64,000 nucleotides of DNA from an uncultured Candidatus Peribacteria bacterium (GCA_964387375.1 CAYLWB010000001.1:38514-102513), one strand, 5' to 3'; counted from the first letter of the stretch, positions 1 through 64,000 are shown. Numbers and translations: made by a program. The notes: generated from the letters alone by a model not told the origin.

Positions 1-324
1 GCTTGGGAATTCTTAGCTCAGTTAGTGGATGAAGATTATTTGGAGGAATATCACCGTCAAACCCATCGCCCAAGTGCTTTGCGAAATCTAATCAACGCTC
101 AAATTTCCGAACCTATTTACGGGGTTTTTGCAGCTCAGGTGGGTTACGCGGAAAGTTTACCGATGGTGGATGCCGAACAATACGAAGCCATATTCCTAAA
201 AGGCATAGAAGTGATGCTGGAAAAGACACAGACGAGCGATCAGGTGGTCGACTCCATGGCAAAGGATATACAGCTCCTTATTCCTCTAACAGGAGTCAAA
301 CCCACCTATGTTGCCCCTGAATAA
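1..324 (+). CDS. 3' end of a CDS that begins upstream of the window; function unknown (C-terminus weakly reminiscent of an extracellular solute-binding protein)
   Basis: Frame 1 is open from base 1 (AWEFLAQLVDEDYLEEY...) to the stop at 322-324. The track ORF 25..324 is only its internal Met. No diagnostic motif. Confidence 0.4.
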   Translation, partial: AWEFLAQLVDEDYLEEYHRQTHRPSALRNLINAQISEPIYGVFAAQVGYAESLPMVDAEQYEAIFLKGIEVMLEKTQTSDQVVDSMAKDIQLLIPLTGVKPTYVAPE

Positions 325-1630
325 ACTCAATTCTTGGATACGTGGATTCTTTGCTCTGGGAATTTTTATGATTCCTTTCCAATTGAACGAAGTGCTTTAT
401 CAAATGGATTGGGGGAGAGGTTTTGTGAATCCATACACCACAATTCGCCTCTACAGTAGCGAAGTGTTTTTTCTCATTGCTGGAGTTCTTTTTCTAATAC
501 AGCTCTTCAAAAAAGAGAAGCCATGGACTTTTGGAAGTTCGCTCCATTTTCTTTCTCTTTCTATTTTGGCAGTGACGGTCTTGCTGTCTTTTATGGTCAC
601 GCCTTTGCACGATCCAGTTTTTCAGGGATTTTTATTTATTAAAGTTTTAGAAATATTGCTTCTGTATTTTTTGATTGTGAATCAAACTCTTCAGATTCAA
701 ACTTTAGTCCAAGTTTTTGTGGGAACCATGCTTTTTCAATCTTGTTTGGCTTTGTTTCAGGTGTTGAGTCAGGGCAGTTTTGGTCTGTATTTTTTGGGAG
801 AGCCACATCTGTCTGCTCAGGGGGTCCATTTGGCACGTTTTGAAATATTTGGGAAAGAATTCATACGAGCTTATGGAACTTTTTCTCATCCTAATGTCTT
901 GGCAGGCTATTTGGGAGTGAGCCTATTGTTTTCACTATTGATTGAAAAGCTCGCGACAAAGAAGAGAGCTCTGCTTGTGGCAGTGCAGTCTTTAGCCCTA
1001 ATGGTGACTTTTTCGAGACTTTCTATCCTTGTTTTTTCTCTAGTTGCTTTTCTGCTTCTTCTTAGTTTTCTCCCAGATTTTAAAAAACGGAAGATTTGGT
1101 TGCCCCTGGGGGTCTCGGTTTTAATTCTTGAAGTTTTAGCGATCTTTTTCTACAAAGGGATGGCTATCTTTCAAAGCACTTCATTCTTGGAACGTTTGGC
1201 GGGTTATAAAGATTCTTTTTCGCTTTTTAAAATGCATCCATTTGGAATTGGATTCAGTCAGGTCACTCTTTTTTTAGATGGTGTGCATCCAACTCCTATA
1301 ATGCCTTGGGAATATCAACCCATCCACAGTGTCCCTTTCTTGGTTTTGAATGAACTTGGATTTCTAGGTTTATTTGCAGGGATTTTTGCCTTAGTGATCT
1401 TTTTTAAGATGGGCGGTGGGGAAAAAAACACCTCCAAAAAATTGCACCGAAAAAAGATTTTGATTCTGGCAGGTTTAGCACTTTGCATCCTCTCTCTCTT
1501 CGACCATTACCTTTTAACCCTAGACCAGGGAAGATTCCTGATCATTATTCTTTTCAGTCTCTCTTCTTTATTTGCCGTTGATGGAGGCATTAGCTTTCCA
1601 CTGACCTCCCTAAAACCCCACCAAAATTAG
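308..1630 (+). CDS. O-antigen ligase/polymerase-like (Wzy_C-type) polytopic membrane protein
   Basis: 440 aa with about 10-12 hydrophobic helices. The central segment YGTFSHPNVLAGYLG...TFSRLSIL resembles the O-antigen ligase family loop. Confidence 0.6.
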   Translation: MLPLNKLNSWIRGFFALGIFMIPFQLNEVLYQMDWGRGFVNPYTTIRLYSSEVFFLIAGVLFLIQLFKKEKPWTFGSSLHFLSLSILAVTVLLSFMVTPLHDPVFQGFLFIKVLEILLLYFLIVNQTLQIQTLVQVFVGTMLFQSCLALFQVLSQGSFGLYFLGEPHLSAQGVHLARFEIFGKEFIRAYGTFSHPNVLAGYLGVSLLFSLLIEKLATKKRALLVAVQSLALMVTFSRLSILVFSLVAFLLLLSFLPDFKKRKIWLPLGVSVLILEVLAIFFYKGMAIFQSTSFLERLAGYKDSFSLFKMHPFGIGFSQVTLFLDGVHPTPIMPWEYQPIHSVPFLVLNELGFLGLFAGIFALVIFFKMGGGEKNTSKKLHRKKILILAGLALCILSLFDHYLLTLDQGRFLIIILFSLSSLFAVDGGISFPLTSLKPHQN

Positions 1631-2540
1631 GAAAACCCCTAAGAAAATCTGCTGCGTTGAGTGCAGTTTTGCCCTCCAATTGAAGTTTATTCATTTTTAA
1701 GGCTTTTCCTTTGGTGCCAACAAAAATGGATCCATTTTCGACGTGGATTTCCCCAGGTGAAAAAACGAAGTTGCTGCTTTCTAGCTCAAGGAGTTTTAAA
1801 CGTTTTTTTTCATAAAAAGTCCAAAGGCCTGGCCAAGGATTGAATGCTCGAAAACGGTTCAAAATAGTCTGATCATTGTCCTGGAAATCAAGAAAGCCAG
1901 AATCTTTGTTGAGTAAGCCGCAAAAACTCACTTCTTCAAGGTTCTGCTCTTGAAAATTCATTTTTTTTTCGCCGAACATTCTGGCCAACTCATCGGGAAT
2001 AAAAAGTGCAGCCTCCTCTCCAAGAGCATCCTCTAAATCTTCTGCAGTCCACTCTTCTTGAATTGGAAGTTTTTTTTGAGAATAAATGGGGCCAGCATCC
2101 ATTGCACGTACCATCTTCATGAGCGTTAAACCTGTTTCTTCATCTCCATGCAAAAGAGCAGTTTGAATAGGGGATGCTCCACGGTATTTGGGTAGAAGAG
2201 AGGCATGCACGTTCAAGGGGGCAACCTTCGCCAGATCCAGCCAGTTTTGATTCAGGATTTGCCCATAAGCAAAGGTGAGTAAGAAATCAGGAGGATTTTT
2301 TTGAAAACTTTTTAACAAAGTCTCATCTTGAGAAAGACGTTCTGGTTGATAAACGGGAATTCCAAAGGCTTCAGCGATAGCCTTGGTTTCTGGGGAAGCA
2401 AGAACCTTGTTTCTCCCTGCTGGACGATCGGGCTGACAAATCAAGCCAATGATTTTGCATCGGTCATCTAAAAGCAGTGTTTTCAAAAGTGGAATTGAGA
2501 TGGATCCACTGGAAAGAAAAAGGAGGGTGTACGGAGTCAT
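1590..2540 (-). CDS. fmt: methionyl-tRNA formyltransferase
   Basis: Motifs CQPDRPAGRNK, NVHASLLPKYRGASPIQTALLHGDEETGLTLMKM and the C-terminal FGGVLG domain. Start placed at the internal Met (MTPYTLLFLSSG); the longest ORF extends to 2591. Confidence 0.9.
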   Translation of the reverse strand: MTPYTLLFLSSGSISIPLLKTLLLDDRCKIIGLICQPDRPAGRNKVLASPETKAIAEAFGIPVYQPERLSQDETLLKSFQKNPPDFLLTFAYGQILNQNWLDLAKVAPLNVHASLLPKYRGASPIQTALLHGDEETGLTLMKMVRAMDAGPIYSQKKLPIQEEWTAEDLEDALGEEAALFIPDELARMFGEKKMNFQEQNLEEVSFCGLLNKDSGFLDFQDNDQTILNRFRAFNPWPGLWTFYEKKRLKLLELESSNFVFSPGEIHVENGSIFVGTKGKALKMNKLQLEGKTALNAADFLRGFPNFGGVLGRSVES

Positions 2541-2583
2541 GCTTCGCTGGTATTCTTTGCTTGAGTTTAACAGAGACTCATCA

Positions 2584-2991
2584 ATGAGCAAACGCTATCA
2601 ATTGGTACAGATTCCCCATTATCGATTTTTAGGATTCATTTTTTTTGCGACAGTATTGAGTTGGGGTGCATGGGGTTTGGTCATCCAAAAACTAGACCCT
2701 TATTCCAATCCGGAATTGGCTTTGGTGCTGTTTTATCTAAGCATTTTTCTAGCTTTTACGGGAACCTTCACTCTGATTTTTTTCTTTATCAAAAAGTGGA
2801 AAACGGACAATGAGATCTATCTAAAACACCTCACCATTTCCTTGCGACAGGGCTTTTTACTAAGCTTCTGCACCACAGTTTGCTTGCTTCTTCTTATGCT
2901 TGGCCTACTTCGTTTGTGGAATGGGCTTTTGGTGGCCGCTTTGGTAACTCTTCTTGAATTCTATTGGAGTGGAAAAGATGAGCTAAATTGA
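2584..2991 (+). CDS. hypothetical membrane protein (4 predicted TM helices)
   Basis: ATG at 2584 (MSKRYQLVQIPHYRF...) follows the divergent fmt start. The upstream part of the track ORF (2449..) is antisense to fmt. Hydrophobic helices throughout. Confidence 0.5.
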   Translation: MSKRYQLVQIPHYRFLGFIFFATVLSWGAWGLVIQKLDPYSNPELALVLFYLSIFLAFTGTFTLIFFFIKKWKTDNEIYLKHLTISLRQGFLLSFCTTVCLLLLMLGLLRLWNGLLVAALVTLLEFYWSGKDELN

Positions 2992-3654
2992 GTATTTCAT
3001 ACGCTTGACCAAGCGTATGTGAGAGAAGGGGTAAATCACAGCTTTTACCTCTCCTTGAATCATGTCATGAGATAAGAAAGGGGAGCGATCTGCCTTACAA
3101 CCCAATTGCTGAAAGCAACGACGTGAATCGCTGCTGTGAGCACGGTTGTCCCCCATAACAAAATAACTATTTTCAGGGATAGTGTAGGACTCAGAATCCA
3201 CACGGTAGGGTTCGGTGTGTCCTTGATTTTCTTCGTTCAAATAAGGTTCTTCCAATTCCACAAAGTTTCCTTTGGAATCTTCAATAAAAACCTTTCCGTC
3301 CTGGATTTTTAGAGTTTCACCTGGAAGTCCGATCACCCTCTTAATGTAGTATTGGCCACGAGCGGCATAAGGAGCTTGAAAAACAATCACATCCCCTCGA
3401 TCAATAACAGCTGGGGTCCAGGAAAATAAGTTCCAAGTAGCCAAGCGCGAAGTCACAATATGTTCACCCACTCCATTGAAACACTGGTCATCGTACATGT
3501 TGAAAGTATTGCACATGGAAGGACCATCCACACGAAAAGGCGCAAAAAGAAAAGTGCGAATAAAAAGCACCAAAGCGATTACAATCAGAACGTCTACAAA
3601 GACATCAAAAGAAAACCGAGACCAAGTGAATTCCTTTGTCGTATTTTTATTCAT
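2983..3654 (-). CDS. lepB: signal peptidase I
   Basis: N-terminal TM helix, catalytic Ser box GPSMCNTF, Lys box YIKRVIGLPGE, and box E GDNRAHSSDSR. Confidence 0.9.
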   Translation of the reverse strand: MNKNTTKEFTWSRFSFDVFVDVLIVIALVLFIRTFLFAPFRVDGPSMCNTFNMYDDQCFNGVGEHIVTSRLATWNLFSWTPAVIDRGDVIVFQAPYAARGQYYIKRVIGLPGETLKIQDGKVFIEDSKGNFVELEEPYLNEENQGHTEPYRVDSESYTIPENSYFVMGDNRAHSSDSRRCFQQLGCKADRSPFLSHDMIQGEVKAVIYPFSHIRLVKRMKYSI

Positions 3655-3655
3655 A

Positions 3656-3691
3656 GTCGTGTAAAATAACGTTGTCGTGTAAAATAACGTT
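3656..3691. repeat. perfect tandem duplication, 2 x 18 bp (GTCGTGTAAAATAACGTT)
   Basis: Read directly: unit 1 at 3656-3673 and unit 2 at 3674-3691. Each unit holds a TAAAAT -10-like hexamer and the palindrome AACGTT. It lies between the divergent starts of lepB (3654) and the bPH gene (3726). Confidence 0.9.
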
Positions 3692-3725
3692 CGAGAGTTT
3701 AACAGCGAACCTCTCCACCCACAAT

Positions 3726-4292
3726 ATGATCCTGGACGAAATCGCTTTCCGAAATCTGCTTGGAAAAGGGGAGGAGCTGCATTATGTGGCCCGCAAACAT
3801 CCCTTTGTGATCTACCCCACTCTATTCAAAGCCTTGCTCCTGGGGGTTGCTTTTCCCTTGGCTGGATATTGGCTTTTCCCGCCATTTTATCCAGTTTTTT
3901 TAGCTTGGGGGGCAATGGGCATCCTGCTCTTTTCTTATAGAATCCTACAGTGGTTTATGGATGCGTGGATTGTGACAAACTTTGCCATGATTGATCAGGA
4001 ATGGAATAGTTTTTTTAATAAGTCCACCACCCGCATTGAATTTGGGAATATCGAAGGAATTAGTACTGAAACAAAAGGATTCTGGGGGGCAATTTTTGGT
4101 TACGGGCACGTTCAAGTGGAACACACTAGTGGTACGCCAGTGACCATAGATGACGTTTCTAGACCAAGGCTCTTGGAGAGGACTTTGGTTAAACATCAGC
4201 AAGCTTTTATGCGACAGCAAAATTTTTCCGATCAAAACAAGTTGAAAGATTTGCTCACTGCCCTTTTACGTAGTACAACTAAAGACGTCTAG
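3726..4292 (+). CDS. membrane protein with bacterial PH (bPH_2/YdbS-YdbT-like) domain
   Basis: LGKGEELHYVARKHPFVIYPTLFKALLLG followed by two TM helices and a soluble PH-like segment. The track ORF starts at TTG 3672 inside the tandem repeat; ATG 3726 is preferred. Confidence 0.55.
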   Translation: MILDEIAFRNLLGKGEELHYVARKHPFVIYPTLFKALLLGVAFPLAGYWLFPPFYPVFLAWGAMGILLFSYRILQWFMDAWIVTNFAMIDQEWNSFFNKSTTRIEFGNIEGISTETKGFWGAIFGYGHVQVEHTSGTPVTIDDVSRPRLLERTLVKHQQAFMRQQNFSDQNKLKDLLTALLRSTTKDV

Positions 4293-4304
4293 AAGCCTTT
4301 TAAT

Positions 4305-5735
4305 ATGGAATTTGAAGCAGTTATCGGACTAGAAATTCACGCCCAAATTTCTACAAAGAGTAAGCTCTTTTCGGCAGTGGATAACGATTCTTTTGGAAAG
4401 GAACCCAATATCAATACTTCTGTGATTTGCATGGGATTTCCAGGGGTTTTACCTGTGCCCAATCAGGAAGCTGTTGAGAAAGGCGCTAAAGCTGCGCTTG
4501 CCTTGAAATGCACGGTAGCTCGTCATTCTAAATTTGATCGAAAAAACTATTTCTATCCAGATTTGCCCTCTGGCTACCAGATCTCTCAATACGACGAACC
4601 CATTTCTAAAAATGGTCTCGTAGAGTTTTTACTTGGTGGCGAGAAAAAACAGGTTCGTATCACGCGTCTTCATTTAGAAAACGACGCTGGGAAATTGGTT
4701 CATACGGGAAATGACACTCTCCTTGACTTCAATCGTGCTGGAACGCCACTCATGGAAATAGTTTCGGAGCCAGATCTCCGGAGTGCAAAGGAGGCGAGAG
4801 CATATGCAGAGACCGTGCAGCAAATTCTTCGCTATGTGGGAAGTTCTGATTGCGATATGGAAAAAGGAATGATGCGCTTTGATGCGAGCGTTTCCATTCG
4901 TCCTAAGGGAGAGACTAAACTTTATCCACGTGCCGAAATCAAGAATCTCAACTCCTTTAGATCTTTAGAGACAGCGATTGATTACGAAATTCAACGACAA
5001 GTGGAATTGTGGGAAGCTGGAAATCCCGTTAAAGAAGAAGTCACCGTGGGCTGGGACGATGATCGTGGCACCACCGAAATCCTTCGAAGCAAAGAAAGCG
5101 CAGCAGATTACCGCTATTTCCCAGAACCAGACATCCCACCCATTGACTTGAGTGAAGAACAAATTGAAATGTGGCGCAAAGAAGTGCCTGAATTGCCTTT
5201 GGATAAGCAAGAAAGATTTGCGAAAGAATACGAACTGAATGAGGCAGACCTTCAAATGTTCACAGAATCTTTGGCTCTGGCTGATTTTTTTGAGGCTGTT
5301 GCAAAGGGGGCAAAAAATCCAAAAGCAGCCAGCTCTTTTGTAGGAACTGTACTTCCAAAACAGTTGAAAGATGCAGGCATAGATTTTAAAGATTCACCCA
5401 TAACAGCAGAACATCTTATCGAATTGATTCAGTTGGTGGATGAAGGAACTATTTCCAACAACGTCGCTAAATCCACCGTTTTTGAGGCAATGATGAGGGA
5501 CGGCAGCATGCCCAAGGATCTTGTAACGCGTTTGGGCTTGGTTCAGATGAGCGACACCAGTGAATTGGAAGCTCTCTGCAAGGCAGCTATGGAAGCAAAT
5601 CCTCAAGTGGTTGACGATCTAAAATCTGGGAAGGGAAAGGCTCTTGGTGCTTTGGTCGGCCATGTGATGAAAGCCAGCCAAGGCAAAGCCAATCCTAAAA
5701 TGGTGAATGACATTCTCCAGAAACTTCTGGTATAA
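4305..5735 (+). CDS. gatB: Asp-tRNA(Asn)/Glu-tRNA(Gln) amidotransferase subunit B
   Basis: MEFEAVIGLEIHAQI, LHLENDAGKL, NRAGTPLMEIVSEPD, and the C-terminal YqeY-like tail GKANPKMVNDIL. Confidence 0.95.
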   Translation: MEFEAVIGLEIHAQISTKSKLFSAVDNDSFGKEPNINTSVICMGFPGVLPVPNQEAVEKGAKAALALKCTVARHSKFDRKNYFYPDLPSGYQISQYDEPISKNGLVEFLLGGEKKQVRITRLHLENDAGKLVHTGNDTLLDFNRAGTPLMEIVSEPDLRSAKEARAYAETVQQILRYVGSSDCDMEKGMMRFDASVSIRPKGETKLYPRAEIKNLNSFRSLETAIDYEIQRQVELWEAGNPVKEEVTVGWDDDRGTTEILRSKESAADYRYFPEPDIPPIDLSEEQIEMWRKEVPELPLDKQERFAKEYELNEADLQMFTESLALADFFEAVAKGAKNPKAASSFVGTVLPKQLKDAGIDFKDSPITAEHLIELIQLVDEGTISNNVAKSTVFEAMMRDGSMPKDLVTRLGLVQMSDTSELEALCKAAMEANPQVVDDLKSGKGKALGALVGHVMKASQGKANPKMVNDILQKLLV

Positions 5736-5758
5736 TAGAGTCGTTCTAACCCACGCCC

Positions 5759-6013
5759 ATGGAAGCTTTGGACATCTTGCACCTTACTTTGGCCGTTTGT
5801 ATCGGTCTTTTAACGATTTTTCTTTCGTTCACCCTCATCTATTTGATGTTCATCTTGAGGGATGTCTCCAAAGTTACAGATAAAGTGAAAGAAATTGCCG
5901 AGAAGATAGATCGTACAATCACGAAACCCATTTTACTCACCAAGAGCATCATTGAGTTTGTCTCTCCATTCATTCAATCGGCAGAACGGGTTGTGAAGGG
6001 GAGAAAAAAGTAG
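5759..6013 (+). CDS. small membrane protein (single TM plus amphipathic helix, DUF948-like)
   Basis: 84 aa, N-terminal TM (LTLAVCIGLLTIFLSFTLIYLMFIL) and a charged helical tail. The 3' end overlaps the convergent GT26 gene by 44 nt. Confidence 0.4.
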   Translation: MEALDILHLTLAVCIGLLTIFLSFTLIYLMFILRDVSKVTDKVKEIAEKIDRTITKPILLTKSIIEFVSPFIQSAERVVKGRKK

Positions 6014-6764
6014 CTTTTAAGGGAAACACGACAAAAGCATTCCATATTCTTTTTGCTCGTGCCATTGGGTTGAGAATAAGACGCCAAACCCACTCTAGCC
6101 CCATTTTTTGAAGCATTTTAGGAGCCCTTTTGATGTTGCCGCTCCAGAAATCGAAAGATCCTCCCACGCCAATCGCCACGTGCAGATGAGGAAGTTGTGA
6201 ACAGTATTCAGCCATCCAGAGTTCTTGTTTTGGGGCACCATAAGCCACAAACAGCATTTGAGCCCTGCTCTCTTTTACTTGCTCAAATGCTTCCTTCCCA
6301 GGATTTAGGGAGGAAAAACCCGCTACAAGGAGTTTTGGGTATTTTTTTTGGAAAAAAGCAGCAGTTCTTTCGGCCACATTTCCAAAACCACCCAGAAAAA
6401 ATACAGATTGATTGTGGGCAGCAGCCCAGTCCACCATGTCACCCATGAAATCAGATCCGTGAATCACTTCTGGCAGAACTCGTTTAAACGGTGCTTTCCA
6501 AAAGAGGAATAGGAAAAGTGCTGGGAGGTACAGCACTGCACGTAAACTTTTAGATCGTATACTCAGAAGCGTAGAAACAAAGAAAAGGCCGTGACCATCT
6601 GGAAGCATGAGGTCTGCTTTTTCCAAAGCCTTAAAATAGGCTGGATTTCGATTCGCCTCCAAAAGAATTTCAGGATTTGGAGTCACAATAAGCCCCCCCT
6701 TAGCCAGAGCTGCCAGAGCTTGATTACGTGTGACAGGATCGATGCGTACGTTGAGAATTTTCAT
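5970..6764 (-). CDS. WecB/TagA/CpsF-family (GT26) glycosyltransferase
   Basis: VTPNPEILLEA, FLGG...VAERTA, AYGAPKQELWM, and VGGSFDFWSGNIKRAPKMLQKMGLEWVWRL, the typical TagA C-terminal signature. Confidence 0.85.
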   Translation of the reverse strand: MKILNVRIDPVTRNQALAALAKGGLIVTPNPEILLEANRNPAYFKALEKADLMLPDGHGLFFVSTLLSIRSKSLRAVLYLPALFLFLFWKAPFKRVLPEVIHGSDFMGDMVDWAAAHNQSVFFLGGFGNVAERTAAFFQKKYPKLLVAGFSSLNPGKEAFEQVKESRAQMLFVAYGAPKQELWMAEYCSQLPHLHVAIGVGGSFDFWSGNIKRAPKMLQKMGLEWVWRLILNPMARAKRIWNAFVVFPLKATFFSPSQPVLPIE

Positions 6765-7405
6765 GCCTCAGCAATATGAACAAAATTTTGGCCCTTTTCC
6801 TGATAGATTACCTTGAAACCTGCTTTATTCAAAGCACGGCTGAGACCTCTCAAGGTGCAAGCAAAATACGTACGATGAATTCGCTGCTTCCATGGAATTT
6901 GAAGGGCAGAAAAACCGTAACGAGGCCAAAACAAGGTTTTTAGCCAAAGGTTCACAAATCGCCACTGGAAAAGATTCCAGTTCGTCATAAAGAGGCGTCC
7001 TCCAGGTTTGAGCGTTTCCTTCCATGCTTTCAAGATATTAAAATGTTCTTTCGGCGGTAGGTGATGAAAGGAAGCGATTGCAAAAATGGCATCGAATTTT
7101 TCCTCAAAAGCGGGTAGACGAGAAATGTCTGCAAGCAAAAATTTTTCTTGTGGAAATTTTGCTTGAGCCAAAGCAAGCAGCTTTTTAGACTGATCAACGC
7201 CTAAGTATTTTTTATAACCATGTTTTTTTAAAAACGTGAGCAGACGGCCATTCCCACACCCCAAATCTAAAACAGCTGATTCTCTGTTGTAGAATGGTAA
7301 AAACACCTCAAATTCTTTCCAGGGAAATTGTCGCGTTTCATCAAACTCTTCGGCAATCGCATCGTAATCAGCTTTAATCTTTTCCTGGATTCTTTTAGAG
7401 TGCAT
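6761..7405 (-). CDS. class I SAM-dependent methyltransferase with Trm9/ALKBH8-like signature motifs
   Basis: YDAIAEEFDETRQFPWKEFEVFL (compare yeast Trm9 YNEIAPHFSQTRYKPWPIVTEFL). SAM motif I VLDLGCGNG. FDAIFAIASFHHLPPKEH...LKPGGRLFMTNWNLFQ (compare FDFAISIAVVHHWSTRERR...LRQGGQALIYCWALEQ). IPW...RTYFACTLRGL..AGFKV (compare VPW...RYYHLF..GEL..AGF). The methyltransferase fold is certain; the Trm9 assignment rests on motif reading only. Confidence 0.65.
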   Translation of the reverse strand: MHSKRIQEKIKADYDAIAEEFDETRQFPWKEFEVFLPFYNRESAVLDLGCGNGRLLTFLKKHGYKKYLGVDQSKKLLALAQAKFPQEKFLLADISRLPAFEEKFDAIFAIASFHHLPPKEHFNILKAWKETLKPGGRLFMTNWNLFQWRFVNLWLKTLFWPRYGFSALQIPWKQRIHRTYFACTLRGLSRALNKAGFKVIYQEKGQNFVHIAEA

Positions 7406-7410
7406 GCATC

Positions 7411-9003
7411 ATGAAAGTTTTCTCCGAGAAAGATATCCTCAAGCAGTTTATAAAACAAGCTGCGAACGCCAATCTTAAAAATGAAGATGAGCTTCATCGC
7501 TTTAAGAAAAACTTCTGCAAGGGTGCCGACCTGCCTATGTTCAGCAATGTGCGTCTCCAAACAGCTTATGAAGCCTTACTAAAAGAAGGCTGGCAAGGAG
7601 ATGATTTTTTGCAACGCCTCTTGCGTAAGCGAAAGATTCGTACCCTCTCTGGAGTTTCCGTTATTACAGTGCTCACAAAACCTTACACGTGCCCTGGACG
7701 CTGTGTATTTTGTCCAACAGAACCCGGAATGCCCAAGTCTTATCTTTCAAACGAACCTGGAGCCATGCGTGCCGTGCTCGACGATTTTCACCCGAAAGAT
7801 CAAGTTCAAACTCGTCTAAAAAGCTTGAAAGCTCAAGGTCATGAGACTGAAAAACTGGAAATGATTGTGTTGGGAGGAACTTTTTCTGCATACAACCGCC
7901 GGTACCAAAGGGACTTCATTCGCGCTCTCTACAATGCTTGTAACGAAAAGACCGAACGGAGTTTAGACAAAGCCCAAATCGCCAACGAAAGCAGTCCACA
8001 CAAGATCATCGGTTTGAGTTTAGAAACTCGACCCGATCACGTCACGGAAGAAGAAATTTGTCACATGAGAGAACTTGGCTGTACCAAGGTTCAAATTGGC
8101 GTTCAACACACGAATAATGAAGTCCTTGCACTTAACAAACGTGGAGAAACAATTGAAGACAGTATTCACGCAATCCAACTCCTCAAAGATGCAGGTCTCA
8201 AAATCGCCACCCACCTCATGCCCAACTTGCCTGGAAGTACCCCAGAGATGGACGTGCAGATGGTGAAGGATTTTTTTGAAAAACCCGAGTTTAAACCAGA
8301 CCAGCTTAAAATCTACCCTTGTGTGGTCACTCCTTATTCCGAACTGGAGCAATGGTGGAAGGAAGGCCGTTTTCATGCCTATTCCGACGAAGTTATGATG
8401 GACATTCTCCTCCAAATGCAGATGTCCTTGCCCGAGTACGTACGAGTGGAACGGCTTTTTCGAGACATCCCTGGGGAAAGCATTTTAGAGGGCAGTCAAA
8501 AGACGAATATGCGTCAACTTCTCGAAGAAAAAATGGAAAAAATGGGTATGAAATGCCGTTGCATACGTTGCCGTGAAATCAAGGGTGAGACTTACGATCC
8601 TTTGAACACCGAACTGCGAGTGCTTGAATATGAAGCTTCTCATGGTAAAGAATTTTTTATCAGCTTCAACGACAAGGAAAAAGATCGGCTTTGTTCTTTG
8701 CTCCGTCTCCGTTTCCCTTCACAGTTTTTCTCTGGAAAACCACATTTCATTTCCGAGTTGGAGGGGGCAGCTTTAGTGCGCGAGGTACACACTTACGGAG
8801 CTCAAATGAATACTGGGAGTCGAGGGAAAGAGGCTTCTCAACACGTAGGACTGGGTCGTCGTATGCTAGAGAAAGCAGAAGAAATCAGTAAAAACGCTGG
8901 GTTTAAAAAACTTGCTGTCATTGCTGGAGTGGGCACACGCAACTACTACCGAAAGTGGGGGTATGAATTGGAAGGAACTTACATGACTAAGAGCTTGTCT
9001 TAA
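7411..9003 (+). CDS. elp3: Elp3-type radical SAM/GNAT enzyme (tRNA uridine-34 carboxymethylation family)
   Basis: Radical SAM cluster region TKPYTCPGRCVFCPTEPGMPKSYLSNEPGAMRA, LEMIVLGGTFS, GLSLETRPD. C-terminal GNAT QHVGLGRRMLEKAEEISKNAGFKKLAVIAGVGTRNYYRKWGYELEGTYMTKSL matches the Elp3 KAT domain end. Confidence 0.9.
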   Translation: MKVFSEKDILKQFIKQAANANLKNEDELHRFKKNFCKGADLPMFSNVRLQTAYEALLKEGWQGDDFLQRLLRKRKIRTLSGVSVITVLTKPYTCPGRCVFCPTEPGMPKSYLSNEPGAMRAVLDDFHPKDQVQTRLKSLKAQGHETEKLEMIVLGGTFSAYNRRYQRDFIRALYNACNEKTERSLDKAQIANESSPHKIIGLSLETRPDHVTEEEICHMRELGCTKVQIGVQHTNNEVLALNKRGETIEDSIHAIQLLKDAGLKIATHLMPNLPGSTPEMDVQMVKDFFEKPEFKPDQLKIYPCVVTPYSELEQWWKEGRFHAYSDEVMMDILLQMQMSLPEYVRVERLFRDIPGESILEGSQKTNMRQLLEEKMEKMGMKCRCIRCREIKGETYDPLNTELRVLEYEASHGKEFFISFNDKEKDRLCSLLRLRFPSQFFSGKPHFISELEGAALVREVHTYGAQMNTGSRGKEASQHVGLGRRMLEKAEEISKNAGFKKLAVIAGVGTRNYYRKWGYELEGTYMTKSLS

Positions 9004-9021
9004 ACCTGTTTTTAAGGTATA

Positions 9022-12000
9022 ATGACAAGATTAACTTTTTCGATGAACGTCATCCCCAGTCATCCTATCGAAAGGAACGAGACTCAGGCAGAGGCACCTA
9101 AGGCCAGTTCAGAAGTGGGGAAGGCCGCTGTTGACCGACAATTAACGGGAATGGAGCTAAAAGCAACTTTGGATGCTTTTGATCCAGGCAAACCTCTTTC
9201 TGAACAGCCCACAACTGAACGTAGTCTGGAATTTTTACTCGACAAGCTCCTTGCAAAAGGGATTCAGGCTGGCGGAAAAATGGAAGAATTTAGAGCCAAT
9301 CCAGATCTCCTTAAAACCTATAAAAGTAAGGAAGATGAAGGAAATGAAGATTTGGCTGTTGAGCTTTTAAAGAAAGCTATTGCAGGCAATAAAGCTTGGT
9401 GGGAAGCCTTCACCAAGGCAGCAGAAGGGCGGCACAAAACCTACGTGGAAACTGTGCAAGCCATCGACAAAAATGAAGAACCTGGATGGATGGAAACCTA
9501 CGGCCCTTATGGGAAATATCTATTGCTGGGAGTGGGTGCTTATAGCGCTTACCAGCTTCTTTTCGGTAAAAAAAGCGATACGTGGGGGCAAGCTTTAACA
9601 CGTACCGTTAAAAATAGTGCTCTCACTGTGATTGGGTTGGGGGGATTTTTGAATGCCGAAAAAATTGACGACTGGGCTTTGAATTGGGGTCTCGACATGA
9701 ATTGGAAAACCCTTGCAGCTTTCTTCAGTGGAGGCGGCTTTGCCGTTTTCGATCTTGCTAAAAAATTTCCAGGCTTTTCCGAAACTGTAGAACTTTTGAA
9801 CGTGAACCCTCACACACTTTACAACCTGAAAGATAAAAAAATAGGTGATTTAAAATCTCAAGCCAATGCTCTGCACAAAGCCGGAGAGAGCATTCTTGGC
9901 TCAGGTCTAGCTTCGATTTCCTCCGTTTTAGGAGTGGATTTAGCCAAACAGGTTGGCGTTGATCTACGAGATAAAAAAACAATCGCTGAGGAGGAACTCA
10001 TTTTAGATTTCATCAATCTCAACCAAGGGCGTGTGAGTGGAGACCTAGATCAGCTAACGGTAGGCGCTTTTCTTGCTCAACTCGAAACACAAGGACTCTT
10101 CAAGCCAGGTGTAGCAAAGAAACTCAGTGAAACCAATGACTCTCCTGATGATCCAGGCTTGAACCTGCCAGACATGCCAGCTTCTTCTGAAGAAGAAAAA
10201 GCATGGTTCCCCAATACGGTTGAGGCAATCTGGTCAGAAGAATTCTCCCCAGAAGCTGTATTTGCAGGCGTCATTGCTGATGGGGCAAGCTTGGTGGGTT
10301 TAGAAGGAGGTCTTTATCTGATTAAAGAAGATCGAGCCACTCTACTCAGTACTCCAGCCGTTGTTACGGAATCTTTCAGAGATCTTGCAGAAATGTATTC
10401 TGGCGAAAAATCACTGTCTCAAGGAAGCTTCCAAATTTTAGAGCGACAAACAGAATGGGTTTTCAATGGGGGAGGAAAAGCTGTCGTTGAGGGCACTGCG
10501 ATCTACAGGACCATCCAAGGACTTAAAACCACATGGAATCCAGTTAAATTGGCTGGAATAGCCACACGAGGCGCTTGGGAAGGGGGCAAACACAGCATGC
10601 GACTACTTTTCACATTGAGTGGAGAAGTACCCGGAAGAATAGCCCTAGCAGGAGCACGCCAACTCTCAGTCGATAATTTACGAGCTCTATCGTATTCAGC
10701 AGCAGAAGTCATGAGAATGACAGCAGAGGGGAAGCAGGCTGTTCAACATGCACGAGCCGTTTGGCATGCAAATGAATTCAGGCGTCTCAGCGACCTTCTC
10801 AACGTCATGGCCGATGGTTCTGTTAGCATAAAAGGAGCAAAAGGGGCTTTGTATCGCATGTTTAGGGATCCGGAAAAACTAAAACAGGCCATGAGCTACC
10901 ATGCTAAAGAGTTTTTCAAAACAAGCGAGGCTTTCCAGAAATCAAAACTGGGATTTACGAAACAGATTTCTGAAGCGGCCCAATTTGGACCAGAAGAAAT
11001 CGTCAAACAAATGGTCAATGTTAAAGAGAAAATGTCTCGATTCTTCCAACTGCATCCAGATTATCGAATGCCATTACAGCCATTTACTAAGATTCTTGAA
11101 GTGGGAAAGGTTGTAGGAGGAAAACTTTATGAGGGTGCGGAACTAGCTTTGAATAAAATTGGATTAGGAGAATACATAGGCAAGATCAAGGCTATGGACC
11201 TTCCAGAAGGGCGTTTGAAGGAACTCGTTGCCGCTTTAACAAAATCTCCAGAGAAAATAGCCGCTTTTAAAACAGCTATTGGGACCAAATATGAACTGCT
11301 CAAGGCTTCTCTCAAACTGAACGGAGCAAAAGCGCTACCCGCAGCAATGGTGCTCCACACCTTCTATTCTTATCGCGGGGCAGGGGAGGCAGAAAAAGCA
11401 GATGAAGCCGTTCATTTAGCCTGGAATCTTGGTTTTTTGGGGGCAGACTTAAAGCTCGCTGCAGGCACATCAGCACGTTACGGAAAAAATCCTTTGGTCT
11501 TTCTCGGCCTTTTTGGAGCCCAAGTTTTAGGGAATGGCTACTATGATTCGAATTGGAAGCCCCATCTAGATAAATACTACCCCAATCGAAATGAATGGCT
11601 AACGAAAGGCTGGACCGGAGACGTAGCTTCTTTAGTTTCTTTTGAAGCTCTTTTAAATGCGGCGCGTTATGCAGACAGCTTAGATGACACTTTTGGTTGG
11701 GACACCTCCGATGAAACAATATATGCCACAACTGATCCCTTAGAATACTTGGATAGAGGTGGAAAAGCCCTGACTCCTGGGACAATCAGTCAGGCCTGGT
11801 GGAGTTGGCATTCTCCTGCAACAGAGAATTGGAAATCACCGATCCAAGACATTAAATTTTATGATCTCGCGAAGCTGCAGAAGATGGCTAAGCAAGCTGC
11901 CGACCAAAAACGTGCAGAATTGGACAGTCTATCTCCAGACGATGTCATTCGACGCCAAGTCCTAGAAGAAGAAATCAAAGTGATCGATGGGATGGCTGAT

Positions 12001-12390
12001 CTTGGAGAGCCCGAGAAAGGGATTCCACCTCAATGGATGCTCCAAAAAGACTTAGAATTAGCCCAAGAACAGGAAGAAGTGATTCAGCCAATACATGATG
12101 CATTTGAGGCTTATGTGTCTGCAATGATCCCAAAAGACGGCCCTGCGGCATTTGACAAAATTATAGAACGTATTCAAAAAACAGGAGAATTTCATATAGA
12201 AGGCCCTCAAGAACAAGCTCTCTGGGAAGTCATCTTTGAAAAAGGATTCAATATGAACGGGGAGGAAATGCGGTTCCCAAGTTTTATAGGAATTTTAGTA
12301 GGATTCTCAAAGAGAAAATTGCAGCTGCAAAAATTGCTAGAACCTTTTGATAGGAAGAGGCAAGAGGTCATGAGTAAGCTCGTTGCATAA
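9022..12390 (+). CDS. large hypothetical protein (1122 aa), no recognisable domain
   Basis: Uninterrupted ORF 18 nt downstream of elp3 on the same strand. Lys/Glu/Ala-rich, with several hydrophobic Gly-rich segments (YGKYLLLGVGAYSAYQLLF, ALTVIGLGGFL, LAAFFSGGGFAVF, NPLVFLGLFGAQVLG) and an acidic, coiled-coil-like C-terminus. No signal peptide. Confidence 0.6.
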   Translation: MTRLTFSMNVIPSHPIERNETQAEAPKASSEVGKAAVDRQLTGMELKATLDAFDPGKPLSEQPTTERSLEFLLDKLLAKGIQAGGKMEEFRANPDLLKTYKSKEDEGNEDLAVELLKKAIAGNKAWWEAFTKAAEGRHKTYVETVQAIDKNEEPGWMETYGPYGKYLLLGVGAYSAYQLLFGKKSDTWGQALTRTVKNSALTVIGLGGFLNAEKIDDWALNWGLDMNWKTLAAFFSGGGFAVFDLAKKFPGFSETVELLNVNPHTLYNLKDKKIGDLKSQANALHKAGESILGSGLASISSVLGVDLAKQVGVDLRDKKTIAEEELILDFINLNQGRVSGDLDQLTVGAFLAQLETQGLFKPGVAKKLSETNDSPDDPGLNLPDMPASSEEEKAWFPNTVEAIWSEEFSPEAVFAGVIADGASLVGLEGGLYLIKEDRATLLSTPAVVTESFRDLAEMYSGEKSLSQGSFQILERQTEWVFNGGGKAVVEGTAIYRTIQGLKTTWNPVKLAGIATRGAWEGGKHSMRLLFTLSGEVPGRIALAGARQLSVDNLRALSYSAAEVMRMTAEGKQAVQHARAVWHANEFRRLSDLLNVMADGSVSIKGAKGALYRMFRDPEKLKQAMSYHAKEFFKTSEAFQKSKLGFTKQISEAAQFGPEEIVKQMVNVKEKMSRFFQLHPDYRMPLQPFTKILEVGKVVGGKLYEGAELALNKIGLGEYIGKIKAMDLPEGRLKELVAALTKSPEKIAAFKTAIGTKYELLKASLKLNGAKALPAAMVLHTFYSYRGAGEAEKADEAVHLAWNLGFLGADLKLAAGTSARYGKNPLVFLGLFGAQVLGNGYYDSNWKPHLDKYYPNRNEWLTKGWTGDVASLVSFEALLNAARYADSLDDTFGWDTSDETIYATTDPLEYLDRGGKALTPGTISQAWWSWHSPATENWKSPIQDIKFYDLAKLQKMAKQAADQKRAELDSLSPDDVIRRQVLEEEIKVIDGMADLGEPEKGIPPQWMLQKDLELAQEQEEVIQPIHDAFEAYVSAMIPKDGPAAFDKIIERIQKTGEFHIEGPQEQALWEVIFEKGFNMNGEEMRFPSFIGILVGFSKRKLQLQKLLEPFDRKRQEVMSKLVA

Positions 12391-12541
12391 TGAGGAAAGG
12401 GGGTCTAGGATTGAACATCAATAATCCCGCACAATATATCTTGTGCGAAGTTAATAGTATAGAAATAAACCTGTTAAAACTTTCGATTTAACGCGTTTTC
12501 GGCTGCGGAGTCGACTTCTACATCGTCTCTCGCCCACTAAA

Positions 12542-12583
12542 AAGAGCCCTCAAAAATGAATTCAAGGACTCTTTAGGTTTTTT
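12542..12583. terminator. possible bidirectional intrinsic terminator
   Basis: Imperfect hairpin AAGAGCCC...GGACTCTT followed by TTTTTT on the + strand and preceded by an A-run (a T-run on the - strand). It sits between the convergent genes ending at 12390 and 12590. Confidence 0.4.
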
Positions 12584-12589
12584 AAAAAA

Positions 12590-13204
12590 CTAGTACGTCA
12601 CTTTGATTTGGCTTGCCCCTCCATTTGGAAAATTAGGATGGTTCGCTGAAATGTTTCGATTTTCTCCATTTGGATTTTCTCCAACAATGTCTTGATGAAC
12701 ATTTTCAATATCAAAGTAAAGACTCAAAGGATATTCTAGATTTAAATCACGACTAGAAAGATCTAATTCTAAGTAAAGTGTAGAAACATGCTTTTTTTGC
12801 AACAAAAATTCAATATCGTCAAATTCTACGTAGCCATTTGAATCAATAGACTCCCAAGAGCTCCACTCATTGCTATTCAAGTCAATCAAACGTACAGCTG
12901 AAACAATTTCGTTGGCATAGACGGGATTTCCTTCCAAGTTTTCGGAACCCCAAGTGTAACTTCCATTATTATCTACGTCCATTTTTACCCTCAAAGTTAG
13001 GCTTTGCATCATGATGTCTTCATGAACGGGTCGAAAACTGAATCCTGTGGCAACAACATCTTGGGTTCCATAAGTGTAGTAATGGTTCCCCAAAGTGTCG
13101 CTGGCAAGACGTACACGGTCAATCGCTACAGGACTTGCGTGAGTTAGAGGTGCTGTACTCGCTAAAATGGCGAGCAGCAAAGTAGATCCAAGCAGACGTT
13201 TCAT
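12590..13204 (-). CDS. secreted hypothetical protein
   Basis: Start placed at MKRLLGSTLLLAILASTAPLTHA, a classic signal peptide. The rest is beta-rich and acidic. The track ORF extends to 13258. Confidence 0.55.
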   Translation of the reverse strand: MKRLLGSTLLLAILASTAPLTHASPVAIDRVRLASDTLGNHYYTYGTQDVVATGFSFRPVHEDIMMQSLTLRVKMDVDNNGSYTWGSENLEGNPVYANEIVSAVRLIDLNSNEWSSWESIDSNGYVEFDDIEFLLQKKHVSTLYLELDLSSRDLNLEYPLSLYFDIENVHQDIVGENPNGENRNISANHPNFPNGGASQIKVTY

Positions 13205-13270
13205 AGTATTGTGATTAAAGAATAATACTACGAATACAAAAACTCGGATTGCCTCCAAAGGTTGCGCTAC

Positions 13271-15238
13271 TTAGATTGACATACCTAAAGATCGTTTTGC
13301 GGCACTACGCGCTCTTTCTAAAAGAGCAGCATCCCCAAAAGAGGCCATCTTAAGATCTGGGAGTCCACTTTGCTTGACTCCATATACTTCTCCAGGACCA
13401 CGCATTGCAAGATCTAATTCAGCCAATGCAAAGCCAGAAGCATGTCTTACCATGTGGTTCAAACGCTCTAAAGCTTCTGGGGAACTGCTGTCGGAGAAAA
13501 GAAAACAGTAGGATTGATGACTCCCCCGCCCCACTCGCCCACGGAATTGATGGAGCTGAGCCAGTCCAAAGCGTTCGGCTCCTTCAATGATCATGATCGT
13601 GGCATTGGGCACGTCGATGCCCACTTCAACAACTGAAGTAGAGACTAAAATGTCCGTTTCCCCTGCAGAAAAAGCCTTCATCACTGCCTCTTTTTCTTCG
13701 GCCTTCATGCGACCATGTAAAAGTGCGAGTTTGTGTTGAGGAAAAATGTCTTTTTGAAGACGTTCATATTCTTCGGTTGCAGCCTTCACCTCAATCACTT
13801 CGGATTCCTCAACGAGAGGGCAAATGATAAAAACTTGTCGTCCTTTTGCGATCTGATCGGAAACCCAAAAATAGGCATCGTTCCGTTTTATTTCTGGAAC
13901 AATTCGAGTGATGATTTCTTGGCGACCTGGGGGCCATTCATCGAGTATAGAAAGGTCTTGATCCCCATAAATGGTGAGGGCAAGAGTCCGTGGGATTGGC
14001 GTTGCAGAGAGAGTTAAAAAATGTGGAGTGCCATGACTTTTGAGAGCCTCGCGCTGTTCAACTCCAAAACGATGTTGTTCATCCACGACAGCCACACCTA
14101 AGTTGGCAAAGCTTACACCTTCCTGAATGAGCGCATGGGTTCCAATCACTAAATCACAGGTTCCTGTCGCAATTTGACGCAGCACTTCTTGATGATCTTT
14201 CGTACCTAAAGAGCCAACCAACAACTGAATATTCATTCCAAAAGCTCCTAAGAGCTTGCTCAAACTGGAGTAGTGTTGACGGGCCAAGATTTCGGTAGGA
14301 GCCATTAAGACCCCCTGTTTGTTATTTATTTTTGCCAAATAGAGTGCAGCTGCGGCTAAAACTGTTTTTCCAGCTCCCACATCACCTTGCACCAAACGAG
14401 TCATTGGGTAAGGTTTTTGGAAGTCTTCCAGGATTTCTTGAAGCACGCGTTTTTGCGCACCAGTCAAAACAAAGGGGATGCTCTCCAAAAAGGCAGCAAG
14501 CTCTAAACGTTGAAGTTGTCCCTCCCCTCCTTCAAAACTCTTTTGCCATTCTTGTTTGCGTTGCAAAGCAGCAACTTGGAGCTGGAATAATTCGTCGAAA
14601 GCCAAACGTTCTTTTGCTTTTTCCAAAGTACGTTCATCTTGGGCAAAATGAACGTGGTAAATGGCTTCAGAAAGAGGTAAAAGCCCCTCTTCATCCCGCA
14701 GTAAAATGGGCAAAGTTTCTTCAAAAAGTTTTGCGTAGGGAAGAAATTTAAAGATCTTTTCTCGTAACCATTTTGAGGTGATTTCACCGCTTTCGGGATA
14801 AACGGGAACAATACGTCCCGTATGCAATAAATGTTCGGATGGTCTTTCGTATCCTGGACTCATTAAAATCTGTTTTCCATTTTCTATCTTAAGTTTACCT
14901 GTCAAAATAATAGGACTGCCTTTGTGGAAGAGTTGTTTGAGGTGCCCCTGATTGAACCACAGCACGGGGATTTCTCCGCTGGAATCCGCCACCACCGCAC
15001 GCGTCATCGTTTTGCCACTCCGTGTGAGTTTAGTGAGTAAAGAAATAATCTTACCCTGAATCACATTCACTTCATCGGTACGCATTTCATTGATGAGTGT
15101 GAAGTTTTGCTCGTCACGGTAGCCACGAGGAAAATACGTTAAAAGGTCACGCAAAGTTTGAATGCCCATTTCCTTGAGTTTTTGGATATAGGATTCACGA
15201 GTCCCTAATAATTTGGCATCCAGACGTTGATCGAGCAT
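13271..15238 (-). CDS. recG: ATP-dependent DNA helicase RecG
   Basis: N-terminal wedge/OB region, Walker A GDVGAGKT, DEQHRFGV, SATPIPRT, QLHQFRGRVGRG. Confidence 0.9.
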   Translation of the reverse strand: MLDQRLDAKLLGTRESYIQKLKEMGIQTLRDLLTYFPRGYRDEQNFTLINEMRTDEVNVIQGKIISLLTKLTRSGKTMTRAVVADSSGEIPVLWFNQGHLKQLFHKGSPIILTGKLKIENGKQILMSPGYERPSEHLLHTGRIVPVYPESGEITSKWLREKIFKFLPYAKLFEETLPILLRDEEGLLPLSEAIYHVHFAQDERTLEKAKERLAFDELFQLQVAALQRKQEWQKSFEGGEGQLQRLELAAFLESIPFVLTGAQKRVLQEILEDFQKPYPMTRLVQGDVGAGKTVLAAAALYLAKINNKQGVLMAPTEILARQHYSSLSKLLGAFGMNIQLLVGSLGTKDHQEVLRQIATGTCDLVIGTHALIQEGVSFANLGVAVVDEQHRFGVEQREALKSHGTPHFLTLSATPIPRTLALTIYGDQDLSILDEWPPGRQEIITRIVPEIKRNDAYFWVSDQIAKGRQVFIICPLVEESEVIEVKAATEEYERLQKDIFPQHKLALLHGRMKAEEKEAVMKAFSAGETDILVSTSVVEVGIDVPNATIMIIEGAERFGLAQLHQFRGRVGRGSHQSYCFLFSDSSSPEALERLNHMVRHASGFALAELDLAMRGPGEVYGVKQSGLPDLKMASFGDAALLERARSAAKRSLGMSI

Positions 15239-15275
15239 GACAAAATGCTAACAGAAAACGCCTTGAACTTGAAGT

Positions 15276-16478
15276 TTAGACCAAAATGTAAACAAATTTT
15301 CGCTTCCCAACTTGGAGCAAGGTTTTTTCTTCGGAGAGTTCTATGGCTTCCTCGATCTCTTCCACTTTCTCCCCATTCACCTTCACGGCACCTGCTTCTA
15401 CAAGACGCCGTGCATCGCTCTTAGATGCTGCAAGTTTGAGTTCACTTATGAGGTCCACGATATTCCAGTCCTTTTCCTTCAACTTCACTTCTTCAATGTC
15501 GTCGGGGATTTCTTTCTTTTGGAACACAGTTTTAAAATGTTCTTCAGCTTTTTGAGCGGCTTCCTCTCCGCGGTATAAAGTCACAATTTTTCGTCCCAAT
15601 TCCATTTTGAGGTCTCGTGGATTTTCGCCACTTTCCAAGCGTTTTTTGCAAGCAGCACATTCTTCAGCAGAAGCGCGAGCAGCGAGTTCAAAGTAGTTCA
15701 GAATCAGTTCGTCAGGAATCGACATCACTTTACCAAAAATATCTTCAGGGCTGTCGTCCACGGCGATGTAGTTCCCAGTACTCTTCCCCATCTTCATAGA
15801 GCCATCGGTTCCAATCAAAATAGGTACAGTCAGAATGTTTTGAGGTTCTTGGCCGTAAGCCTTTTGGAGGGTGCGCCCCGCAAGCAAGTTGAAGGTTTGG
15901 TCGGTTCCACCCAGTTCCACATCGGCTTTGAGTGCCACGGAATCGTAACCCTGCATCAAAGGGTACATGAATTCGTGCATGGATATCGGCTGATTGTTCT
16001 TGATGCGCTCTTGAAACATGTCTCGCTCGAGCATTTGTGCCACAGTGAACTGTGAAGAGAGAAGTACCACATCACTGAAGTTCAATGGAGCAAGCCAATC
16101 GGCATTCCAGCGCACCTCAATTTTATCCACGTCGAGGATGTGAGAGACTTGACGGACATAATGTTCCGCATTTTTTTCAAGCTCTTGCTGCGTGCGCATG
16201 CCTCGAGTCTCATTTTTTCCGGTAGGATCCCCTATTTGACCTGTAAAGTTTCCAAAAAGCAGAATGATTTGATGGCCTAACTCTTGAAATTCTCGAAGCT
16301 TGTGCACCACCACCATATGGCCTAAATGGAGATCAAATCCAGTAGGATCGATTCCCAGCTTGATACGGAGTTGTTTTCCACTCATCAATTTTCTCTTGAG
16401 ATCATCACGAACAATCACTTCCGCAACTCCCAAACTGAGCAGGCGATCGACAGCTTTTTCGTCGGTAATAACTGGCAT
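15276..16478 (-). CDS. tyrS: tyrosine--tRNA ligase
   Basis: HIGH-type motif GIDPTGFDLHLGHMV, KMGKS, and a C-terminal S4 domain (RRLVEAGAVKVNGEKV). Confidence 0.95.
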   Translation of the reverse strand: MPVITDEKAVDRLLSLGVAEVIVRDDLKRKLMSGKQLRIKLGIDPTGFDLHLGHMVVVHKLREFQELGHQIILLFGNFTGQIGDPTGKNETRGMRTQQELEKNAEHYVRQVSHILDVDKIEVRWNADWLAPLNFSDVVLLSSQFTVAQMLERDMFQERIKNNQPISMHEFMYPLMQGYDSVALKADVELGGTDQTFNLLAGRTLQKAYGQEPQNILTVPILIGTDGSMKMGKSTGNYIAVDDSPEDIFGKVMSIPDELILNYFELAARASAEECAACKKRLESGENPRDLKMELGRKIVTLYRGEEAAQKAEEHFKTVFQKKEIPDDIEEVKLKEKDWNIVDLISELKLAASKSDARRLVEAGAVKVNGEKVEEIEEAIELSEEKTLLQVGKRKFVYILV

Positions 16479-16540
16479 GGCTGATCAGGTAAAAAAGTGC
16501 TAGACTTCAGCTCAAGCACACTAACAAAGCTCCTTTTCAA

Positions 16541-17446
16541 ATGCAATTTCAAAGTTTACTGGTAGAGGAAAAAGACCGAGGTGAAAGACTGGATTCTTTT
16601 CTTTCAAAAAAGTTGGGAATCTCTCGAAGCAATGCCCAAACTCTCATCGAGAATGGAAACGTTCGTTTGAACCATAAAAGTCCTAAAAAAAGTGGTGCTG
16701 TTTTGGCAACGAACGACTTCGTACATTATCGGAAAGAAATCAAGCCCAGCCAATTGGAAGCTCAGGACATCCCTTTAAACATCCTATTTGAAGATTCAGA
16801 GCTTTTGGTCATCAACAAGGCTCCTGGCATCGTGGTACACCCCAACGAAACAGGCCATTACAGTGGAACCATTGCAAACGCCATTTTAGCTCACTGCAAA
16901 GAGCTGGTCTCTAAAGGCTATAGACCTGGCATAGTCCACCGTCTTGATAAAGACACATCAGGGGCACTTTTAATTGCAAAAACAGAAGCCAGTCTACAGG
17001 AGTTGAGCAAGCTTTTTCACGATAGAAAAGTTCACAAAACCTACTGGGCGCTGGTTAGCGGTAAACCAAAAACGGAAGAAGGAAGTATCGACGCCCCCAT
17101 TCAGCGTGACACTAAAAGCCGTCAACGCATGGCCATTCATGCTCAGGGCCGCCATGCACTCACTTCTTTCAAAATTTTAGAAGTGTATGTTGGGGCAACT
17201 CTACTCGAAGTAAAAATTGAAACAGGGAGAACTCATCAAATTCGTCTCCATTTGGCGAGCATCGGACACCCCGTTTTGGGCGATCCAGTCTATGGAGACA
17301 ATAAGATCAACAAAACCTTTGCAAGTAAGTATGATTTGAAGCGTCAATTTTTGCATGCAAAAAGTATCGAGTTTGAGGGTAGACATTTCGAAGCACCCTT
17401 AGCTCCAGACCTAAAAACGGTCTTAGACCAGTTAAAAAAACATTGA
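16541..17446 (+). CDS. RluA-family 23S rRNA pseudouridine synthase (RluD-like)
   Basis: N-terminal S4 domain (RLDSFLSKKLGISRSNAQTLIENGNVRLN), catalytic HRLDKDTSGALLIAKT, GRTHQIRLHLA. Confidence 0.9.
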   Translation: MQFQSLLVEEKDRGERLDSFLSKKLGISRSNAQTLIENGNVRLNHKSPKKSGAVLATNDFVHYRKEIKPSQLEAQDIPLNILFEDSELLVINKAPGIVVHPNETGHYSGTIANAILAHCKELVSKGYRPGIVHRLDKDTSGALLIAKTEASLQELSKLFHDRKVHKTYWALVSGKPKTEEGSIDAPIQRDTKSRQRMAIHAQGRHALTSFKILEVYVGATLLEVKIETGRTHQIRLHLASIGHPVLGDPVYGDNKINKTFASKYDLKRQFLHAKSIEFEGRHFEAPLAPDLKTVLDQLKKH

Positions 17447-18780
17447 TGAGACTCTTTCTATTAGGCATGGGGCCTCTCCCCTGCGAAAAAAATATCCTCA
17501 CTCAAACTGCTTTTGGTCTTCGCACTTGGCAATTCCTTTCTGTTCTACGCGAATGGAAAGGCAAATGTCGTCTTGTTTTGCTGACTCGTAGAGAGCATTA
17601 CAAAGATGCACCAAAACTGCAAAAATGGGAGGTTTTGACTCTCTTTGGAACTTCGGTCGAAGTTCTCCATCTAGATAAAGATGCACGTGGTTTTAAAAAA
17701 GAGCTTAAAAAAGCTTATGACGGATTTGATCCAACTCTTGCCGTAGCAGTCAACCCTTTTGCCTCTGCTGTACTGGCAGAACTCGAACCTAAGGTTCCTT
17801 TTTGGGCTGATCTCAATGGTTGGGTAATGGCTGAAGCACAAAGTCAGGCTTTTATCGATCAAAACGATAGTTATCTTTCGGTCTGGTGGGAGCGTGAAAA
17901 AAAGGTGCTCGAACAAGCTGACCGTATTTCCACGGTATCTGAAGCCCAAAAACTAGCCACTCTAGGAGAATTAGCCTCCCTCCAACGTCTGAATGCAAAA
18001 ACGGAAGAAGAAACTCTTGTGTACACGATCCCCAATGCTAACGAATTGCCCAACATCAGAAAAAAGACTCCAGTCTGGAGAGCAAGACTTCCTGAAGATG
18101 CCTTTATTGTCTTTTTCTCTGGAGCCTACAATACTTGGCTAGATGAAGAGACTCTATTTAAAGGTGTAGAAGCAGCCATGAAGGAAAGTACAAAGCTGCA
18201 TTTTGTATCTACGGGAGGTGCGGTAGCAAACCTAGCCAATCAAGTTTTTGAAAGGTTTCAACAACGTTGTAAAAACAGTTCCTTTTCAGATCGTTTCCAC
18301 TTTTTGGGCTGGCTAGACTCTGAGGAGCTACAGGAAAGTTATGATTGTGTGGATTTGGGAATAAATGTTGATCGGGACAACAACGAAGCTTGTTTTGGAG
18401 CCCGAAATCGTATAAACGAGTGGGTCCACTACGAGCTCCCTGTTTGTAGCACCGTCCTGACTGAAGTAGCACGTGGTTTCAACCAAGTAGAAGGCATTTT
18501 AGCTTTTGAGGCAGGCAATCCAAATGATCTTAAGAAGACCTTACTCAAAGCAATGACCTTAGATTTGAATTCCTTCGCAAAACGAGCCAAGGCTTATGCT
18601 GAGAAGGAATGGTCCTACGAAAAAACCACAAAACCTCTGCTGGCATGGTTAAAGACCCCAGTTTTTGCCAAAGATAAGCTTTACAAGCCTTCCAGTTCTT
18701 TACTAGGTCGCCTCCATTTCCGAATCAAACGAGACGGACTTGGGTTTCTTTTAAAATGGTTATGGAAAAAGCTTCGATAA
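17443..18780 (+). CDS. GT-B fold glycosyltransferase (GT4-like C-terminal domain)
   Basis: ATGA overlap with the preceding gene. The C-terminal half FLGWLDSEELQESYDCVDLGINVDRDNNEACFGARNRINEWVHYELPV resembles the GT1/GT4 nucleotide-sugar binding domain. The N-terminal half is not assignable. Confidence 0.55.
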   Translation: MMRLFLLGMGPLPCEKNILTQTAFGLRTWQFLSVLREWKGKCRLVLLTRREHYKDAPKLQKWEVLTLFGTSVEVLHLDKDARGFKKELKKAYDGFDPTLAVAVNPFASAVLAELEPKVPFWADLNGWVMAEAQSQAFIDQNDSYLSVWWEREKKVLEQADRISTVSEAQKLATLGELASLQRLNAKTEEETLVYTIPNANELPNIRKKTPVWRARLPEDAFIVFFSGAYNTWLDEETLFKGVEAAMKESTKLHFVSTGGAVANLANQVFERFQQRCKNSSFSDRFHFLGWLDSEELQESYDCVDLGINVDRDNNEACFGARNRINEWVHYELPVCSTVLTEVARGFNQVEGILAFEAGNPNDLKKTLLKAMTLDLNSFAKRAKAYAEKEWSYEKTTKPLLAWLKTPVFAKDKLYKPSSSLLGRLHFRIKRDGLGFLLKWLWKKLR

Positions 18781-19787
18781 AAAACATCCTCATTATTGGA
18801 TCTTATGGAGCTTCTAACCTGGGAGATGAGGCTCTTTTGGAGGCGCTCTTAACTCATACAAAAGTAAAAATTAAGAAGTTCGTACTGAGTGGGAATATTA
18901 AAGACACGCTCAAAAGACACCCCAAAGCCGATGCTGTCGCTCTACATTTTCCTTTCGGCTTACGTTCCTTTTTCTCTTTCGGATGGTTCAAGTCCTTTGT
19001 TTTACTGAGGAAAGCAGATCTTGTTCTTTTGGGTGGAGGTGGGCTTTTTGCAGACCATGAAACGCCAAAGGCAGTGGCTTTGTGGAGCTGGCAAGTCCTT
19101 TGGGTCAAGCTGTTGAGAAAACGTTTGGTTATTCTTGGGAATTCTATTGGCCCTCTAAAAACCTATTTTGGAAGAAAAACAACAGCTTGGGCATTGCGTC
19201 AGGCTGAAGAAATTTACGTACGTGATCAAAACTCTCTCCAATGGGTGCAGAACTTGGCTCCGAAAACACCAATGCATTTGAGTTCCGACCTTGCATTTCT
19301 AAATAAAAAACCAGAAACAGCACAAAAAAAGAAGCAAATTGCATTGAATATACGCCCCTGGAACTGTTCTGTTTCTTTAGCCCCTCTGATTGCTCACTAC
19401 AAAAAAAAGGGCTATTCCATTTTACTTATACCCATGGAGGAACAAGATCGTATTCTGCTCGAACAGTACGAAGACGAAGGAGTAAAAATAATCTTCCCCG
19501 ACAATTATGAAAGTCTTTTGCAGCTCTTAAACACTTGCGAAGCAGCATTAGGAATGCGCCTGCATTTTTTAATTGCTGCAGCTATAGCAGATTGCAAGGT
19601 GGCTGGCATTAGTTATTCATCTAAGGTTGACGGTATGATGGAACTTCTAGAACTACCCCACCAAACTCCACAAGAACTTACAGAAAAAACGGTAATTGAT
19701 TTAATGGGCAAAGCAAAAAAGGCGATGCACGTAGATGAGCAGCGCTTAAAAGCAAAAGAGATGTTAAAAGAGCTTAATCTTTCTTAG
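18756..19787 (+). CDS. polysaccharide pyruvyl transferase (CsaB-like)
   Basis: ILIIGSYGASNLGDEALLEALL, LGGGGLFADHETPKA, MRLHFLIAAAIADCKVAGISYSSKVDGMM. These are the three hallmark blocks of CsaB/PS_pyruv_trans proteins. Confidence 0.8.
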   Translation: MVMEKASIKNILIIGSYGASNLGDEALLEALLTHTKVKIKKFVLSGNIKDTLKRHPKADAVALHFPFGLRSFFSFGWFKSFVLLRKADLVLLGGGGLFADHETPKAVALWSWQVLWVKLLRKRLVILGNSIGPLKTYFGRKTTAWALRQAEEIYVRDQNSLQWVQNLAPKTPMHLSSDLAFLNKKPETAQKKKQIALNIRPWNCSVSLAPLIAHYKKKGYSILLIPMEEQDRILLEQYEDEGVKIIFPDNYESLLQLLNTCEAALGMRLHFLIAAAIADCKVAGISYSSKVDGMMELLELPHQTPQELTEKTVIDLMGKAKKAMHVDEQRLKAKEMLKELNLS

Positions 19788-20214
19788 CAGCAGCTTTCTT
19801 CTTTGCAGCTGGTTTTGCTGCAGCCTTGGGAGCCTTTTCAGCGCTCTCGGCTTTCTCTTCAGCTACGGTGGTCTCCTTAACAGCGGCCTTCTTTTGAACT
19901 GCAGAGATCTTAAGCACCTTAATCAAGGTATAATTCTGGCGGTGTCCTTGAGAAAGTTGGTAGCGTTTTTTAGGATTTTTCTTAAAAATGCGCACCTTTT
20001 CTCCCTTTCCATGTTCAAGCACTTGGCATTCAACCTGAGCACCTGCAACAAAAGGAGTTCCGATCTTCATATCCGTAGCTTCTTCGTCAGAAAGCAAAAG
20101 CACCTCTTTGATTTTTAGAGCTTCTCCTTCCTTAATATCGAGCTTTTCTACTTCGAGTTCATCCTTTTCACGAACTTTGTATTGTTTTCCACCGAGGGCA
20201 ACGACTGCGAACAT
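19774..20214 (-). CDS. rplU: 50S ribosomal protein L21 with a Lys/Ala-rich C-terminal extension
   Basis: MFAVVALGGKQYKV...RIFKKNPKKRYQLSQGHRQNYTLIKV core, followed by about 40 aa of ...KAPKAAAKPAAKKKAAAKKD. Confidence 0.95.
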   Translation of the reverse strand: MFAVVALGGKQYKVREKDELEVEKLDIKEGEALKIKEVLLLSDEEATDMKIGTPFVAGAQVECQVLEHGKGEKVRIFKKNPKKRYQLSQGHRQNYTLIKVLKISAVQKKAAVKETTVAEEKAESAEKAPKAAAKPAAKKKAAAKKD

Positions 20215-20258
20215 GAGACAGAATTAAATGCCAAGAAACTGTAGGGGAGAAATCGGGT

Positions 20259-20798
20259 TTAGGCAAGGGAATTTTTAACCAGTAGCTCCATTCCCTCTTT
20301 AAAAGACTTGTTCAAGTGCTCTCTTTCTTCTTTTGAAAAGTCACCCAAAACATAATCTGAAAGTGCCATCTGGTCTTGCATTTCAGGTTCACGAGCCTCC
20401 ACCCCAAGTCGAAGTCTCGGCACCCCCTCTGTATTCAGAGAAAAAAGCACTGATTTCATTCCATTATGGGTGCCTGCTGAGCCTTTTTCTCGAAAACGCA
20501 CAGCACCTAAAGGTAAATCCACATCGTCATAAACCACACAAACAGATGAAAGTGGTGGTTTATAAAACTGGACGAAACGTTGAAGCACTTCCCCACTTCG
20601 GTTCATAAAACTCAAGGGTTTTAGAAGTAGGATTTTCTCATCTCCTTGGCCTTTTTCACTGACCAAGCCGCCCCATTTTTCCTGAAATTCTGGAAAATCG
20701 TGTTCGTGGGCAAAGGCATCTAAAAAGAGGAAGCCAGCGTTGTGACGGGTATTTAGGTATTTTTCACCAGGGTTTCCGAGGCCGCAGAGCAGTTTCAT
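20259..20798 (-). CDS. pth: peptidyl-tRNA hydrolase
   Basis: MKLLCGLGNPGEKYLNTRHNAGF, FMNRSGE, YDDVDLPLGAVRFREKGSAGTHNGMKS. Confidence 0.95.
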   Translation of the reverse strand: MKLLCGLGNPGEKYLNTRHNAGFLFLDAFAHEHDFPEFQEKWGGLVSEKGQGDEKILLLKPLSFMNRSGEVLQRFVQFYKPPLSSVCVVYDDVDLPLGAVRFREKGSAGTHNGMKSVLFSLNTEGVPRLRLGVEAREPEMQDQMALSDYVLGDFSKEEREHLNKSFKEGMELLVKNSLA

Positions 20799-22183
20799 TG
20801 AAGGTCATGAAATTCAAAGAAATGTGGAGCGATTTTGATAAAATCCCCTGTTTCAGCACCTTGCCGTCGCAATTCAGTTTGAATTCCCATTTTTTGGAGC
20901 ACATCATAGAGACGTTGGATCGCTTGCTCCTGATCTACATTGGTCATACGAGAAATCTGTTGAATGCGTGGACCCGTGACCTCAAACAAAGTGCGTCGAG
21001 GCCTGGTTCCTTCACTTAGCACCACTCCATAAACCACTTCACGAAGTTCATCGACATGAAGCTCGTACATCTTCTTAACTTCAAAAGATTGTTCGTCCAC
21101 AAAATGAACGGGGGTATAACTTTGAATCCCTGAAGTCGCCTCTACTTCAGGTGCTGCTTTTTCTGCTTTTTGGTTGAGAGTCCAAAGCTCAAAAAGTAGA
21201 CCGGAAAGGCCTTCCCCACTCACACCAGAAACCAAACGCAATTTATTCTTAAGTTTTGGAAAATCTTTTAAGAACTCTTTTGTGAGTCGAGCTCGATCTT
21301 CTTCCGGGATTGCATCAATCTTGTTGATGGCGACCAAAAACTCTTTTTTGACCATTTTTGGGTCGTATTTTTTAAGCTCCATTTGAAGGATTCTGAATTG
21401 ATCCGACAAAGTTCGTTCCTCGTAAGGAAAAGGGTCCAAAAGATAGAGTAAGGTAGCGCTACGAGCGATGTGTTTTAAGAAAGTTCCTCCTAAACCTTTC
21501 CCTTCAGAAGCCCCTTCAATAATTCCAGGCATATCAGCAATCACCAAACTTTGGGATTCATTCCCTCCAAACTCCTTTAAATAAACCACTCCAAGATTTG
21601 GAATCAAAGTTGTGAATGGATAGGCACCCACCTTGGGTTTGGCAGCAGAAACGTGCGAAATGAATGTGGACTTCCCTGCAGAAGGAAATCCCAGCAACCC
21701 CACATCAGCCACCAAGCGCAACTCTAAACGAACTTCTCGGCTTTCACCGATATCTCCCAGTTCAGCAAACTTAGGTGCCTGGCGTGTGCTGGACATAAAA
21801 TGGGCATTCCCATACCCCCCACGACCCCCTTTAGAAATCAAAAATCGATCTCCATGCTTGCGCAAATCTGCCAACAGTTCTTCACGTTGTACGTCATAAA
21901 CCAAAGTACCCACAGGCACCAAAAGTTCCAAATTTTCACCCGCATGACCCGCTCTATTATTAGTGTTTCCATTTTCACCTGGGCCAGCCGTAAAAGATTT
22001 TCTCCCTGAAAAGTGCCGAAAGGTGTTGTGATTCTCATCTGCGACTAAAATCACGTCACCTCCATTGCCCCCCTCTCCTCCATCGGGAGGCCCCATGTCC
22101 ACATATTTTTCACGGTGAAAAAAAACCATCCCATTACCTCCACGACCCCCCTCTAACGTGAGGGTAACTTCATCAAAAAACAT
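20795..22183 (-). CDS. obg: GTPase Obg/CgtA with C-terminal OCT domain
   Basis: MFFDEVTLTLEGGRGGNG Gly-rich Obg fold, G1 GFPSAGKST, G3 DMPGIIEGA, NKID, and a C-terminal OCT-like domain. Confidence 0.95.
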   Translation of the reverse strand: MFFDEVTLTLEGGRGGNGMVFFHREKYVDMGPPDGGEGGNGGDVILVADENHNTFRHFSGRKSFTAGPGENGNTNNRAGHAGENLELLVPVGTLVYDVQREELLADLRKHGDRFLISKGGRGGYGNAHFMSSTRQAPKFAELGDIGESREVRLELRLVADVGLLGFPSAGKSTFISHVSAAKPKVGAYPFTTLIPNLGVVYLKEFGGNESQSLVIADMPGIIEGASEGKGLGGTFLKHIARSATLLYLLDPFPYEERTLSDQFRILQMELKKYDPKMVKKEFLVAINKIDAIPEEDRARLTKEFLKDFPKLKNKLRLVSGVSGEGLSGLLFELWTLNQKAEKAAPEVEATSGIQSYTPVHFVDEQSFEVKKMYELHVDELREVVYGVVLSEGTRPRRTLFEVTGPRIQQISRMTNVDQEQAIQRLYDVLQKMGIQTELRRQGAETGDFIKIAPHFFEFHDLQ

Positions 22184-22202
22184 ATTTTAAAGCTAATTTT
22201 TA

Positions 22203-22922
22203 TTATTCAAGATTTGCAAGCTCACTTTCGATGGCCTCCACAATGAGCTGCCCTCGAGCTCCACGAACAGGGATTCCATTGACAAAGAAGTATGGGGTTG
22301 CACTAACTCCATAGGTAGAAGCCGCAATAAAGTCTCCCTCAATTTCATCCATAAAACTTCGATCCATCAGACAATCTTCAATGTCGGCACCCAACTGATC
22401 TGCCAAATCAACTAAGAAGGCATTGGGATCTAAGGACTGGTTGAAGTCGGCAATGTTCGTAAAGATCAAATCATGCATAGCGAAATACTCCTCATCTCCC
22501 TGTTCCCCCACACATTCAGCTGCCAAAGCAGCCTCGTCCGAATACACATGTTTAGGCAAAGGATAATCGCGGTAAACAAACTTCACGAGCCCCTTATCAA
22601 TATAATTTTCCTTGATGTAAGGGAATATCTCCATATGGAAGCTGTAGCAGTAAGGGCATTGGTAATCGCTAAATTCCACCAAAGTCACAGGAGCATCTAC
22701 CTCTCCCATCACAGCATCATCATCTGAACTCACACTCACACGTTGAGGAATCAATTCATCAAGAGTGGGTAGGTTTGCAGCTTGAGTCTGGGATTGGATC
22801 TGCACAGCTTCATCAGACTCTATTCCTTCGAAGAAATCCTCTTTAGAGAGCACAAGCCCTAAGGTCAAACCGACGACCAAGAAACTCAAACCGACCCAGA
22901 CAAGTTGAGAACGTTCATTCAT
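22203..22922 (-). CDS. membrane-anchored DsbA-family thiol:disulfide oxidoreductase
   Basis: N-terminal TM helix, then VTLVEFSDYQCPYCYSF (a CxxC thioredoxin-fold motif) and TPYFFVNG. Confidence 0.8.
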   Translation of the reverse strand: MNERSQLVWVGLSFLVVGLTLGLVLSKEDFFEGIESDEAVQIQSQTQAANLPTLDELIPQRVSVSSDDDAVMGEVDAPVTLVEFSDYQCPYCYSFHMEIFPYIKENYIDKGLVKFVYRDYPLPKHVYSDEAALAAECVGEQGDEEYFAMHDLIFTNIADFNQSLDPNAFLVDLADQLGADIEDCLMDRSFMDEIEGDFIAASTYGVSATPYFFVNGIPVRGARGQLIVEAIESELANLE

Positions 22923-22961
22923 AGTAAGAAATTAGGCGTTGCTCAAAGAATACACTAAATA

Positions 22962-22990
22962 TTGTCTAAGGCCAAGAAAGCGTGTAAATT
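22962..22990 (+). promoter_or_regulatory. sigma70-like promoter for tRNA-Leu(CAA)
   Basis: TTGTCT (22962-22967), 17-nt spacer, TAAATT (22985-22990). The tRNA 5' end is 13 nt downstream. Confidence 0.4.
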
Positions 22991-23002
22991 CACCTCGCAC
23001 TG

Positions 23003-23089
23003 GCCGAAGTGGCGGAATTGGTAGACGCGCGGGACTCAAAATCCCGTTCCTCTCGGGGAGTGTGGGTTCGATTCCCACCTTCGGCACCA
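23003..23089 (+). tRNA. tRNA-Leu (anticodon CAA), CCA encoded
   Basis: Cloverleaf folded by hand: acceptor GCCGAAG/CTTCGGC, anticodon stem CGGGA/TCCCG with loop CTCAAAA, long variable arm, T-loop TTCGATT, discriminator A plus CCA. Confidence 0.9.
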
Positions 23090-23110
23090 AAAAATAATCT
23101 ATTAATTCAT

Positions 23111-23461
23111 ATGGCGAAATACCCTTTTGAACTCCAAGAAGGAGAGCTTGTTATAAAAAATGAAAATTCTATCTATACAGTGAGCACTTTCAATGCGCAC
23201 ATTGGGTTTTTGATGCTCACAAACAAGCGGCTCATTTTTTACAGACAGACAAACATGATGTTTGGCCTGATTGGCCTTTTAAGCAAGAGGATGCGTGCTG
23301 GCTTGGTATGGGAGGTTTCTTTGAAAGACATTGAAAGCCTCACTCGCCCGGAAGGGGTAATGAATAAAGCAAAAATGGTGGTTCGTACCCGTCAGGGTGA
23401 AGAATACCGTGTCGTAGCTGATCTAGAACCCTGGGAAGCAGCCCTAAAGCAAGCTAAATAA
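23111..23461 (+). CDS. small PH/GRAM-like domain protein
   Basis: ATG 23111 (MAKYPFELQEGELVIKNE...GFLMLTNKRLIFY). The longer track ORF (23009..) would run through the tRNA gene and is rejected. Confidence 0.5.
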   Translation: MAKYPFELQEGELVIKNENSIYTVSTFNAHIGFLMLTNKRLIFYRQTNMMFGLIGLLSKRMRAGLVWEVSLKDIESLTRPEGVMNKAKMVVRTRQGEEYRVVADLEPWEAALKQAK

Positions 23462-25631
23462 GTCGCTCGCGTATTTTCTTTGCTAAGGAGACTCCAACAA
23501 ATGCCTCAAGATCCTGTTGAGAACTTTTTTTGATCTCCTCCACAGAACCATATTTTTGGAGCAGCTTCATTTTAAGGTTTTTCCCAACTCCCGAAATAGT
23601 ATCAAGTACAGAAGCCTGCAAATGGCGGCCACGAAGGCTCCTTTGAAACTCAATAGCAAAACGATGGGCTTCATCTCTTAACCTTCGAAGAAGGTATAGA
23701 GCTTTCGAATCCTTCGGAATAAGAAGCGGAAAGCTTTTCCCTTCTACAAAAACATCCTCTTCACGTTTCGCCAAACCAATCATAACAATATTGAGACCAC
23801 GAGCCTCTCTGGCCTTTAAAGCAGCACCCAACTGACCCTTCCCACCATCGATCACAATAAGGTCTGGTCGACTTTGGAAAGAGGCGTCTGCGTGTTTAGC
23901 AGGATCAAAGGCTACAACTGAACTGCCTTTAAAAAGTTCCTCAAAATGTTTAGGCGTCTGTTTCACCTGCTCGAAACCCAAATCGATATAGAATTGTTCA
24001 TCTGGAGCATAAACTCTTTTTACTTTGACCTTTTCTAAAAAAGCCTTAAACAAGGCCTCTCGGAATTCTACGCTCTCGGTCATTGGTAAAAGAGCTGCCC
24101 TCCCCTCTTTATCTAAAGAAAAATCTAAGGTGGCAATTTTAGTTTTGCCCTCAAAAGCCACTATGCTGTTTTGTATCTTCTTAAAAGTGCAAGGCCCTAA
24201 TGAGCCCTTCAAATGGCCAAGACGGCGGAATAAGATCTCTTCCATAGATTTGAAATCGTCAATCTCGCCCTCTTCAACCCCCTTCAGATGGAAACGACGG
24301 TAATCACTCTTCTTAGCTTTTCCATTTTCGAAAACAACCATGGAAGCTACCGTGTCGGTTCCACCTAGATGAGAAATGTCAAAACATTCGATTCTCTTTG
24401 GTGGAAGGGGTAGCTCTAAATGTGCTGCCAACTCTTCAAGAACGGCCTGGTCATCTTGAGTTTCAAATCCAGCCCAACGTGCTTCGTGCTGTTTGCGAAA
24501 ACTCAATGCGTTTTGGAAGGCCAACTCCAAAAGTTGATTCTTTTTACCCCGTTGAGGGACTTTAATCTGAACAACGCTATCTACTTTTTGTCGGATCCAT
24601 CCCTCAAAAAAACTTTCCTTCTCAAGAGCAAAAGGAAGCAGAATTTGCTTGGGGAAATCGGCTGCACGCTCGTAGTACTGGAAGAGAAAACTTTCCAGAA
24701 GTTCGGTAGCACCTTCTTCTTCCCCTTCTAGGAAACCAGGGGCTTTCACTAGAAAATTTTCCTGGTTGATGAGTTTCCCAGAGCGAACCATAAAAAGATT
24801 GAAGTAGGCTTTTCCAGAATCCAAAACGAAAGCAAACACATCCATAGATTCTTCGGTAGGTGCGGAAACCAATTGCTTCTCCATAAGCTCTTCTATAGAA
24901 AAAAGTTTGTCTCTTAATAGAGCTGCTTTTTCAAACTCTTTTTTAGCCACAGCTTCTTGCATTTGAGATTTAAGCAGCTGCTCAATCTCATCTGTTTTTC
25001 CTTCTAAAAATAATTCGATTTTCCGTATAGATTCTCCGTAAGTTTTTGGGTCAATTTTACCAATACATGGGGCTGCACATCGTTTGATGTGGTAATCCAA
25101 ACATGGATAAGCCATGGTTTTTTTAGTCACCTTGCTCTGTTCATTTTCCCATTTGATTTCAAGATCGCAGCTTCGATACATGAACAGTTTCTGCAGAAGC
25201 AAAAGTGTTTTCTTGGCCTTCCCAGCCGAAGTTTTCGGCCCAAAATACCTTGCCCCATCCTTTTCAATGCGTCGTACCAAATCGATACGCGGGAAGTCTT
25301 CGTTCTTACTTATTTTTATGTAAACATAGTTCTTATCATCTTTCATAAGAACGTTGTACTTTGGCAAAAACTCCTTGATCAAATTGGTTTCAAGTATGAG
25401 TGCTTCCAAATCGCTACTCACTTCAATCCATTCGATATTTGCAATTTTAGATACCAAACTTTCGGTGCGCTTAGCTCTGTTTTTTTGAGTTTGGAAGTAA
25501 GAACGAACCCGATTTTTGAGATTTTTAGCTTTTCCTACATACAAAAGCGTTCCTTCTTCATCTCTAAACTTGTAGACTCCAGGAGAGTTTGGAAGTTCTT
25601 TCAGCAGACTCGACACTTCTTTTTTAGGCAT
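23454..25631 (-). CDS. uvrC: excinuclease ABC subunit C, with an internal insertion of about 100 aa
   Basis: GIY-YIG domain GVYKFRDEEGTLLYVGKAKNLKNRVRSYF, UvrB-interaction region EFEKAALLRDKL, endonuclease region IECFDISH...DDFKSMEEILFRR...PDLIVIDGGKGQL, C-terminal (HhH)2. 725 aa versus about 600 for typical UvrC. Confidence 0.95.
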   Translation of the reverse strand: MPKKEVSSLLKELPNSPGVYKFRDEEGTLLYVGKAKNLKNRVRSYFQTQKNRAKRTESLVSKIANIEWIEVSSDLEALILETNLIKEFLPKYNVLMKDDKNYVYIKISKNEDFPRIDLVRRIEKDGARYFGPKTSAGKAKKTLLLLQKLFMYRSCDLEIKWENEQSKVTKKTMAYPCLDYHIKRCAAPCIGKIDPKTYGESIRKIELFLEGKTDEIEQLLKSQMQEAVAKKEFEKAALLRDKLFSIEELMEKQLVSAPTEESMDVFAFVLDSGKAYFNLFMVRSGKLINQENFLVKAPGFLEGEEEGATELLESFLFQYYERAADFPKQILLPFALEKESFFEGWIRQKVDSVVQIKVPQRGKKNQLLELAFQNALSFRKQHEARWAGFETQDDQAVLEELAAHLELPLPPKRIECFDISHLGGTDTVASMVVFENGKAKKSDYRRFHLKGVEEGEIDDFKSMEEILFRRLGHLKGSLGPCTFKKIQNSIVAFEGKTKIATLDFSLDKEGRAALLPMTESVEFREALFKAFLEKVKVKRVYAPDEQFYIDLGFEQVKQTPKHFEELFKGSSVVAFDPAKHADASFQSRPDLIVIDGGKGQLGAALKAREARGLNIVMIGLAKREEDVFVEGKSFPLLIPKDSKALYLLRRLRDEAHRFAIEFQRSLRGRHLQASVLDTISGVGKNLKMKLLQKYGSVEEIKKSSQQDLEAFVGVSLAKKIRERLI

Positions 25632-25662
25632 TAGAATAGAAAACGCTCATCCTTAGAATAGC

Positions 25663-26571
25663 ATGACCCTGCCTTTCCCTAAAACCTTCACACTTGATCA
25701 GGCAGTGCATTTTACTTTGTCTTATTTCGACCTATTTGAAGTGCCTCTCAGCCAGGAACAACTTGAAGCACAATTGTTGAATCTAAAAAGCCGAGATACA
25801 TCTGAGATTCTTAAAAAGAGTCGAGACATTTATGAAAACAATGGCCGCTATGCTTTGCGAGATATTTTTGAACGTTTTAGTGAAAAGGAAAAACGGAGCC
25901 ATGAATATTGGAAAAAAATATATCGCTACCGCTGGCTTTTTAACCTTTGCCCTTTTGTAGAAGCTGTTTTTATATGCAACAGTCTTCCAATCAATGATAT
26001 CCATCAAGACAGTGACATTGATCTCTTGGTGGTCGCGCAAAAAGGGCAACTCTATACCGCACGTTTTTTTCTCACTCTATTTACACAGCTTTTAGGAATT
26101 CGCCGTCATGGGTCAAAGATCAAAAAGCGCTTTTGTTTGAGTTTTTACGTAACGGAAGACGCTCTCAATTTTTCGAGTTTGGCAAAAAACCCCTTCGATA
26201 TCTACTTGGCTTACTGGATCAAGACGCTTGAATTGGTTGCAGGCGACCCTCGATTTCTAAATAAAATTCACGACGAAAATCAAGTTTGGTTAAAAAGCTA
26301 CTTTTATTTTTGGAAAGGTACAAAAAAACACTTCCAAAAGAGATCCTTACTTCAAAGATTGATTAAAAGTACGCTGGAATTTTTCCTTAAATTTTTGCAG
26401 TTTGAAAAAAAGACTAAGAAAAGGCAACTGAAATCTATTCTTAAAAAAAGAGCGGAGCTCAAGGACCCTTCCGGCACGGTTGCGAATGATCAAGTGCTAA
26501 AATTCCATGATCAAGATAGACGCAACCAACTCAACCAAGAGTGGCTTAAAAAGATCCAAAAGTGGCTTTAG
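25663..26571 (+). CDS. hypothetical protein with a nucleotidyltransferase-like (Pol-beta superfamily) motif
   Basis: CNSLPINDIHQDSDIDLLVV fits the [GN]S...DxD minimal NTase signature. The rest is a Lys-rich helical region. Confidence 0.45.
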   Translation: MTLPFPKTFTLDQAVHFTLSYFDLFEVPLSQEQLEAQLLNLKSRDTSEILKKSRDIYENNGRYALRDIFERFSEKEKRSHEYWKKIYRYRWLFNLCPFVEAVFICNSLPINDIHQDSDIDLLVVAQKGQLYTARFFLTLFTQLLGIRRHGSKIKKRFCLSFYVTEDALNFSSLAKNPFDIYLAYWIKTLELVAGDPRFLNKIHDENQVWLKSYFYFWKGTKKHFQKRSLLQRLIKSTLEFFLKFLQFEKKTKKRQLKSILKKRAELKDPSGTVANDQVLKFHDQDRRNQLNQEWLKKIQKWL

Positions 26572-26602
26572 AATCCTTCATCCAAAAACTCAGCGGGGCT
26601 TT

Positions 26603-27946
26603 TTAACCTCTGCCTGGTTTTCTAAAAGTCAGTTGCATAGAAACTCCCACAAAGCCGAATTGTTCACGGAGTGCATTTTCCATGTAGCGCGCATATGAAA
26701 AGTGCATGAGTTCAGGCCAATCACAAAAAAATACAAAGTGGGGTGGATTGCTGCCCACCTGCTCAACTGAATTCACCGCAAAGATCTGCTTTCCACGACG
26801 CCCCTTGGGTGCATGCTTTTTAAGCACCTGATCAAGCCAAATATTCAACTGCTCTTGAGGGATCACCTTTTTCCGCTCTTCAGCAATTCGCATGCTCAGT
26901 TCTAAAATTTCAAAAATATTCTTTCGATCTTTAGCTGAAGTGAAGACGACGGGTGCCCACGGAACATAGGCCATTTTTCTACGCAATTGACGTATCCATT
27001 GATCCTCACGCAATTCGCGATCCTTGCCTTTTTCCAAATCAACCTTGTTAACCACCAAAATCAATCCCTTCCTCTCATCTAAAATGTGGGCACTCACATG
27101 ACAGTCTTGATTCGTAATGCCCTCCTCAAAATCCAAAAGAAGTGCACAAATATCTGCCTCAGAAACAGATTGCATGGTGCGCAGAATACTGTATTTTTCA
27201 AGGCCCGATTCAATTTTTCCACGTCGACGTATTCCTGCCGTATCCACTAAAACAAAGCCTCTGTCTTTGTACTCAAAAGGGATCTCGGAGGCATCTCGAG
27301 TGGTTCCAGGAATTTCAGAAACCACCACTCTTTCCTTCCCAAACAAAGCATTCACCATGCTGGATTTCCCTACATTTGGCCTTCCTAAAAAGGCGAGACG
27401 AATTTCTCCACCCTTGCTTTCGAGGGGGGTCGCCTTTGGAACTTTTAGATTTTTGAGCTCTTCAATGATCTTTTCTTCTAGAGCATCAAATCCATACGAA
27501 TGAATTGCTGTCACTGGTAAGGGTTCCCCAAAACCCAGCTCGCAAAGATTAAAACGCTGTTCTTCCAATCGTTCATTGTCACATTTGTTTGCAATCACTA
27601 AGACTGGTTTCTTCGATTTACGAAGGAGACTGGCAGCATGAAAATCTTCTGCAGTTGGATCATCTCTTACATCTAGAACGAATAGAATAAGATCAGCTCC
27701 ATCGATCGCCACTTGGGATTGGGCTTGGACGTTTGCCTCTAAATCATCTCCTTCTCTGTTCAGTTCCAAACCACCTGTATCAACGAGCAAGACGCGGTAA
27801 TCCCCAAACTGAACACTTTGATAAAGACGATCTCGAGTGGTTCCAGGAACATCAGACTCAATAGCCTGTCTCTTTCCAATCAAACGATTAAAGAGAGTTG
27901 ACTTACCCACATTGGGTCGACCTACAATGGCAACGACAGCAGACAT
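26603..27946 (-). CDS. der: ribosome-biogenesis GTPase Der/EngA
   Basis: Two tandem GTPase domains (GRPNVGKSTLFN, DTGG, NKCD; GRPNVGKSSMVN, DTAG, NKVD) and a C-terminal KH-like domain. Confidence 0.95.
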   Translation of the reverse strand: MSAVVAIVGRPNVGKSTLFNRLIGKRQAIESDVPGTTRDRLYQSVQFGDYRVLLVDTGGLELNREGDDLEANVQAQSQVAIDGADLILFVLDVRDDPTAEDFHAASLLRKSKKPVLVIANKCDNERLEEQRFNLCELGFGEPLPVTAIHSYGFDALEEKIIEELKNLKVPKATPLESKGGEIRLAFLGRPNVGKSSMVNALFGKERVVVSEIPGTTRDASEIPFEYKDRGFVLVDTAGIRRRGKIESGLEKYSILRTMQSVSEADICALLLDFEEGITNQDCHVSAHILDERKGLILVVNKVDLEKGKDRELREDQWIRQLRRKMAYVPWAPVVFTSAKDRKNIFEILELSMRIAEERKKVIPQEQLNIWLDQVLKKHAPKGRRGKQIFAVNSVEQVGSNPPHFVFFCDWPELMHFSYARYMENALREQFGFVGVSMQLTFRKPGRG

Positions 27947-27957
27947 AATTCGAACTT

Positions 27958-28551
27958 ATGCTTCCTAGACTAGCAAGCTCTTCTGAAAATCTCAAGGTCC
28001 TAGCCGTAACAAAAGGCAAAAATCCACTCGAAATCATGAAAATGCTCGAGGAAACTGGATTGCAGTCAATAGGTGAAAATCGGCTAGAAGAAGCTGAAAG
28101 TAAGTTTTTAAGCCTCCCCAAATCCCTTGAAAAGCACTTTATTGGGAAATTACAGTCTCGAAAAATAAAGAAAATTGTGGAACTTTTTGATGTAATCCAA
28201 AGTGTCGAAAGTTTCGAACAAGCAAAAAAAATCTCAGCCCAAGGCAAAGTCATTAAGATTTTTTTGCAAATCAATCTCTCCGGCCTTCCTGGGCGTTCAG
28301 GAGTTGACCCGAATGAGGCTATACATTTGCTTAAAGAAATCCGAACCTTGCCCAACATTGTTACGGTGGGGGTGATGGGAATGGCAAGCATTGATCCAAA
28401 AAAAGCACGCCAGGAATTTAAACTCTTAAAAAAAATCCAGGTTGAAACGGGGCTACCCGAATGTTCTATGGGAATGTCCAGCGACTATCAAACCGCTATT
28501 GAAGAAGGCAGCACTTTGTTGCGACTTGGGCGCATTCTTTTCACAGATTAA
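27958..28551 (+). CDS. yggS: YggS-family pyridoxal-phosphate homeostasis protein
   Basis: LAVTKGK (PLP lysine), IGENRLEEA, HFIGKLQSRK, MGMSSDYQTAIEEGSTLLRLGRILF. Confidence 0.85.
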   Translation: MLPRLASSSENLKVLAVTKGKNPLEIMKMLEETGLQSIGENRLEEAESKFLSLPKSLEKHFIGKLQSRKIKKIVELFDVIQSVESFEQAKKISAQGKVIKIFLQINLSGLPGRSGVDPNEAIHLLKEIRTLPNIVTVGVMGMASIDPKKARQEFKLLKKIQVETGLPECSMGMSSDYQTAIEEGSTLLRLGRILFTD

Positions 28552-28581
28552 TGATTGCGTTTTTTAAAGAAGTTTGAGTTA

Positions 28582-29109
28582 ATGGTACGGATGAACACGC
28601 CAAAATCATCATTCCCGATTCTTATCGCAACTTTCCTTTTGTGCTTCTCATTTGCAGCACCTGTTTTCGCTCAAAACACTTTACTCCCCAATCCAAATGA
28701 TGTCGCAGGAGTAGATGAAGATGGGAAGAAGAGCATCAGCGAGTATAGCGAAAAGGATTGTTTGAATATTGTGAATATTTTTCTTGCAAACAAAGACGCT
28801 ACAGAAAAATTATTGTCCGAAGGGGACGATGCTCAAGATCTCATCCTCGGTTGCGCCATCAAATCAGGGAAAATTAAATTTTGGATGATTCCTTTCTTCA
28901 TTCGGAACATCCTCCAATTCCTCATCAACATTGCCGTTCTTCTCTGCATGCTCGCCCTCATGATAGGGGCTTATTATTACGTTATTGGAGGTGTAACTGA
29001 AGACAAAAAGAAAGGGAAAACCATCTTCACCTATGCCATTGCGGGCTTGGTGGTGACTGTACTCTCCTGGACGGTCGTCAATATTCTTCTGCTTTTCTTA
29101 ACCACTTAA
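28582..29109 (+). CDS. TrbC/VirB2-like (CPR-type T4SS pilin-like) membrane protein
   Basis: Signal peptide (FLLCFSFAAPVFA/QN), a soluble region, then two TM helices separated by a short basic loop: IAVLLCMLALMIGAYYYVIGGVTEDKKKGKTIFTYAIAGLVVTVLSWTVVNILLLF. This is the pattern of the T4SS-pilin family common in CPR genomes. Start at ATG 28582; the track ORF uses TTG 28555. Confidence 0.6.
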   Translation: MVRMNTPKSSFPILIATFLLCFSFAAPVFAQNTLLPNPNDVAGVDEDGKKSISEYSEKDCLNIVNIFLANKDATEKLLSEGDDAQDLILGCAIKSGKIKFWMIPFFIRNILQFLINIAVLLCMLALMIGAYYYVIGGVTEDKKKGKTIFTYAIAGLVVTVLSWTVVNILLLFLTT

Positions 29110-29112
29110 GAT

Positions 29113-30327
29113 ATGGCTGATCGAGGTTTTAAAAGTTTTTTAAGGCAGTCCAAAGACCAACTGAAACGACTGAGTGAGCGCATTCAAAAACTTAAGGAAA
29201 TCCAAAAGGAACGTGATGAGGAATTGATCTCCCCCAAAGCTCCAAAAGTTGAAAAGGAGAAAGAAATTGTAGTCAAGTTTTCGCTCTTCAACATCGCCCA
29301 ATGCACCATTCTAATCCTCTTCCTTTTGGCGATGGCCAATTTTGTGAGTGAAATTGGAGAAATTCTAACAATCTTTTTTGTAGCCTTGCTCTTTTCGGCA
29401 GCGCTTGATCCCACCGTTGATGCCTTGGAAAGACGCCGCATCCCACGCAGCATTAGCGTCCTCATTATTTTTGCTTTCCTCATTGGAGGCATATTGTTTT
29501 TTGTAAGCAAACTTGTACCGTTAGTGGCAATTCAATTGGTGGAATTGAGTAAAAATCTAAATGGCCTGCTCACTTTAGACCAGGTAGAACACGCCTCTTA
29601 TCCTTTCTCAAAAACAATACAACCCTTATTGCATGACTTTTTGGAACACGTGGATCAAGAAGCTTTGATCAGTCAACTGAAGCATGGAGTGGAATCCTTT
29701 GCAGAAGACCTACAGAGTTTGGCCGGAAATGCTTTCAATACGCTGAAATCTCTCTTCAATGGAATTGCTAATTTTGTCATGACTTTGATCCTCACCTTCT
29801 TTTTGGTTGTGGATGAAAAGGGAGTGGTGGATTTCTTTATCTCTCTCTTCCCCTCCAAGCACGGGAAATACATCATTGAGAAAACAGAAGTCATTCAACA
29901 CAAGGTTGGATATTGGCTCCGTGGGCAGGTGATACTCATGCTGGTCATGTTTTTGATCACCTGGATTATTTTTATGGCTCTGGGTGTCGATTTTGCTCTC
30001 ACCTTAGCGATGATTGCTGGTTTGGCCGAGGTGGTTCCTGTATTAGGCCCCGTTCTAGCTGCACTTCCAGCTCTCCTCGTGGCATTCAATGAATCCTTCT
30101 TCCTAATGATCTGGGTTTTTGGATTCATCATCGTTCTCCAGCAAATTGAAAATAGCGTCCTCGTGCCATTGATCATGCGAAAAGCAGTAGGCCTCAGCCC
30201 GATCATCGTGATTTTGGCCATGTTGGTTGGATTCAGCACCTTGGGAGTGTTGGGCGCCATTATTGCCATTCCGGTCACCACAATGCTCTCAATATTTGTG
30301 AAGGACTACGCGGCGAAAAAAAAGTAA
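29113..30327 (+). CDS. AI-2E family (PerM/UPF0118) transporter
   Basis: Eight TM helices. The C-terminal blocks AEVVPVLGPVLAALPALLVAF and IENSVLVPLIMRKAVGLSPIIVILAMLVG...GAIIAIPV are typical of the family. Confidence 0.85.
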   Translation: MADRGFKSFLRQSKDQLKRLSERIQKLKEIQKERDEELISPKAPKVEKEKEIVVKFSLFNIAQCTILILFLLAMANFVSEIGEILTIFFVALLFSAALDPTVDALERRRIPRSISVLIIFAFLIGGILFFVSKLVPLVAIQLVELSKNLNGLLTLDQVEHASYPFSKTIQPLLHDFLEHVDQEALISQLKHGVESFAEDLQSLAGNAFNTLKSLFNGIANFVMTLILTFFLVVDEKGVVDFFISLFPSKHGKYIIEKTEVIQHKVGYWLRGQVILMLVMFLITWIIFMALGVDFALTLAMIAGLAEVVPVLGPVLAALPALLVAFNESFFLMIWVFGFIIVLQQIENSVLVPLIMRKAVGLSPIIVILAMLVGFSTLGVLGAIIAIPVTTMLSIFVKDYAAKKK

Positions 30328-31344
30328 GGCTCTTTTAGCTGCTGAATCCCAGCTATACTTGCCTCGTGGAATGGGGATTTCACCCTTCCCTTGCAGAAGT
30401 TTTTGAAAGTTCGCATGTAAATCTTCAATGCTCTTTACCATGCCACCTTTCACTTTATACAGTTCATGATGTACCGCTATGTCGCTCAAGAGTACAGGAC
30501 ATTTGGCACGAACAGCCTCCAAAACAGGCAAATCGAAGCCCTCATAAGAACTTATAGCCAAAAGCCCCTTTGTTTTTTTTAAGAACCAGATCTTTTCATT
30601 TTCACTCACCTGCTCATAAACAAACAAATTTTTCATAGGTTGATTGTTCCATTTACGAAACCGACGATCCCTTTTTTTAAAACCAATCCAAGCAAAGTGA
30701 ACTTTAGGGTAAGCCTCAATCAGAAGTTGCAGCCAATCCAAATGTTTACGAGGATCAGCTGGGCCAATAAAAAGAAAAAAATCTTGGCTAAGCAGTTTTT
30801 TTGCGCCTTTTGGAGCGATGGGTTCTGCCAAAGATGCTCCCTCGTAAGTCACTTCTGTTGGCACGGTAGAGGGCAACTCAACGGCAGTGGTAGAGCTGGG
30901 AGCTAAAACCCCCGAGCAAAGACTTAACAGCTTCTCTAATGGAAAAATCTTGTGCCAAATACGGCTTTTAAATGAAAGCGTATGAGAAAACCGCTCTGGA
31001 ACCTTGTCATGAATGGTCATGACTAAAGGAATATTAGAGCGATAAAAAGGCCGTCGATCTGGTATCCAAATGAGGTCTGGGGTTTTGTGAAAATAACCCT
31101 TGGGCAGATTGGGAAACCCTAAAAGACAACGTAAGTGAAAGGCAGTGTTCGAGATCGGCAGATGGCGAGCTCCTGGAAAAACATCGTGAATTCTAGCGCA
31201 AGAATTTTTGGCCTGATAAAACAAGTCGAGCTCCAAATTAGGATCTTTCAAAAGTGCCCGCACCATTTCCTTGGTATAGATGGTAACCCCACTCTCATGC
31301 GGATCCAAGAGGGGCCTAAGATCGACTGCGAGTCGAAAAGACAT
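30289..31344 (-). CDS. glycosyltransferase family 4 (GT-B)
   Basis: C-terminal domain LLAISSYEGFDLPVLEAVRAKCPVLLSDIAVHHEL (E-x7-E motif). Confidence 0.8.
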   Translation of the reverse strand: MSFRLAVDLRPLLDPHESGVTIYTKEMVRALLKDPNLELDLFYQAKNSCARIHDVFPGARHLPISNTAFHLRCLLGFPNLPKGYFHKTPDLIWIPDRRPFYRSNIPLVMTIHDKVPERFSHTLSFKSRIWHKIFPLEKLLSLCSGVLAPSSTTAVELPSTVPTEVTYEGASLAEPIAPKGAKKLLSQDFFLFIGPADPRKHLDWLQLLIEAYPKVHFAWIGFKKRDRRFRKWNNQPMKNLFVYEQVSENEKIWFLKKTKGLLAISSYEGFDLPVLEAVRAKCPVLLSDIAVHHELYKVKGGMVKSIEDLHANFQKLLQGKGEIPIPRGKYSWDSAAKRALLFFRRVVLHKY

Positions 31345-31882
31345 ATTCCCAAGACATCAAAAAAAGTACCGTAAAAAGACCTGCTAGAAGCAAAATTCCA
31401 AGCAAAACACGCGTATCCGCTTCCACAGGAGGCAATTCGCTACTGCGTTTAACAGCGAGAACGTAAGCAGAGTTTGTAGCCGCATTGTACTCTCCGATCC
31501 GTTCTTCAATAGCACCTTGAAGGGCTTGAATAGCGGGTTCACTATATTCAGAAAAAATAAAGAGTAGATTTTGCTTTTCTTGCAAACGACCAGAATAGTT
31601 CCCAGTGTAAGAAACGTCCTGCAACTCTTCTTTAAAGTCCGCAGAAAAGGCGGGTTCAATCGTCCAGCCTAAAATAATATTGGCAAAATGTTCGGTAGCT
31701 CGGTGAATTTCGTAGGAAGACGTTTCATTGGGCAATGCGGTTTGATTCAAACCAACAGTCAAAAATAAAGCTCCACGAGGAGTTTCGACCTCAGAAGTGT
31801 TGATTTTAAATGCCCCCACCAAGCCCACTACAAGCAAAACGCCAATAAGAACGGTGGTGTAAAGAACGCTGCGTTTGTTCAT
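31316..31882 (-). CDS. bitopic membrane protein with Wzz-like (chain-length determinant) topology
   Basis: TM helices at both termini flank a soluble domain of about 130 aa. It is sandwiched between two GT4 genes and overlaps the downstream one. Only topology and context support the call. Confidence 0.35.
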   Translation of the reverse strand: MNKRSVLYTTVLIGVLLVVGLVGAFKINTSEVETPRGALFLTVGLNQTALPNETSSYEIHRATEHFANIILGWTIEPAFSADFKEELQDVSYTGNYSGRLQEKQNLLFIFSEYSEPAIQALQGAIEERIGEYNAATNSAYVLAVKRSSELPPVEADTRVLLGILLLAGLFTVLFLMSWEYVFSTRSRS

Positions 31883-31886
31883 GGGT

Positions 31887-33002
31887 TTAGGCTAACATTT
31901 TTCTATGCTCTTTCCAAGCTTTCTCTAGGAAATGCCTGAACTCACTTTTAAACCGTGCTGAACCAAAGTGCTGGACTGTAGCTGCAACTTTTTCAGGATC
32001 CCAGGATTTTTTTTCAAATTCATGAACTGTTTGAATAAGGGCCTCGATCGTTTGTTCTTCAAAAAACAACCCGCTCTTGCCTTTTTGAACAGTTTCCAGC
32101 GCACCTCCGCGACCATAAGCCAAAACTGGAGTTCCAGATGCTATGGCCTCCAAGGGAACAATTCCAAAATCCTCCAGTTGAGGGAAGATCAAGGCTTTAG
32201 CTCCTCGATAACAATCGCTAAGAATTTCATCGGATGCACGTCCCAAAAATTCAACATTGGATTTAGCGATTCGTTTTAAATGGTTTTCTTCAGGTCCATC
32301 TCCAATGATTTTCAGCGGGTAGCCCAGTTCGTTGAAGGCTTGCACCACTAAATCGAATTTTTTATTAGGAATAAGGCGCCCTATTGCCAAATAAAAGTTC
32401 CTTCCCCCCTGACTCACATAAAATTTTTCTAAATCAACAGGTGGATGGATGACCACAGAATCCTTACCATAGTATTTACTGATACGATTTTTAATGTAAT
32501 GCGCATTCGCAATGAAGCGGTCTACGCGCTCTGCAGCCAACCGATCCCACATACGAATCTTGTGCAAAATAGGAAGATACAACAGCTTGAAGGGTGAAAA
32601 TTTTCTGTCGTTCTTTTGATAAGAATGGCAATGATCCCACACATAACGCATGGGAGAATGGCAGTAGGAAACGTGCAGGGTTTCTGTTTTAGTAATGATC
32701 CCTTTTGCAGCCGAATGTGAAGAAGAAATGACCAAATCATATTCACTCAAATCAAGCCGCTCAAAATAACCTGGCATAAAGGGTAAAAAAAGCCGGTGGA
32801 AGCGGCGCGCTCCGGGGATTTTCCCGAACGCAGACTCACGCACATCTGCATCTTTAAAAACAGAACAACGTTTTGCGTTGTAGAGAGGCGTATAAATGGG
32901 TGCCTTGGGAAAAAGTTGATGCAGTTCATACATCACCCGCTCTGCCCCACCATAAACCGTGAGCCAATCACAAACCAGCGCGATCTTTAAATCATCCAAC
33001 AT
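31887..33002 (-). CDS. glycosyltransferase family 4 (GT-B)
   Basis: LIFPQLEDFGIVPLEAIASGTPVLAYGRGGALETV and an N-terminal GT4 domain (IALVCDWLTVYGGAERV). Confidence 0.85.
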   Translation of the reverse strand: MLDDLKIALVCDWLTVYGGAERVMYELHQLFPKAPIYTPLYNAKRCSVFKDADVRESAFGKIPGARRFHRLFLPFMPGYFERLDLSEYDLVISSSHSAAKGIITKTETLHVSYCHSPMRYVWDHCHSYQKNDRKFSPFKLLYLPILHKIRMWDRLAAERVDRFIANAHYIKNRISKYYGKDSVVIHPPVDLEKFYVSQGGRNFYLAIGRLIPNKKFDLVVQAFNELGYPLKIIGDGPEENHLKRIAKSNVEFLGRASDEILSDCYRGAKALIFPQLEDFGIVPLEAIASGTPVLAYGRGGALETVQKGKSGLFFEEQTIEALIQTVHEFEKKSWDPEKVAATVQHFGSARFKSEFRHFLEKAWKEHRKMLA

Positions 33003-33020
33003 GCACGCATCTTACCCCGT

Positions 33021-33392
33021 TTATTGGAGAATGGCCAGTTTCGCCTCCTCCAAAGTGGCGTAGGCCGTGACCAATTGAGTCAGACCCACCACCTGCAGAA
33101 TATCGAGAATGTTTTCACGAGGAGCGGCTAAAACCACCTTCCCTCCAGTTGTAGAGACTTTACTGTACCAATCAGTTAAATAACCGATTGATTTGCTATT
33201 CATGTACTCAAGACCGGCTAGGTCAAAGATCAGAAACAAACCTTGAGGATGTGCCTCAATGAGTTGATAAATGGCCTTAGCCTGTTCATCAACATTAGAT
33301 TCATCCAATTGACCCACGACATGAACAAGCTTCACCACTTTGCCAACAGGGGCATTCGCGTGATCTTCAATTGTGATTTTAGCTTCAGTCAT
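33021..33392 (-). CDS. STAS-domain anti-sigma-factor antagonist (SpoIIAA/RsbV-like)
   Basis: FLIFDLAGLEYMNSKSIGYL (phosphorylatable Ser context) and VVLAAPRENILDILQVVGL. Confidence 0.85.
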   Translation of the reverse strand: MTEAKITIEDHANAPVGKVVKLVHVVGQLDESNVDEQAKAIYQLIEAHPQGLFLIFDLAGLEYMNSKSIGYLTDWYSKVSTTGGKVVLAAPRENILDILQVVGLTQLVTAYATLEEAKLAILQ

Positions 33393-33402
33393 GGCGTTTA
33401 GC

Positions 33403-33939
33403 TTAGGTTAAAACGATATGAGTCGGATCGTTTTGCAGGGCTGAGGATACAGCGTCTTCCTCTTTTCGTAAATACTTTTTGACGCGTACTCTCAAACCGC
33501 CACCTTCTCGATCTTCAAAAATAACTTCATCCGTCCATTCTCCAACAATTTTTGGGAGTCCGCGACCACGAATGCCTAAATATTGCTGTGTGGCAAACAT
33601 GTTCAGCCTTTCCCTATAAAGAGCTTTCATTTGTTCGGCAGTCATTTTGTTTTGACCCGTACCGGTATCTTCTACAATCACCTCTAATGATTCTCCGTGA
33701 TGACTGATGATAGTGATTTGAACCTTTTGACCTACGGCACTTCCGTGTTCAATAGCGTTGTTGCAAAGTTCATCCACTACAGCCTGAAAACGGAAGGCCC
33801 ACTTTTTAGAGAAGCCAGTAACGTTTTGCGTTACATTCAGAATGAAATCACGAATTCCAGAGAGAAAGTAGGCTTGAGTTGGAATTATGATTCCAATCTC
33901 CGTAGGCAATTGATCCACAGAAGTTTCGTTGGGATTCAT
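33403..33939 (-). CDS. anti-sigma regulatory factor, Ser/Thr protein kinase (SpoIIAB/RsbW-like HATPase)
   Basis: N-box VVDELCNNAIEHG and G1 box VEDTGTG. 178 aa, immediately upstream of the STAS gene. Confidence 0.8.
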   Translation of the reverse strand: MNPNETSVDQLPTEIGIIIPTQAYFLSGIRDFILNVTQNVTGFSKKWAFRFQAVVDELCNNAIEHGSAVGQKVQITIISHHGESLEVIVEDTGTGQNKMTAEQMKALYRERLNMFATQQYLGIRGRGLPKIVGEWTDEVIFEDREGGGLRVRVKKYLRKEEDAVSSALQNDPTHIVLT

Positions 33940-34010
33940 CGTTTGGCGTGAAGAATCGTATTATTATAGCATGTTTTAAGGCTGTCTGGCAAGAACTAGA
34001 GAAATGCCCT

Positions 34011-34038
34011 TGCTTCCACCTGTTTTCTAGGTATAATC
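34011..34038 (+). promoter_or_regulatory. sigma70-like promoter of the rpsB-tsf operon
   Basis: TTGCTT (34011-34016), 16-nt spacer, TATAAT (34033-34038). It lies about 100 nt upstream of the rpsB ATG. Confidence 0.55.
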
Positions 34039-34138
34039 GGCAGGCTTACTATTTCAGTCTTCACTCCGATTCTGCTTCCTGCCCTCTTCAGGGTCCAACC
34101 AGAACACGACGAGTCAAGGCGTTAACCCCAAGGATATC

Positions 34139-34834
34139 ATGTCCAAGCAAAAAGAAATCATGCGAGAAATGCTCGCAAACGCAGTCCATTTCGGACAACG
34201 CAGTTCGAAGTGGAACCCTAAAATGGCTCCCTACCTCCATGGCAAACGCAATGGAGTGCATATTTTCGACCTCAACAAGACCTACGAAGCTCTCAATCGA
34301 GCAACGGAGTTTTTGAAAGGTGCCTGTGCTCAAGGAAAGACCGTGCTTTTGGTCAGCACCAAGCAACAATCTGTAGATCTTCTTCAACAAGAAGCTGAGA
34401 AATGCAAGGTTCCTTACGTGACTTCCAAGTGGATTCCTGGGCTTTTGACCAACTACAAGACCATTCGAGCTCGTGTGAATTACCTCAAGAAGCTCAAGGA
34501 AGATGAAGCAAGTGGTGAATTCGAAAAGTACACCAAGAAAGAAGCAAGCGATCTTAAAAAGCAGATTGAAAAACTCGAACGTGCGCTCGGAGGTGTGGCT
34601 GATCTTGATAAGGTGCCTGATATTGTTTTCGTCCTCGACGTGGTTCGTGATCGCATCGCAGTAAAAGAAGCTCAAAAGGTAGGTTCCATTGTGGTCGCCA
34701 TCGCAGACTCCAATGCAGATCCAGATGGAATCGATTATGTAATTCCTGGAAATGATGATGCAATGAAGTCCATTCATTTCTTCATCACAGCTCTCAGTGA
34801 GGCCATTCAAGAAGGAAAGAAGGCTAAAAAATAA
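34139..34834 (+). CDS. rpsB: 30S ribosomal protein S2
   Basis: MLANAVHFGQRSSKWNPKMAPYLHGKRNGVHIFDL, LLVSTKQQ, VVAIADSNADPDGIDYVIPGNDDA. Confidence 0.95.
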   Translation: MSKQKEIMREMLANAVHFGQRSSKWNPKMAPYLHGKRNGVHIFDLNKTYEALNRATEFLKGACAQGKTVLLVSTKQQSVDLLQQEAEKCKVPYVTSKWIPGLLTNYKTIRARVNYLKKLKEDEASGEFEKYTKKEASDLKKQIEKLERALGGVADLDKVPDIVFVLDVVRDRIAVKEAQKVGSIVVAIADSNADPDGIDYVIPGNDDAMKSIHFFITALSEAIQEGKKAKK

Positions 34835-34853
34835 ACTTTAATCTCCACGAAAA

Positions 34854-35615
34854 ATGAACATCACTATTGATCAAATCAAATCCCTCCGTGAACGTACTGG
34901 TATTTCTATCGGGGCTTGTAAAGCAGCTCTCGAAGAAGCTGGAGGTGATGAAAACAAAGCCATCGAAATTTTGAGGAAGAAAGGAGCAGCCAAGGCTGCT
35001 GACCGTTCTGACCGCAGTACTGCGTTTGGAGTGGTGGCCGTGGCCATGGGTTCTGGAAAAGCTGCTCTCGTGGCTTTGGGTTGTGAAACCGACTTCGTAG
35101 CCAAGAACGCCGACTTCATGAAGGTGGCTCAAAACTTGGCCAATCGCATTTTGGAAGAAGGTGAAGAAGCCAACCTCGAGGGAGAGATTTCCGAATTGAA
35201 CATCCAGATGGGTGAAAAGATTGAAGTTGTAAACAAAAAACTCCTTTCTGCCCCCATCATCGGAAGCTACATTCACTTGAACAACCGTATCGGAGTGCTC
35301 ACTGCTGGCTCCGACATAGACAAGGCCGTTGCTGACGATATTTCTATGCACATTGCAGCCATGAAGCCCACAAATTTGTCTCCGGACGATGTGGATGCTG
35401 CAGCTGTAGCCAAGGAAAAAGAAATCTGGAAAGAACAACTCGCTCAAGAAGGCAAACCCGTCGAAATCATGGAAAAGATTATGATGGGCAAAGAAAAGAA
35501 ATTCCGCGAGGAATCTGCTCTTTTGACTCAACCTTTTGCCAAGAATCCTGAACAAAAAATTCAAGATCTTTTGAAAGGAGGCAAAGTTCTCGAGTTTGTT
35601 CGCTTCGAGGTCTAA
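34854..35615 (+). CDS. tsf: translation elongation factor Ts
   Basis: UBA-like N-terminus IKSLRERTGISIGACKAALEEAGGDENKAIEILRKKG, CETDFVAKN, HIAAMKP. Confidence 0.95.
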   Translation: MNITIDQIKSLRERTGISIGACKAALEEAGGDENKAIEILRKKGAAKAADRSDRSTAFGVVAVAMGSGKAALVALGCETDFVAKNADFMKVAQNLANRILEEGEEANLEGEISELNIQMGEKIEVVNKKLLSAPIIGSYIHLNNRIGVLTAGSDIDKAVADDISMHIAAMKPTNLSPDDVDAAAVAKEKEIWKEQLAQEGKPVEIMEKIMMGKEKKFREESALLTQPFAKNPEQKIQDLLKGGKVLEFVRFEV

Positions 35616-35635
35616 AAAGGGTGTAGAGTTGGGGC

Positions 35636-36355
35636 ATGTTTCTTTTGCGCCGCCTTTTCTTCCCGAACCATCCCGTCACTCTAGAGTGGCAGATGTTCCA
35701 CCTGCTCAATCGAGATCGTAGACAGCATGGTTTGAAGCCTTTGTTCATGCAGGAAGATTTGCGAAAAGTGGCACGCAAACACAGCAAAGACATGGCAAAG
35801 CAGGACTATTTTGAGCATGAAAATCTCTACGGCCAAACCCATGCCGACCGTTACAAAGAAGCTCAAATCTCCGACGTACACTCTGGAGAAAATTTAGCAA
35901 AAATTGCCGGGTACTCTTATCCAGCACACCGCGCGGAAATCGGGCTCATGAACAGTCCAGGGCACCGGGCAAACATCCTCACTAAAGAGTTCAATTGCGT
36001 TGGAATCGGCCTGCACAAGTCAGAAGATGGGATTTTTTATTTCACACAAAACTTTGCCCATCGCGAACTGCTTTTCGAAAGGGCACCCAAAAAAGAAGTG
36101 CTCATGAAACAAGGTTTGCTTTTGCAGTTTCGCCCGCTTGGTTCAGCTCGGCAAGGTGTTTATAAGATCCACGAAGGCTTGCGGGTGATCCAAGAAAAAG
36201 GCTTTCCCATTCGAGAAAAATCAAATCGTTTGGAGCTGCGCTTCCCTCGTGCTGGAATTTTTTTAGTACAAATTTACACCGGACGACTTGAAGAGCGTAA
36301 TCTTAAGCTTTCGAATGAGTTTGAGGTGCGCGTAAGGAAGGGATGGCTTTGGTGA
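35636..36355 (+). CDS. CAP/SCP (YkwD-like) domain protein with an extra C-terminal domain
   Basis: LNRDRRQHGLKPL, YFEHEN, GENLA, MNSPGHRANIL, GIGL...YFTQNF. Confidence 0.75.
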   Translation: MFLLRRLFFPNHPVTLEWQMFHLLNRDRRQHGLKPLFMQEDLRKVARKHSKDMAKQDYFEHENLYGQTHADRYKEAQISDVHSGENLAKIAGYSYPAHRAEIGLMNSPGHRANILTKEFNCVGIGLHKSEDGIFYFTQNFAHRELLFERAPKKEVLMKQGLLLQFRPLGSARQGVYKIHEGLRVIQEKGFPIREKSNRLELRFPRAGIFLVQIYTGRLEERNLKLSNEFEVRVRKGWLW

Positions 36356-37850
36356 AATAAGCAGCTAGCAAGTACACTGCAGCACCTAAAAAGGTGCTGC
36401 CAAATAGATCCACTGATAGAGATAGATCAAGAGCATCTAGCCCTAAGAGAAGCAAGAGGAGTAAAGCATTCAAGAAAAATAACTGCAAAATTCTTTTAGC
36501 CTCAAAGAAAGACCAGACTTGAATCTTTAAGAATCGAGCAAGTAAAAACATCAAAAGGAGGGCATTCAAGCTTGCACTCAAACCCGCAGAGAGGGCCAGC
36601 GCCCAGACGTCCCAATGAAAAACCTGAGTTAAAATAAGGCTGCAAGAAGATCCAAAAACAACGGAAAATAGAGCTGCTAAAACAGGACGTTTGGAGTCCT
36701 GAAGGGCATAAAAAGCTCGGGCAAAGAGCGGCACCAAACTCTGACCCAGAGAAGCCCAAATAAAAATGCCCAAAGTGAAGGTTGTCTTGGCACTGGCACT
36801 TTCGCTGAAGGCTCCTCGTTCTAGGAAAAACCGTACGATTTCTTCCCTCAAAAAGAAGATTCCTAACGTGAGTGGCAAAATCCAGAACAGGAGAAAAGAA
36901 GTTGCCTTACGAAGGATTTCGACAAAGCGTTGATTTTTCGAGTCTTGAGATTCTTCCGAAAGATCAGGAAAGATTGCCATAGAAAATGAAACAGCAACCA
37001 CCCCATAAGGCAGACTCTGAAAATTAAGTGCATAGTTGTATACAGAAAGACTTCCTGTAGTGAGCAAAGACGCTAAAAAGGTATCTATTAAAAGGCTGAA
37101 CTGAGCAACAGAAACACCAAAAAGACGAGGAAGCGAGAGAAGGAAAAAATCCTTAAAAAGCTGAGACTTCCATTGATGATGCCACTTTAAACGAAAGGGA
37201 GTTTTTAAAAGACCAGGTATTTGAACTAAAAAGTGTAAAATTGCCCCCAGCACGACCCCCCAGGCCAAAGCATAAACCCCATACTTTTCCCCAAAGAACC
37301 AAGCCGCACCTAAGATGCTTAAATTATAAAAAATAGGCGCTAGAGCAATTCCAAAGAACCTTTTATGTGCATTTTCTATTCCCTGGAAAAGGCTGCTCAC
37401 TCCCATAAAAAGAGGTGATAACAAAAGAATTCGTGTGACCTGCGTTGTTAGTTCAGAAAGCTCAGGAGTGAAACCTGGAACGTAGAGGCGAATGAGTGCA
37501 GGCGCAAAACACCACAAGAAAAAGCTCAATCCAAAAAAGACCCAGAAAAATAATGCAAGTAAACCATTTGCAAAATGGTTGGCTTCTTCTTGAGAACCTT
37601 GTTTTGCACGGACATAAAGAGGGATAAAGGCGGTAGAAAGAGCTCCAGTGATCAAAAAGGTATAGAGCAAGTCTGGAATACGAAAAGCTGCAAAATAAGC
37701 GTCCAGGGAGTGGATGCCTCCAAGCTCACCCACTCCAAAAGTTTTGGAGAAGATGACTTCCCTGAGTAGGCCTAACATTCGGCTCAACAAAGAAGAGCTC
37801 GCCAGTAATAAAGTGCCCCACGCCAAAGTCGAAAAAAATGTTTTTCGCAT
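36303..37850 (-). CDS. murJ: lipid II flippase MurJ/MviN
   Basis: LSRMLGLLREVIFSKTFGVGE...DAYFAAFRIPDLLYTFLITGALSTAFIPLY, about 14 TM helices, 515 aa. Confidence 0.9.
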   Translation of the reverse strand: MRKTFFSTLAWGTLLLASSSLLSRMLGLLREVIFSKTFGVGELGGIHSLDAYFAAFRIPDLLYTFLITGALSTAFIPLYVRAKQGSQEEANHFANGLLALFFWVFFGLSFFLWCFAPALIRLYVPGFTPELSELTTQVTRILLLSPLFMGVSSLFQGIENAHKRFFGIALAPIFYNLSILGAAWFFGEKYGVYALAWGVVLGAILHFLVQIPGLLKTPFRLKWHHQWKSQLFKDFFLLSLPRLFGVSVAQFSLLIDTFLASLLTTGSLSVYNYALNFQSLPYGVVAVSFSMAIFPDLSEESQDSKNQRFVEILRKATSFLLFWILPLTLGIFFLREEIVRFFLERGAFSESASAKTTFTLGIFIWASLGQSLVPLFARAFYALQDSKRPVLAALFSVVFGSSCSLILTQVFHWDVWALALSAGLSASLNALLLMFLLARFLKIQVWSFFEAKRILQLFFLNALLLLLLLGLDALDLSLSVDLFGSTFLGAAVYLLAAYFTKAIPSLRAPQTHSKA

Positions 37851-37894
37851 GAACGAAGTTTAGCATGAGACATGGCATTCTGGGCTCAGAATGC

Positions 37895-37923
37895 TTGTCA
37901 AAATTAATAATTTATGTTATAAT
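37895..37923 (+). promoter_or_regulatory. sigma70-like promoter with extended -10
   Basis: TTGTCA (37895-37900), 17-nt spacer ending in TGT, TATAAT (37918-37923). It lies 27 nt upstream of ATG 37951 and inside the longer track ORF, which argues for the 37951 start. Confidence 0.6.
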
Positions 37924-37950
37924 ACAAGGATTACTCAATCGATCTCCCAC

Positions 37951-40293
37951 ATGCTTGAACGCATCAACAAGCTTCTAAATGTTTCGAAGCATGAATGGCC
38001 CCGTATCCTCGTGGCCTGGAGCATGACTTTCCTCTCTCGCGTTGGCTTCATCGTGGGATGGAGCGCCCTGGTAGCCACTTTTCTAGGGAAAATGGGCATA
38101 GAACGCCTCCCCTTCTTGTTTTTGTTCAATGCCATTTTAGTCATTGCAGGGGTGCTGCTCTTTCGACCTTGGATCCACAAAGTTCGTAGAGAGCTCTTGA
38201 TCACAAGCACCGCTCTCACTGCAGCCGCTTTCATAGTGGGATCAGTGTTTTTCATCCAAAATCAAACCTTGTTGGCCTTTGGACTTCTCCTTTTGGTTGA
38301 AGGAGTTTTAATTTCACAGCTCAACATTTTACTTTCTCTTTTCAACGAAGATCTATTCACCCCCCTAGAAAGTCAACGCACCTTCCCCATAGTCGAATCT
38401 GCTGAAACACTGGGTGGTATTGCAGGGGGGTTGATCCTGACAGGATTTGCCAATGAATGGCCTGTTTATAAATTTCTTTTGATCTGGGCTGTTGCTCTGT
38501 TGCTGATTCTCCCTTTGGTTTTGAGGTTCAATCCAAAGACAATGGAAGTTCCAAAATTCAAAGAAGTTCATCATGAGAAAAAGGGGTGGAAAGAGCACTT
38601 CCAAAAGCTTAGACGCGTGCCCTTTCTACGCAGTCTGATGATCATCGTGGCTCTACACTGGGCCATTATGAACATGGTTGAATTCCAATACACAAAGGCC
38701 ATCCAACAAGATGTTTATGGCACACAAGAAGAGACCTTGGTTCAAGAAGACCACGTCATTTTGGCTGCAGAAGAAGAGGAAAACTACGATCAAATGATTG
38801 CCAAGAAAATGGGAACTTTGCATGTCATCTTCAACACTACAGCTTTGGGTTTGCAGCTGATTTTTGCAAGCCGCATTCTAACTTCCCTGGGAGTTGTTTC
38901 CAGTTTAATGGTGCATCCTCTCGTTGCATTTATGAATATTCTAGCTCTCACCTTGCGTTTCGGTTTCATTACCGGAGCGGTTACTCGCGGAGGCTATGAG
39001 CTCACTGGGATCTTATTTAAAAGTGCGTATGACTCCTCGTATTACGCGATTCCTCACGAAGATCGAGACGACGTGAAAGAATTCATGCAAGGGATCATGA
39101 AACCATTGGGTGCGATTCTCGGGACCCTTTCTATACTTATTTTTTCCCTCTTTTTACAAGGCCCACAAGAAACGCTAGGAGTCAATCTAATGCTTCTCGT
39201 CTTAGCTTTCGTAATGGTTTTAGTCCTGCTTCCCACGAGCAAACGCTATACAGATCTTTCCGAACAGAATCTGAGCCGTAAGTTGGACCTTTCCACACGA
39301 CTCAATGCCGTTGAAATCCTAGGTCAAAACGGACATCAAAAAAACACACCCTCTCTTTATAAGATTTTGAACCGTGAAGGAGAAGCTGAAATTTTAAAAG
39401 TTAAAATCATGAAAAGTTTGGGAGAACGTCACGAACTGGAATCTGTTGGTGTTCTTTTAAATTTTTTGAACTCCCCTAGCAGCAAGTTACGACTTGCCGC
39501 GGTTTTAGCACTACGATCCTTTAAAGATTTGCAAAAAAGTGAGCTAGAACAAGCCTTTACAAAACATCGGGTCATCAATGAAATAAAACACATTTTGGAA
39601 GAAGAAAAGGAAGACAGCATACGTGAAGAACTCATGTTTTTCTTTTACGAACTTGATCCGGTTCAACTCATTGAATTTCTCTTCAAAATGATTGAAAAAG
39701 AGCAGCCTCGAGGACGGAGTGGATTTATTCGAATGTTGCGACTCTTTAAAGACCCAAACCTTAAATATTATCTAGAACCTCATCTTAAAGGTAGCTCTCC
39801 AGAGCTCCGCAGTGCAAGTGTGATCGCTTTGTGGAATTTTGAAGAACTGAAACCACAACTCAAACACACCATAAGACAAATGTTTGAAAGTCCAAAACTT
39901 CAGATTTTGGAACTTGGCATCTTAACAGCAGGAGAAGTTGGACTTACAGAGGAGCGCGAACGAATTAAAACTTTTTTGGGCCACAGCAGTTTAAAAATTC
40001 ATGAGGCAGCACTGCTTGCCCTAGCACAAATGGAAGATCACTCTGTATTGCACGAACTGGTAAAACGTTTGAGCGACCCTCTCCACCCCTGGTTTGAACG
40101 TACCGAAGAGTTGCTTAAAAAGTTCACGAGCTACTTCCGTAGACTCACACAAAAACATATCGACGACAGCATCCGAAAACGTATTGGTCATCTGATTCGG
40201 AACAAAGAACTCGATAAGGGGAAGAAACACGAACTCAAAAAGCTCTATGAAAAAATAGGCGCTCATCATCAAGCTCACTTGCTCGAAGAATAA
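37951..40293 (+). CDS. polytopic transporter-like membrane domain (MFS/TLC nucleotide-translocase-like) fused to C-terminal HEAT repeats
   Basis: N-terminus HEWPRILVAWSMTFLSRVGFIVGWSALVATFLGKMGIERLPFLFLFNAILV followed by about 11-12 TM helices. The C-terminal 300 aa or so hold repeated HEAT/PBS-lyase-like units (SVGVLLNFLNSPSSKLRLAAVLALRSF; SPELRSASVIALWNF; IHEAALLALAQM). Confidence 0.55.
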   Translation: MLERINKLLNVSKHEWPRILVAWSMTFLSRVGFIVGWSALVATFLGKMGIERLPFLFLFNAILVIAGVLLFRPWIHKVRRELLITSTALTAAAFIVGSVFFIQNQTLLAFGLLLLVEGVLISQLNILLSLFNEDLFTPLESQRTFPIVESAETLGGIAGGLILTGFANEWPVYKFLLIWAVALLLILPLVLRFNPKTMEVPKFKEVHHEKKGWKEHFQKLRRVPFLRSLMIIVALHWAIMNMVEFQYTKAIQQDVYGTQEETLVQEDHVILAAEEEENYDQMIAKKMGTLHVIFNTTALGLQLIFASRILTSLGVVSSLMVHPLVAFMNILALTLRFGFITGAVTRGGYELTGILFKSAYDSSYYAIPHEDRDDVKEFMQGIMKPLGAILGTLSILIFSLFLQGPQETLGVNLMLLVLAFVMVLVLLPTSKRYTDLSEQNLSRKLDLSTRLNAVEILGQNGHQKNTPSLYKILNREGEAEILKVKIMKSLGERHELESVGVLLNFLNSPSSKLRLAAVLALRSFKDLQKSELEQAFTKHRVINEIKHILEEEKEDSIREELMFFFYELDPVQLIEFLFKMIEKEQPRGRSGFIRMLRLFKDPNLKYYLEPHLKGSSPELRSASVIALWNFEELKPQLKHTIRQMFESPKLQILELGILTAGEVGLTEERERIKTFLGHSSLKIHEAALLALAQMEDHSVLHELVKRLSDPLHPWFERTEELLKKFTSYFRRLTQKHIDDSIRKRIGHLIRNKELDKGKKHELKKLYEKIGAHHQAHLLEE

Positions 40294-40305
40294 GAAAAAA
40301 ATATA

Positions 40306-41454
40306 ATGGGGCAGATGTCAGTTCTACGCCGCTTTCTTTCTGCAACCGTTCTATTGGATTTATTCCTTGTGAATTTTGCGCTGGGAGCTGTTTTCTTTGT
40401 ACTGAAAGATAAACTCCCAAGCTTCTTCCCATTGATCCTGCTGTTTCTTTCTTTTGTAAGTGTCTGTTTTCTAGTTTATTTCAAAATTCACCTTCCTCTC
40501 AACAAGGTCATTCAAGAAATGAAAGCCCTTCTTACAGGAAGAACCTACCGTCGCATAATGACCTCCAAAAGAGATGAGATTGGCGTTTTAGCTCACTTTT
40601 TCAATGAAATCACCCGCAATCTTGAAAGCATCTCTGGAGACGTACGTTCCAATGAACGCATTAAAAAAGAATTGAATGCAGCTCAAAACATTCAAAAGGA
40701 TTTGCTTCCTTCCGAAGCTCCTCGCATAGCGGGACTCGAAATTTGTGCCAAAACACGCCCTGCCTCAGAAATCGGTGGAGACAGTTTTGATTTTTATTTC
40801 AATAAAAACCGTACATTCCTCTACGTGGGAGACTCTACAGGCCACGGCATCCCTGCGGGCATCGTTATGGTGATGGTCGACACGTTGATTGAAACCTTCA
40901 TCGACCTTTATTCCTCAGTGACAGAAATACTTGTCCAATTGAATAAGTACTTAAAACCTCACCTCCAAACCACCATGTTCATGACCTTGGTGCTTTTGGA
41001 GTGGATCCCAGAACGTCAAACGTTCAAATGGGCTGGTGCTGGACACGAATACCTTGTCCATGCCAAAACCAGCACTGGAGAGGTCAATGCATATCCTTGC
41101 GGTGGAGTCGCGCTTGGAATGATTGCCGACAACAGCAAGCACGTAAAAGAGAACGAGATCACCATGAACCCACTCGATTTTCTTGTTTTATACTCTGATG
41201 GGATAACAGAAGCAAAAAATGTAATGGGAGAAACTTACGGGCTGGAACGTCTACAGAACGCTATTAAGACCCATATGAGCACTGATATGGCAGCAAAAGA
41301 TCTCTTCGACCATATTGCTTTGGACGTGAGTCATTTTATGGCTGGAAGCGTGCAAGACGATGACATGACCCTCATCGTCATTAAGCACGTGGTGTCCAAT
41401 CCTGAAGAAAAGATGGAAGCACACTTGGAGCCTGTAGATCCGGCAGCTTTTTAA
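40306..41454 (+). CDS. membrane-bound HAMP-domain PP2C (SpoIIE/RsbU-type) phosphoserine phosphatase
   Basis: Two N-terminal TM helices, a HAMP-like linker (LPLNKVIQEMKALLTGRTYRRI...EIGVLAHFFNEITRNLE), then EIGGDSFDF, YVGDSTGHGIPAGIVMVM, YSDGITEA, DDMTLIVIK. Confidence 0.85.
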   Translation: MGQMSVLRRFLSATVLLDLFLVNFALGAVFFVLKDKLPSFFPLILLFLSFVSVCFLVYFKIHLPLNKVIQEMKALLTGRTYRRIMTSKRDEIGVLAHFFNEITRNLESISGDVRSNERIKKELNAAQNIQKDLLPSEAPRIAGLEICAKTRPASEIGGDSFDFYFNKNRTFLYVGDSTGHGIPAGIVMVMVDTLIETFIDLYSSVTEILVQLNKYLKPHLQTTMFMTLVLLEWIPERQTFKWAGAGHEYLVHAKTSTGEVNAYPCGGVALGMIADNSKHVKENEITMNPLDFLVLYSDGITEAKNVMGETYGLERLQNAIKTHMSTDMAAKDLFDHIALDVSHFMAGSVQDDDMTLIVIKHVVSNPEEKMEAHLEPVDPAAF

Positions 41455-42865
41455 TCTCATGGATCTCCTCGACGGAGAACTTCCCAAGATAAAGTTCGCG
41501 GGGATCGCCTCCTTGAGCAATGAAGTTTTTTACCTGCAAATATCCACGGAAAGGGAGAGCTCCTTCCGCAAAAGCTCCTGATTGATCTAGATTCAACAGT
41601 CCTTTTTTGCTTTCAAAAGCAAAATCAAAAGCTTCTTCGGGGCTCAATCCAAGTTTTAAACAGTAATCAAAACTCTCACAAAAGCCATGAGTACGAGCAA
41701 AATCAATAACGAACAAATGAAGAGCCGCTTTGACCAATACACCTTTGCCAAACAATTGACTTTGATTCCACAAATCTAAACCTTTTACAGTGGTTTGAGC
41801 TCCCGCCCAGCCCACCTTAAACAATTCATAAACCTGCCCTTCGGCATTCTGCTCCAAAAATTTATCCACCTCTCCCGTTTTGGACAGAGTTTTTATTTCA
41901 TGCTTTTCACTCAGAATTTGTCGAGCCGCTTCGAGTTCATCCTGAGTGGGAAAGGGGTAAAGGGCTTGCCCCAACTCTTCAAAATCTACCGTCCCAATGT
42001 TTCTTAAAACAGCGTGTTTTTTTTGAAGTTCTTCCCTTTTGCGCCCAAGCAAAGCGCTTAAAACTGACGTACTTTCTGTAGAAAACTCTTCAATGGGATC
42101 AAGCTTTGTCTTGGGATAGACGAAACGAGGAGATCGAGTGGAATTCTGCAAAAATGCTTCTTTCTCTGTCTCGAGGTTGAGAGGCGTGATCAAAGGAGTG
42201 AATTGAAGAGAGCGATGCACTCGAGTTAAAAATCGATCCAAGAGCAATTCTTGTCGTGTAGAGCAATCCTTTGTAGAGACTAAAGCTTGGTGTTTTTTTC
42301 TTTTAATCCCAAACAGTTCCTGAGCCATTCGTACAGAGCTTTCAATATTTTTTGCACGCACTCCTTCCATTTTCTGAAGGATATCTTTTGGAAGTTTTGA
42401 TGGAAGGATTGGAGACAACCCAATCAGAATTGGACCTCGCTCGTCATCCTCCACCAAATAGATCTTGAAGGCTGAAAAGGGTAAATGATGGGCAATTTTA
42501 GCCGCAAAATAAAGATTCTTTGTTTTAGACGTGGTGCTACGAACTGGAACGCCATGAAGCATTGTGATGCGATGGGGCTTAGAAGCAAAAGCTTCCTCCA
42601 CCAAAACTACATCTGGAATTCGTGCAGGATTAAAACACCCTTCCAAACAATCTTCCGCCTGAGCTTCTAGATTTTGTGATGAAGCAAAACGATGAAATTC
42701 CCAATCTGGCCCAACCAAAAAAGCACCTGAGATTTTCGAGAAATTAAAATTCTGCACATCTCGATGTTGACGAAAAAGCGCATGAAGCTTTGGAAGTAAA
42801 AACCCCTTCTTTTCAAAAAACTTTCTTAAACGTAAACGGCTTTTTATAAAGAACGCGGCTTTCAT
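41381..42865 (-). CDS. hypothetical protein whose C-terminal ~280 aa resemble DUF1704/MATCAP-type carboxypeptidases but lack the HExxH site
   Basis: TPLNLETEKEAFLQNSTRSPRFVYP, LYPFPTQDELEAARQIL and the tail AFAEGALPFRGYLQVKNFIAQGGDPRELYLGKFSVEEIHEIKKL...VLPSFL follow the DUF1704 block order. No HExxH and no QEGLA motif are present. The N-terminal ~210 aa are unassigned. Confidence 0.4.
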   Translation of the reverse strand: MKAAFFIKSRLRLRKFFEKKGFLLPKLHALFRQHRDVQNFNFSKISGAFLVGPDWEFHRFASSQNLEAQAEDCLEGCFNPARIPDVVLVEEAFASKPHRITMLHGVPVRSTTSKTKNLYFAAKIAHHLPFSAFKIYLVEDDERGPILIGLSPILPSKLPKDILQKMEGVRAKNIESSVRMAQELFGIKRKKHQALVSTKDCSTRQELLLDRFLTRVHRSLQFTPLITPLNLETEKEAFLQNSTRSPRFVYPKTKLDPIEEFSTESTSVLSALLGRKREELQKKHAVLRNIGTVDFEELGQALYPFPTQDELEAARQILSEKHEIKTLSKTGEVDKFLEQNAEGQVYELFKVGWAGAQTTVKGLDLWNQSQLFGKGVLVKAALHLFVIDFARTHGFCESFDYCLKLGLSPEEAFDFAFESKKGLLNLDQSGAFAEGALPFRGYLQVKNFIAQGGDPRELYLGKFSVEEIHEIKKLPDLQAPSVLPSFLQDWTPRA

Positions 42866-43989
42866 TTCTTACGAGGAATTAAATATTCCGAAAGATACAA
42901 TCCTTTCCAAAGGTTCAAAAGATAGAGCAGTACGGGAACGGTTAAAAGAAGTTCTGGCCTCGACAAGAGTAGAAGTTTTAAGAGATCCCATTCCAAAAGC
43001 AGATTTGCAAGCAGAGAAACGATAAGGAGTTCCAAGAAAAACCAGAGTCGCAAACCGTGTTTTTTAGGGATATAAACCGTTTCAAAGCTTTCCAAAAATT
43101 CACTAAAAACAAGTGCGGCCAAAAAGAGAAAGCCTAGTCCATCTCGAACACCGAAAGAAGGTGCTAAACTGAGTAAGAAAAGGAGCACAATGCTCAGCAT
43201 AAAGAGACGAAGAGCAGAGCGGGAAAGTCCTGCAAAGGAAGTGCGTTTGAGAAAGAATCGCATTAGCGCTTCGAACAAAAGAACCGCAAAGAAAAAAAGA
43301 AGCCCATAAGGCAAACCAGCAACAAGAAAAACGACGGTCCAAAGAGTAGGCAGGAAGAGGCCAAGCGGGGAAATGCCAAAAATTTTTCTGAGCAATACAA
43401 AAAAAGTTGCTAAAAAAGGAAGTGCAAGAACCAACGCAAGAAAGGAAATAGGAATGGGCAAACTTAATAATTGATTCTGCCAAGAATCTGAGGGGAAGAC
43501 CCACTCTCCACCAGAAAGATCCCCATCCAAGACCCCAAAGAGGTCTTTTGGATGAAGTAGGAAGAGAGGCGATTTAGCCAATCCATTAAAGAGTTCAAAG
43601 GGTTCTTCCGTAATCAAAAGAATGTCTTGATTAGGAGAACTCCCCTGCTCTAATGCAGTAAAGCTGGCCACTCCATTATTCCACAAAAGCACTGTCTTAG
43701 CGTTTTGAAAAAGATCGCGATTCTTCAAAATTAGATCTTCAACAGCCTCCGCTTCTGCAAAGTCGGAAGGAGCATCAAAATCCATTAAAAGATCCGCCTT
43801 CAGCCCTTTTTCTTCAGCCCAATTCATAAAGGCCCTTAAATCTACTTCTGCAGTAGAATCGCTTGAAAGAACTAAAAAAGGACCTTCAAAAGCAAAAACT
43901 TGAGGAGCTAGAATCAAAACAAAGAAAAGGGCGGCGCAGAGTTTTTTAAACATGCTCAGATTATAAAGGCTTTTCTTTCCTTCCGCCAC
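42862..43989 (-). CDS. signal-peptide protein with an extracytoplasmic domain and a C-terminal 7TM module (7TM_transglut-like)
   Basis: Signal peptide LCAALFFVLILAPQVFA, a soluble domain of about 170 aa, then 7 hydrophobic helices. The conserved-looking blocks IFGISPLGLFLPTL, FSEFLESFE and the terminal WKGLYLSEYLIPRK resemble the 7TM domain usually fused to inactive transglutaminases. ATGA-type 4-nt overlap with the downstream gene. Confidence 0.45.
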   Translation of the reverse strand: MAEGKKSLYNLSMFKKLCAALFFVLILAPQVFAFEGPFLVLSSDSTAEVDLRAFMNWAEEKGLKADLLMDFDAPSDFAEAEAVEDLILKNRDLFQNAKTVLLWNNGVASFTALEQGSSPNQDILLITEEPFELFNGLAKSPLFLLHPKDLFGVLDGDLSGGEWVFPSDSWQNQLLSLPIPISFLALVLALPFLATFFVLLRKIFGISPLGLFLPTLWTVVFLVAGLPYGLLFFFAVLLFEALMRFFLKRTSFAGLSRSALRLFMLSIVLLFLLSLAPSFGVRDGLGFLFLAALVFSEFLESFETVYIPKKHGLRLWFFLELLIVSLLANLLLEWDLLKLLLLSRPELLLTVPVLLYLLNLWKGLYLSEYLIPRKK

Positions 43990-44031
43990 ACCTTAAAATC
44001 TGTTAGACTGTCCTAGAGAGTTTTCCACGCT

Positions 44032-45603
44032 ATGTTCATCGCCTTCAAGAATTTGAACCACTTTAAATCACGTATTTTTGCCGCCGTTTTCGCCGTTTTT
44101 TTAGCCGCAGGTTTAAGCCAAAATTCGCTTGCCTATGTGATTCTTTCGAGTGAAAGCGGCCCTTTAGACGGCTTCCAAATTACAGGCCTTAGCGGAACTG
44201 TAGAGGCGGGTAAAAATCAAAGCATTACAGTGAAGGCAATCGACGTTGATGGAAATACTGTTACAGACTACCAAGGAACCATTCGTTTTTCTTCCACAGA
44301 CGACAGTGCCGATCTGCCCAACGATTACACCTTCTTAACCAGTGACCAAGGAGTTCATAAGTTTGATCTTTCTGTTAAATTCCTCACCCCTGGTGAACAA
44401 ACCCTTACAATTACTGATGTTGAAGAGTACACCATCCAAGAAGAGCTGGGGTTTGAGGTGGTTTTGGATGACGAAAGTGCCGTAGATTACGGTTCTGATT
44501 TCGTCGTGGATAATTTTGAACGCGAAGGAGATTTCACTCTCATCAGCCCCGCTTCTGGAACCTATTCTGGTGACTCCATAGAAATCCAAGGAGAAGCCGA
44601 CTATGGGAAGAGTTTTATTGTTTATTTAAACGACGAAGAAGTGACCCGGGGAGAGGTTGAATTTGATGACACTTTTAGCACCTCAGTCAGCGATCTTGAG
44701 GATGGCAATTATGAACTTTACGTAGATATCGTTGAACTGGGTTCTGGTGACCCAGGTGAAGAACCTATTTTGGAAGTGAGCGAAACCTCCGTAGTAGAAC
44801 GAATCACCATCGACACGGAGGCACCCAACCTCATTTCAATCAGCTCTAGTCCAAAAAATCCAATCCCTGCAGGTGAGGAAGTCATTCTCACCGTCCTAAG
44901 CGAAAAAAACCTTGAGGATGCCTCTGCTCTTTTTGAAGAAAAACTTTACACATTCACAGAAAGCCAAAGCACTCCGGGGAAATACACCGTGAGCTTGACC
45001 ATGCCTGAAAGCGAAGGTGAGTTTAAAGTGGATGTTATTTTGGTAGACTCTCTTGATAATGAAGCTCAATACCGGGCTGCAATCACCTTAAGCACAGATG
45101 CTTCCGCAGTTAGCAACGACGAAGAAGAAACTGCTGGAAGTTTGGCGGTCACTGGAGTCACTGCCACTCCAACAACCAATGGCATTATCTTGAGCTGGGA
45201 AGCTGCCGAAAGCGCCGCTGGTATCGCCCACTATAAAATTTTCTATGGTCCTTCTTCCACTTCTCTTTTTGCTAAAACCGAAACAGACGATGCTTCAACA
45301 AGTTGGACTATTCCCAGCCTAATTGGAGATCAACTCTACTACTTTTCTGTGCAAGCCATCACCATCGATGGAGAAGAAGGACCCAAGAGCAACCCTGTTT
45401 TGGGGGTGCCTATCCTTGGGAAAAGCAGCTATCTTGATGGAGACATTCCAGACGCCACTCCCGATCCAGCATTGAACCAAGCAAACCTTCCCCCTGCATC
45501 TCCAGAAACAGGACCAGAACTCTTTTTAGTCTTCTTCATTAGTATTTTGGGTGCTATGGGCTACCTGATGGGAAGAGAGGGTGCAAACTCAAAAAAACTC
45601 TGA
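44032..45603 (+). CDS. secreted surface protein with Ig-like/fibronectin type III domains and a C-terminal sorting-signal-like anchor
   Basis: Signal peptide (IFAAVFAVFLAAGLSQNSLA). FN3-like VTGVTATPTTNGIILSWEAAESAAGIAHYKIFYG...YYFSVQAI. C-terminus SPETG, then a hydrophobic helix, then REGANSKKL. Confidence 0.6.
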   Translation: MFIAFKNLNHFKSRIFAAVFAVFLAAGLSQNSLAYVILSSESGPLDGFQITGLSGTVEAGKNQSITVKAIDVDGNTVTDYQGTIRFSSTDDSADLPNDYTFLTSDQGVHKFDLSVKFLTPGEQTLTITDVEEYTIQEELGFEVVLDDESAVDYGSDFVVDNFEREGDFTLISPASGTYSGDSIEIQGEADYGKSFIVYLNDEEVTRGEVEFDDTFSTSVSDLEDGNYELYVDIVELGSGDPGEEPILEVSETSVVERITIDTEAPNLISISSSPKNPIPAGEEVILTVLSEKNLEDASALFEEKLYTFTESQSTPGKYTVSLTMPESEGEFKVDVILVDSLDNEAQYRAAITLSTDASAVSNDEEETAGSLAVTGVTATPTTNGIILSWEAAESAAGIAHYKIFYGPSSTSLFAKTETDDASTSWTIPSLIGDQLYYFSVQAITIDGEEGPKSNPVLGVPILGKSSYLDGDIPDATPDPALNQANLPPASPETGPELFLVFFISILGAMGYLMGREGANSKKL

Positions 45604-45630
45604 TACAGTGAGCCCAACTTAAGCTTCCTT

Positions 45631-45882
45631 GTGGACTTTCTTCAACAAACTCTAAACATCCTCCTCGAGATCCTCTTTGTTTTGATTTTTGCTCGCGTTC
45701 TCATGAGTTGGTTCGTGCGGGATTTTCGCCACCCCTTGGTGGTTTTTCTACACGACATCACAGAACCCATCCTTGGACCAATCCGCAGAGCCCTTCCTCG
45801 AGCCGGCATGCTTGATTTTTCACCTCTAATCGCTGGGCTCATCATCATTTTTGCCCAAGACTTGATCAACCGACTTTTATGA
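45631..45882 (+). CDS. YggT-family membrane protein
   Basis: GTG start. LIFARVLMSWF...PILGPIRRALP...DFSPLIAGL is the YggT signature. Confidence 0.8.
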   Translation: MDFLQQTLNILLEILFVLIFARVLMSWFVRDFRHPLVVFLHDITEPILGPIRRALPRAGMLDFSPLIAGLIIIFAQDLINRLL

Positions 45883-47192
45883 TCCACCTTTACGACAGTC
45901 TACAGGGCAAAAAGGTCCTCTTTGAAAAGACTCCTGGTGATACCGTTTCCTTTTATGTTTGTGGCCCCACTGTCTACGACTTGGCCCACTTGGGGCACGG
46001 ACGCAGTGCCGTGGCTTTTGATTTGATCCGTCGCAGCTTCGAATTCTTCGGCTACCCCGTCGTCTTTGCCTTCAACAACACCGACATCGACGACAAAATG
46101 ATCCAACGCGCGGCCGAAGAAGGCATTAGCGTAAAGGAACTTGCCGATCGCATCATTCCCGAATACAAAAAAGATTACGCAGCCCTGGGCGTGTTGGCAC
46201 CCACGCACAATCCAAAGGCTACCGAATACGTGACAGAAATGATCAAAATCATTCAGGAATTGGAGCGAAAAGGGCACACCTATGCCTTGCAAGATGGTCT
46301 TTATTTTGACATCAGCACGTTCCACGACTACGGCAAACTTTCCCACCAAAAAATGGCGGAATTAGAAGCCGGAGCACGTGTGGAAGAGCGGGGAGACAAG
46401 CGCAACCATCAAGATTTTGTACTCTGGAAACTCAAAAAGGAAGGTGAACCCTACTGGCTCAGTCCTTGGGGTGAAGGCCGACCCGGTTGGCACATTGAAT
46501 GCAGCGCCATGAGCGCTTCCTTACTGGGCAAAACCTTCGACATCCACGGCGGTGGCTTGGACCTGAAATTCCCCCACCACGAATGTGAAATCGCACAGAG
46601 CGAAGGTGCCAACGGCGTGACTTTTGCCCGCTATTGGATGCACAACGGTTTCGTGACCGTGAACAAGGAAAAAATGAGCAAGTCGCTCGGCAACTTCTTC
46701 ACGCTCCAAGACATTTTCCAAAAATTCCACCCACGCGTGGTGCGCTTTTTTGTGATCAGCACCCACTACCGCTCCCCCATCGAATTTAGCCAAGAACTGC
46801 TGGAACAAGCCCGCGCCACTCTGCGCAAACTCGATGAATTCTACCTCACTCACCGCGATGGCGAGGAACTCGACGAAACCCTAATCCAAAAAATCAAAGA
46901 TAAAATGGCGAATGATTTTGACGTTGCTGGCGCCCTGGCCGAGCTCTTTGAATGGATGAAAAGCGACCCTCAAGGCAAAGGAGCCACCCTGCGAAAACTG
47001 AATGACCTTTTCAACATTTTCCCTGTTGATTTTGAGCCGACGGAAGCGCAAAAACTCTTGGTGGAAGAACGCCAGACCGCGCGAAAAAACAAAGACTGGG
47101 CCAAGTCCGATGCACTACGCGAAGAGCTGGCAAAAGAAGGAATTGAAATGGAGGACGCGATGGAAGGGTACTTTTTGCGGCCTAGGATTTAG
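45879..47192 (+). CDS. cysS: cysteine--tRNA ligase
   Basis: [16 protein letters not shown] (HIGH), [35 protein letters not shown]. Confidence 0.95.
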
Positions 47193-47662
47193 CTTTTTTG
47201 AATCAGAGCCTCAAGAAGAATGAATGAAATGGGTGACCAGATATTGTTAAGGTAGTGGAGAATCACCCCCGGCCAGATGCTTTTGGTTTTAATAGTGAGA
47301 TAGCCCAAAATGGGTCCTAGGAAGAGGCCTGTATACAAAGCTTGTCCCAAAGTTTGTTGAATATCGTAATAATAGACATTTTTTAGATGCCAAAGACCAA
47401 AAAGAAGTGAAGAATAAAGAAGAGCTTTTTTCCAGGAAAAGGAGTACATCAAGGCTCCTAAAATCAACCCTCGAAAAATCATCTCTTCATAAACAGGTGC
47501 CAAAACAAGAATCGGGTTTAGGGGCAACTGAAAGAGCAATCCTGTTTTTTGAAATTCAAAATACCCCCAAACAATTAGGAAGAGGTATGCGAATATAATA
47601 ATCCCAACTTGAATGGTAGGAGTCAGCCTCCAGACAGTACGGAATTTGAAGTAATTCTCCAT
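47189..47662 (-). CDS. CPBP-family intramembrane glutamic endopeptidase (CAAX protease-like)
   Basis: EEMIFRG, FGLWH and HYLNN, the three CPBP motifs, within a 5-TM protein. Confidence 0.85.
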   Translation of the reverse strand: MENYFKFRTVWRLTPTIQVGIIIFAYLFLIVWGYFEFQKTGLLFQLPLNPILVLAPVYEEMIFRGLILGALMYSFSWKKALLYSSLLFGLWHLKNVYYYDIQQTLGQALYTGLFLGPILGYLTIKTKSIWPGVILHYLNNIWSPISFILLEALIQKS

Positions 47663-47674
47663 TTTACAGGGATG

Positions 47675-48925
47675 TTAAAGCTTCTCAAACAACGCATCAA
47701 TAGGCCCCGCCCCCATCACCACGAGTACATCCTTTTCGGTGAGCTTTTCTTTGAGGTAGCTAGCTGTCGCATCCAGCCCATCCAAAAAATGCGAATGGGC
47801 ATGGTGTTCTCCAATTTTTTTTGCCAAGCCTTCGGCCGAAATCGCAGATTTGTCCGTGGCCTGATCCCGCACTTCATAAATACTAGGGATAATGACTTCG
47901 TCTGCCCCTTCAAACGCGCGTGAAAATTCTTCCAAAAGACCCACAGTACGATTGTACTGATGAGGTTCAAATACGGCCACAATACGCGCAACAGGATACG
48001 CCTCACGGGTTGCCGCTAACGTTGCACGGATCTCGGTAGGATGGTGAGCGTAATCGTCAAGGCAGGGCGCTCCATTCAAAGTTCCGCGGTGTTCAAAACG
48101 ACGCCAGGTTCCTGTAAAGCGGCCCAAAGCCCGTTCAATCGCTTCTTCAGTTGCGCCCAGTTTTCGAGCCACATGTGCGGCCACTCCAGCGTTCATTCGA
48201 TTGTGTTTTCCAGAAACTCCTAAAGGCCCTTCGTAGACTGCAACCTCTCCCGGCCAAAGCACTTCTTGGCTTTGCGCAGCCAATTCATGGAAAGCGGCTT
48301 GATAATCTTCAAAGTCCTTGAAGTAGTCCATATGATCAAAATCCATATTCAAAACCACCAAAAGCTCTGGCTTCAAAAAGAGAAAATCTCGACGGTACTC
48401 ACAGGCTTCCACCACAAAAAATTCACTCTTCCCCACTCGCAGATTTTTGTTTCCGAATTCACGCACCTTGGTACCCACCAAAACGGTTGGATCCAGACCT
48501 GCTTCGATCAAAATCAAGCCAAGCATGGCTGTGGTTGTGCTTTTGCCATGACTCCCTGAAATCGCGACCACTTTATAAGCTTCCGTTGCCTCTCCGAGGG
48601 CTTTAAAGTAATTTTTTTGAGGAATTCCACGGGCTGCCGCCTCCATTCGTTGAGGATCGCTTGCAGGCACGGCCTCGCTGTACACCAAAACATCCAAATC
48701 CGGGGGCAGGGATTCGTGACCTATACAAACCGAAATCCCCTCTTCTTGAAGCTCTCGTGTGAGAGCCGTTTCAACCATATCACTCCCACTCACCTCCTTG
48801 CCTTGGGCTTTAAAAAAGCGCGCTAGGGCGCTCATTCCAATTCCACCTATTCCTACAAAATACATTTTGTTATGATGAGGTCCCTTTGATTCTAACATAG
48901 ATGGCTGCTCAGAGCTACGATTCAC
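47675..48925 (-). CDS. murC: UDP-N-acetylmuramate--L-alanine ligase
   Basis: YFVGIGGIGMSALARF, SGSHGKSTTTAM, DYAHHPTEI. The longest ORF is given. The start may instead be the Met at 48898 (MLESKGP...), which would remove the 25-nt overlap with the divergent ftsB-like gene. Confidence 0.9.
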   Translation of the reverse strand: MNRSSEQPSMLESKGPHHNKMYFVGIGGIGMSALARFFKAQGKEVSGSDMVETALTRELQEEGISVCIGHESLPPDLDVLVYSEAVPASDPQRMEAAARGIPQKNYFKALGEATEAYKVVAISGSHGKSTTTAMLGLILIEAGLDPTVLVGTKVREFGNKNLRVGKSEFFVVEACEYRRDFLFLKPELLVVLNMDFDHMDYFKDFEDYQAAFHELAAQSQEVLWPGEVAVYEGPLGVSGKHNRMNAGVAAHVARKLGATEEAIERALGRFTGTWRRFEHRGTLNGAPCLDDYAHHPTEIRATLAATREAYPVARIVAVFEPHQYNRTVGLLEEFSRAFEGADEVIIPSIYEVRDQATDKSAISAEGLAKKIGEHHAHSHFLDGLDATASYLKEKLTEKDVLVVMGAGPIDALFEKL

Positions 48926-49317
48926 AATTGGGGGTGCTGCGCCTAGTTCTCGTGGGGCTCTTTTTTGCTCTCACCTACATGCTCTACAACCTAGCTGTCT
49001 CGGTATACGAAAACTATCAAATCGAACAGCACATTGCTGAATTTCAGAATAAAAATGCAGAACTTGCAGAAGAAAACCGACAAAAACTCGAGGATTTTCA
49101 ATATTATACTTCTGACGAATATGTGGAAAAATTTGCCAAGCAGAACCTAGGACTCATCAACCCTGGAGAGAACGTGGTGATCATTCCAGATGAAGATCTC
49201 ATCATTATGTCGGAATCCGATGATGCTGCTGCACTTTCCGAACAGATTCGTGCCACCTGGTCGAATCCAAAGAAATGGTGGAAGTTTTTCTTCAGTGCCA
49301 ATCCGTTCAAAGCCTAA
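48901..49317 (+). CDS. septum formation initiator (FtsB/DivIC-like)
   Basis: N-terminal TM helix, a coiled coil (IEQHIAEFQNKNAELAEENRQKLEDF), and VEKFAKQNLGLINPGENVVII. Confidence 0.7.
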   Translation: MAAQSYDSQLGVLRLVLVGLFFALTYMLYNLAVSVYENYQIEQHIAEFQNKNAELAEENRQKLEDFQYYTSDEYVEKFAKQNLGLINPGENVVIIPDEDLIIMSESDDAAALSEQIRATWSNPKKWWKFFFSANPFKA

Positions 49318-49324
49318 AAACAGA

Positions 49325-49353
49325 TTGCCAAGCGCAGGGATTTTTCATAGAAT
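49325..49353 (+). promoter_or_regulatory. sigma70-like promoter for tRNA(CAT)
   Basis: TTGCCA (49325-49330), 17-nt spacer, TAGAAT (49348-49353). The tRNA starts at 49375. Confidence 0.5.
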
Positions 49354-49374
49354 GCACGAGCCGCTTTTACTTGT

Positions 49375-49451
49375 GGCAGGATAGCTCAGCTGGTTAGAGC
49401 ACAGGACTCATAAGCCTGGGGTCGGCGGTTCAAGTCCGCCTCCTGCTACCA
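49375..49451 (+). tRNA. elongator-type tRNA with anticodon CAT (tRNA-Met, or tRNA-Ile2 if lysidinylated), CCA encoded
   Basis: Acceptor GGCAGGA/TCCTGCT (G1-U72 wobble), D-arm GCTC AGCTGGTTA GAGC, anticodon loop CTCATAA, T-arm GGCGG TTCAAGT CCGCC. There is an A31-G39 mismatch in the anticodon stem. Confidence 0.85.
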
Positions 49452-49462
49452 TTTCCATTTGA

Positions 49463-49491
49463 AAAAGCCCCTTCGACATGAAGGGGCTTTT
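49463..49491. terminator. bidirectional intrinsic terminator
   Basis: 12-bp GC-rich hairpin AAAAGCCCCTTC-gacat-GAAGGGGCTTTT with A/T runs on both sides. It lies between the tRNA (+) and the stop of the convergent lipoprotein gene (49505). Confidence 0.6.
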
Positions 49492-49504
49492 CGGTATTTG
49501 CTTC

Positions 49505-50539
49505 TTAAATGCTCAAAGAATTGAGGAGTTCCAAAACATCTTCTTCATACGCTTCAATCAGATTTTGAGAGGAGTAGAACACAAACTGAATCGCTCCGTC
49601 ATCTCCAGTGTAGTAATACCCATGGTAGAAGAAAGGAGTACCTTCCAAGTCCACAGCTGTCTTCATCTCAATCATTTTCACACCGTTGATTTCCACTTCT
49701 TCTTCAGAAACCACGCTGGGCTCTCCCACGCTGGAAAAGTTTGCAAGTGCAGCTTCCTTCAATTCATCTCGAGTCATAGCAGCGGTATCAGTAATCACCA
49801 TTCCATAAACGTCTCCATCACGATGACTGAAGAAAAAGTCATATTGGTCGTCGCTGGATTCAGGAAGTTCCATAACCCACTTCCCATCATCGTAGCTGAT
49901 TTCGTAAGGGAGGAGGGGGCCTTCAACCGTTTGAAGCTCACCCGCTTCTTCGTCCCGAGATACAGACGAAGCCTCTCCTTCTCCAACTTTCAAACCTGAC
50001 AGCAGAGCTTCAATGTCGTCCAAAGAAGCTTCGGCATCTTCTTCTAAAGAATATGCAACAAACTGGATAGAACCTTCATCACCCACATAGTAGTAACCTT
50101 CGTAAACCGCAGTCATACCATCCATCTCAACTCGTGTACGCATGCTGTGCATGTCAAATCCGTTGACTTTGACTGTTTTCTCGTCAAGAACCTCAACATC
50201 ATCAGAGACCGATTCAAAATTTTCTAAAGCAGCCGTCTTAAGATTTTCGTAGGTCAACTCCATTCGTTCAGCAATAAGCATTGCAAAGATGCTTTCGTCT
50301 TTGTTGCTGAAAAGATATTCGTATTCATCTGTATCTCCACCCTCTTCAACTGTCCAAACATCATCGTCATAAGAAACCAAATAGTTTACAAATTCTCCTG
50401 AAACGCTTGCGGATGCTTCTTCAGAAGAAGTTTCTTCCTGAGCATTTTCAGTTTCTTTGGGTCCAAGTTGAACGGTACATGCAGAGGCCAGAAGGCCAAA
50501 AAGCAGCAAGGAAATAAAAAGGGTCTTTTTCATAAGCAT
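49505..50539 (-). CDS. acidic lipoprotein made of two tandem homologous domains
   Basis: Lipoprotein signal peptide MLMKKTLFISLLLFGLLASAC. Residues ~49-184 and ~208-344 align with each other (SYDD..W.(V/M)E......(E/Q)Y(E/D).(L/F)FS.(K/R)D......(L/V)I......T...LK.AAL.NF.SV.........V..NG..M......V...G.......GYYY.GD.G.IQFV.YS). Confidence 0.65.
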   Translation of the reverse strand: MLMKKTLFISLLLFGLLASACTVQLGPKETENAQEETSSEEASASVSGEFVNYLVSYDDDVWTVEEGGDTDEYEYLFSNKDESIFAMLIAERMELTYENLKTAALENFESVSDDVEVLDEKTVKVNGFDMHSMRTRVEMDGMTAVYEGYYYVGDEGSIQFVAYSLEEDAEASLDDIEALLSGLKVGEGEASSVSRDEEAGELQTVEGPLLPYEISYDDGKWVMELPESSDDQYDFFFSHRDGDVYGMVITDTAAMTRDELKEAALANFSSVGEPSVVSEEEVEINGVKMIEMKTAVDLEGTPFFYHGYYYTGDDGAIQFVFYSSQNLIEAYEEDVLELLNSLSI

Positions 50540-50569
50540 GGGTTAATGCGCCGAGAGTATACATAAAAA

Positions 50570-50597
50570 AAAGGCCCCTTCAAAGGAAGAGGCCTTT
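50570..50597 (-). terminator. intrinsic terminator or intercistronic hairpin after the 173-aa lipoprotein gene
   Basis: Hairpin AAAGGCC...GGCCTTT. Read on the - strand it is followed by a run of 8 T (the A-run at 50565-50572). Confidence 0.5.
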
Positions 50598-50614
50598 AAA
50601 AGTTTCAAAGAAGA

Positions 50615-51136
50615 CTATTTATCAATCTGAGCGTATTCATCAACTGCAGAAAACTCTCCATAGGTGGGAGAAGAAATAGTCATTTCCGCCCAACCGTAGG
50701 TATCCTTAGCTCCTTTAATTTCTTCTGCAGGGATACGAACAAATGGATCATCCAAAGAACCATACATCACTGCATCTTCATCAAAAGTGCCAGTGTAAAT
50801 TTGGTCGGTCTTCACATAATCAAAATCGTCGTTGTACTCAGCATTGTACATGGTCACAGTAACAGACCAGTCCTTTTCAGTAGGATAAACATACTCCCCA
50901 TTGGCGTCTTCAAAGTAGAAGCTGATTTCAGCCCCATCTTTATCAGCATCGGCATCCCAACTTTCCCAAAAGCTGTAAGAAGTAACGCTGGCAATCTTCA
51001 TATCCTCCTCTTGTGCAGAGTCCTTAGAGGAATCAGAAGAGGTATCTTCACTGCTGCCATCCTTATCCCCACCGAGCTGAACGCTACAAGCGGAAAAGAC
51101 AAGCATTGCGGAAAGGAAAAGTATGAATTTTTTCAT
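50615..51136 (-). CDS. acidic lipoprotein
   Basis: Signal peptide plus lipobox MKKFILFLSAMLVFSAC. It shares the post-Cys motif (S/T)VQLG with the neighbouring lipoprotein. The linker is Asp/Ser-rich. Confidence 0.65.
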   Translation of the reverse strand: MKKFILFLSAMLVFSACSVQLGGDKDGSSEDTSSDSSKDSAQEEDMKIASVTSYSFWESWDADADKDGAEISFYFEDANGEYVYPTEKDWSVTVTMYNAEYNDDFDYVKTDQIYTGTFDEDAVMYGSLDDPFVRIPAEEIKGAKDTYGWAEMTISSPTYGEFSAVDEYAQIDK

Positions 51137-51184
51137 GGCGTTGTATTAAAGAAATAACAATGCGAACACTCTAGCAAAAGCTCC

Positions 51185-51213
51185 TTGCTTCTCCAAGCGA
51201 TTTTCTTTATAGT
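51185..51213 (+). promoter_or_regulatory. sigma70-like promoter for the initiator tRNA
   Basis: TTGCTT (51185-51190), 17-nt spacer, TATAGT (51208-51213). The mature tRNA 5' end (51219) is only 6 nt past the -10 hexamer. Confidence 0.5.
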
Positions 51214-51218
51214 CCCCC

Positions 51219-51293
51219 TGCGGGGTAGAGCAGTGGCAGCTCGTCGGGCTCATAACCCGGAGGTCGTAGGTTCGAATCCTACCCCCGCAACCA
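51219..51293 (+). tRNA. initiator tRNA-fMet (anticodon CAT), CCA encoded
   Basis: Near-identical in pattern to bacterial initiators: three consecutive G:C pairs closing the anticodon stem (GGG/CCC), loop CTCATAA, acceptor TGCGGGG/CCCCGCA, discriminator A. Position 1 is U, paired with A72, rather than the usual C1xA72 mismatch. Confidence 0.85.
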
Positions 51294-51294
51294 A

Positions 51295-51909
51295 TTAAAA
51301 TAGACTCACCTGGCCAACACTGGGGCTTTTTTCAGGCTCTTTCGGTAAATTCTGCACCAAGTGGATGTCTTTGAGCTCCTTCGCTCCCCCATTTTGTAAA
51401 ACACGTAAGAACTTTGTAAGCAATTCAGCCGTAGCACGTGCATCGTGAAGAGCGCGGTGTGCTTGGCAAAGCTCCACTCCAAAGTGTTCTGCAAGGTTCC
51501 CTAAGCCATAACGCGGTAAATGGGGGTGCACATGCTTGGCCAATTTAAAGGTGCACAAATAAGGGTTGCTCAGCTCGGCTCTTTCTAAGCGGCCAAGACT
51601 ACGATTGATGAAAGTCCGGTCAAAATCACAGTTGTGAGCCACAAACACTCCCTCCTTACTCAAAAAATTCAGAAAAGGATCGATCACTTCTTCAAAACGC
51701 GGAGCTTTTTCAACCATTTCACTTGTAATTCCCGTGATTGAAGTGGTTTCTTGAGGGATAAAAACACCTGGATTGACCAAAGAGCTCCACTCGTCGACAA
51801 CTTCTCCATTCAAAACTTTAACAGCCGCCAGCTCAACAATACGATCAAGGCTGGGCTCTAAGCCTGTCGTTTCAATGTCTACGACAATAAAAGGCGTTGT
51901 GTGAATCAT
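51295..51909 (-). CDS. DnaQ-like 3'-5' exonuclease (DNA polymerase III epsilon family)
   Basis: Exo I FIVVDIETTGL, Exo II VAHNCDFDRTFI, Exo III HRALHDARATAEL. Confidence 0.85.
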   Translation of the reverse strand: MIHTTPFIVVDIETTGLEPSLDRIVELAAVKVLNGEVVDEWSSLVNPGVFIPQETTSITGITSEMVEKAPRFEEVIDPFLNFLSKEGVFVAHNCDFDRTFINRSLGRLERAELSNPYLCTFKLAKHVHPHLPRYGLGNLAEHFGVELCQAHRALHDARATAELLTKFLRVLQNGGAKELKDIHLVQNLPKEPEKSPSVGQVSLF

Positions 51910-51927
51910 ACGGCGGGCACTTTAACA

Positions 51928-53025
51928 TCAGTGAACCAGTTCATCAACCACAGCTCGGATCTCGCTGTAATCTCCTGATTTCGGCAGTAATATGTAGGCT
52001 CCACCCTCATTGATCATAGAATAAAGATAGTTCTGAGTGCTAAAAACCAAGCCCGTACGCAAATCGTAGCTGGCATAGTTTTGGTAGTAATGAATGATGT
52101 CCAGTAAAGAAAGGTCTGTATTTACATGGTTCATTGCAGTAGCAAAGAGTGTGCCAAGATCGGAAGTCTCCAATCCATTCTGCATTTCCTCCACCTTGGT
52201 ACGTAGAGCATACAACACTTTTTGCTGGCGACTGGCTCTGTCAAAGTCTGAAGTGGACTTGCGGCTGCGAGAATAACGGAGTGCTTCTGTACCATCCATA
52301 TGATGGTGTCCAACCTCAATCGAATAGGGCTCGTAACCATTCGGGCCAGGGAATTGCCCATCATAAATTGCCTCATCCACGTAGACATCTACTCCCCCAA
52401 CTAAATCCACCATATCGATAAAACCCTGCAGGTCTACCTCAATGTATTTTTCCATGGTCAATCCCGTGACCATTTCGACCATGCGTTTAAGCTGATCTGG
52501 GCCATACAGAGAGTAATAAACGTTGATACGGCGACCATTCACATAAAGATCTCGAGGAATCGAGAAAAGTGAAATTTTAGACTCAAGCTCATTGATGCTT
52601 GCGACCATAATGGTATCTGTATGCATGCCATTCGTTCCCAAAACCAAAATATCCAAGGTGCTATCTTCCTCAGCAAGTTGCAGGTGATCTTCCTGAGGAT
52701 AGAAACCCGCTTCCAAACTTTCAAAAGAAAGCTGACCAAAAAGAGATTCATAAACACCTTCCCCACCCTGTACATAACTAAGAGTTTCCTCAAAGGACCC
52801 CAAACCTTCTTCTATAGAGCTGAGCACCACCTCTTGATTCTCCAGTTCCATCTTAAGATTCAGGTTTTCTTGACTGAGAGTCCCAATTTCATCCACCAAG
52901 GCATTGATCTGTTCTTGGTTTTTTTCTGCTGCCAACTGAATAGACCCATTCAGCCAAAACAAGCCGGAAAATAAAACAGCAATGAAGAGGAAGAGCAGAA
53001 AGTTAAATACTTTGGACGGGTTCAT
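51928..53025 (-). CDS. LytR-CpsA-Psr (LCP) family cell-wall glycopolymer transferase
   Basis: N-terminal TM helix, a coiled-coil insert, then ILVLGTNGMHTDTIMVASIN...SLFSIPRDLYV and RYSRSRKSTSDFDRASRQQKVL. Confidence 0.85.
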   Translation of the reverse strand: MNPSKVFNFLLFLFIAVLFSGLFWLNGSIQLAAEKNQEQINALVDEIGTLSQENLNLKMELENQEVVLSSIEEGLGSFEETLSYVQGGEGVYESLFGQLSFESLEAGFYPQEDHLQLAEEDSTLDILVLGTNGMHTDTIMVASINELESKISLFSIPRDLYVNGRRINVYYSLYGPDQLKRMVEMVTGLTMEKYIEVDLQGFIDMVDLVGGVDVYVDEAIYDGQFPGPNGYEPYSIEVGHHHMDGTEALRYSRSRKSTSDFDRASRQQKVLYALRTKVEEMQNGLETSDLGTLFATAMNHVNTDLSLLDIIHYYQNYASYDLRTGLVFSTQNYLYSMINEGGAYILLPKSGDYSEIRAVVDELVH

Positions 53026-55660
53026 CAGGTTTAGGTGCCTCGGCAGGAGCCTCGACCTGAGTAGTATAATCCATTGGAACGTTTTTGTTTAAGTCTTCTA
53101 CAGAAATTCCAATGCGTGCTGCAATTTCTTGCTCCACGAAAAGACGTTTTCTTCCGTATTTCATGCTAGAATATTTCTTAACAATATCTCGAATTTTAAG
53201 ATTAGCTCCATCGGGGTCCCATACGGTGTCCATAGAAAATGGCCGTGAGGTCGCATTCTTTATATTGAGTTTAAGGTAAGCTTTGTAGTTGGGGATACCA
53301 ATGATGTCCTGCTCTGTAAGTACAGGTGCATATTCTTTAGCCAAGTATTCTGCATCTTCGGCACCCACTTTAAAAGATTGCAAAGTCCCCACGTTACCAA
53401 ATACTGCATCACGGATTTGAGTACTCGTGGAGCCAAATTTAGTAACTACAAGCTGATTGATGTATTGATGAGCCATGATCAATGCCAGGCGGTACTTACG
53501 AGCTTCCGAAAGAATTGAAGAGAACGTATCTGTTGCAAAGTTTTGAAACTCATCCACGTAAAGAAAGAAATCTTTGCGTTCTTCCTCGGGAGTATCCACG
53601 CGACTCATGGCTGCCATTTGAATTTGCGCCACAAGAATAAGTCCCAAGAGTTGGGTATTTAAAGTTCCCAATTTACCTTTTGAAAGATTCACCAACAAAA
53701 TTTTCTGCTGATCCATAACTTCACGCACGTTGAAAGCAGATTTGGCTTGGCCAATTGTATTTCTCATCACAGAATTCGTAATGAATGGTCCAAATTTTGC
53801 AGAGAAATAAGGGATCATTTCTTGACGTTCACGCTCACCAGTATTGGCATATTCATGCTCCCAAAAGGATTTAACCACAGGGTTTTTTACTTTAGAAACT
53901 TTGTATTTCATGAATTCTTCATCCACAAAGATACGTGGCACATCAATGAGTGTCGCCCCCTCGTCGGGGTCTTCCATCAGAGTCAAACATGCATTGCGGA
54001 AATAGTGTTGAATGCGAGGGCCAAAAATTTCATCTCCAAAGATTTTGATGAAAATTTCTGTTGCTTGGCTGGAGGCCATGTCCTGCTGTTCTGGAGTTTT
54101 CGCCTCAAGCATGTTCAAACCCATTGGACGTTCTACATCTGCAGGGTCAAAGATGATCACATCCTTCACACGCTCCTTGGGGATATACTTGAGAATATCT
54201 TCAATCAAGTCCCCATGTGGATCCACCACACAAACTCCATCACCATTCGCAATGTCCTGGCGCGCCATATAACTGATATAGGCAGATTTACCAGTACCTG
54301 TTTGTCCAATCACATAGTGGTGACGGCGACGATCATTTCGGCCAAACCGCACCTCTTTTTTATCTCCACGGTACACATTGTATCCAAGTAGAATTCCATC
54401 AGAAACAACGTCCTTAGGCACAGGGAGCACCTTATAATCCAACCATTTAATGATTGGCGTGTAGTTGTATCGAGTGTTTGGAAAATGAAAGAGCGTTGCC
54501 AGCTCTTGCGGAGTCAGAATTGAATTTTTCTCACCATAACGGAATAGACGGTTTTTGAAATTGGCAAAAAGCAAAGGGGTATTGATGCCATCGATCAAAA
54601 TAAAACGTCTGGATTGAAACCAGTTCGAAGCAGCATCCTTTGTTGAATTGAAACTCACAAATAGGCCATTCAAAATTTCATCACAACGGTTTTCTCCCCG
54701 TGGAGAAGCTGCCAAAACTCGAATGGTTGTATCAAAACCCACCTGGTGAGATTTTTCACCAATACGCTTTGCCAGTTCTTCTTCTGTTTGAAGCATGCGG
54801 ACATACGAATCACCGTTCTGAGCTCCAGGAGGTAAATTCTTTTCAGCAGCATCCACTCCCCAAATAGTCGCTGTAAAAATCCAACTAAACATTCCCAAGA
54901 TTTTACCAGCAAACCCTCTGCCGCCATTTTTTTTACCTTTAAAAAGTTGTGTCGCAAAATCAGTCGCCTCTTTCTGCCAACGATTGCCTTTGGGTCGGAT
55001 CATGATCTGAATGGCAGCATGCTCATCTTCATCTAAAGTAGAAAGTACATTTGTAAAATCATTCAGAGGGTCATTTTCAATAGTTTTGTAGGTCAGCAAA
55101 GGATACCAATTCAAGCGCTTTAAAAAGAGATAGTAAATCTTCAGAAAAGCTTTAGGTTTGCCCTTCTCTCCCTGAAAGTCATAGGGCTTCTCAAAAGAAA
55201 TATCAGCAGTCGAATAATAGGAAGTGATTTGTTTCTCCAAAAGATCCGCATAGTACGGATGGACGCTCACATAGAAAGTCAGTTCCTTGTTTTTTGCGTG
55301 AATTTCAAAAGAAATCACATCGCGTTTAAAGAACCATAAGGTCAACTGATTGCTGAGATTGAGTTCTCGCATCTCATGGATACCTCGAAAGAGCTGCTCC
55401 ATAACAGCAATTTTTTCGCGGAAGTCTTTTTCGGTCGCATTCTCTTTATCCTTATGAGATTCCTCTCGAGGCATGATCACTCGCATAAAAACACGTTTCC
55501 GTGCAGCGTGCACTTCATAGATCAAACCCACAGTGAACCAGAATAAACGGCGAAGCAGAACAAAGGCCACTATGCCAATCAACACGTACAGCCAATAATT
55601 CTGAATCCAAGGCCAAACCTGGGACCAAAGAGCTTTCAATTGTTCAAATACAGAAGCCAT
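53003..55660 (-). CDS. VirD4/TraG/TraD-like coupling-protein-type ATPase (membrane-anchored P-loop NTPase)
   Basis: N-terminal TM helices (YWLYVLIGIVAFVLL...FWFTVGLIY), Walker A VIGQTGTGKSAY, Walker B FFLYVDEFQNF, then LALIMAHQYINQL. 885 aa. Confidence 0.7.
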   Translation of the reverse strand: MASVFEQLKALWSQVWPWIQNYWLYVLIGIVAFVLLRRLFWFTVGLIYEVHAARKRVFMRVIMPREESHKDKENATEKDFREKIAVMEQLFRGIHEMRELNLSNQLTLWFFKRDVISFEIHAKNKELTFYVSVHPYYADLLEKQITSYYSTADISFEKPYDFQGEKGKPKAFLKIYYLFLKRLNWYPLLTYKTIENDPLNDFTNVLSTLDEDEHAAIQIMIRPKGNRWQKEATDFATQLFKGKKNGGRGFAGKILGMFSWIFTATIWGVDAAEKNLPPGAQNGDSYVRMLQTEEELAKRIGEKSHQVGFDTTIRVLAASPRGENRCDEILNGLFVSFNSTKDAASNWFQSRRFILIDGINTPLLFANFKNRLFRYGEKNSILTPQELATLFHFPNTRYNYTPIIKWLDYKVLPVPKDVVSDGILLGYNVYRGDKKEVRFGRNDRRRHHYVIGQTGTGKSAYISYMARQDIANGDGVCVVDPHGDLIEDILKYIPKERVKDVIIFDPADVERPMGLNMLEAKTPEQQDMASSQATEIFIKIFGDEIFGPRIQHYFRNACLTLMEDPDEGATLIDVPRIFVDEEFMKYKVSKVKNPVVKSFWEHEYANTGERERQEMIPYFSAKFGPFITNSVMRNTIGQAKSAFNVREVMDQQKILLVNLSKGKLGTLNTQLLGLILVAQIQMAAMSRVDTPEEERKDFFLYVDEFQNFATDTFSSILSEARKYRLALIMAHQYINQLVVTKFGSTSTQIRDAVFGNVGTLQSFKVGAEDAEYLAKEYAPVLTEQDIIGIPNYKAYLKLNIKNATSRPFSMDTVWDPDGANLKIRDIVKKYSSMKYGRKRLFVEQEIAARIGISVEDLNKNVPMDYTTQVEAPAEAPKPDEPVQSI

Positions 55661-55744
55661 ATGCGTGGATTTATCTGTTTATTATAACAGATTGGCGACA
55701 TTCTTTCAACAGGATAGCCGAGGCTTTCGCTTGCGTCCACAAAC

Positions 55745-55773
55745 TTGTCTGATTAGTATTTTTAGGGTAGAAT
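55745..55773 (+). promoter_or_regulatory. sigma70-like promoter
   Basis: TTGTCT (55745-55750), 17-nt spacer, TAGAAT (55768-55773). It lies 19 nt upstream of ATG 55793. Confidence 0.45.
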
Positions 55774-55792
55774 AAACAAATAGCCTCACACC

Positions 55793-56641
55793 ATGAATGA
55801 TTTTGCACCAGAAGCACCTTCTTCGGCCCCTCAAGAAAGGGCAGAAAGCACTCCCCCATTGGATGTAGCTGCTCGCAAAGAAGCTCTGGAGAAAGCTGAA
55901 AAAGAAGCAGAAGAAATGGCAGCTCGGGAGCAAATAACTGCTGAAACAACTGCACAGTTGGCTGAGCTGAGTGTGCCTCAAAAAGCTGAGAACACCCCCA
56001 GCCCAGAATCAAACGAACCAAAGAACTGGTACACTTCTTTTTTCAAATCAGTTAAAAATCTTTTTACACACCCCGTAGATACGGCAAAAACTTGGTGGGA
56101 AAGTCTTAAAGGTTGGTTTGGTTTTAAGGGAAAAGAAGCCCCAACAATCAGTCCAACAAGCATGCCAGAAACACCGGTCACAAGCCCGGAACCGCCAGTT
56201 AGAAACAAACAGGCAGAAACACCAGCAAAAATAGAAGAAAAAGTGGCTATGGCAACAAAACCAGAAGAAGAAGGGCCCTATAAAAGTTTTGCAACAGGTA
56301 GGTTTGAATTCGCGAACGGAGCAACCTACTCTCTAATTCTAAAGGATGGCACAAAGATTAGCGTTCCTCCTCAAGGAAAAATTCTCAAAATAGATGAGAA
56401 AGGCTTTAGAATCACCACTCCAATAATGATGGCCGGAAATGTGCAGCTCACTATCAAAGATTTGTCTGTGAAAGCAGATCAGAGTACTTCACTCACCATG
56501 GCTGCAATGGGGCAAGAAGAAAACGCCGACCTCAGTCCAGAAAAAACACTAGATCTCATGAACTATTTGAAGGAGCATAAAAACGATGCTCGCTTTGAAT
56601 ACACAATCGCTGGTCGTGTTTTGACTTTCACCCAAATTTAG
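55793..56641 (+). CDS. hypothetical protein (Ala/Glu/Pro-rich N-terminal half, globular C-terminal domain of about 110 aa)
   Basis: ORF preceded by a good promoter and divergent from the VirD4-like gene. No recognisable motif. The overlapping ORFs 55671..56021 and 55706..55981 on the - strand are judged spurious. Confidence 0.5.
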   Translation: MNDFAPEAPSSAPQERAESTPPLDVAARKEALEKAEKEAEEMAAREQITAETTAQLAELSVPQKAENTPSPESNEPKNWYTSFFKSVKNLFTHPVDTAKTWWESLKGWFGFKGKEAPTISPTSMPETPVTSPEPPVRNKQAETPAKIEEKVAMATKPEEEGPYKSFATGRFEFANGATYSLILKDGTKISVPPQGKILKIDEKGFRITTPIMMAGNVQLTIKDLSVKADQSTSLTMAAMGQEENADLSPEKTLDLMNYLKEHKNDARFEYTIAGRVLTFTQI

Positions 56642-57996
56642 AACTTCGCCCTCAAGTACTCTTCCAGTTCCTCCATTTTTACGCGCTCCTGCTTCATAGA
56701 GTCGCGCTCACGAACAGTTACCGCACCATCTTCTAAAGAGTCGAAATCAAAGGTTACACAGAAAGGTGTACCAATTTCATCTTGGCGACGGTAACGCTTC
56801 CCAATGGCTCCACTTTCATCGAATTCAGCACGGAAATGTTTTTTAAGCTTTCTATAAAGCTCTTGAGCAGACTCGTTGAGTTGCTTTTGAAGAGGAAAAA
56901 CGGCAACCTGAACGGGAGCAATATGAGGGGCAAAATGTAAAACGGTACGTGTCTCTCCTTCTGGGAGAGTTTCTTCTTCGTAAGCGCTGAGCAATACGAT
57001 CAAAACAGTTCGCGTTAATCCAAGGGCTGGCTCCACCACATGAGGTACAAAAACTTCATTCGTAACAGGGTCACGGTATTGGAGTTTCTCTCCTGAAAAT
57101 TTCGTGTGTTGATCCAAGTCAAAAGAACCCCGATAAGCAATCCCCATCAGTTCTCCCCAACCAAAAGGGAATTCGTATTCAAAGTCCATGGTCTTACTAG
57201 AATAATGAGAAAGTTCAGTCGCTTCATGATAGCGAGTACGAATCTTCTCAGCAGGAATCTGTAGAGCAGCAAAAAACTGACGGTAATCTTCCACCCACTG
57301 ATCAAATACAGTATCTACCTGATCAGGACGCACAAAATATTCAATCTCCATCTGTTCAAACTCACGAGTACGGAAAATAAAATTTCCTGGCGTGATCTCG
57401 TTACGGAAAGACTTCCCATATTGCCCAACTCCAAAGGGAAGACGGCTACGGGTCGAATCCATAAGATTTTTAAAGTTCACAAAGATTCCCTGTGCCGTTT
57501 CTGGACGCAGATAAATTTGAGCAGCCTGATCTTCAATCACTCCTTGGTATGTCTTAAACATAAGGTTAAAAGAGCGTGGTTCAGTCCAATCGAGCTTGCC
57601 ACAATTTGGACAGACGATTTTTTCCTCCATGACCTTTTCAAAAATCTCCTGATTGCTGAGTCCAGCAATGGTAGTTTTGAGATGTTCTTCTAAGAGTTTA
57701 TCTCCCCTCACCCGTTCCTTACATTTTTTACAGTCCATCAGTGGGTCAGCAAACCCAGCAACGTGCCCAGAAGCCTCCCAAACACGAGGATTCATCAAAA
57801 TGGCACTATCGAGCCCAAGCATGTCATCGCGATCTTCAACAAAAGTCTTCCACCAAAAATCTAGAATGTTCTTTTTAAGCTGAGAACCGTAAGGGCCATA
57901 ATCCCATGTATTGGCTAAGCCTCCATAAATATCGCTACCTGGGTAAACGAACCCACGACGTTTACAGAGTGACATCACGTCTTCCATCAAAGCCAT
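56638..57996 (-). CDS. glyQS: glycine--tRNA ligase (homodimeric class II type)
   Basis: LCKRRGFVYPGSDIYGGLANTWDYGPYG, YLRPETAQGIFVNF, FRNEITP, EIEYF, and a C-terminal anticodon-binding domain. Confidence 0.95.
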   Translation of the reverse strand: MALMEDVMSLCKRRGFVYPGSDIYGGLANTWDYGPYGSQLKKNILDFWWKTFVEDRDDMLGLDSAILMNPRVWEASGHVAGFADPLMDCKKCKERVRGDKLLEEHLKTTIAGLSNQEIFEKVMEEKIVCPNCGKLDWTEPRSFNLMFKTYQGVIEDQAAQIYLRPETAQGIFVNFKNLMDSTRSRLPFGVGQYGKSFRNEITPGNFIFRTREFEQMEIEYFVRPDQVDTVFDQWVEDYRQFFAALQIPAEKIRTRYHEATELSHYSSKTMDFEYEFPFGWGELMGIAYRGSFDLDQHTKFSGEKLQYRDPVTNEVFVPHVVEPALGLTRTVLIVLLSAYEEETLPEGETRTVLHFAPHIAPVQVAVFPLQKQLNESAQELYRKLKKHFRAEFDESGAIGKRYRRQDEIGTPFCVTFDFDSLEDGAVTVRERDSMKQERVKMEELEEYLRAKF

Positions 57997-58023
57997 ATAA
58001 AGCAGGATAAAGTCCTGCCAAAC

Positions 58024-58476
58024 TTAACCGAGTTTGATCTTGGAATCAAGAATAATCGTGACAGGACCGTCGTTGACGCTGTTCACAAGCATGTGGGCTC
58101 CAAACATTCCGCTCTGGACAGGAATATTCTTTTCAGAAAGATAGCGTATGAACTCTTCTACCATCAGATGTGCTTCCTGAGGGTCTTCCGCCGAAGTGAA
58201 GCTGGGGCGGTTGCCACTTTCAAGATTGGCCGCCAAGGTAAACTGAGAAACCACCAAAATGGCTCCGGCAATTTCAGTCACTGGGAACTGCATGCGTTCC
58301 TGTTGGTCTGGGAAAATACGCATCTTTACAATTTTCTCCGCCACCCAGACGAGATCATCATTGGTGTCCCCTTTTTGAACACACAAATAAACAAGAAGAC
58401 CGGGGCCAATTTGGCCCACGGTCTCTTGATTCACTATGACATCCGCTTTGAGTACGCGTTGGATTACAGCGCGCAT
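58024..58476 (-). CDS. dtd: D-aminoacyl-tRNA deacylase
   Basis: MRAVIQRV, LLVYLCV, VVSQFTLAAN...GNRPSF. Confidence 0.95.
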   Translation of the reverse strand: MRAVIQRVLKADVIVNQETVGQIGPGLLVYLCVQKGDTNDDLVWVAEKIVKMRIFPDQQERMQFPVTEIAGAILVVSQFTLAANLESGNRPSFTSAEDPQEAHLMVEEFIRYLSEKNIPVQSGMFGAHMLVNSVNDGPVTIILDSKIKLG

Positions 58477-58485
58477 AGGGTTTGA

Positions 58486-58911
58486 TTAGAGTGTCGCACC
58501 AGGCATAGGCGGCATAGGTGGAACCCCAGGAGCTGGCATAGGAGCTGGAGCTGGCATTGGGGCGGGAGCAGGAGCTGCTGGTGCAGGAACCCCCATAGCA
58601 TCTTGAGAAGCCTGCTTTTTCTTGAAGTCGTCCATTGCGCCCGCAAGCACATTGAGGAAAGACTCTGCCGTTCTGTGGTTCATGTTAACACGATCCACCA
58701 CTTCAATCACAGGGTTTTGTGTGTTGGGTAAAAGATAGCCGAAGTCGATAACAACTTCATTGGAGTTCACGTTAACAGATACAGCATTGGCATAGGTGCC
58801 ACGCTTTACTGACTCAGGAACGTCCACTTGGAGAGGAGCTTGGGCCCCACCCATATCGCCAGGTTGTGCACCGGCAGGCATTTGCCCCGTAGGAGCCATA
58901 GGATCAGCCAT
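58486..58911 (-). CDS. DUF3467-like protein with Pro/Ala/Met-rich termini
   Basis: Core YANAVSVNVNSNEVVIDFGYLLPN...VDRVNMNHRTAESFLNVLAGAM fits DUF3467. Start at the Met at 58911 (MADPMAPTGQ...); the track ORF extends to 59094 through implausible sequence. C-terminal tail PAPAAPAPAPMPAPAPMPAPGVPPMPPMPG. Confidence 0.6.
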   Translation of the reverse strand: MADPMAPTGQMPAGAQPGDMGGAQAPLQVDVPESVKRGTYANAVSVNVNSNEVVIDFGYLLPNTQNPVIEVVDRVNMNHRTAESFLNVLAGAMDDFKKKQASQDAMGVPAPAAPAPAPMPAPAPMPAPGVPPMPPMPGATL

Positions 58912-59014
58912 AGGATGAATGGTTAGTGAATGATCACAACAGTATAGCACAAAAACTTTTTCATGACAAAGCTTTAAAATTGAGTAAAATGAATCTGTTC
59001 TAACCCCACGCACC

Positions 59015-59281
59015 ATGCACGCCGACTCTTCTTGCTCTTGCCACAACCACAAACGCCTCTGGCTTGGATTGGTTTTATTTGTAAGTGGCGCCATTTTTTA
59101 CCTACAAATGTTCGAGGTGATTCCACAAGAAACCTGGTCTTATGTTTGGCCCGGCCTCCTTCTTTTGACTGGCTTAAAGATGATGGCGACAGGTTCCTGC
59201 AGCTGCACGAGCATGTCAAAACCCATGCCAGACACAACCACACCAACTGCTGTAAAAACCAGTGGGAAGAAAAAACGTTAA
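59015..59281 (+). CDS. small two-TM membrane protein (LiaF/DUF5668-like TM region) with SCSC motifs at both ends
   Basis: 88 aa: SCSCH, TM (LWLGLVLFVSGAIFYL), WPGLLLLTGLKMM, GSCSCT, basic tail. An ATGACA-16-TAAAAT promoter-like element lies upstream (about 58962-58989). Two overlapping alternative ORFs exist, so coding status is moderate. Confidence 0.45.
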   Translation: MHADSSCSCHNHKRLWLGLVLFVSGAIFYLQMFEVIPQETWSYVWPGLLLLTGLKMMATGSCSCTSMSKPMPDTTTPTAVKTSGKKKR

Positions 59282-59901
59282 GAGTAAGCATTCATCAACA
59301 ACTCCGTCAAAACTTCAACATAGGGGCTGGATTTAAGATGAAGAGCATGCAGTTCTTGACTCTCTAGAACCAAGAGTAGTGCATTTTTTTGAAGGAGTAG
59401 ATGTGAAAAAAGAGAGGCCTTAGGAAGCGTTTTGATGCGTGCAAAAGGGAATCGTTCCCTCAATTGAGGTAATTTTTCTGTCTTCGCTAAAATCTGAACT
59501 GGGGTTGACCCCTGGAATTCTTGAGTGATTTTAGAAACAGAATCCTGCCCTTTAAAAAGCGCAAAATGGCTTCTCTCGGAAAAATTTGGCTTCCAAACAC
59601 TCAGATGGCTAACAAAAGCCTTTGCGTCTTTTATTTGAGAACGAAGTCGAATTTCTTGCTCTTCTAATTCATAGAGTAAACGTTCAGGATCATGAGGCAA
59701 ATACCTTCTACACCCTTGCTCATTCAAAAAACTCACCAGAGCTTTTTCCTCTAAAGACTGAAGGGTTGAGTAAATGGTGGCACGCTTCATTTGAAGACGC
59801 TTAGCCAGGACGCTTGCGGGAGAAGCTCCTACCTTCAATAAAAGAAGATAGACTTTTGCCTCTTTTTCATTGAGGCCGAGTTGCAATAAAGCTTGAATCA
59901 T
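59278..59901 (-). CDS. TrmB-family winged-helix transcriptional regulator
   Basis: LGLNEKEAKVYLLLLKVGASPASVLAKRLQMKRATIYSTLQSLEEKALV. Start at the Met at 59901 (MIQALLQLGL); the track ORF extends to 59970. Confidence 0.75.
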   Translation of the reverse strand: MIQALLQLGLNEKEAKVYLLLLKVGASPASVLAKRLQMKRATIYSTLQSLEEKALVSFLNEQGCRRYLPHDPERLLYELEEQEIRLRSQIKDAKAFVSHLSVWKPNFSERSHFALFKGQDSVSKITQEFQGSTPVQILAKTEKLPQLRERFPFARIKTLPKASLFSHLLLQKNALLLVLESQELHALHLKSSPYVEVLTELLMNAYS

Positions 59902-60095
59902 AATGCGAAATTCAATTACTAAATCTAGCAGAGGCCAAAAATACGTAAAGCATTTGCTGTCGGGCAGCACGCAACAGTTTATATGGAAAAAACCTGCTGC
60001 AAGCGCATAGACAACAGGAATTAAACCTGTTCATTCGAAAATCAAATGGTGTTGAGGCCCTCCAACACCTAAGTTCAACATGGTCATTTTTCACC

Positions 60096-60758
60096 ATGCA
60101 AGTCCTTATCGTAACTCACCACCTTTTACGAGGTTCCATGTTGGGTCATGCCCTACGGAGAGAAAACATCTCCAGCTTGGTTTTTTCACCCAATCAACTT
60201 AAAGAAGAGGGTTATTTGAGCTTTGATGCACTTCTTCTGGTACAAGCCGGGGAAAATTCGCTGAAGAATTTAGCAGGTTTTTTAAATGGGTTTTCCGTAA
60301 AGATTCCAATTTTCTTAATTGGAACCAGTCATTATCTTTTCAAAAAAGAAGATCTGCTTCTAGCAAAACGCTGCATTCTAGTTTCAGAAGAAATATCGCT
60401 TGAGGAGCTGAGCAGCTTTCTTCGAGATTCTATCCAAAGAAAAGAACCTACAAGTGGAAAGGTACATTGTGGAACTCTCACTCTAGACAAGGAAAAACGC
60501 AAACTTTCTTCAGAAGAAAGTACCGTACAACTCACAAAGAAAGAATTCTTTCTTTTAGAACTCTTTCTCAGCAATGCAGGTCAAATCATCAGTCGAGAAC
60601 GCATCGTTGAACATGTGTGGGACAAACGACAATTTGTAGGCTCCAACACGATCGATGTGTATGTCAGCAGATTAAGAAAAAAGCTAAAACTCAGCAGAAA
60701 CAACCCAATGATCCGAACGGTGCCCTGTCTAGGTTACGAATTTCAACTCCACAACTGA
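60096..60758 (+). CDS. OmpR/PhoB-type winged-helix regulator with a degenerate (Asp-less) receiver domain
   Basis: C-terminal trans_reg_C domain: LTKKEFFLLELFLSNAGQIISRERIVEHVWD...NTIDVYVSRLRKKLK...IRTVPCLGYEF. The N-terminal receiver-like fold has VLIVTHH in place of the acidic pair and FDALLLVQAG in place of the D-x-x-x-D phosphoacceptor. Confidence 0.75.
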   Translation: MQVLIVTHHLLRGSMLGHALRRENISSLVFSPNQLKEEGYLSFDALLLVQAGENSLKNLAGFLNGFSVKIPIFLIGTSHYLFKKEDLLLAKRCILVSEEISLEELSSFLRDSIQRKEPTSGKVHCGTLTLDKEKRKLSSEESTVQLTKKEFFLLELFLSNAGQIISRERIVEHVWDKRQFVGSNTIDVYVSRLRKKLKLSRNNPMIRTVPCLGYEFQLHN

Positions 60759-60916
60759 ACAGGTTGAAACCTGGCGACAAAGCTTGTTTGTCAATAATTA
60801 TGACAACACAAAAATGATTTGTGTCTCTTTACAAAATGGCAATTTTCTTGTTATATCATAGCGTTACAGGAAAAGCAGAGGGAAATTGCCCTCAAAGTAC
60901 TAACCCCACTGTCAGA

Positions 60917-61990
60917 ATGATTAACACGAACTTCACTTTAAATGCGCAGCTGTCTGCAAAAGACATCGAGTTGCATGAACTCATTCTCAATCTACTGGTA
61001 GTGCTTTCTGACAAAGAGAAGTTTATCATAGAGAGTCGTTTCGCTCTAGATCTTCGGAAGCGTCTCACTTTGGAAGAAATTGGTGGCCACTTCGGCCTTA
61101 CTCGAGAACGCATCCGTCAAATAGAAAAAAGTGCTCTTAGAAAGCTTGAGCGCAACGCCCAAAACACCAATATTAAAACTTTGACCGATTTTGCAAAAAA
61201 ACTCCTAGAAAGAGAAGGTGGAATATTGAGAGACAAAGAATTCAAGGCTGAGCTGCTTCATCTTCTGCCCAACGTTACAGATGAAAAAGCTCAAGATCTC
61301 CATCTAGCTTTGATTCTAGACCCCGGTTTGCATTTTGAATCCAATACCCTCACCCACCACCCCTACTGGCATCTTGGATCCATCAATGAAAATACTGTTC
61401 TAAAGACAAGTGCAAAAATCACGCAAATTCTTGAAAAGGCAAAACGCATCATGTCCCTGAAAGAAATCAAGAATGAACTTCTAAAAAACAACATGGACGA
61501 TTTCGAAGAGAAGACTTTGCCAAACGTAATCCAAGTGAGCAAAGAGTGTAAAATCACTGACAAGGGAGTAGGACTTTTCGCTTGGCGCCATGTGCATCCA
61601 AGAACTTTAAGAGACAAGATTCATTATATTTTGAATCAAGAAAAGCGCCCCATGCACTTTGAAAAAATCGCAAAAATCATTGAATCAAATCGTTTTGACC
61701 ATAAGAAGATAAACCTACAAGCAGTACACAATGAATTGATCAGAAACGAAAATTTCATTCTTATTGGACGCGGCATTTATGCCCTCAAAGAATGGGGCTT
61801 CCAAACTGGAACCGTAAGCGATGTGATTGAACGCATCCTTTCCGATGGAGAAGCTCGAACACGTGAAGAAATAACAAACAGTGTGCTCAAAGAGCGCCAG
61901 GTGAAAAGCATTACGGTTTATCTCAACTTGAAAAACTCTGAAAAGTTCACCCGCGTAGGACGAAATCACTACGCGCTAAGAAAAGGCTAG
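60917..61990 (+). CDS. sigma-70 region 4 domain protein fused to three HARE-HTH-like modules
   Basis: LSDKEKFIIESRFALDLRKRLTLEEIGGHFGLTRERIRQIEKSALRKLE (region 4.2 HTH) with no region 2. Then three repeats ending in ...VGLFAWRH, ...GRGIYALKEWGF and ...VGRNHYALR, typical of HARE-HTH. Start at ATG 60917; the track ORF uses GTG 60821. Confidence 0.7.
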   Translation: MINTNFTLNAQLSAKDIELHELILNLLVVLSDKEKFIIESRFALDLRKRLTLEEIGGHFGLTRERIRQIEKSALRKLERNAQNTNIKTLTDFAKKLLEREGGILRDKEFKAELLHLLPNVTDEKAQDLHLALILDPGLHFESNTLTHHPYWHLGSINENTVLKTSAKITQILEKAKRIMSLKEIKNELLKNNMDDFEEKTLPNVIQVSKECKITDKGVGLFAWRHVHPRTLRDKIHYILNQEKRPMHFEKIAKIIESNRFDHKKINLQAVHNELIRNENFILIGRGIYALKEWGFQTGTVSDVIERILSDGEARTREEITNSVLKERQVKSITVYLNLKNSEKFTRVGRNHYALRKG

Positions 61991-63259
61991 AAAGGCCCCA
62001 ACCGCAAGAATCAACAGCAAGGAGCCAAAAGTCCTTCGACCTACCGATGGTGCCGCAAAAGAAAGCACGATGAATCCTTTGACGAGGGTATTGGAGAGTG
62101 TAGCCATAGTGATAGCTGCAGCAGCCACATGAGGATCCAACTCATTAAAAAGGCTGAGATTTGCCATAGATACGGTAATCGCATCAACGTCCACAAAACC
62201 AGAGATGAAAGCCGTTAAATAAACTCCACTCTCTCCAAAACTAATGTGCATGAATTTTGAGAGGAGTAAAAGTAGAGCAAAAAGAAAACCAAACTGAAGA
62301 GCTGGCCAAAAATGATAAGGGCTCTTCATGTGAAAATCCTTTGCATCCGGAGTTTTAAGCTTTCCTCCATCAGAAAGCCAAAAAAAGAGCGCCAAAACAC
62401 CACCCGTGACCCCCATGCCCAGCATAGGAGGATACAAGTGCATTAGAAGGTCTTGATTGAGAATGGAAACTTCCAACAAGACACGAAAAAACATGGCAGA
62501 AGCAGCCACTAAAATTCCAAAAACCAATGGGTTCACAATCTGTGAATTTTTTTTGCTCAAGTTCGCAAAACTCATAGAAACCGCAGTCGAAGAAATGAGC
62601 CCACCCAAAAAGCCACTCAACCCCACACCCTTCTTTGCTCCAAAGGCTTTGATGGCAATATAACTCAGAAAAGAAATGCTCGTGATTAAAACGACCATGA
62701 GCCAAATGAGATGGGGGTTCAAAACATCCAAAGGGCCATAGGTTTGGTTTGGGAGGAGAGGCAAAATGATAAAGGTCACCGCAATGAATTTGAGAGCATC
62801 ATAAATTTCTTTCTTTTCTATCGTTCTGGCAAAACCGTGCAAAGCACCCCTAAAATGCAAAAGTAAAACCATCAAAAGTGTCAAAATCGATGCAACAACA
62901 GGCTCCCCCTTTGCCATAAGAATCCCCACCAAATAAACCAAAAGCACACTCATCTCGCGTGTTGCACCTACGCTTTGGTTTAAATAGGAGGCAAAGGCGT
63001 AAGAAGCAACCAAGAGAGCTAAAAACCCACTCGTAAAAACTGCAAAAACAATAGGATCTCTTCCAAAAATGGCATAGAGAACATAAGAGAAAACTGCAAC
63101 CAAAGTCATGGTACGAATGCCCCCAAAGTCACGAGCCCCAGAGGATTCTTGGTTTCGCTCCCTTTCCAAGCCCACCAAACCACCCAGAAAAACAGTGAGG
63201 CCTAACTCTCTTAAAAAAACAAGGATATCGGTCATAATTTTTGGCGCAGACAAAGTCAT
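61976..63259 (-). CDS. MgtC/SapB-family protein fused to a DUF4010 membrane domain
   Basis: LGLTVFLGGLVGLERE (MgtC signature) followed by about 10 further TM helices. Start placed at the Met at 63259 so the CDS clears the tRNA promoter; the longest ORF reaches 63286. Confidence 0.8.
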   Translation of the reverse strand: MTLSAPKIMTDILVFLRELGLTVFLGGLVGLERERNQESSGARDFGGIRTMTLVAVFSYVLYAIFGRDPIVFAVFTSGFLALLVASYAFASYLNQSVGATREMSVLLVYLVGILMAKGEPVVASILTLLMVLLLHFRGALHGFARTIEKKEIYDALKFIAVTFIILPLLPNQTYGPLDVLNPHLIWLMVVLITSISFLSYIAIKAFGAKKGVGLSGFLGGLISSTAVSMSFANLSKKNSQIVNPLVFGILVAASAMFFRVLLEVSILNQDLLMHLYPPMLGMGVTGGVLALFFWLSDGGKLKTPDAKDFHMKSPYHFWPALQFGFLFALLLLLSKFMHISFGESGVYLTAFISGFVDVDAITVSMANLSLFNELDPHVAAAAITMATLSNTLVKGFIVLSFAAPSVGRRTFGSLLLILAVGAFLAFS

Positions 63260-63271
63260 TGTAGAAAAAAC

Positions 63272-63299
63272 TTGCCCTTTGCACAAGATTCGCTACAAT
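63272..63299 (+). promoter_or_regulatory. sigma70-like promoter for the tRNA-Leu/tRNA-Val pair
   Basis: TTGCCC (63272-63277), 16-nt spacer, TACAAT (63294-63299). The tRNA starts at 63310. Confidence 0.45.
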
Positions 63300-63309
63300 A
63301 CCGAGGCCT

Positions 63310-63399
63310 GGGCAAGTGGCGGAATTGGTAGACGCGCTAGCTTGAGGGGCTAGTCCTGAATTTATCGGGGTGGAGGTTCAAGTCCTCTCTTGCCCACCA
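63310..63399 (+). tRNA. tRNA-Leu (anticodon GAG), CCA encoded
   Basis: Acceptor GGGCAAG/CTTGCCC, anticodon stem CTAGC/GCTAG with loop TTGAGGG, long variable arm, T-loop TTCAAGT. Confidence 0.9.
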
Positions 63400-63420
63400 G
63401 AGCATTCACAATTCGTTATA

Positions 63421-63497
63421 AGGGCGCTTAGCTCAGCTGGTTAGAGCACCTCGTTTACACCGAGGGGGTCGCGGGTTCGAATCCCCCAGCGCCCACC
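63421..63497 (+). tRNA. tRNA-Val (anticodon TAC), CCA encoded
   Basis: Acceptor GGGCGCT/AGCGCCC, anticodon stem CCTCG/CGAGG with loop TTTACAC, T-loop TTCGAAT. There is one C:C mismatch in the T-stem. Confidence 0.85.
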
Positions 63498-63499
63498 AC

Positions 63500-63525
63500 C
63501 GTTTCACTCCAAAGTGAAACTTTTT
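63500..63525 (+). terminator. rho-independent terminator of the tRNA-Leu/tRNA-Val unit
   Basis: GTTTCAC-tccaaa-GTGAAAC hairpin followed directly by TTTTTT. Confidence 0.7.
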
Positions 63526-63572
63526 TGACATAGTTGTGTTTTTGTTTATGATTTAGCTTTTAACTGCTTCGT

Positions 63573-64000
63573 ATGAAACGTCTCTTCACCCTTGCCCTCC
63601 TACTGATTTTATTCTTCCCAAATCTCCCTAAAAGTTACGCATCAGCTCTTTTAGTAGACTGCAGCAACGGCACTCAATACACCGCCGATTACGACTGGCT
63701 CGTGGACGCCGGAGTGAACCCAGCAGCAACACATCGAGACTTTCAAACGGCAATTGATGCTGCATCCAGCGGAGAAGTGATTGCTGTTTGCCCTGGTACT
63801 TATACCACTGGATTCAATATCACGAGGAAAAATCTAGTGATACAAGGCTTGGACACTACAAGTGGAAGTACAACCATTACAGATGGAGGCACTCAGGGTA
63901 TCGCCCTCATTTTGGAAAGCAACGTGGAGTTGAGCAACATGAGCTTCATTGATGGAGTGTCTAACGAAGCGAATCGAAGCGCTGGAATCAGCATTGGGTC
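63573..64000 (+). CDS. 5' part of a secreted right-handed beta-helix (pectate-lyase-fold-like) protein; runs off the window
   Basis: Translated by hand: MKRLFTLALLLILFFPNLPKSYA (signal peptide), then FQTAIDAASSGEVIAVCPGTYTTGFNITRKNLVIQG...TITDGG...LSNMSFIDG, typical of the N-terminal cap and first coils of beta-helix proteins. No stop before 64000. Confidence 0.6.
   Translation, partial: MKRLFTLALLLILFFPNLPKSYASALLVDCSNGTQYTADYDWLVDAGVNPAATHRDFQTAIDAASSGEVIAVCPGTYTTGFNITRKNLVIQGLDTTSGSTTITDGGTQGIALILESNVELSNMSFIDGVSNEANRSAGISIG

Follow-up and report, generated by a model that had tools for sequence, protein, structure and literature searches.

The window, the 64-kb stretch of DNA analysed here, encodes an intact Elp3 and, directly beside it in divergent orientation, a class I SAM-dependent methyltransferase with specific relatedness to Trm9. 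The catalytic motifs of both proteins are intact, and the gene pair is deeply conserved in CPR bacteria (Patescibacteria) and Dehalococcoidia. Together, the two proteins probably form a two-step pathway leading from cm5U34 to mcm5U34 (with a probability of roughly 0.75), for which we infer the enzymatic activities, the tRNA substrates and the final nucleoside from the sequences.

Bacterial U34 modification is attributed to MnmE/MnmG, a textbook view with which specialist reviews concur. A review from 2020 places bacterial Elp3 in a single clade, Dehalococcoides, with no evidence of xcm5U products there (PMC7663514), and according to a review from 2017, bacterial relatives of Trm112-dependent methyltransferases are undetectable (PMC5372719). 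Literature searches for Elp3 in CPR/Patescibacteria, bacterial Trm9, Trm9 in Dehalococcoides and MnmE/MnmG in CPR retrieved no paper on the bacterial pair. The novelty is nevertheless limited, since many of these proteins already carry the name TRM9 in automated JGI annotation.

Gene layout and Elp3

The sequence-only reading of this DNA had described the two genes as divergent with 5 nt between them, and both ORFs were recovered at exactly the coordinates it gave (Table 1). The junction (7403-7413) reads tgCAT-gcatc-ATGaaa, and the methyltransferase start codon is considered correct because the N-terminal MHSKRI is kept across the family. The peptide blocks quoted in that reading were likewise located, namely YDAIAEEFDETRQFPW, FDAIFAIASFHH, NWNLFQ, IPW, RTYF and AGFKV, as well as GVGTRNYYRKWGY at the C-terminus of Elp3. 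As the spacer comprises only 5 nt, a promoter or ribosome-binding site must sit within the opposite gene. A promoter scan revealed no sigma-70-like site in or beside the spacer, and scanning for promoters and terminators around the pair yielded nothing informative. On the other side of the methyltransferase gene, the start of a WecG/TagA-family glycosyltransferase gene overlaps its stop by 4 nt, so the two are probably co-transcribed. The glycosyltransferase gene is context and lies outside the predicted wobble pathway.

Table 1. Coordinates of the Elp3/methyltransferase locus within the window.
Feature	Position	Strand	Basis
WecG/TagA-family glycosyltransferase gene	5970..6764	-	Pfam Glyco_tran_WecG, E 1e-44
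Trm9-like class I SAM-dependent methyltransferase, 214 aa, ATG start	6761..7405	-	ORF call, profiles
SAM-binding motif I VLDLGCGNG of the methyltransferase, residues 45-53	7247..7273	-	family alignment; matches DVGCGNGK of Trm9
5-nt spacer GCATC separating the divergent start codons	7406..7410	.	sequence
Elp3, 530 aa, ATG start: radical SAM, Radical_SAM_C, C-terminal GNAT/KAT	7411..9003	+	TIGR01211, Pfam, PDB matches
Elp3 radical SAM cluster motif C94-x3-C98-x2-C101 (CPGRCVFC)	7690..7713	+	CPR conservation, DmcElp3 spacing
Elp3 GNAT acetyl-CoA-binding motif Q477-H-V-G-L-G482	8839..8856	+	aligned to MinElp3, DmcElp3

The identification of the plus-strand gene as an intact, full-length Elp3 is supported far beyond chance by NCBIfam model TIGR01211, which scored 544.5 bits (E 2e-163; curated cut-off 350) and matched residues 15-529 to model positions 4-522. 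Pfam detected Radical_SAM and Radical_SAM_C, while Acetyltransf_1 reached 18.9 bits, below its threshold of 20.7. The GNAT region is nevertheless recognizable by alignment: the acetyl-CoA-binding motif corresponds to QHMGYG in MinElp3 and QHRGLG in DmcElp3, and the C-terminal tail, which contains the GxRxYY motif, aligns to both structures. Archaeal MinElp3 was the closest PDB match (E 6.5e-124, 417 bits), with DmcElp3 at 382 bits. The three cysteines of the Fe-S motif are spaced as in DmcElp3 (CPGKCIYC). Furthermore, CPGxCxxCP, PKSYL, GGT, ETR.D, QHxGxG and GxRxYY are at least 95% conserved among 60 Elp3 proteins from CPR. Based on these features, the window Elp3 is a predicted cm5U34 synthase.

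Relationship of the methyltransferase to Trm9

For the 214-aa protein, Pfam assigned only the generic domains Methyltransf_25/11, and no Trm9-specific model in Pfam or NCBIfam was matched. UbiE-, BioC- and CmoB-like enzymes were rejected as candidates, the respective NCBIfam matches lying far under the cut-offs among the best 25 of 44. A CmoM-specific match was found neither among these 25 nor among the window genes scanned.

The earlier preference for Trm9 over a generic Methyltransf_11/25 protein is favoured by profile comparisons in both directions and by the essential residues. When a profile of the bacterial family was searched against the PDB, YlTrm9 (5cm2_Z) ranked first with 75.4 bits over profile positions 23-210, even though this chain lacks the first 38 residues, and it provided the sole full-length alignment among the three PDB alignments listed. 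Full-length fungal Trm9 proteins scored a median of 92.8 bits with the same profile, while the PDB family ranked next scored 67 bits, and hhalign aligned the bacterial family with fungal Trm9 over 200 columns (probability 99.9%, E 3.8e-33). Conversely, an HMM of fungal Trm9 gave 70.5 bits for the window methyltransferase versus 41.7 bits for the best non-Trm9 PDB match. Among more than 3,100 ORFs from the window and 80 related loci, this HMM matched the methyltransferase only (52-104 bits). Taken across the methyltransferase family, scores of 52-139 bits stand against at most 42 bits or no match for generic methyltransferases, and the family scores about 30 bits higher than these. The proteins share only about 26-28% of their residues with fungal Trm9.

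Structural comparison was less discriminating. The AF2 model of the methyltransferase (pLDDT 93) retrieved 5cm2_Z as the third Foldseek match in the PDB (E 8.7e-13, TM 0.68/0.78), with an E-value within about twofold of those of other top class I methyltransferases, and the top matches include uncharacterised and natural-product methyltransferases. By itself, the comparison of the modelled fold does not single out Trm9.

Residue conservation was scored over 37 family members. D47 and G49-R54 in the motif I region are invariant, as are Y14, R25, D71, H115, W143, R178, Y180 and N207, while H114 and W172 are nearly invariant. D71 is the acidic residue that closes strand beta2. Q147, which aligns with Trm9 Q149, is variable within the family. 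The positions aligned in ScTrm9 by hmmsearch and hhalign are Y18, R29, D72, H115/H116, W145, Q149, W168, R241, Y243 and N271. In yeast Trm9, alanine substitutions at R29, D72, H116, W145, W168, R241, Y243 and N271 cause loss of function (PMC4678810), and each of these mutagenesis-essential residues is invariant or nearly so in the bacterial family. A smaller MAFFT alignment of CPR, Dehalococcoidia and fungal sequences showed D (FD), HH, W, R-x-Y and N to be identical in all of them. At the sequence level, the protein is thus specifically Trm9-like and a predicted tRNA (carboxymethyluridine34-5-O)-methyltransferase.

Conservation of the pair and search for further components

Conservation of the pairing in related genomes, proposed earlier as a check, proved strong in both CPR and Dehalococcoidia. 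In CPR, 65/80 loci carry Elp3 divergently, upstream of the methyltransferase gene. Of the 15 negatives, 5 were not counted because their upstream sequence is shorter than 1 kb, which gives 65/75 informative loci; in the remaining 10, the upstream sequence is ample but contains no adjacent Elp3. According to mechanical ORF calls, the gap between the genes is 300 nt or less in 59 of these 65 loci, and the median spacing is -2 nt (exactly -2 in 10 loci). Other neighbours vary by lineage, with WecG/GatB in some and SHMT/FolD/phosphoglucomutase elsewhere.

The divergent pair was also present in 49 of the 62 informative Dehalococcoidia-type loci. One of these (L082) encodes an Elp3 that matches the crystallised DmcElp3 at 100% identity, and the divergent methyltransferase alongside it falls into a D. 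mccartyi protein cluster. The Dehalococcoidia methyltransferases form a separate subfamily, whose scores with the CPR HMM, about 97 bits, resemble those of fungal Trm9. Relatives of the methyltransferase number at least 547 in species-representative genomes, and the assumption of the sequence-only reading that bacterial Elp3 is rare has to be revised: it is commoner than assumed.

Eukaryotic and H. volcanii Trm9 require Trm112. A zinc-knuckle/Trm112 motif regex run on the small ORFs of the window identified no credible Trm112-like candidate, and clustering of neighbours across the 80 CPR loci revealed no conserved small protein, which counts against the proposed pathway. In Dehalococcoidia loci, a small zinc-ribbon gene often lies directly 3' of the methyltransferase, which hints at lineage-specific partners. 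This ORF did not match Pfam Trm112p, and an HMM built from it retrieved nothing from either the window or the CPR loci. MnmE and MnmG were not detected among the window genes scanned, a subset of its ORFs.

Proposed pathway, alternatives and implications

In the proposed first step, Elp3 would act alone, unaccompanied by the rest of Elongator. A 5'-deoxyadenosyl radical, generated by the radical SAM domain of Elp3, would activate the acetyl group of GNAT-bound acetyl-CoA, which would then be joined to C5 of U34, giving 5-carboxymethyluridine (cm5U34) upon release of CoA. In the second step, the Trm9-type methyltransferase would use SAM to methyl-esterify the carboxylate of cm5U34, yielding mcm5U34; R25, H114/H115, R178 and Y180 may position the carboxylate, while N207 and W143 may grip the uracil ring. 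The head-to-head layout, with starts 5 nt apart here and overlapping in many relatives, holds the genes together as one inherited unit and probably couples their expression.

It is conceivable, though unlikely, that Elp3 makes cm5U34 while the methyltransferase yields no stable mcm5U, either because it relies on an unlinked partner or because another cm5U derivative (2-thiolated, amidated or otherwise altered) is formed. The corresponding observations come from H. volcanii, where cm5U does not build up without Trm9 and is quickly turned into other species (PMC6144793), indicating that cm5U can feed other products, and from the loci themselves, with Trm112 not found near CPR pairs and the zinc-ribbon gene that often follows the Dehalococcoidia methyltransferase. 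However, the carboxylate- and uracil-binding residues of Trm9 are all conserved, which argues for Trm9 chemistry on the same substrate.

We consider it very unlikely that the 214-aa protein is of a generic type, methylating small molecules, proteins or rRNA, and that its adjacency to Elp3 merely reflects genome compactness. While this would agree with the generic Pfam and NCBIfam matches, the uncharacterised and natural-product enzymes among the top Foldseek matches and the translational coupling to the glycosyltransferase gene, the latter lies 3' of the methyltransferase in only 36/80 related loci, whereas the pair with Elp3 is kept in CPR and Dehalococcoidia as all other neighbours change. 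The separation of the family from generic methyltransferases by the Trm9 HMM argues against it as well. Even more improbable, to a degree that makes it almost negligible, is a role of the pair outside U34 modification, with bacterial Elp3 mainly acetylating proteins (on lysine) or acting on a different RNA. Elp3 has historically been annotated as a histone acetyltransferase, a name that PDB entries keep, but bacterial, archaeal and eukaryotic Elp3 hydrolyse acetyl-CoA in response to tRNA, whereas peptides of histone or tubulin and other nucleic acids do not trigger the reaction (PMC6367351), and the partner methyltransferase possesses the cm5U-binding residues of Trm9.

The two-step pathway from cm5U34 to mcm5U34 has precedents in eukaryotes and archaea. 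In yeast and Haloferax volcanii, mcm5U is made from cm5U by Trm9-Trm112, mcm5U in the latter depends on both Trm9 and Trm112, and the Elp3 and Trm9 genes are clustered in Sulfolobus solfataricus (PMC6144793, PMC2584109). With eukaryotic Elongator and Trm9-Trm112/ALKBH8-TRMT112, the bacterial pair shares the same two catalytic proteins, the radical SAM plus GNAT architecture of Elp3 and a methyltransferase that can be aligned with Trm9 over its whole length and has every essential active-site residue. Unlike in eukaryotes, the bacterial genes are physically paired, Elp1, Elp2, Elp4-6 and Trm112 are absent from the vicinity of the window pair, and the minimal methyltransferase, distant from fungal Trm9 in identity, lacks the yeast insertions and the RRM and AlkB domains of ALKBH8. 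The archaeal system of H. volcanii (HVO_2888, HVO_1032) is similar in its stand-alone Elp3 without Elongator subunits, and further likenesses to archaea are the S. solfataricus gene cluster and MinElp3 as the top PDB match. It differs in that the window host is bacterial and its pair tightly divergent, and the cysteines of MinElp3 are arranged as CX4CX2C instead of CX3CX2C. Archaeal Trm9 has been reported in Sulfolobales and Halobacteriales only (PMC5372719).

DmcElp3 (D. mccartyi, PDB 5L7J), the structural reference for bacterial Elp3, resembles the window protein in its bacterial origin, its cysteine motif and its divergent Trm9-like neighbour. However, DmcElp3 is devoid of the N-terminal extension that MinElp3 needs for tRNA binding (PMC6367351), whereas the window Elp3 is approximately 70 residues longer at the N-terminus, its match to TIGR01211 beginning at model position 4; the methyltransferases of the two lineages also belong to separate subfamilies. 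With MnmE/MnmG (cmnm5U34) and CmoM, the pair has the tRNA position and the decoding purpose in common, while the enzymes and their chemistry are unrelated to Elp3/Trm9. CmoM methyl-esterifies the carboxylate of a U34 side chain, forming the cmo5U34 methyl ester.

The conserved Elp3-Trm9 pair in many CPR lineages and Dehalococcoides points to a eukaryote/archaeon-type wobble chemistry in bacteria, where it is undescribed, and predicts mcm5U-type nucleosides there. As the best-studied bacterial Elp3, DmcElp3, also has a Trm9-like neighbour, the missing downstream enzyme would be supplied for D. mccartyi. The compact two-gene module of the window, with the N-terminal region of its Elp3 retained, would be suited to reconstitution in vitro or in E. 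coli. A further-reaching proposal is that mcm5U-type wobble uridines are produced in both deep lineages, Patescibacteria and Dehalococcoidia, by a stand-alone Elp3 and a minimal Trm9 that may work without canonical Trm112, encoded as one divergent unit in place of MnmE/MnmG; this is tentative and, in our view, rather doubtful. If true, the Elp3/Trm9 route would be ancient in all three domains and no speciality of eukaryotes and archaea. In any case, the pair bears on the origin of this chemistry, in the last universal common ancestor or through transfer between domains.

Divergent gene pair in the Peribacteria window

The sequence-only reading had placed a methyltransferase gene and an Elp3 gene head to head, 5 nt apart, and this arrangement holds: given the strands of the two ORFs and the DNA between them (tgCAT-gcatc-ATGaaa), the pair is divergent with 5 nt separating the start codons. 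Furthermore, every peptide block cited in that reading was found in the two ORFs. The two genes may be co-regulated via this shared start region. The pair is flanked by ordinary housekeeping genes (Fmt, signal peptidase, GatB, a WecG-type glycosyltransferase, RecG, TyrRS, and a pseudouridine synthase), and the closest relatives are supplied by MAGs of Candidatus Peribacteria, Peregrinibacteria, and Gracilibacteria, which identifies the window as a chromosomal segment of a Patescibacteria bacterium.

The plus-strand gene encodes an intact Elp3, the family that had been proposed, scoring 544.5 bits against NCBIfam TIGR01211 (curated cut-off 350), with residues 15-529 covering model positions 4-522. 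The closest PDB structures are archaeal MinElp3 (417 bits), DmcElp3 from Dehalococcoides mccartyi (PDB 5L7J; 382 bits), and yeast and mammalian Elp3 (330-340 bits). Its radical SAM cysteines are C94-x3-C98-x2-C101, its acetyl-CoA motif is QHVGLG, and its C-terminal tail reads GVGTRNYYRKWGY; across 60 Elp3 sequences of the candidate phyla radiation (CPR), the motifs CPG.C..CP, PKSYL, GGT, ETR.D, QH.G.G, and G.R.YY reach a conservation of at least 95%. Unlike the window protein, DmcElp3 lacks approximately 70 N-terminal residues, and tRNA binding by MinElp3 requires the N-terminal region that DmcElp3 lacks (PMC6367351).

Several features of the surroundings were observed besides the pair. The start of the glycosyltransferase gene overlaps the methyltransferase stop codon by 4 nt, suggesting that a tRNA enzyme is translationally coupled with a cell-envelope enzyme, and this arrangement was seen again in 36 of 80 related loci. 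An ORF without a Pfam match begins 18 nt past the Elp3 stop, and a sigma-70-like promoter consensus (10/12 matches) spans positions 8995-9023. Farther downstream, neighboring genes match Pfam MATCAP (microtubule-associated tyrosine carboxypeptidase) and 7TM_transglut, one match per gene, which is an unusual pairing, and the otherwise housekeeping segment encodes a protein with domains of type IV secretion coupling proteins.

Coordinates of the genes and sites discussed, in the window or in the related locus named
Feature	Locus	Position	Strand	Source
WecG/TagA-family glycosyltransferase	window	5970-6764	-	
Trm9-like methyltransferase, 214 aa	window	6761-7405	-	ORF list
Start region of the pair	window	7403-7413		window sequence
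Elp3, 530 aa	window	7411-9003	+	ORF list
Sigma-70-like promoter consensus	window	8995-9023		
1122-aa ORF	window	9022-12390	+	
MATCAP and 7TM_transglut genes	window	41381-43989	-	
TraG/VirD4/TrwB-like protein, 885 aa	window	53003-55660	-	
QueH	L082	5101-5685	+	
Zinc-ribbon ORF	L082	6420-6719	-	
Viral Elp3 and Trm9-like methyltransferase	L177	4124-6600		
Viral Elp3 and Trm9-like methyltransferase	L181	3632-6606		

Relationship of the methyltransferase to Trm9

Pfam and NCBIfam assigned the methyltransferase to generic methyltransferase families only, and a single-sequence search of the PDB ranked Yarrowia Trm9 (YlTrm9, 5cm2_Z) second. A profile built from 37 family members placed YlTrm9, whose PDB chain lacks its first 38 residues, on top (75.4 bits, profile positions 23-210; runner-up 67.4 bits), and among the three alignments listed, YlTrm9 alone reached the C-terminal motifs. 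Against 120 full-length fungal Trm9 sequences, the same profile scored a median of 92.8 bits, and hhalign aligned it end to end with a profile of 16 fungal Trm9 (probability 99.9%, E 3.8e-33, 200 columns). In the opposite direction, the sole matches of the fungal Trm9 HMM among more than 3,100 ORFs from the window and 80 related loci were the methyltransferase (70.5 bits) and its orthologues (52-104 bits overall). The top non-Trm9 match of this HMM in the PDB was partial and reached 41.7 bits, and unrelated viral methyltransferases, which scored 25-50 bits with the CPR family HMM, gave no match to it. An AlphaFold model of the methyltransferase is confident (pLDDT 93), and Foldseek ranked Trm9 third; since many class I methyltransferases scored nearly equally, the fold alone is uninformative.

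The most telling evidence for a Trm9 identity is the residue-level match, as the columns conserved within the family map onto the active site of Trm9. Alanine mutants of yeast Trm9 (ScTrm9) at R29, D72, H116, W145, W168, R241, Y243, and N271 have abolished or strongly reduced function (PMC4678810). Thus, profile tests in both directions and active-site residues sustain the earlier assignment to a Trm9 type rather than a generic methyltransferase, and the minus-strand gene is, by these sequence comparisons, specifically Trm9-like.

Window methyltransferase residues and their yeast Trm9 counterparts
Residue	37-member family	ScTrm9
Y14	invariant	Y18
R25	invariant	R29
D71	invariant	D72
H114 / H115	nearly invariant / invariant	H115 / H116
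W143	invariant	W145
Q147	outside conserved columns	Q149
W172	nearly invariant	W168
R178	invariant	R241
Y180	invariant	Y243
N207	invariant	N271

Pairing in CPR, Dehalococcoidia, and giant viruses

A family-profile scan with one genome per species revealed at least 547 relatives of the methyltransferase. In the best 80 of these loci, essentially all from Patescibacteria lineages (Peribacteria, Peregrinibacteria, Gracilibacteria, Komeili-, Parcu-, Falkow-, Uhr-, Nomura-, Staskawicz-, and Kerfeldbacteria, with some MAGs labeled Saccharibacteria or Gammaproteobacteria), Elp3 is the immediate upstream neighbor, encoded on the opposite strand, in 65. In five of the 15 negative loci, the available upstream sequence is shorter than 1 kb; the other 10, with enough flank, have no Elp3 nearby. 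According to mechanical ORF calls, the median start-codon distance in the paired loci is -2 nt (at most 300 nt in 59/65). It is exactly -2 nt in 10 loci (L014, L016, L017, L022, L023, L030, L031, L036, L058, and L060), in most of which the methyltransferase starts near position 6001; with such an overlap, the expression signals of each gene would all fall within the opposite gene. The pair is flanked by WecG and GatB in Peribacteria-type loci and by SHMT, FolD, and phosphoglucomutase in Parcubacteria-type loci, and Elp3 and the methyltransferase are the only constant unit among these changing neighbors.

Eleven MAGs titled "uncultured Gammaproteobacteria" carry the methyltransferase (L016, L023, L024, L030, L031, L037, L041, L056, L057, L065, and L074), all but L024 with the pair. 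Several share the 2-nt start-codon overlap with loci labeled Parcubacteria and Nomurabacteria, and the Gammaproteobacteria labels may be wrong.

For Dehalococcoidia, the DmcElp3 sequence was rebuilt from the PDB alignment and used to scan metagenome contigs. Upstream sequence of 900 nt or more was available for 62 loci; of these, 49 have a Trm9-like methyltransferase upstream of Elp3 on the opposite strand (directly adjacent in 36), and 13, with enough flank, have no Trm9-like partner nearby. Together with the CPR counts, this shows deep conservation of the divergent pairing, which the sequence-only reading had put forward as a check. In locus L082, Elp3 is 100% identical to the crystallized DmcElp3, and the methyltransferase lies approximately 25-40 nt upstream; the database cluster closest to this methyltransferase (91% identity) bears the name of a D. 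mccartyi methyltransferase, and relatives are present in Dehalogenimonas and other Chloroflexota. Among the matches listed, the scores of the Dehalococcoidia methyltransferases ranged from approximately 88 to 112 bits for the CPR HMM and from approximately 70 to 86 bits for the Trm9 HMM. Except for three ORFs shortened by start-codon trimming, these proteins retain D, HH, W, PW/SW, R-x-Y, and N at the corresponding positions; the R is retained as well wherever the N-terminus is intact. The HMM scores place CPR, Dehalococcoidia, and fungal Trm9 at roughly similar distances from one another, which argues against a recent transfer between CPR and Dehalococcoidia.

Trm9-like methyltransferases are also encoded on approximately 24 viral contigs (L162-L185; about one-third named giant-virus MAGs, IMG/VR), with scores of 113-139 bits for the CPR HMM as well as for the fungal Trm9 HMM. 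In two of these, L177 and L181, Elp3 lies just upstream on the same strand; the pair thus exists in giant viruses too, in tandem rather than in the divergent bacterial orientation.

Predicted wobble-uridine pathway

By analogy with archaeal Elp3, the stand-alone Elp3 would generate cm5U34 through radical SAM and acetyl-CoA chemistry, and the Trm9-type enzyme would then methyl-esterify the cm5U34 carboxylate to yield mcm5U34, a step demonstrated for Trm9-Trm112 of yeast and H. volcanii (PMC6144793). The domains and motifs are intact, the relatedness to Trm9 is specific, and the pair is conserved; from these we infer the enzyme activities, tRNA substrates, and final product.

The methyltransferase may or may not require a partner. 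A Trm112-like gene was found neither in the window nor close to the pairs of the CPR loci, and MnmE, MnmG, and MnmA were absent among the window genes scanned. In 19 Dehalococcoidia-type loci (including L082, L083, L085, L088, L091, L097, L099, L114, L116, and L140), the methyltransferase gene is followed on the same strand, in most cases directly, by a conserved ORF of approximately 75 aa that contains a four-cysteine zinc ribbon (CPxC...CWKC). This ORF has no Pfam Trm112p match and was not found in the window or the CPR loci; its product may represent a Trm112 counterpart specific to this lineage. L082 also encodes QueH, an epoxyqueuosine reductase likewise acting on tRNA position 34, approximately 1.6 kb from the methyltransferase.

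Clustering of Elp3 and Trm9 genes was already noted for Sulfolobus in 2008 (PMC2584109), and many of the proteins described here were named TRM9 by JGI automated annotation. The accessible literature on bacteria differs from the pair found here: bacterial relatives of Trm112-dependent methyltransferases were described as not detectable (PMC5372719), and a 2026 paper refers to Elp3 of "numerous bacteria" but gives no further detail. This literature, which did not include the 2016 DmcElp3 paper, yielded no account of an Elp3-Trm9 pair in bacteria.

The Elp3-Trm9 pair is real, and its interpretation as a tRNA wobble-modification module is supported computationally. The predicted pathway is the known Elongator/Trm9 route, for which bacteria are a new host domain, and it yields a clear and cheap experimental prediction, namely that mcm5U would be present in bacteria, also in D. 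mccartyi as a model organism.
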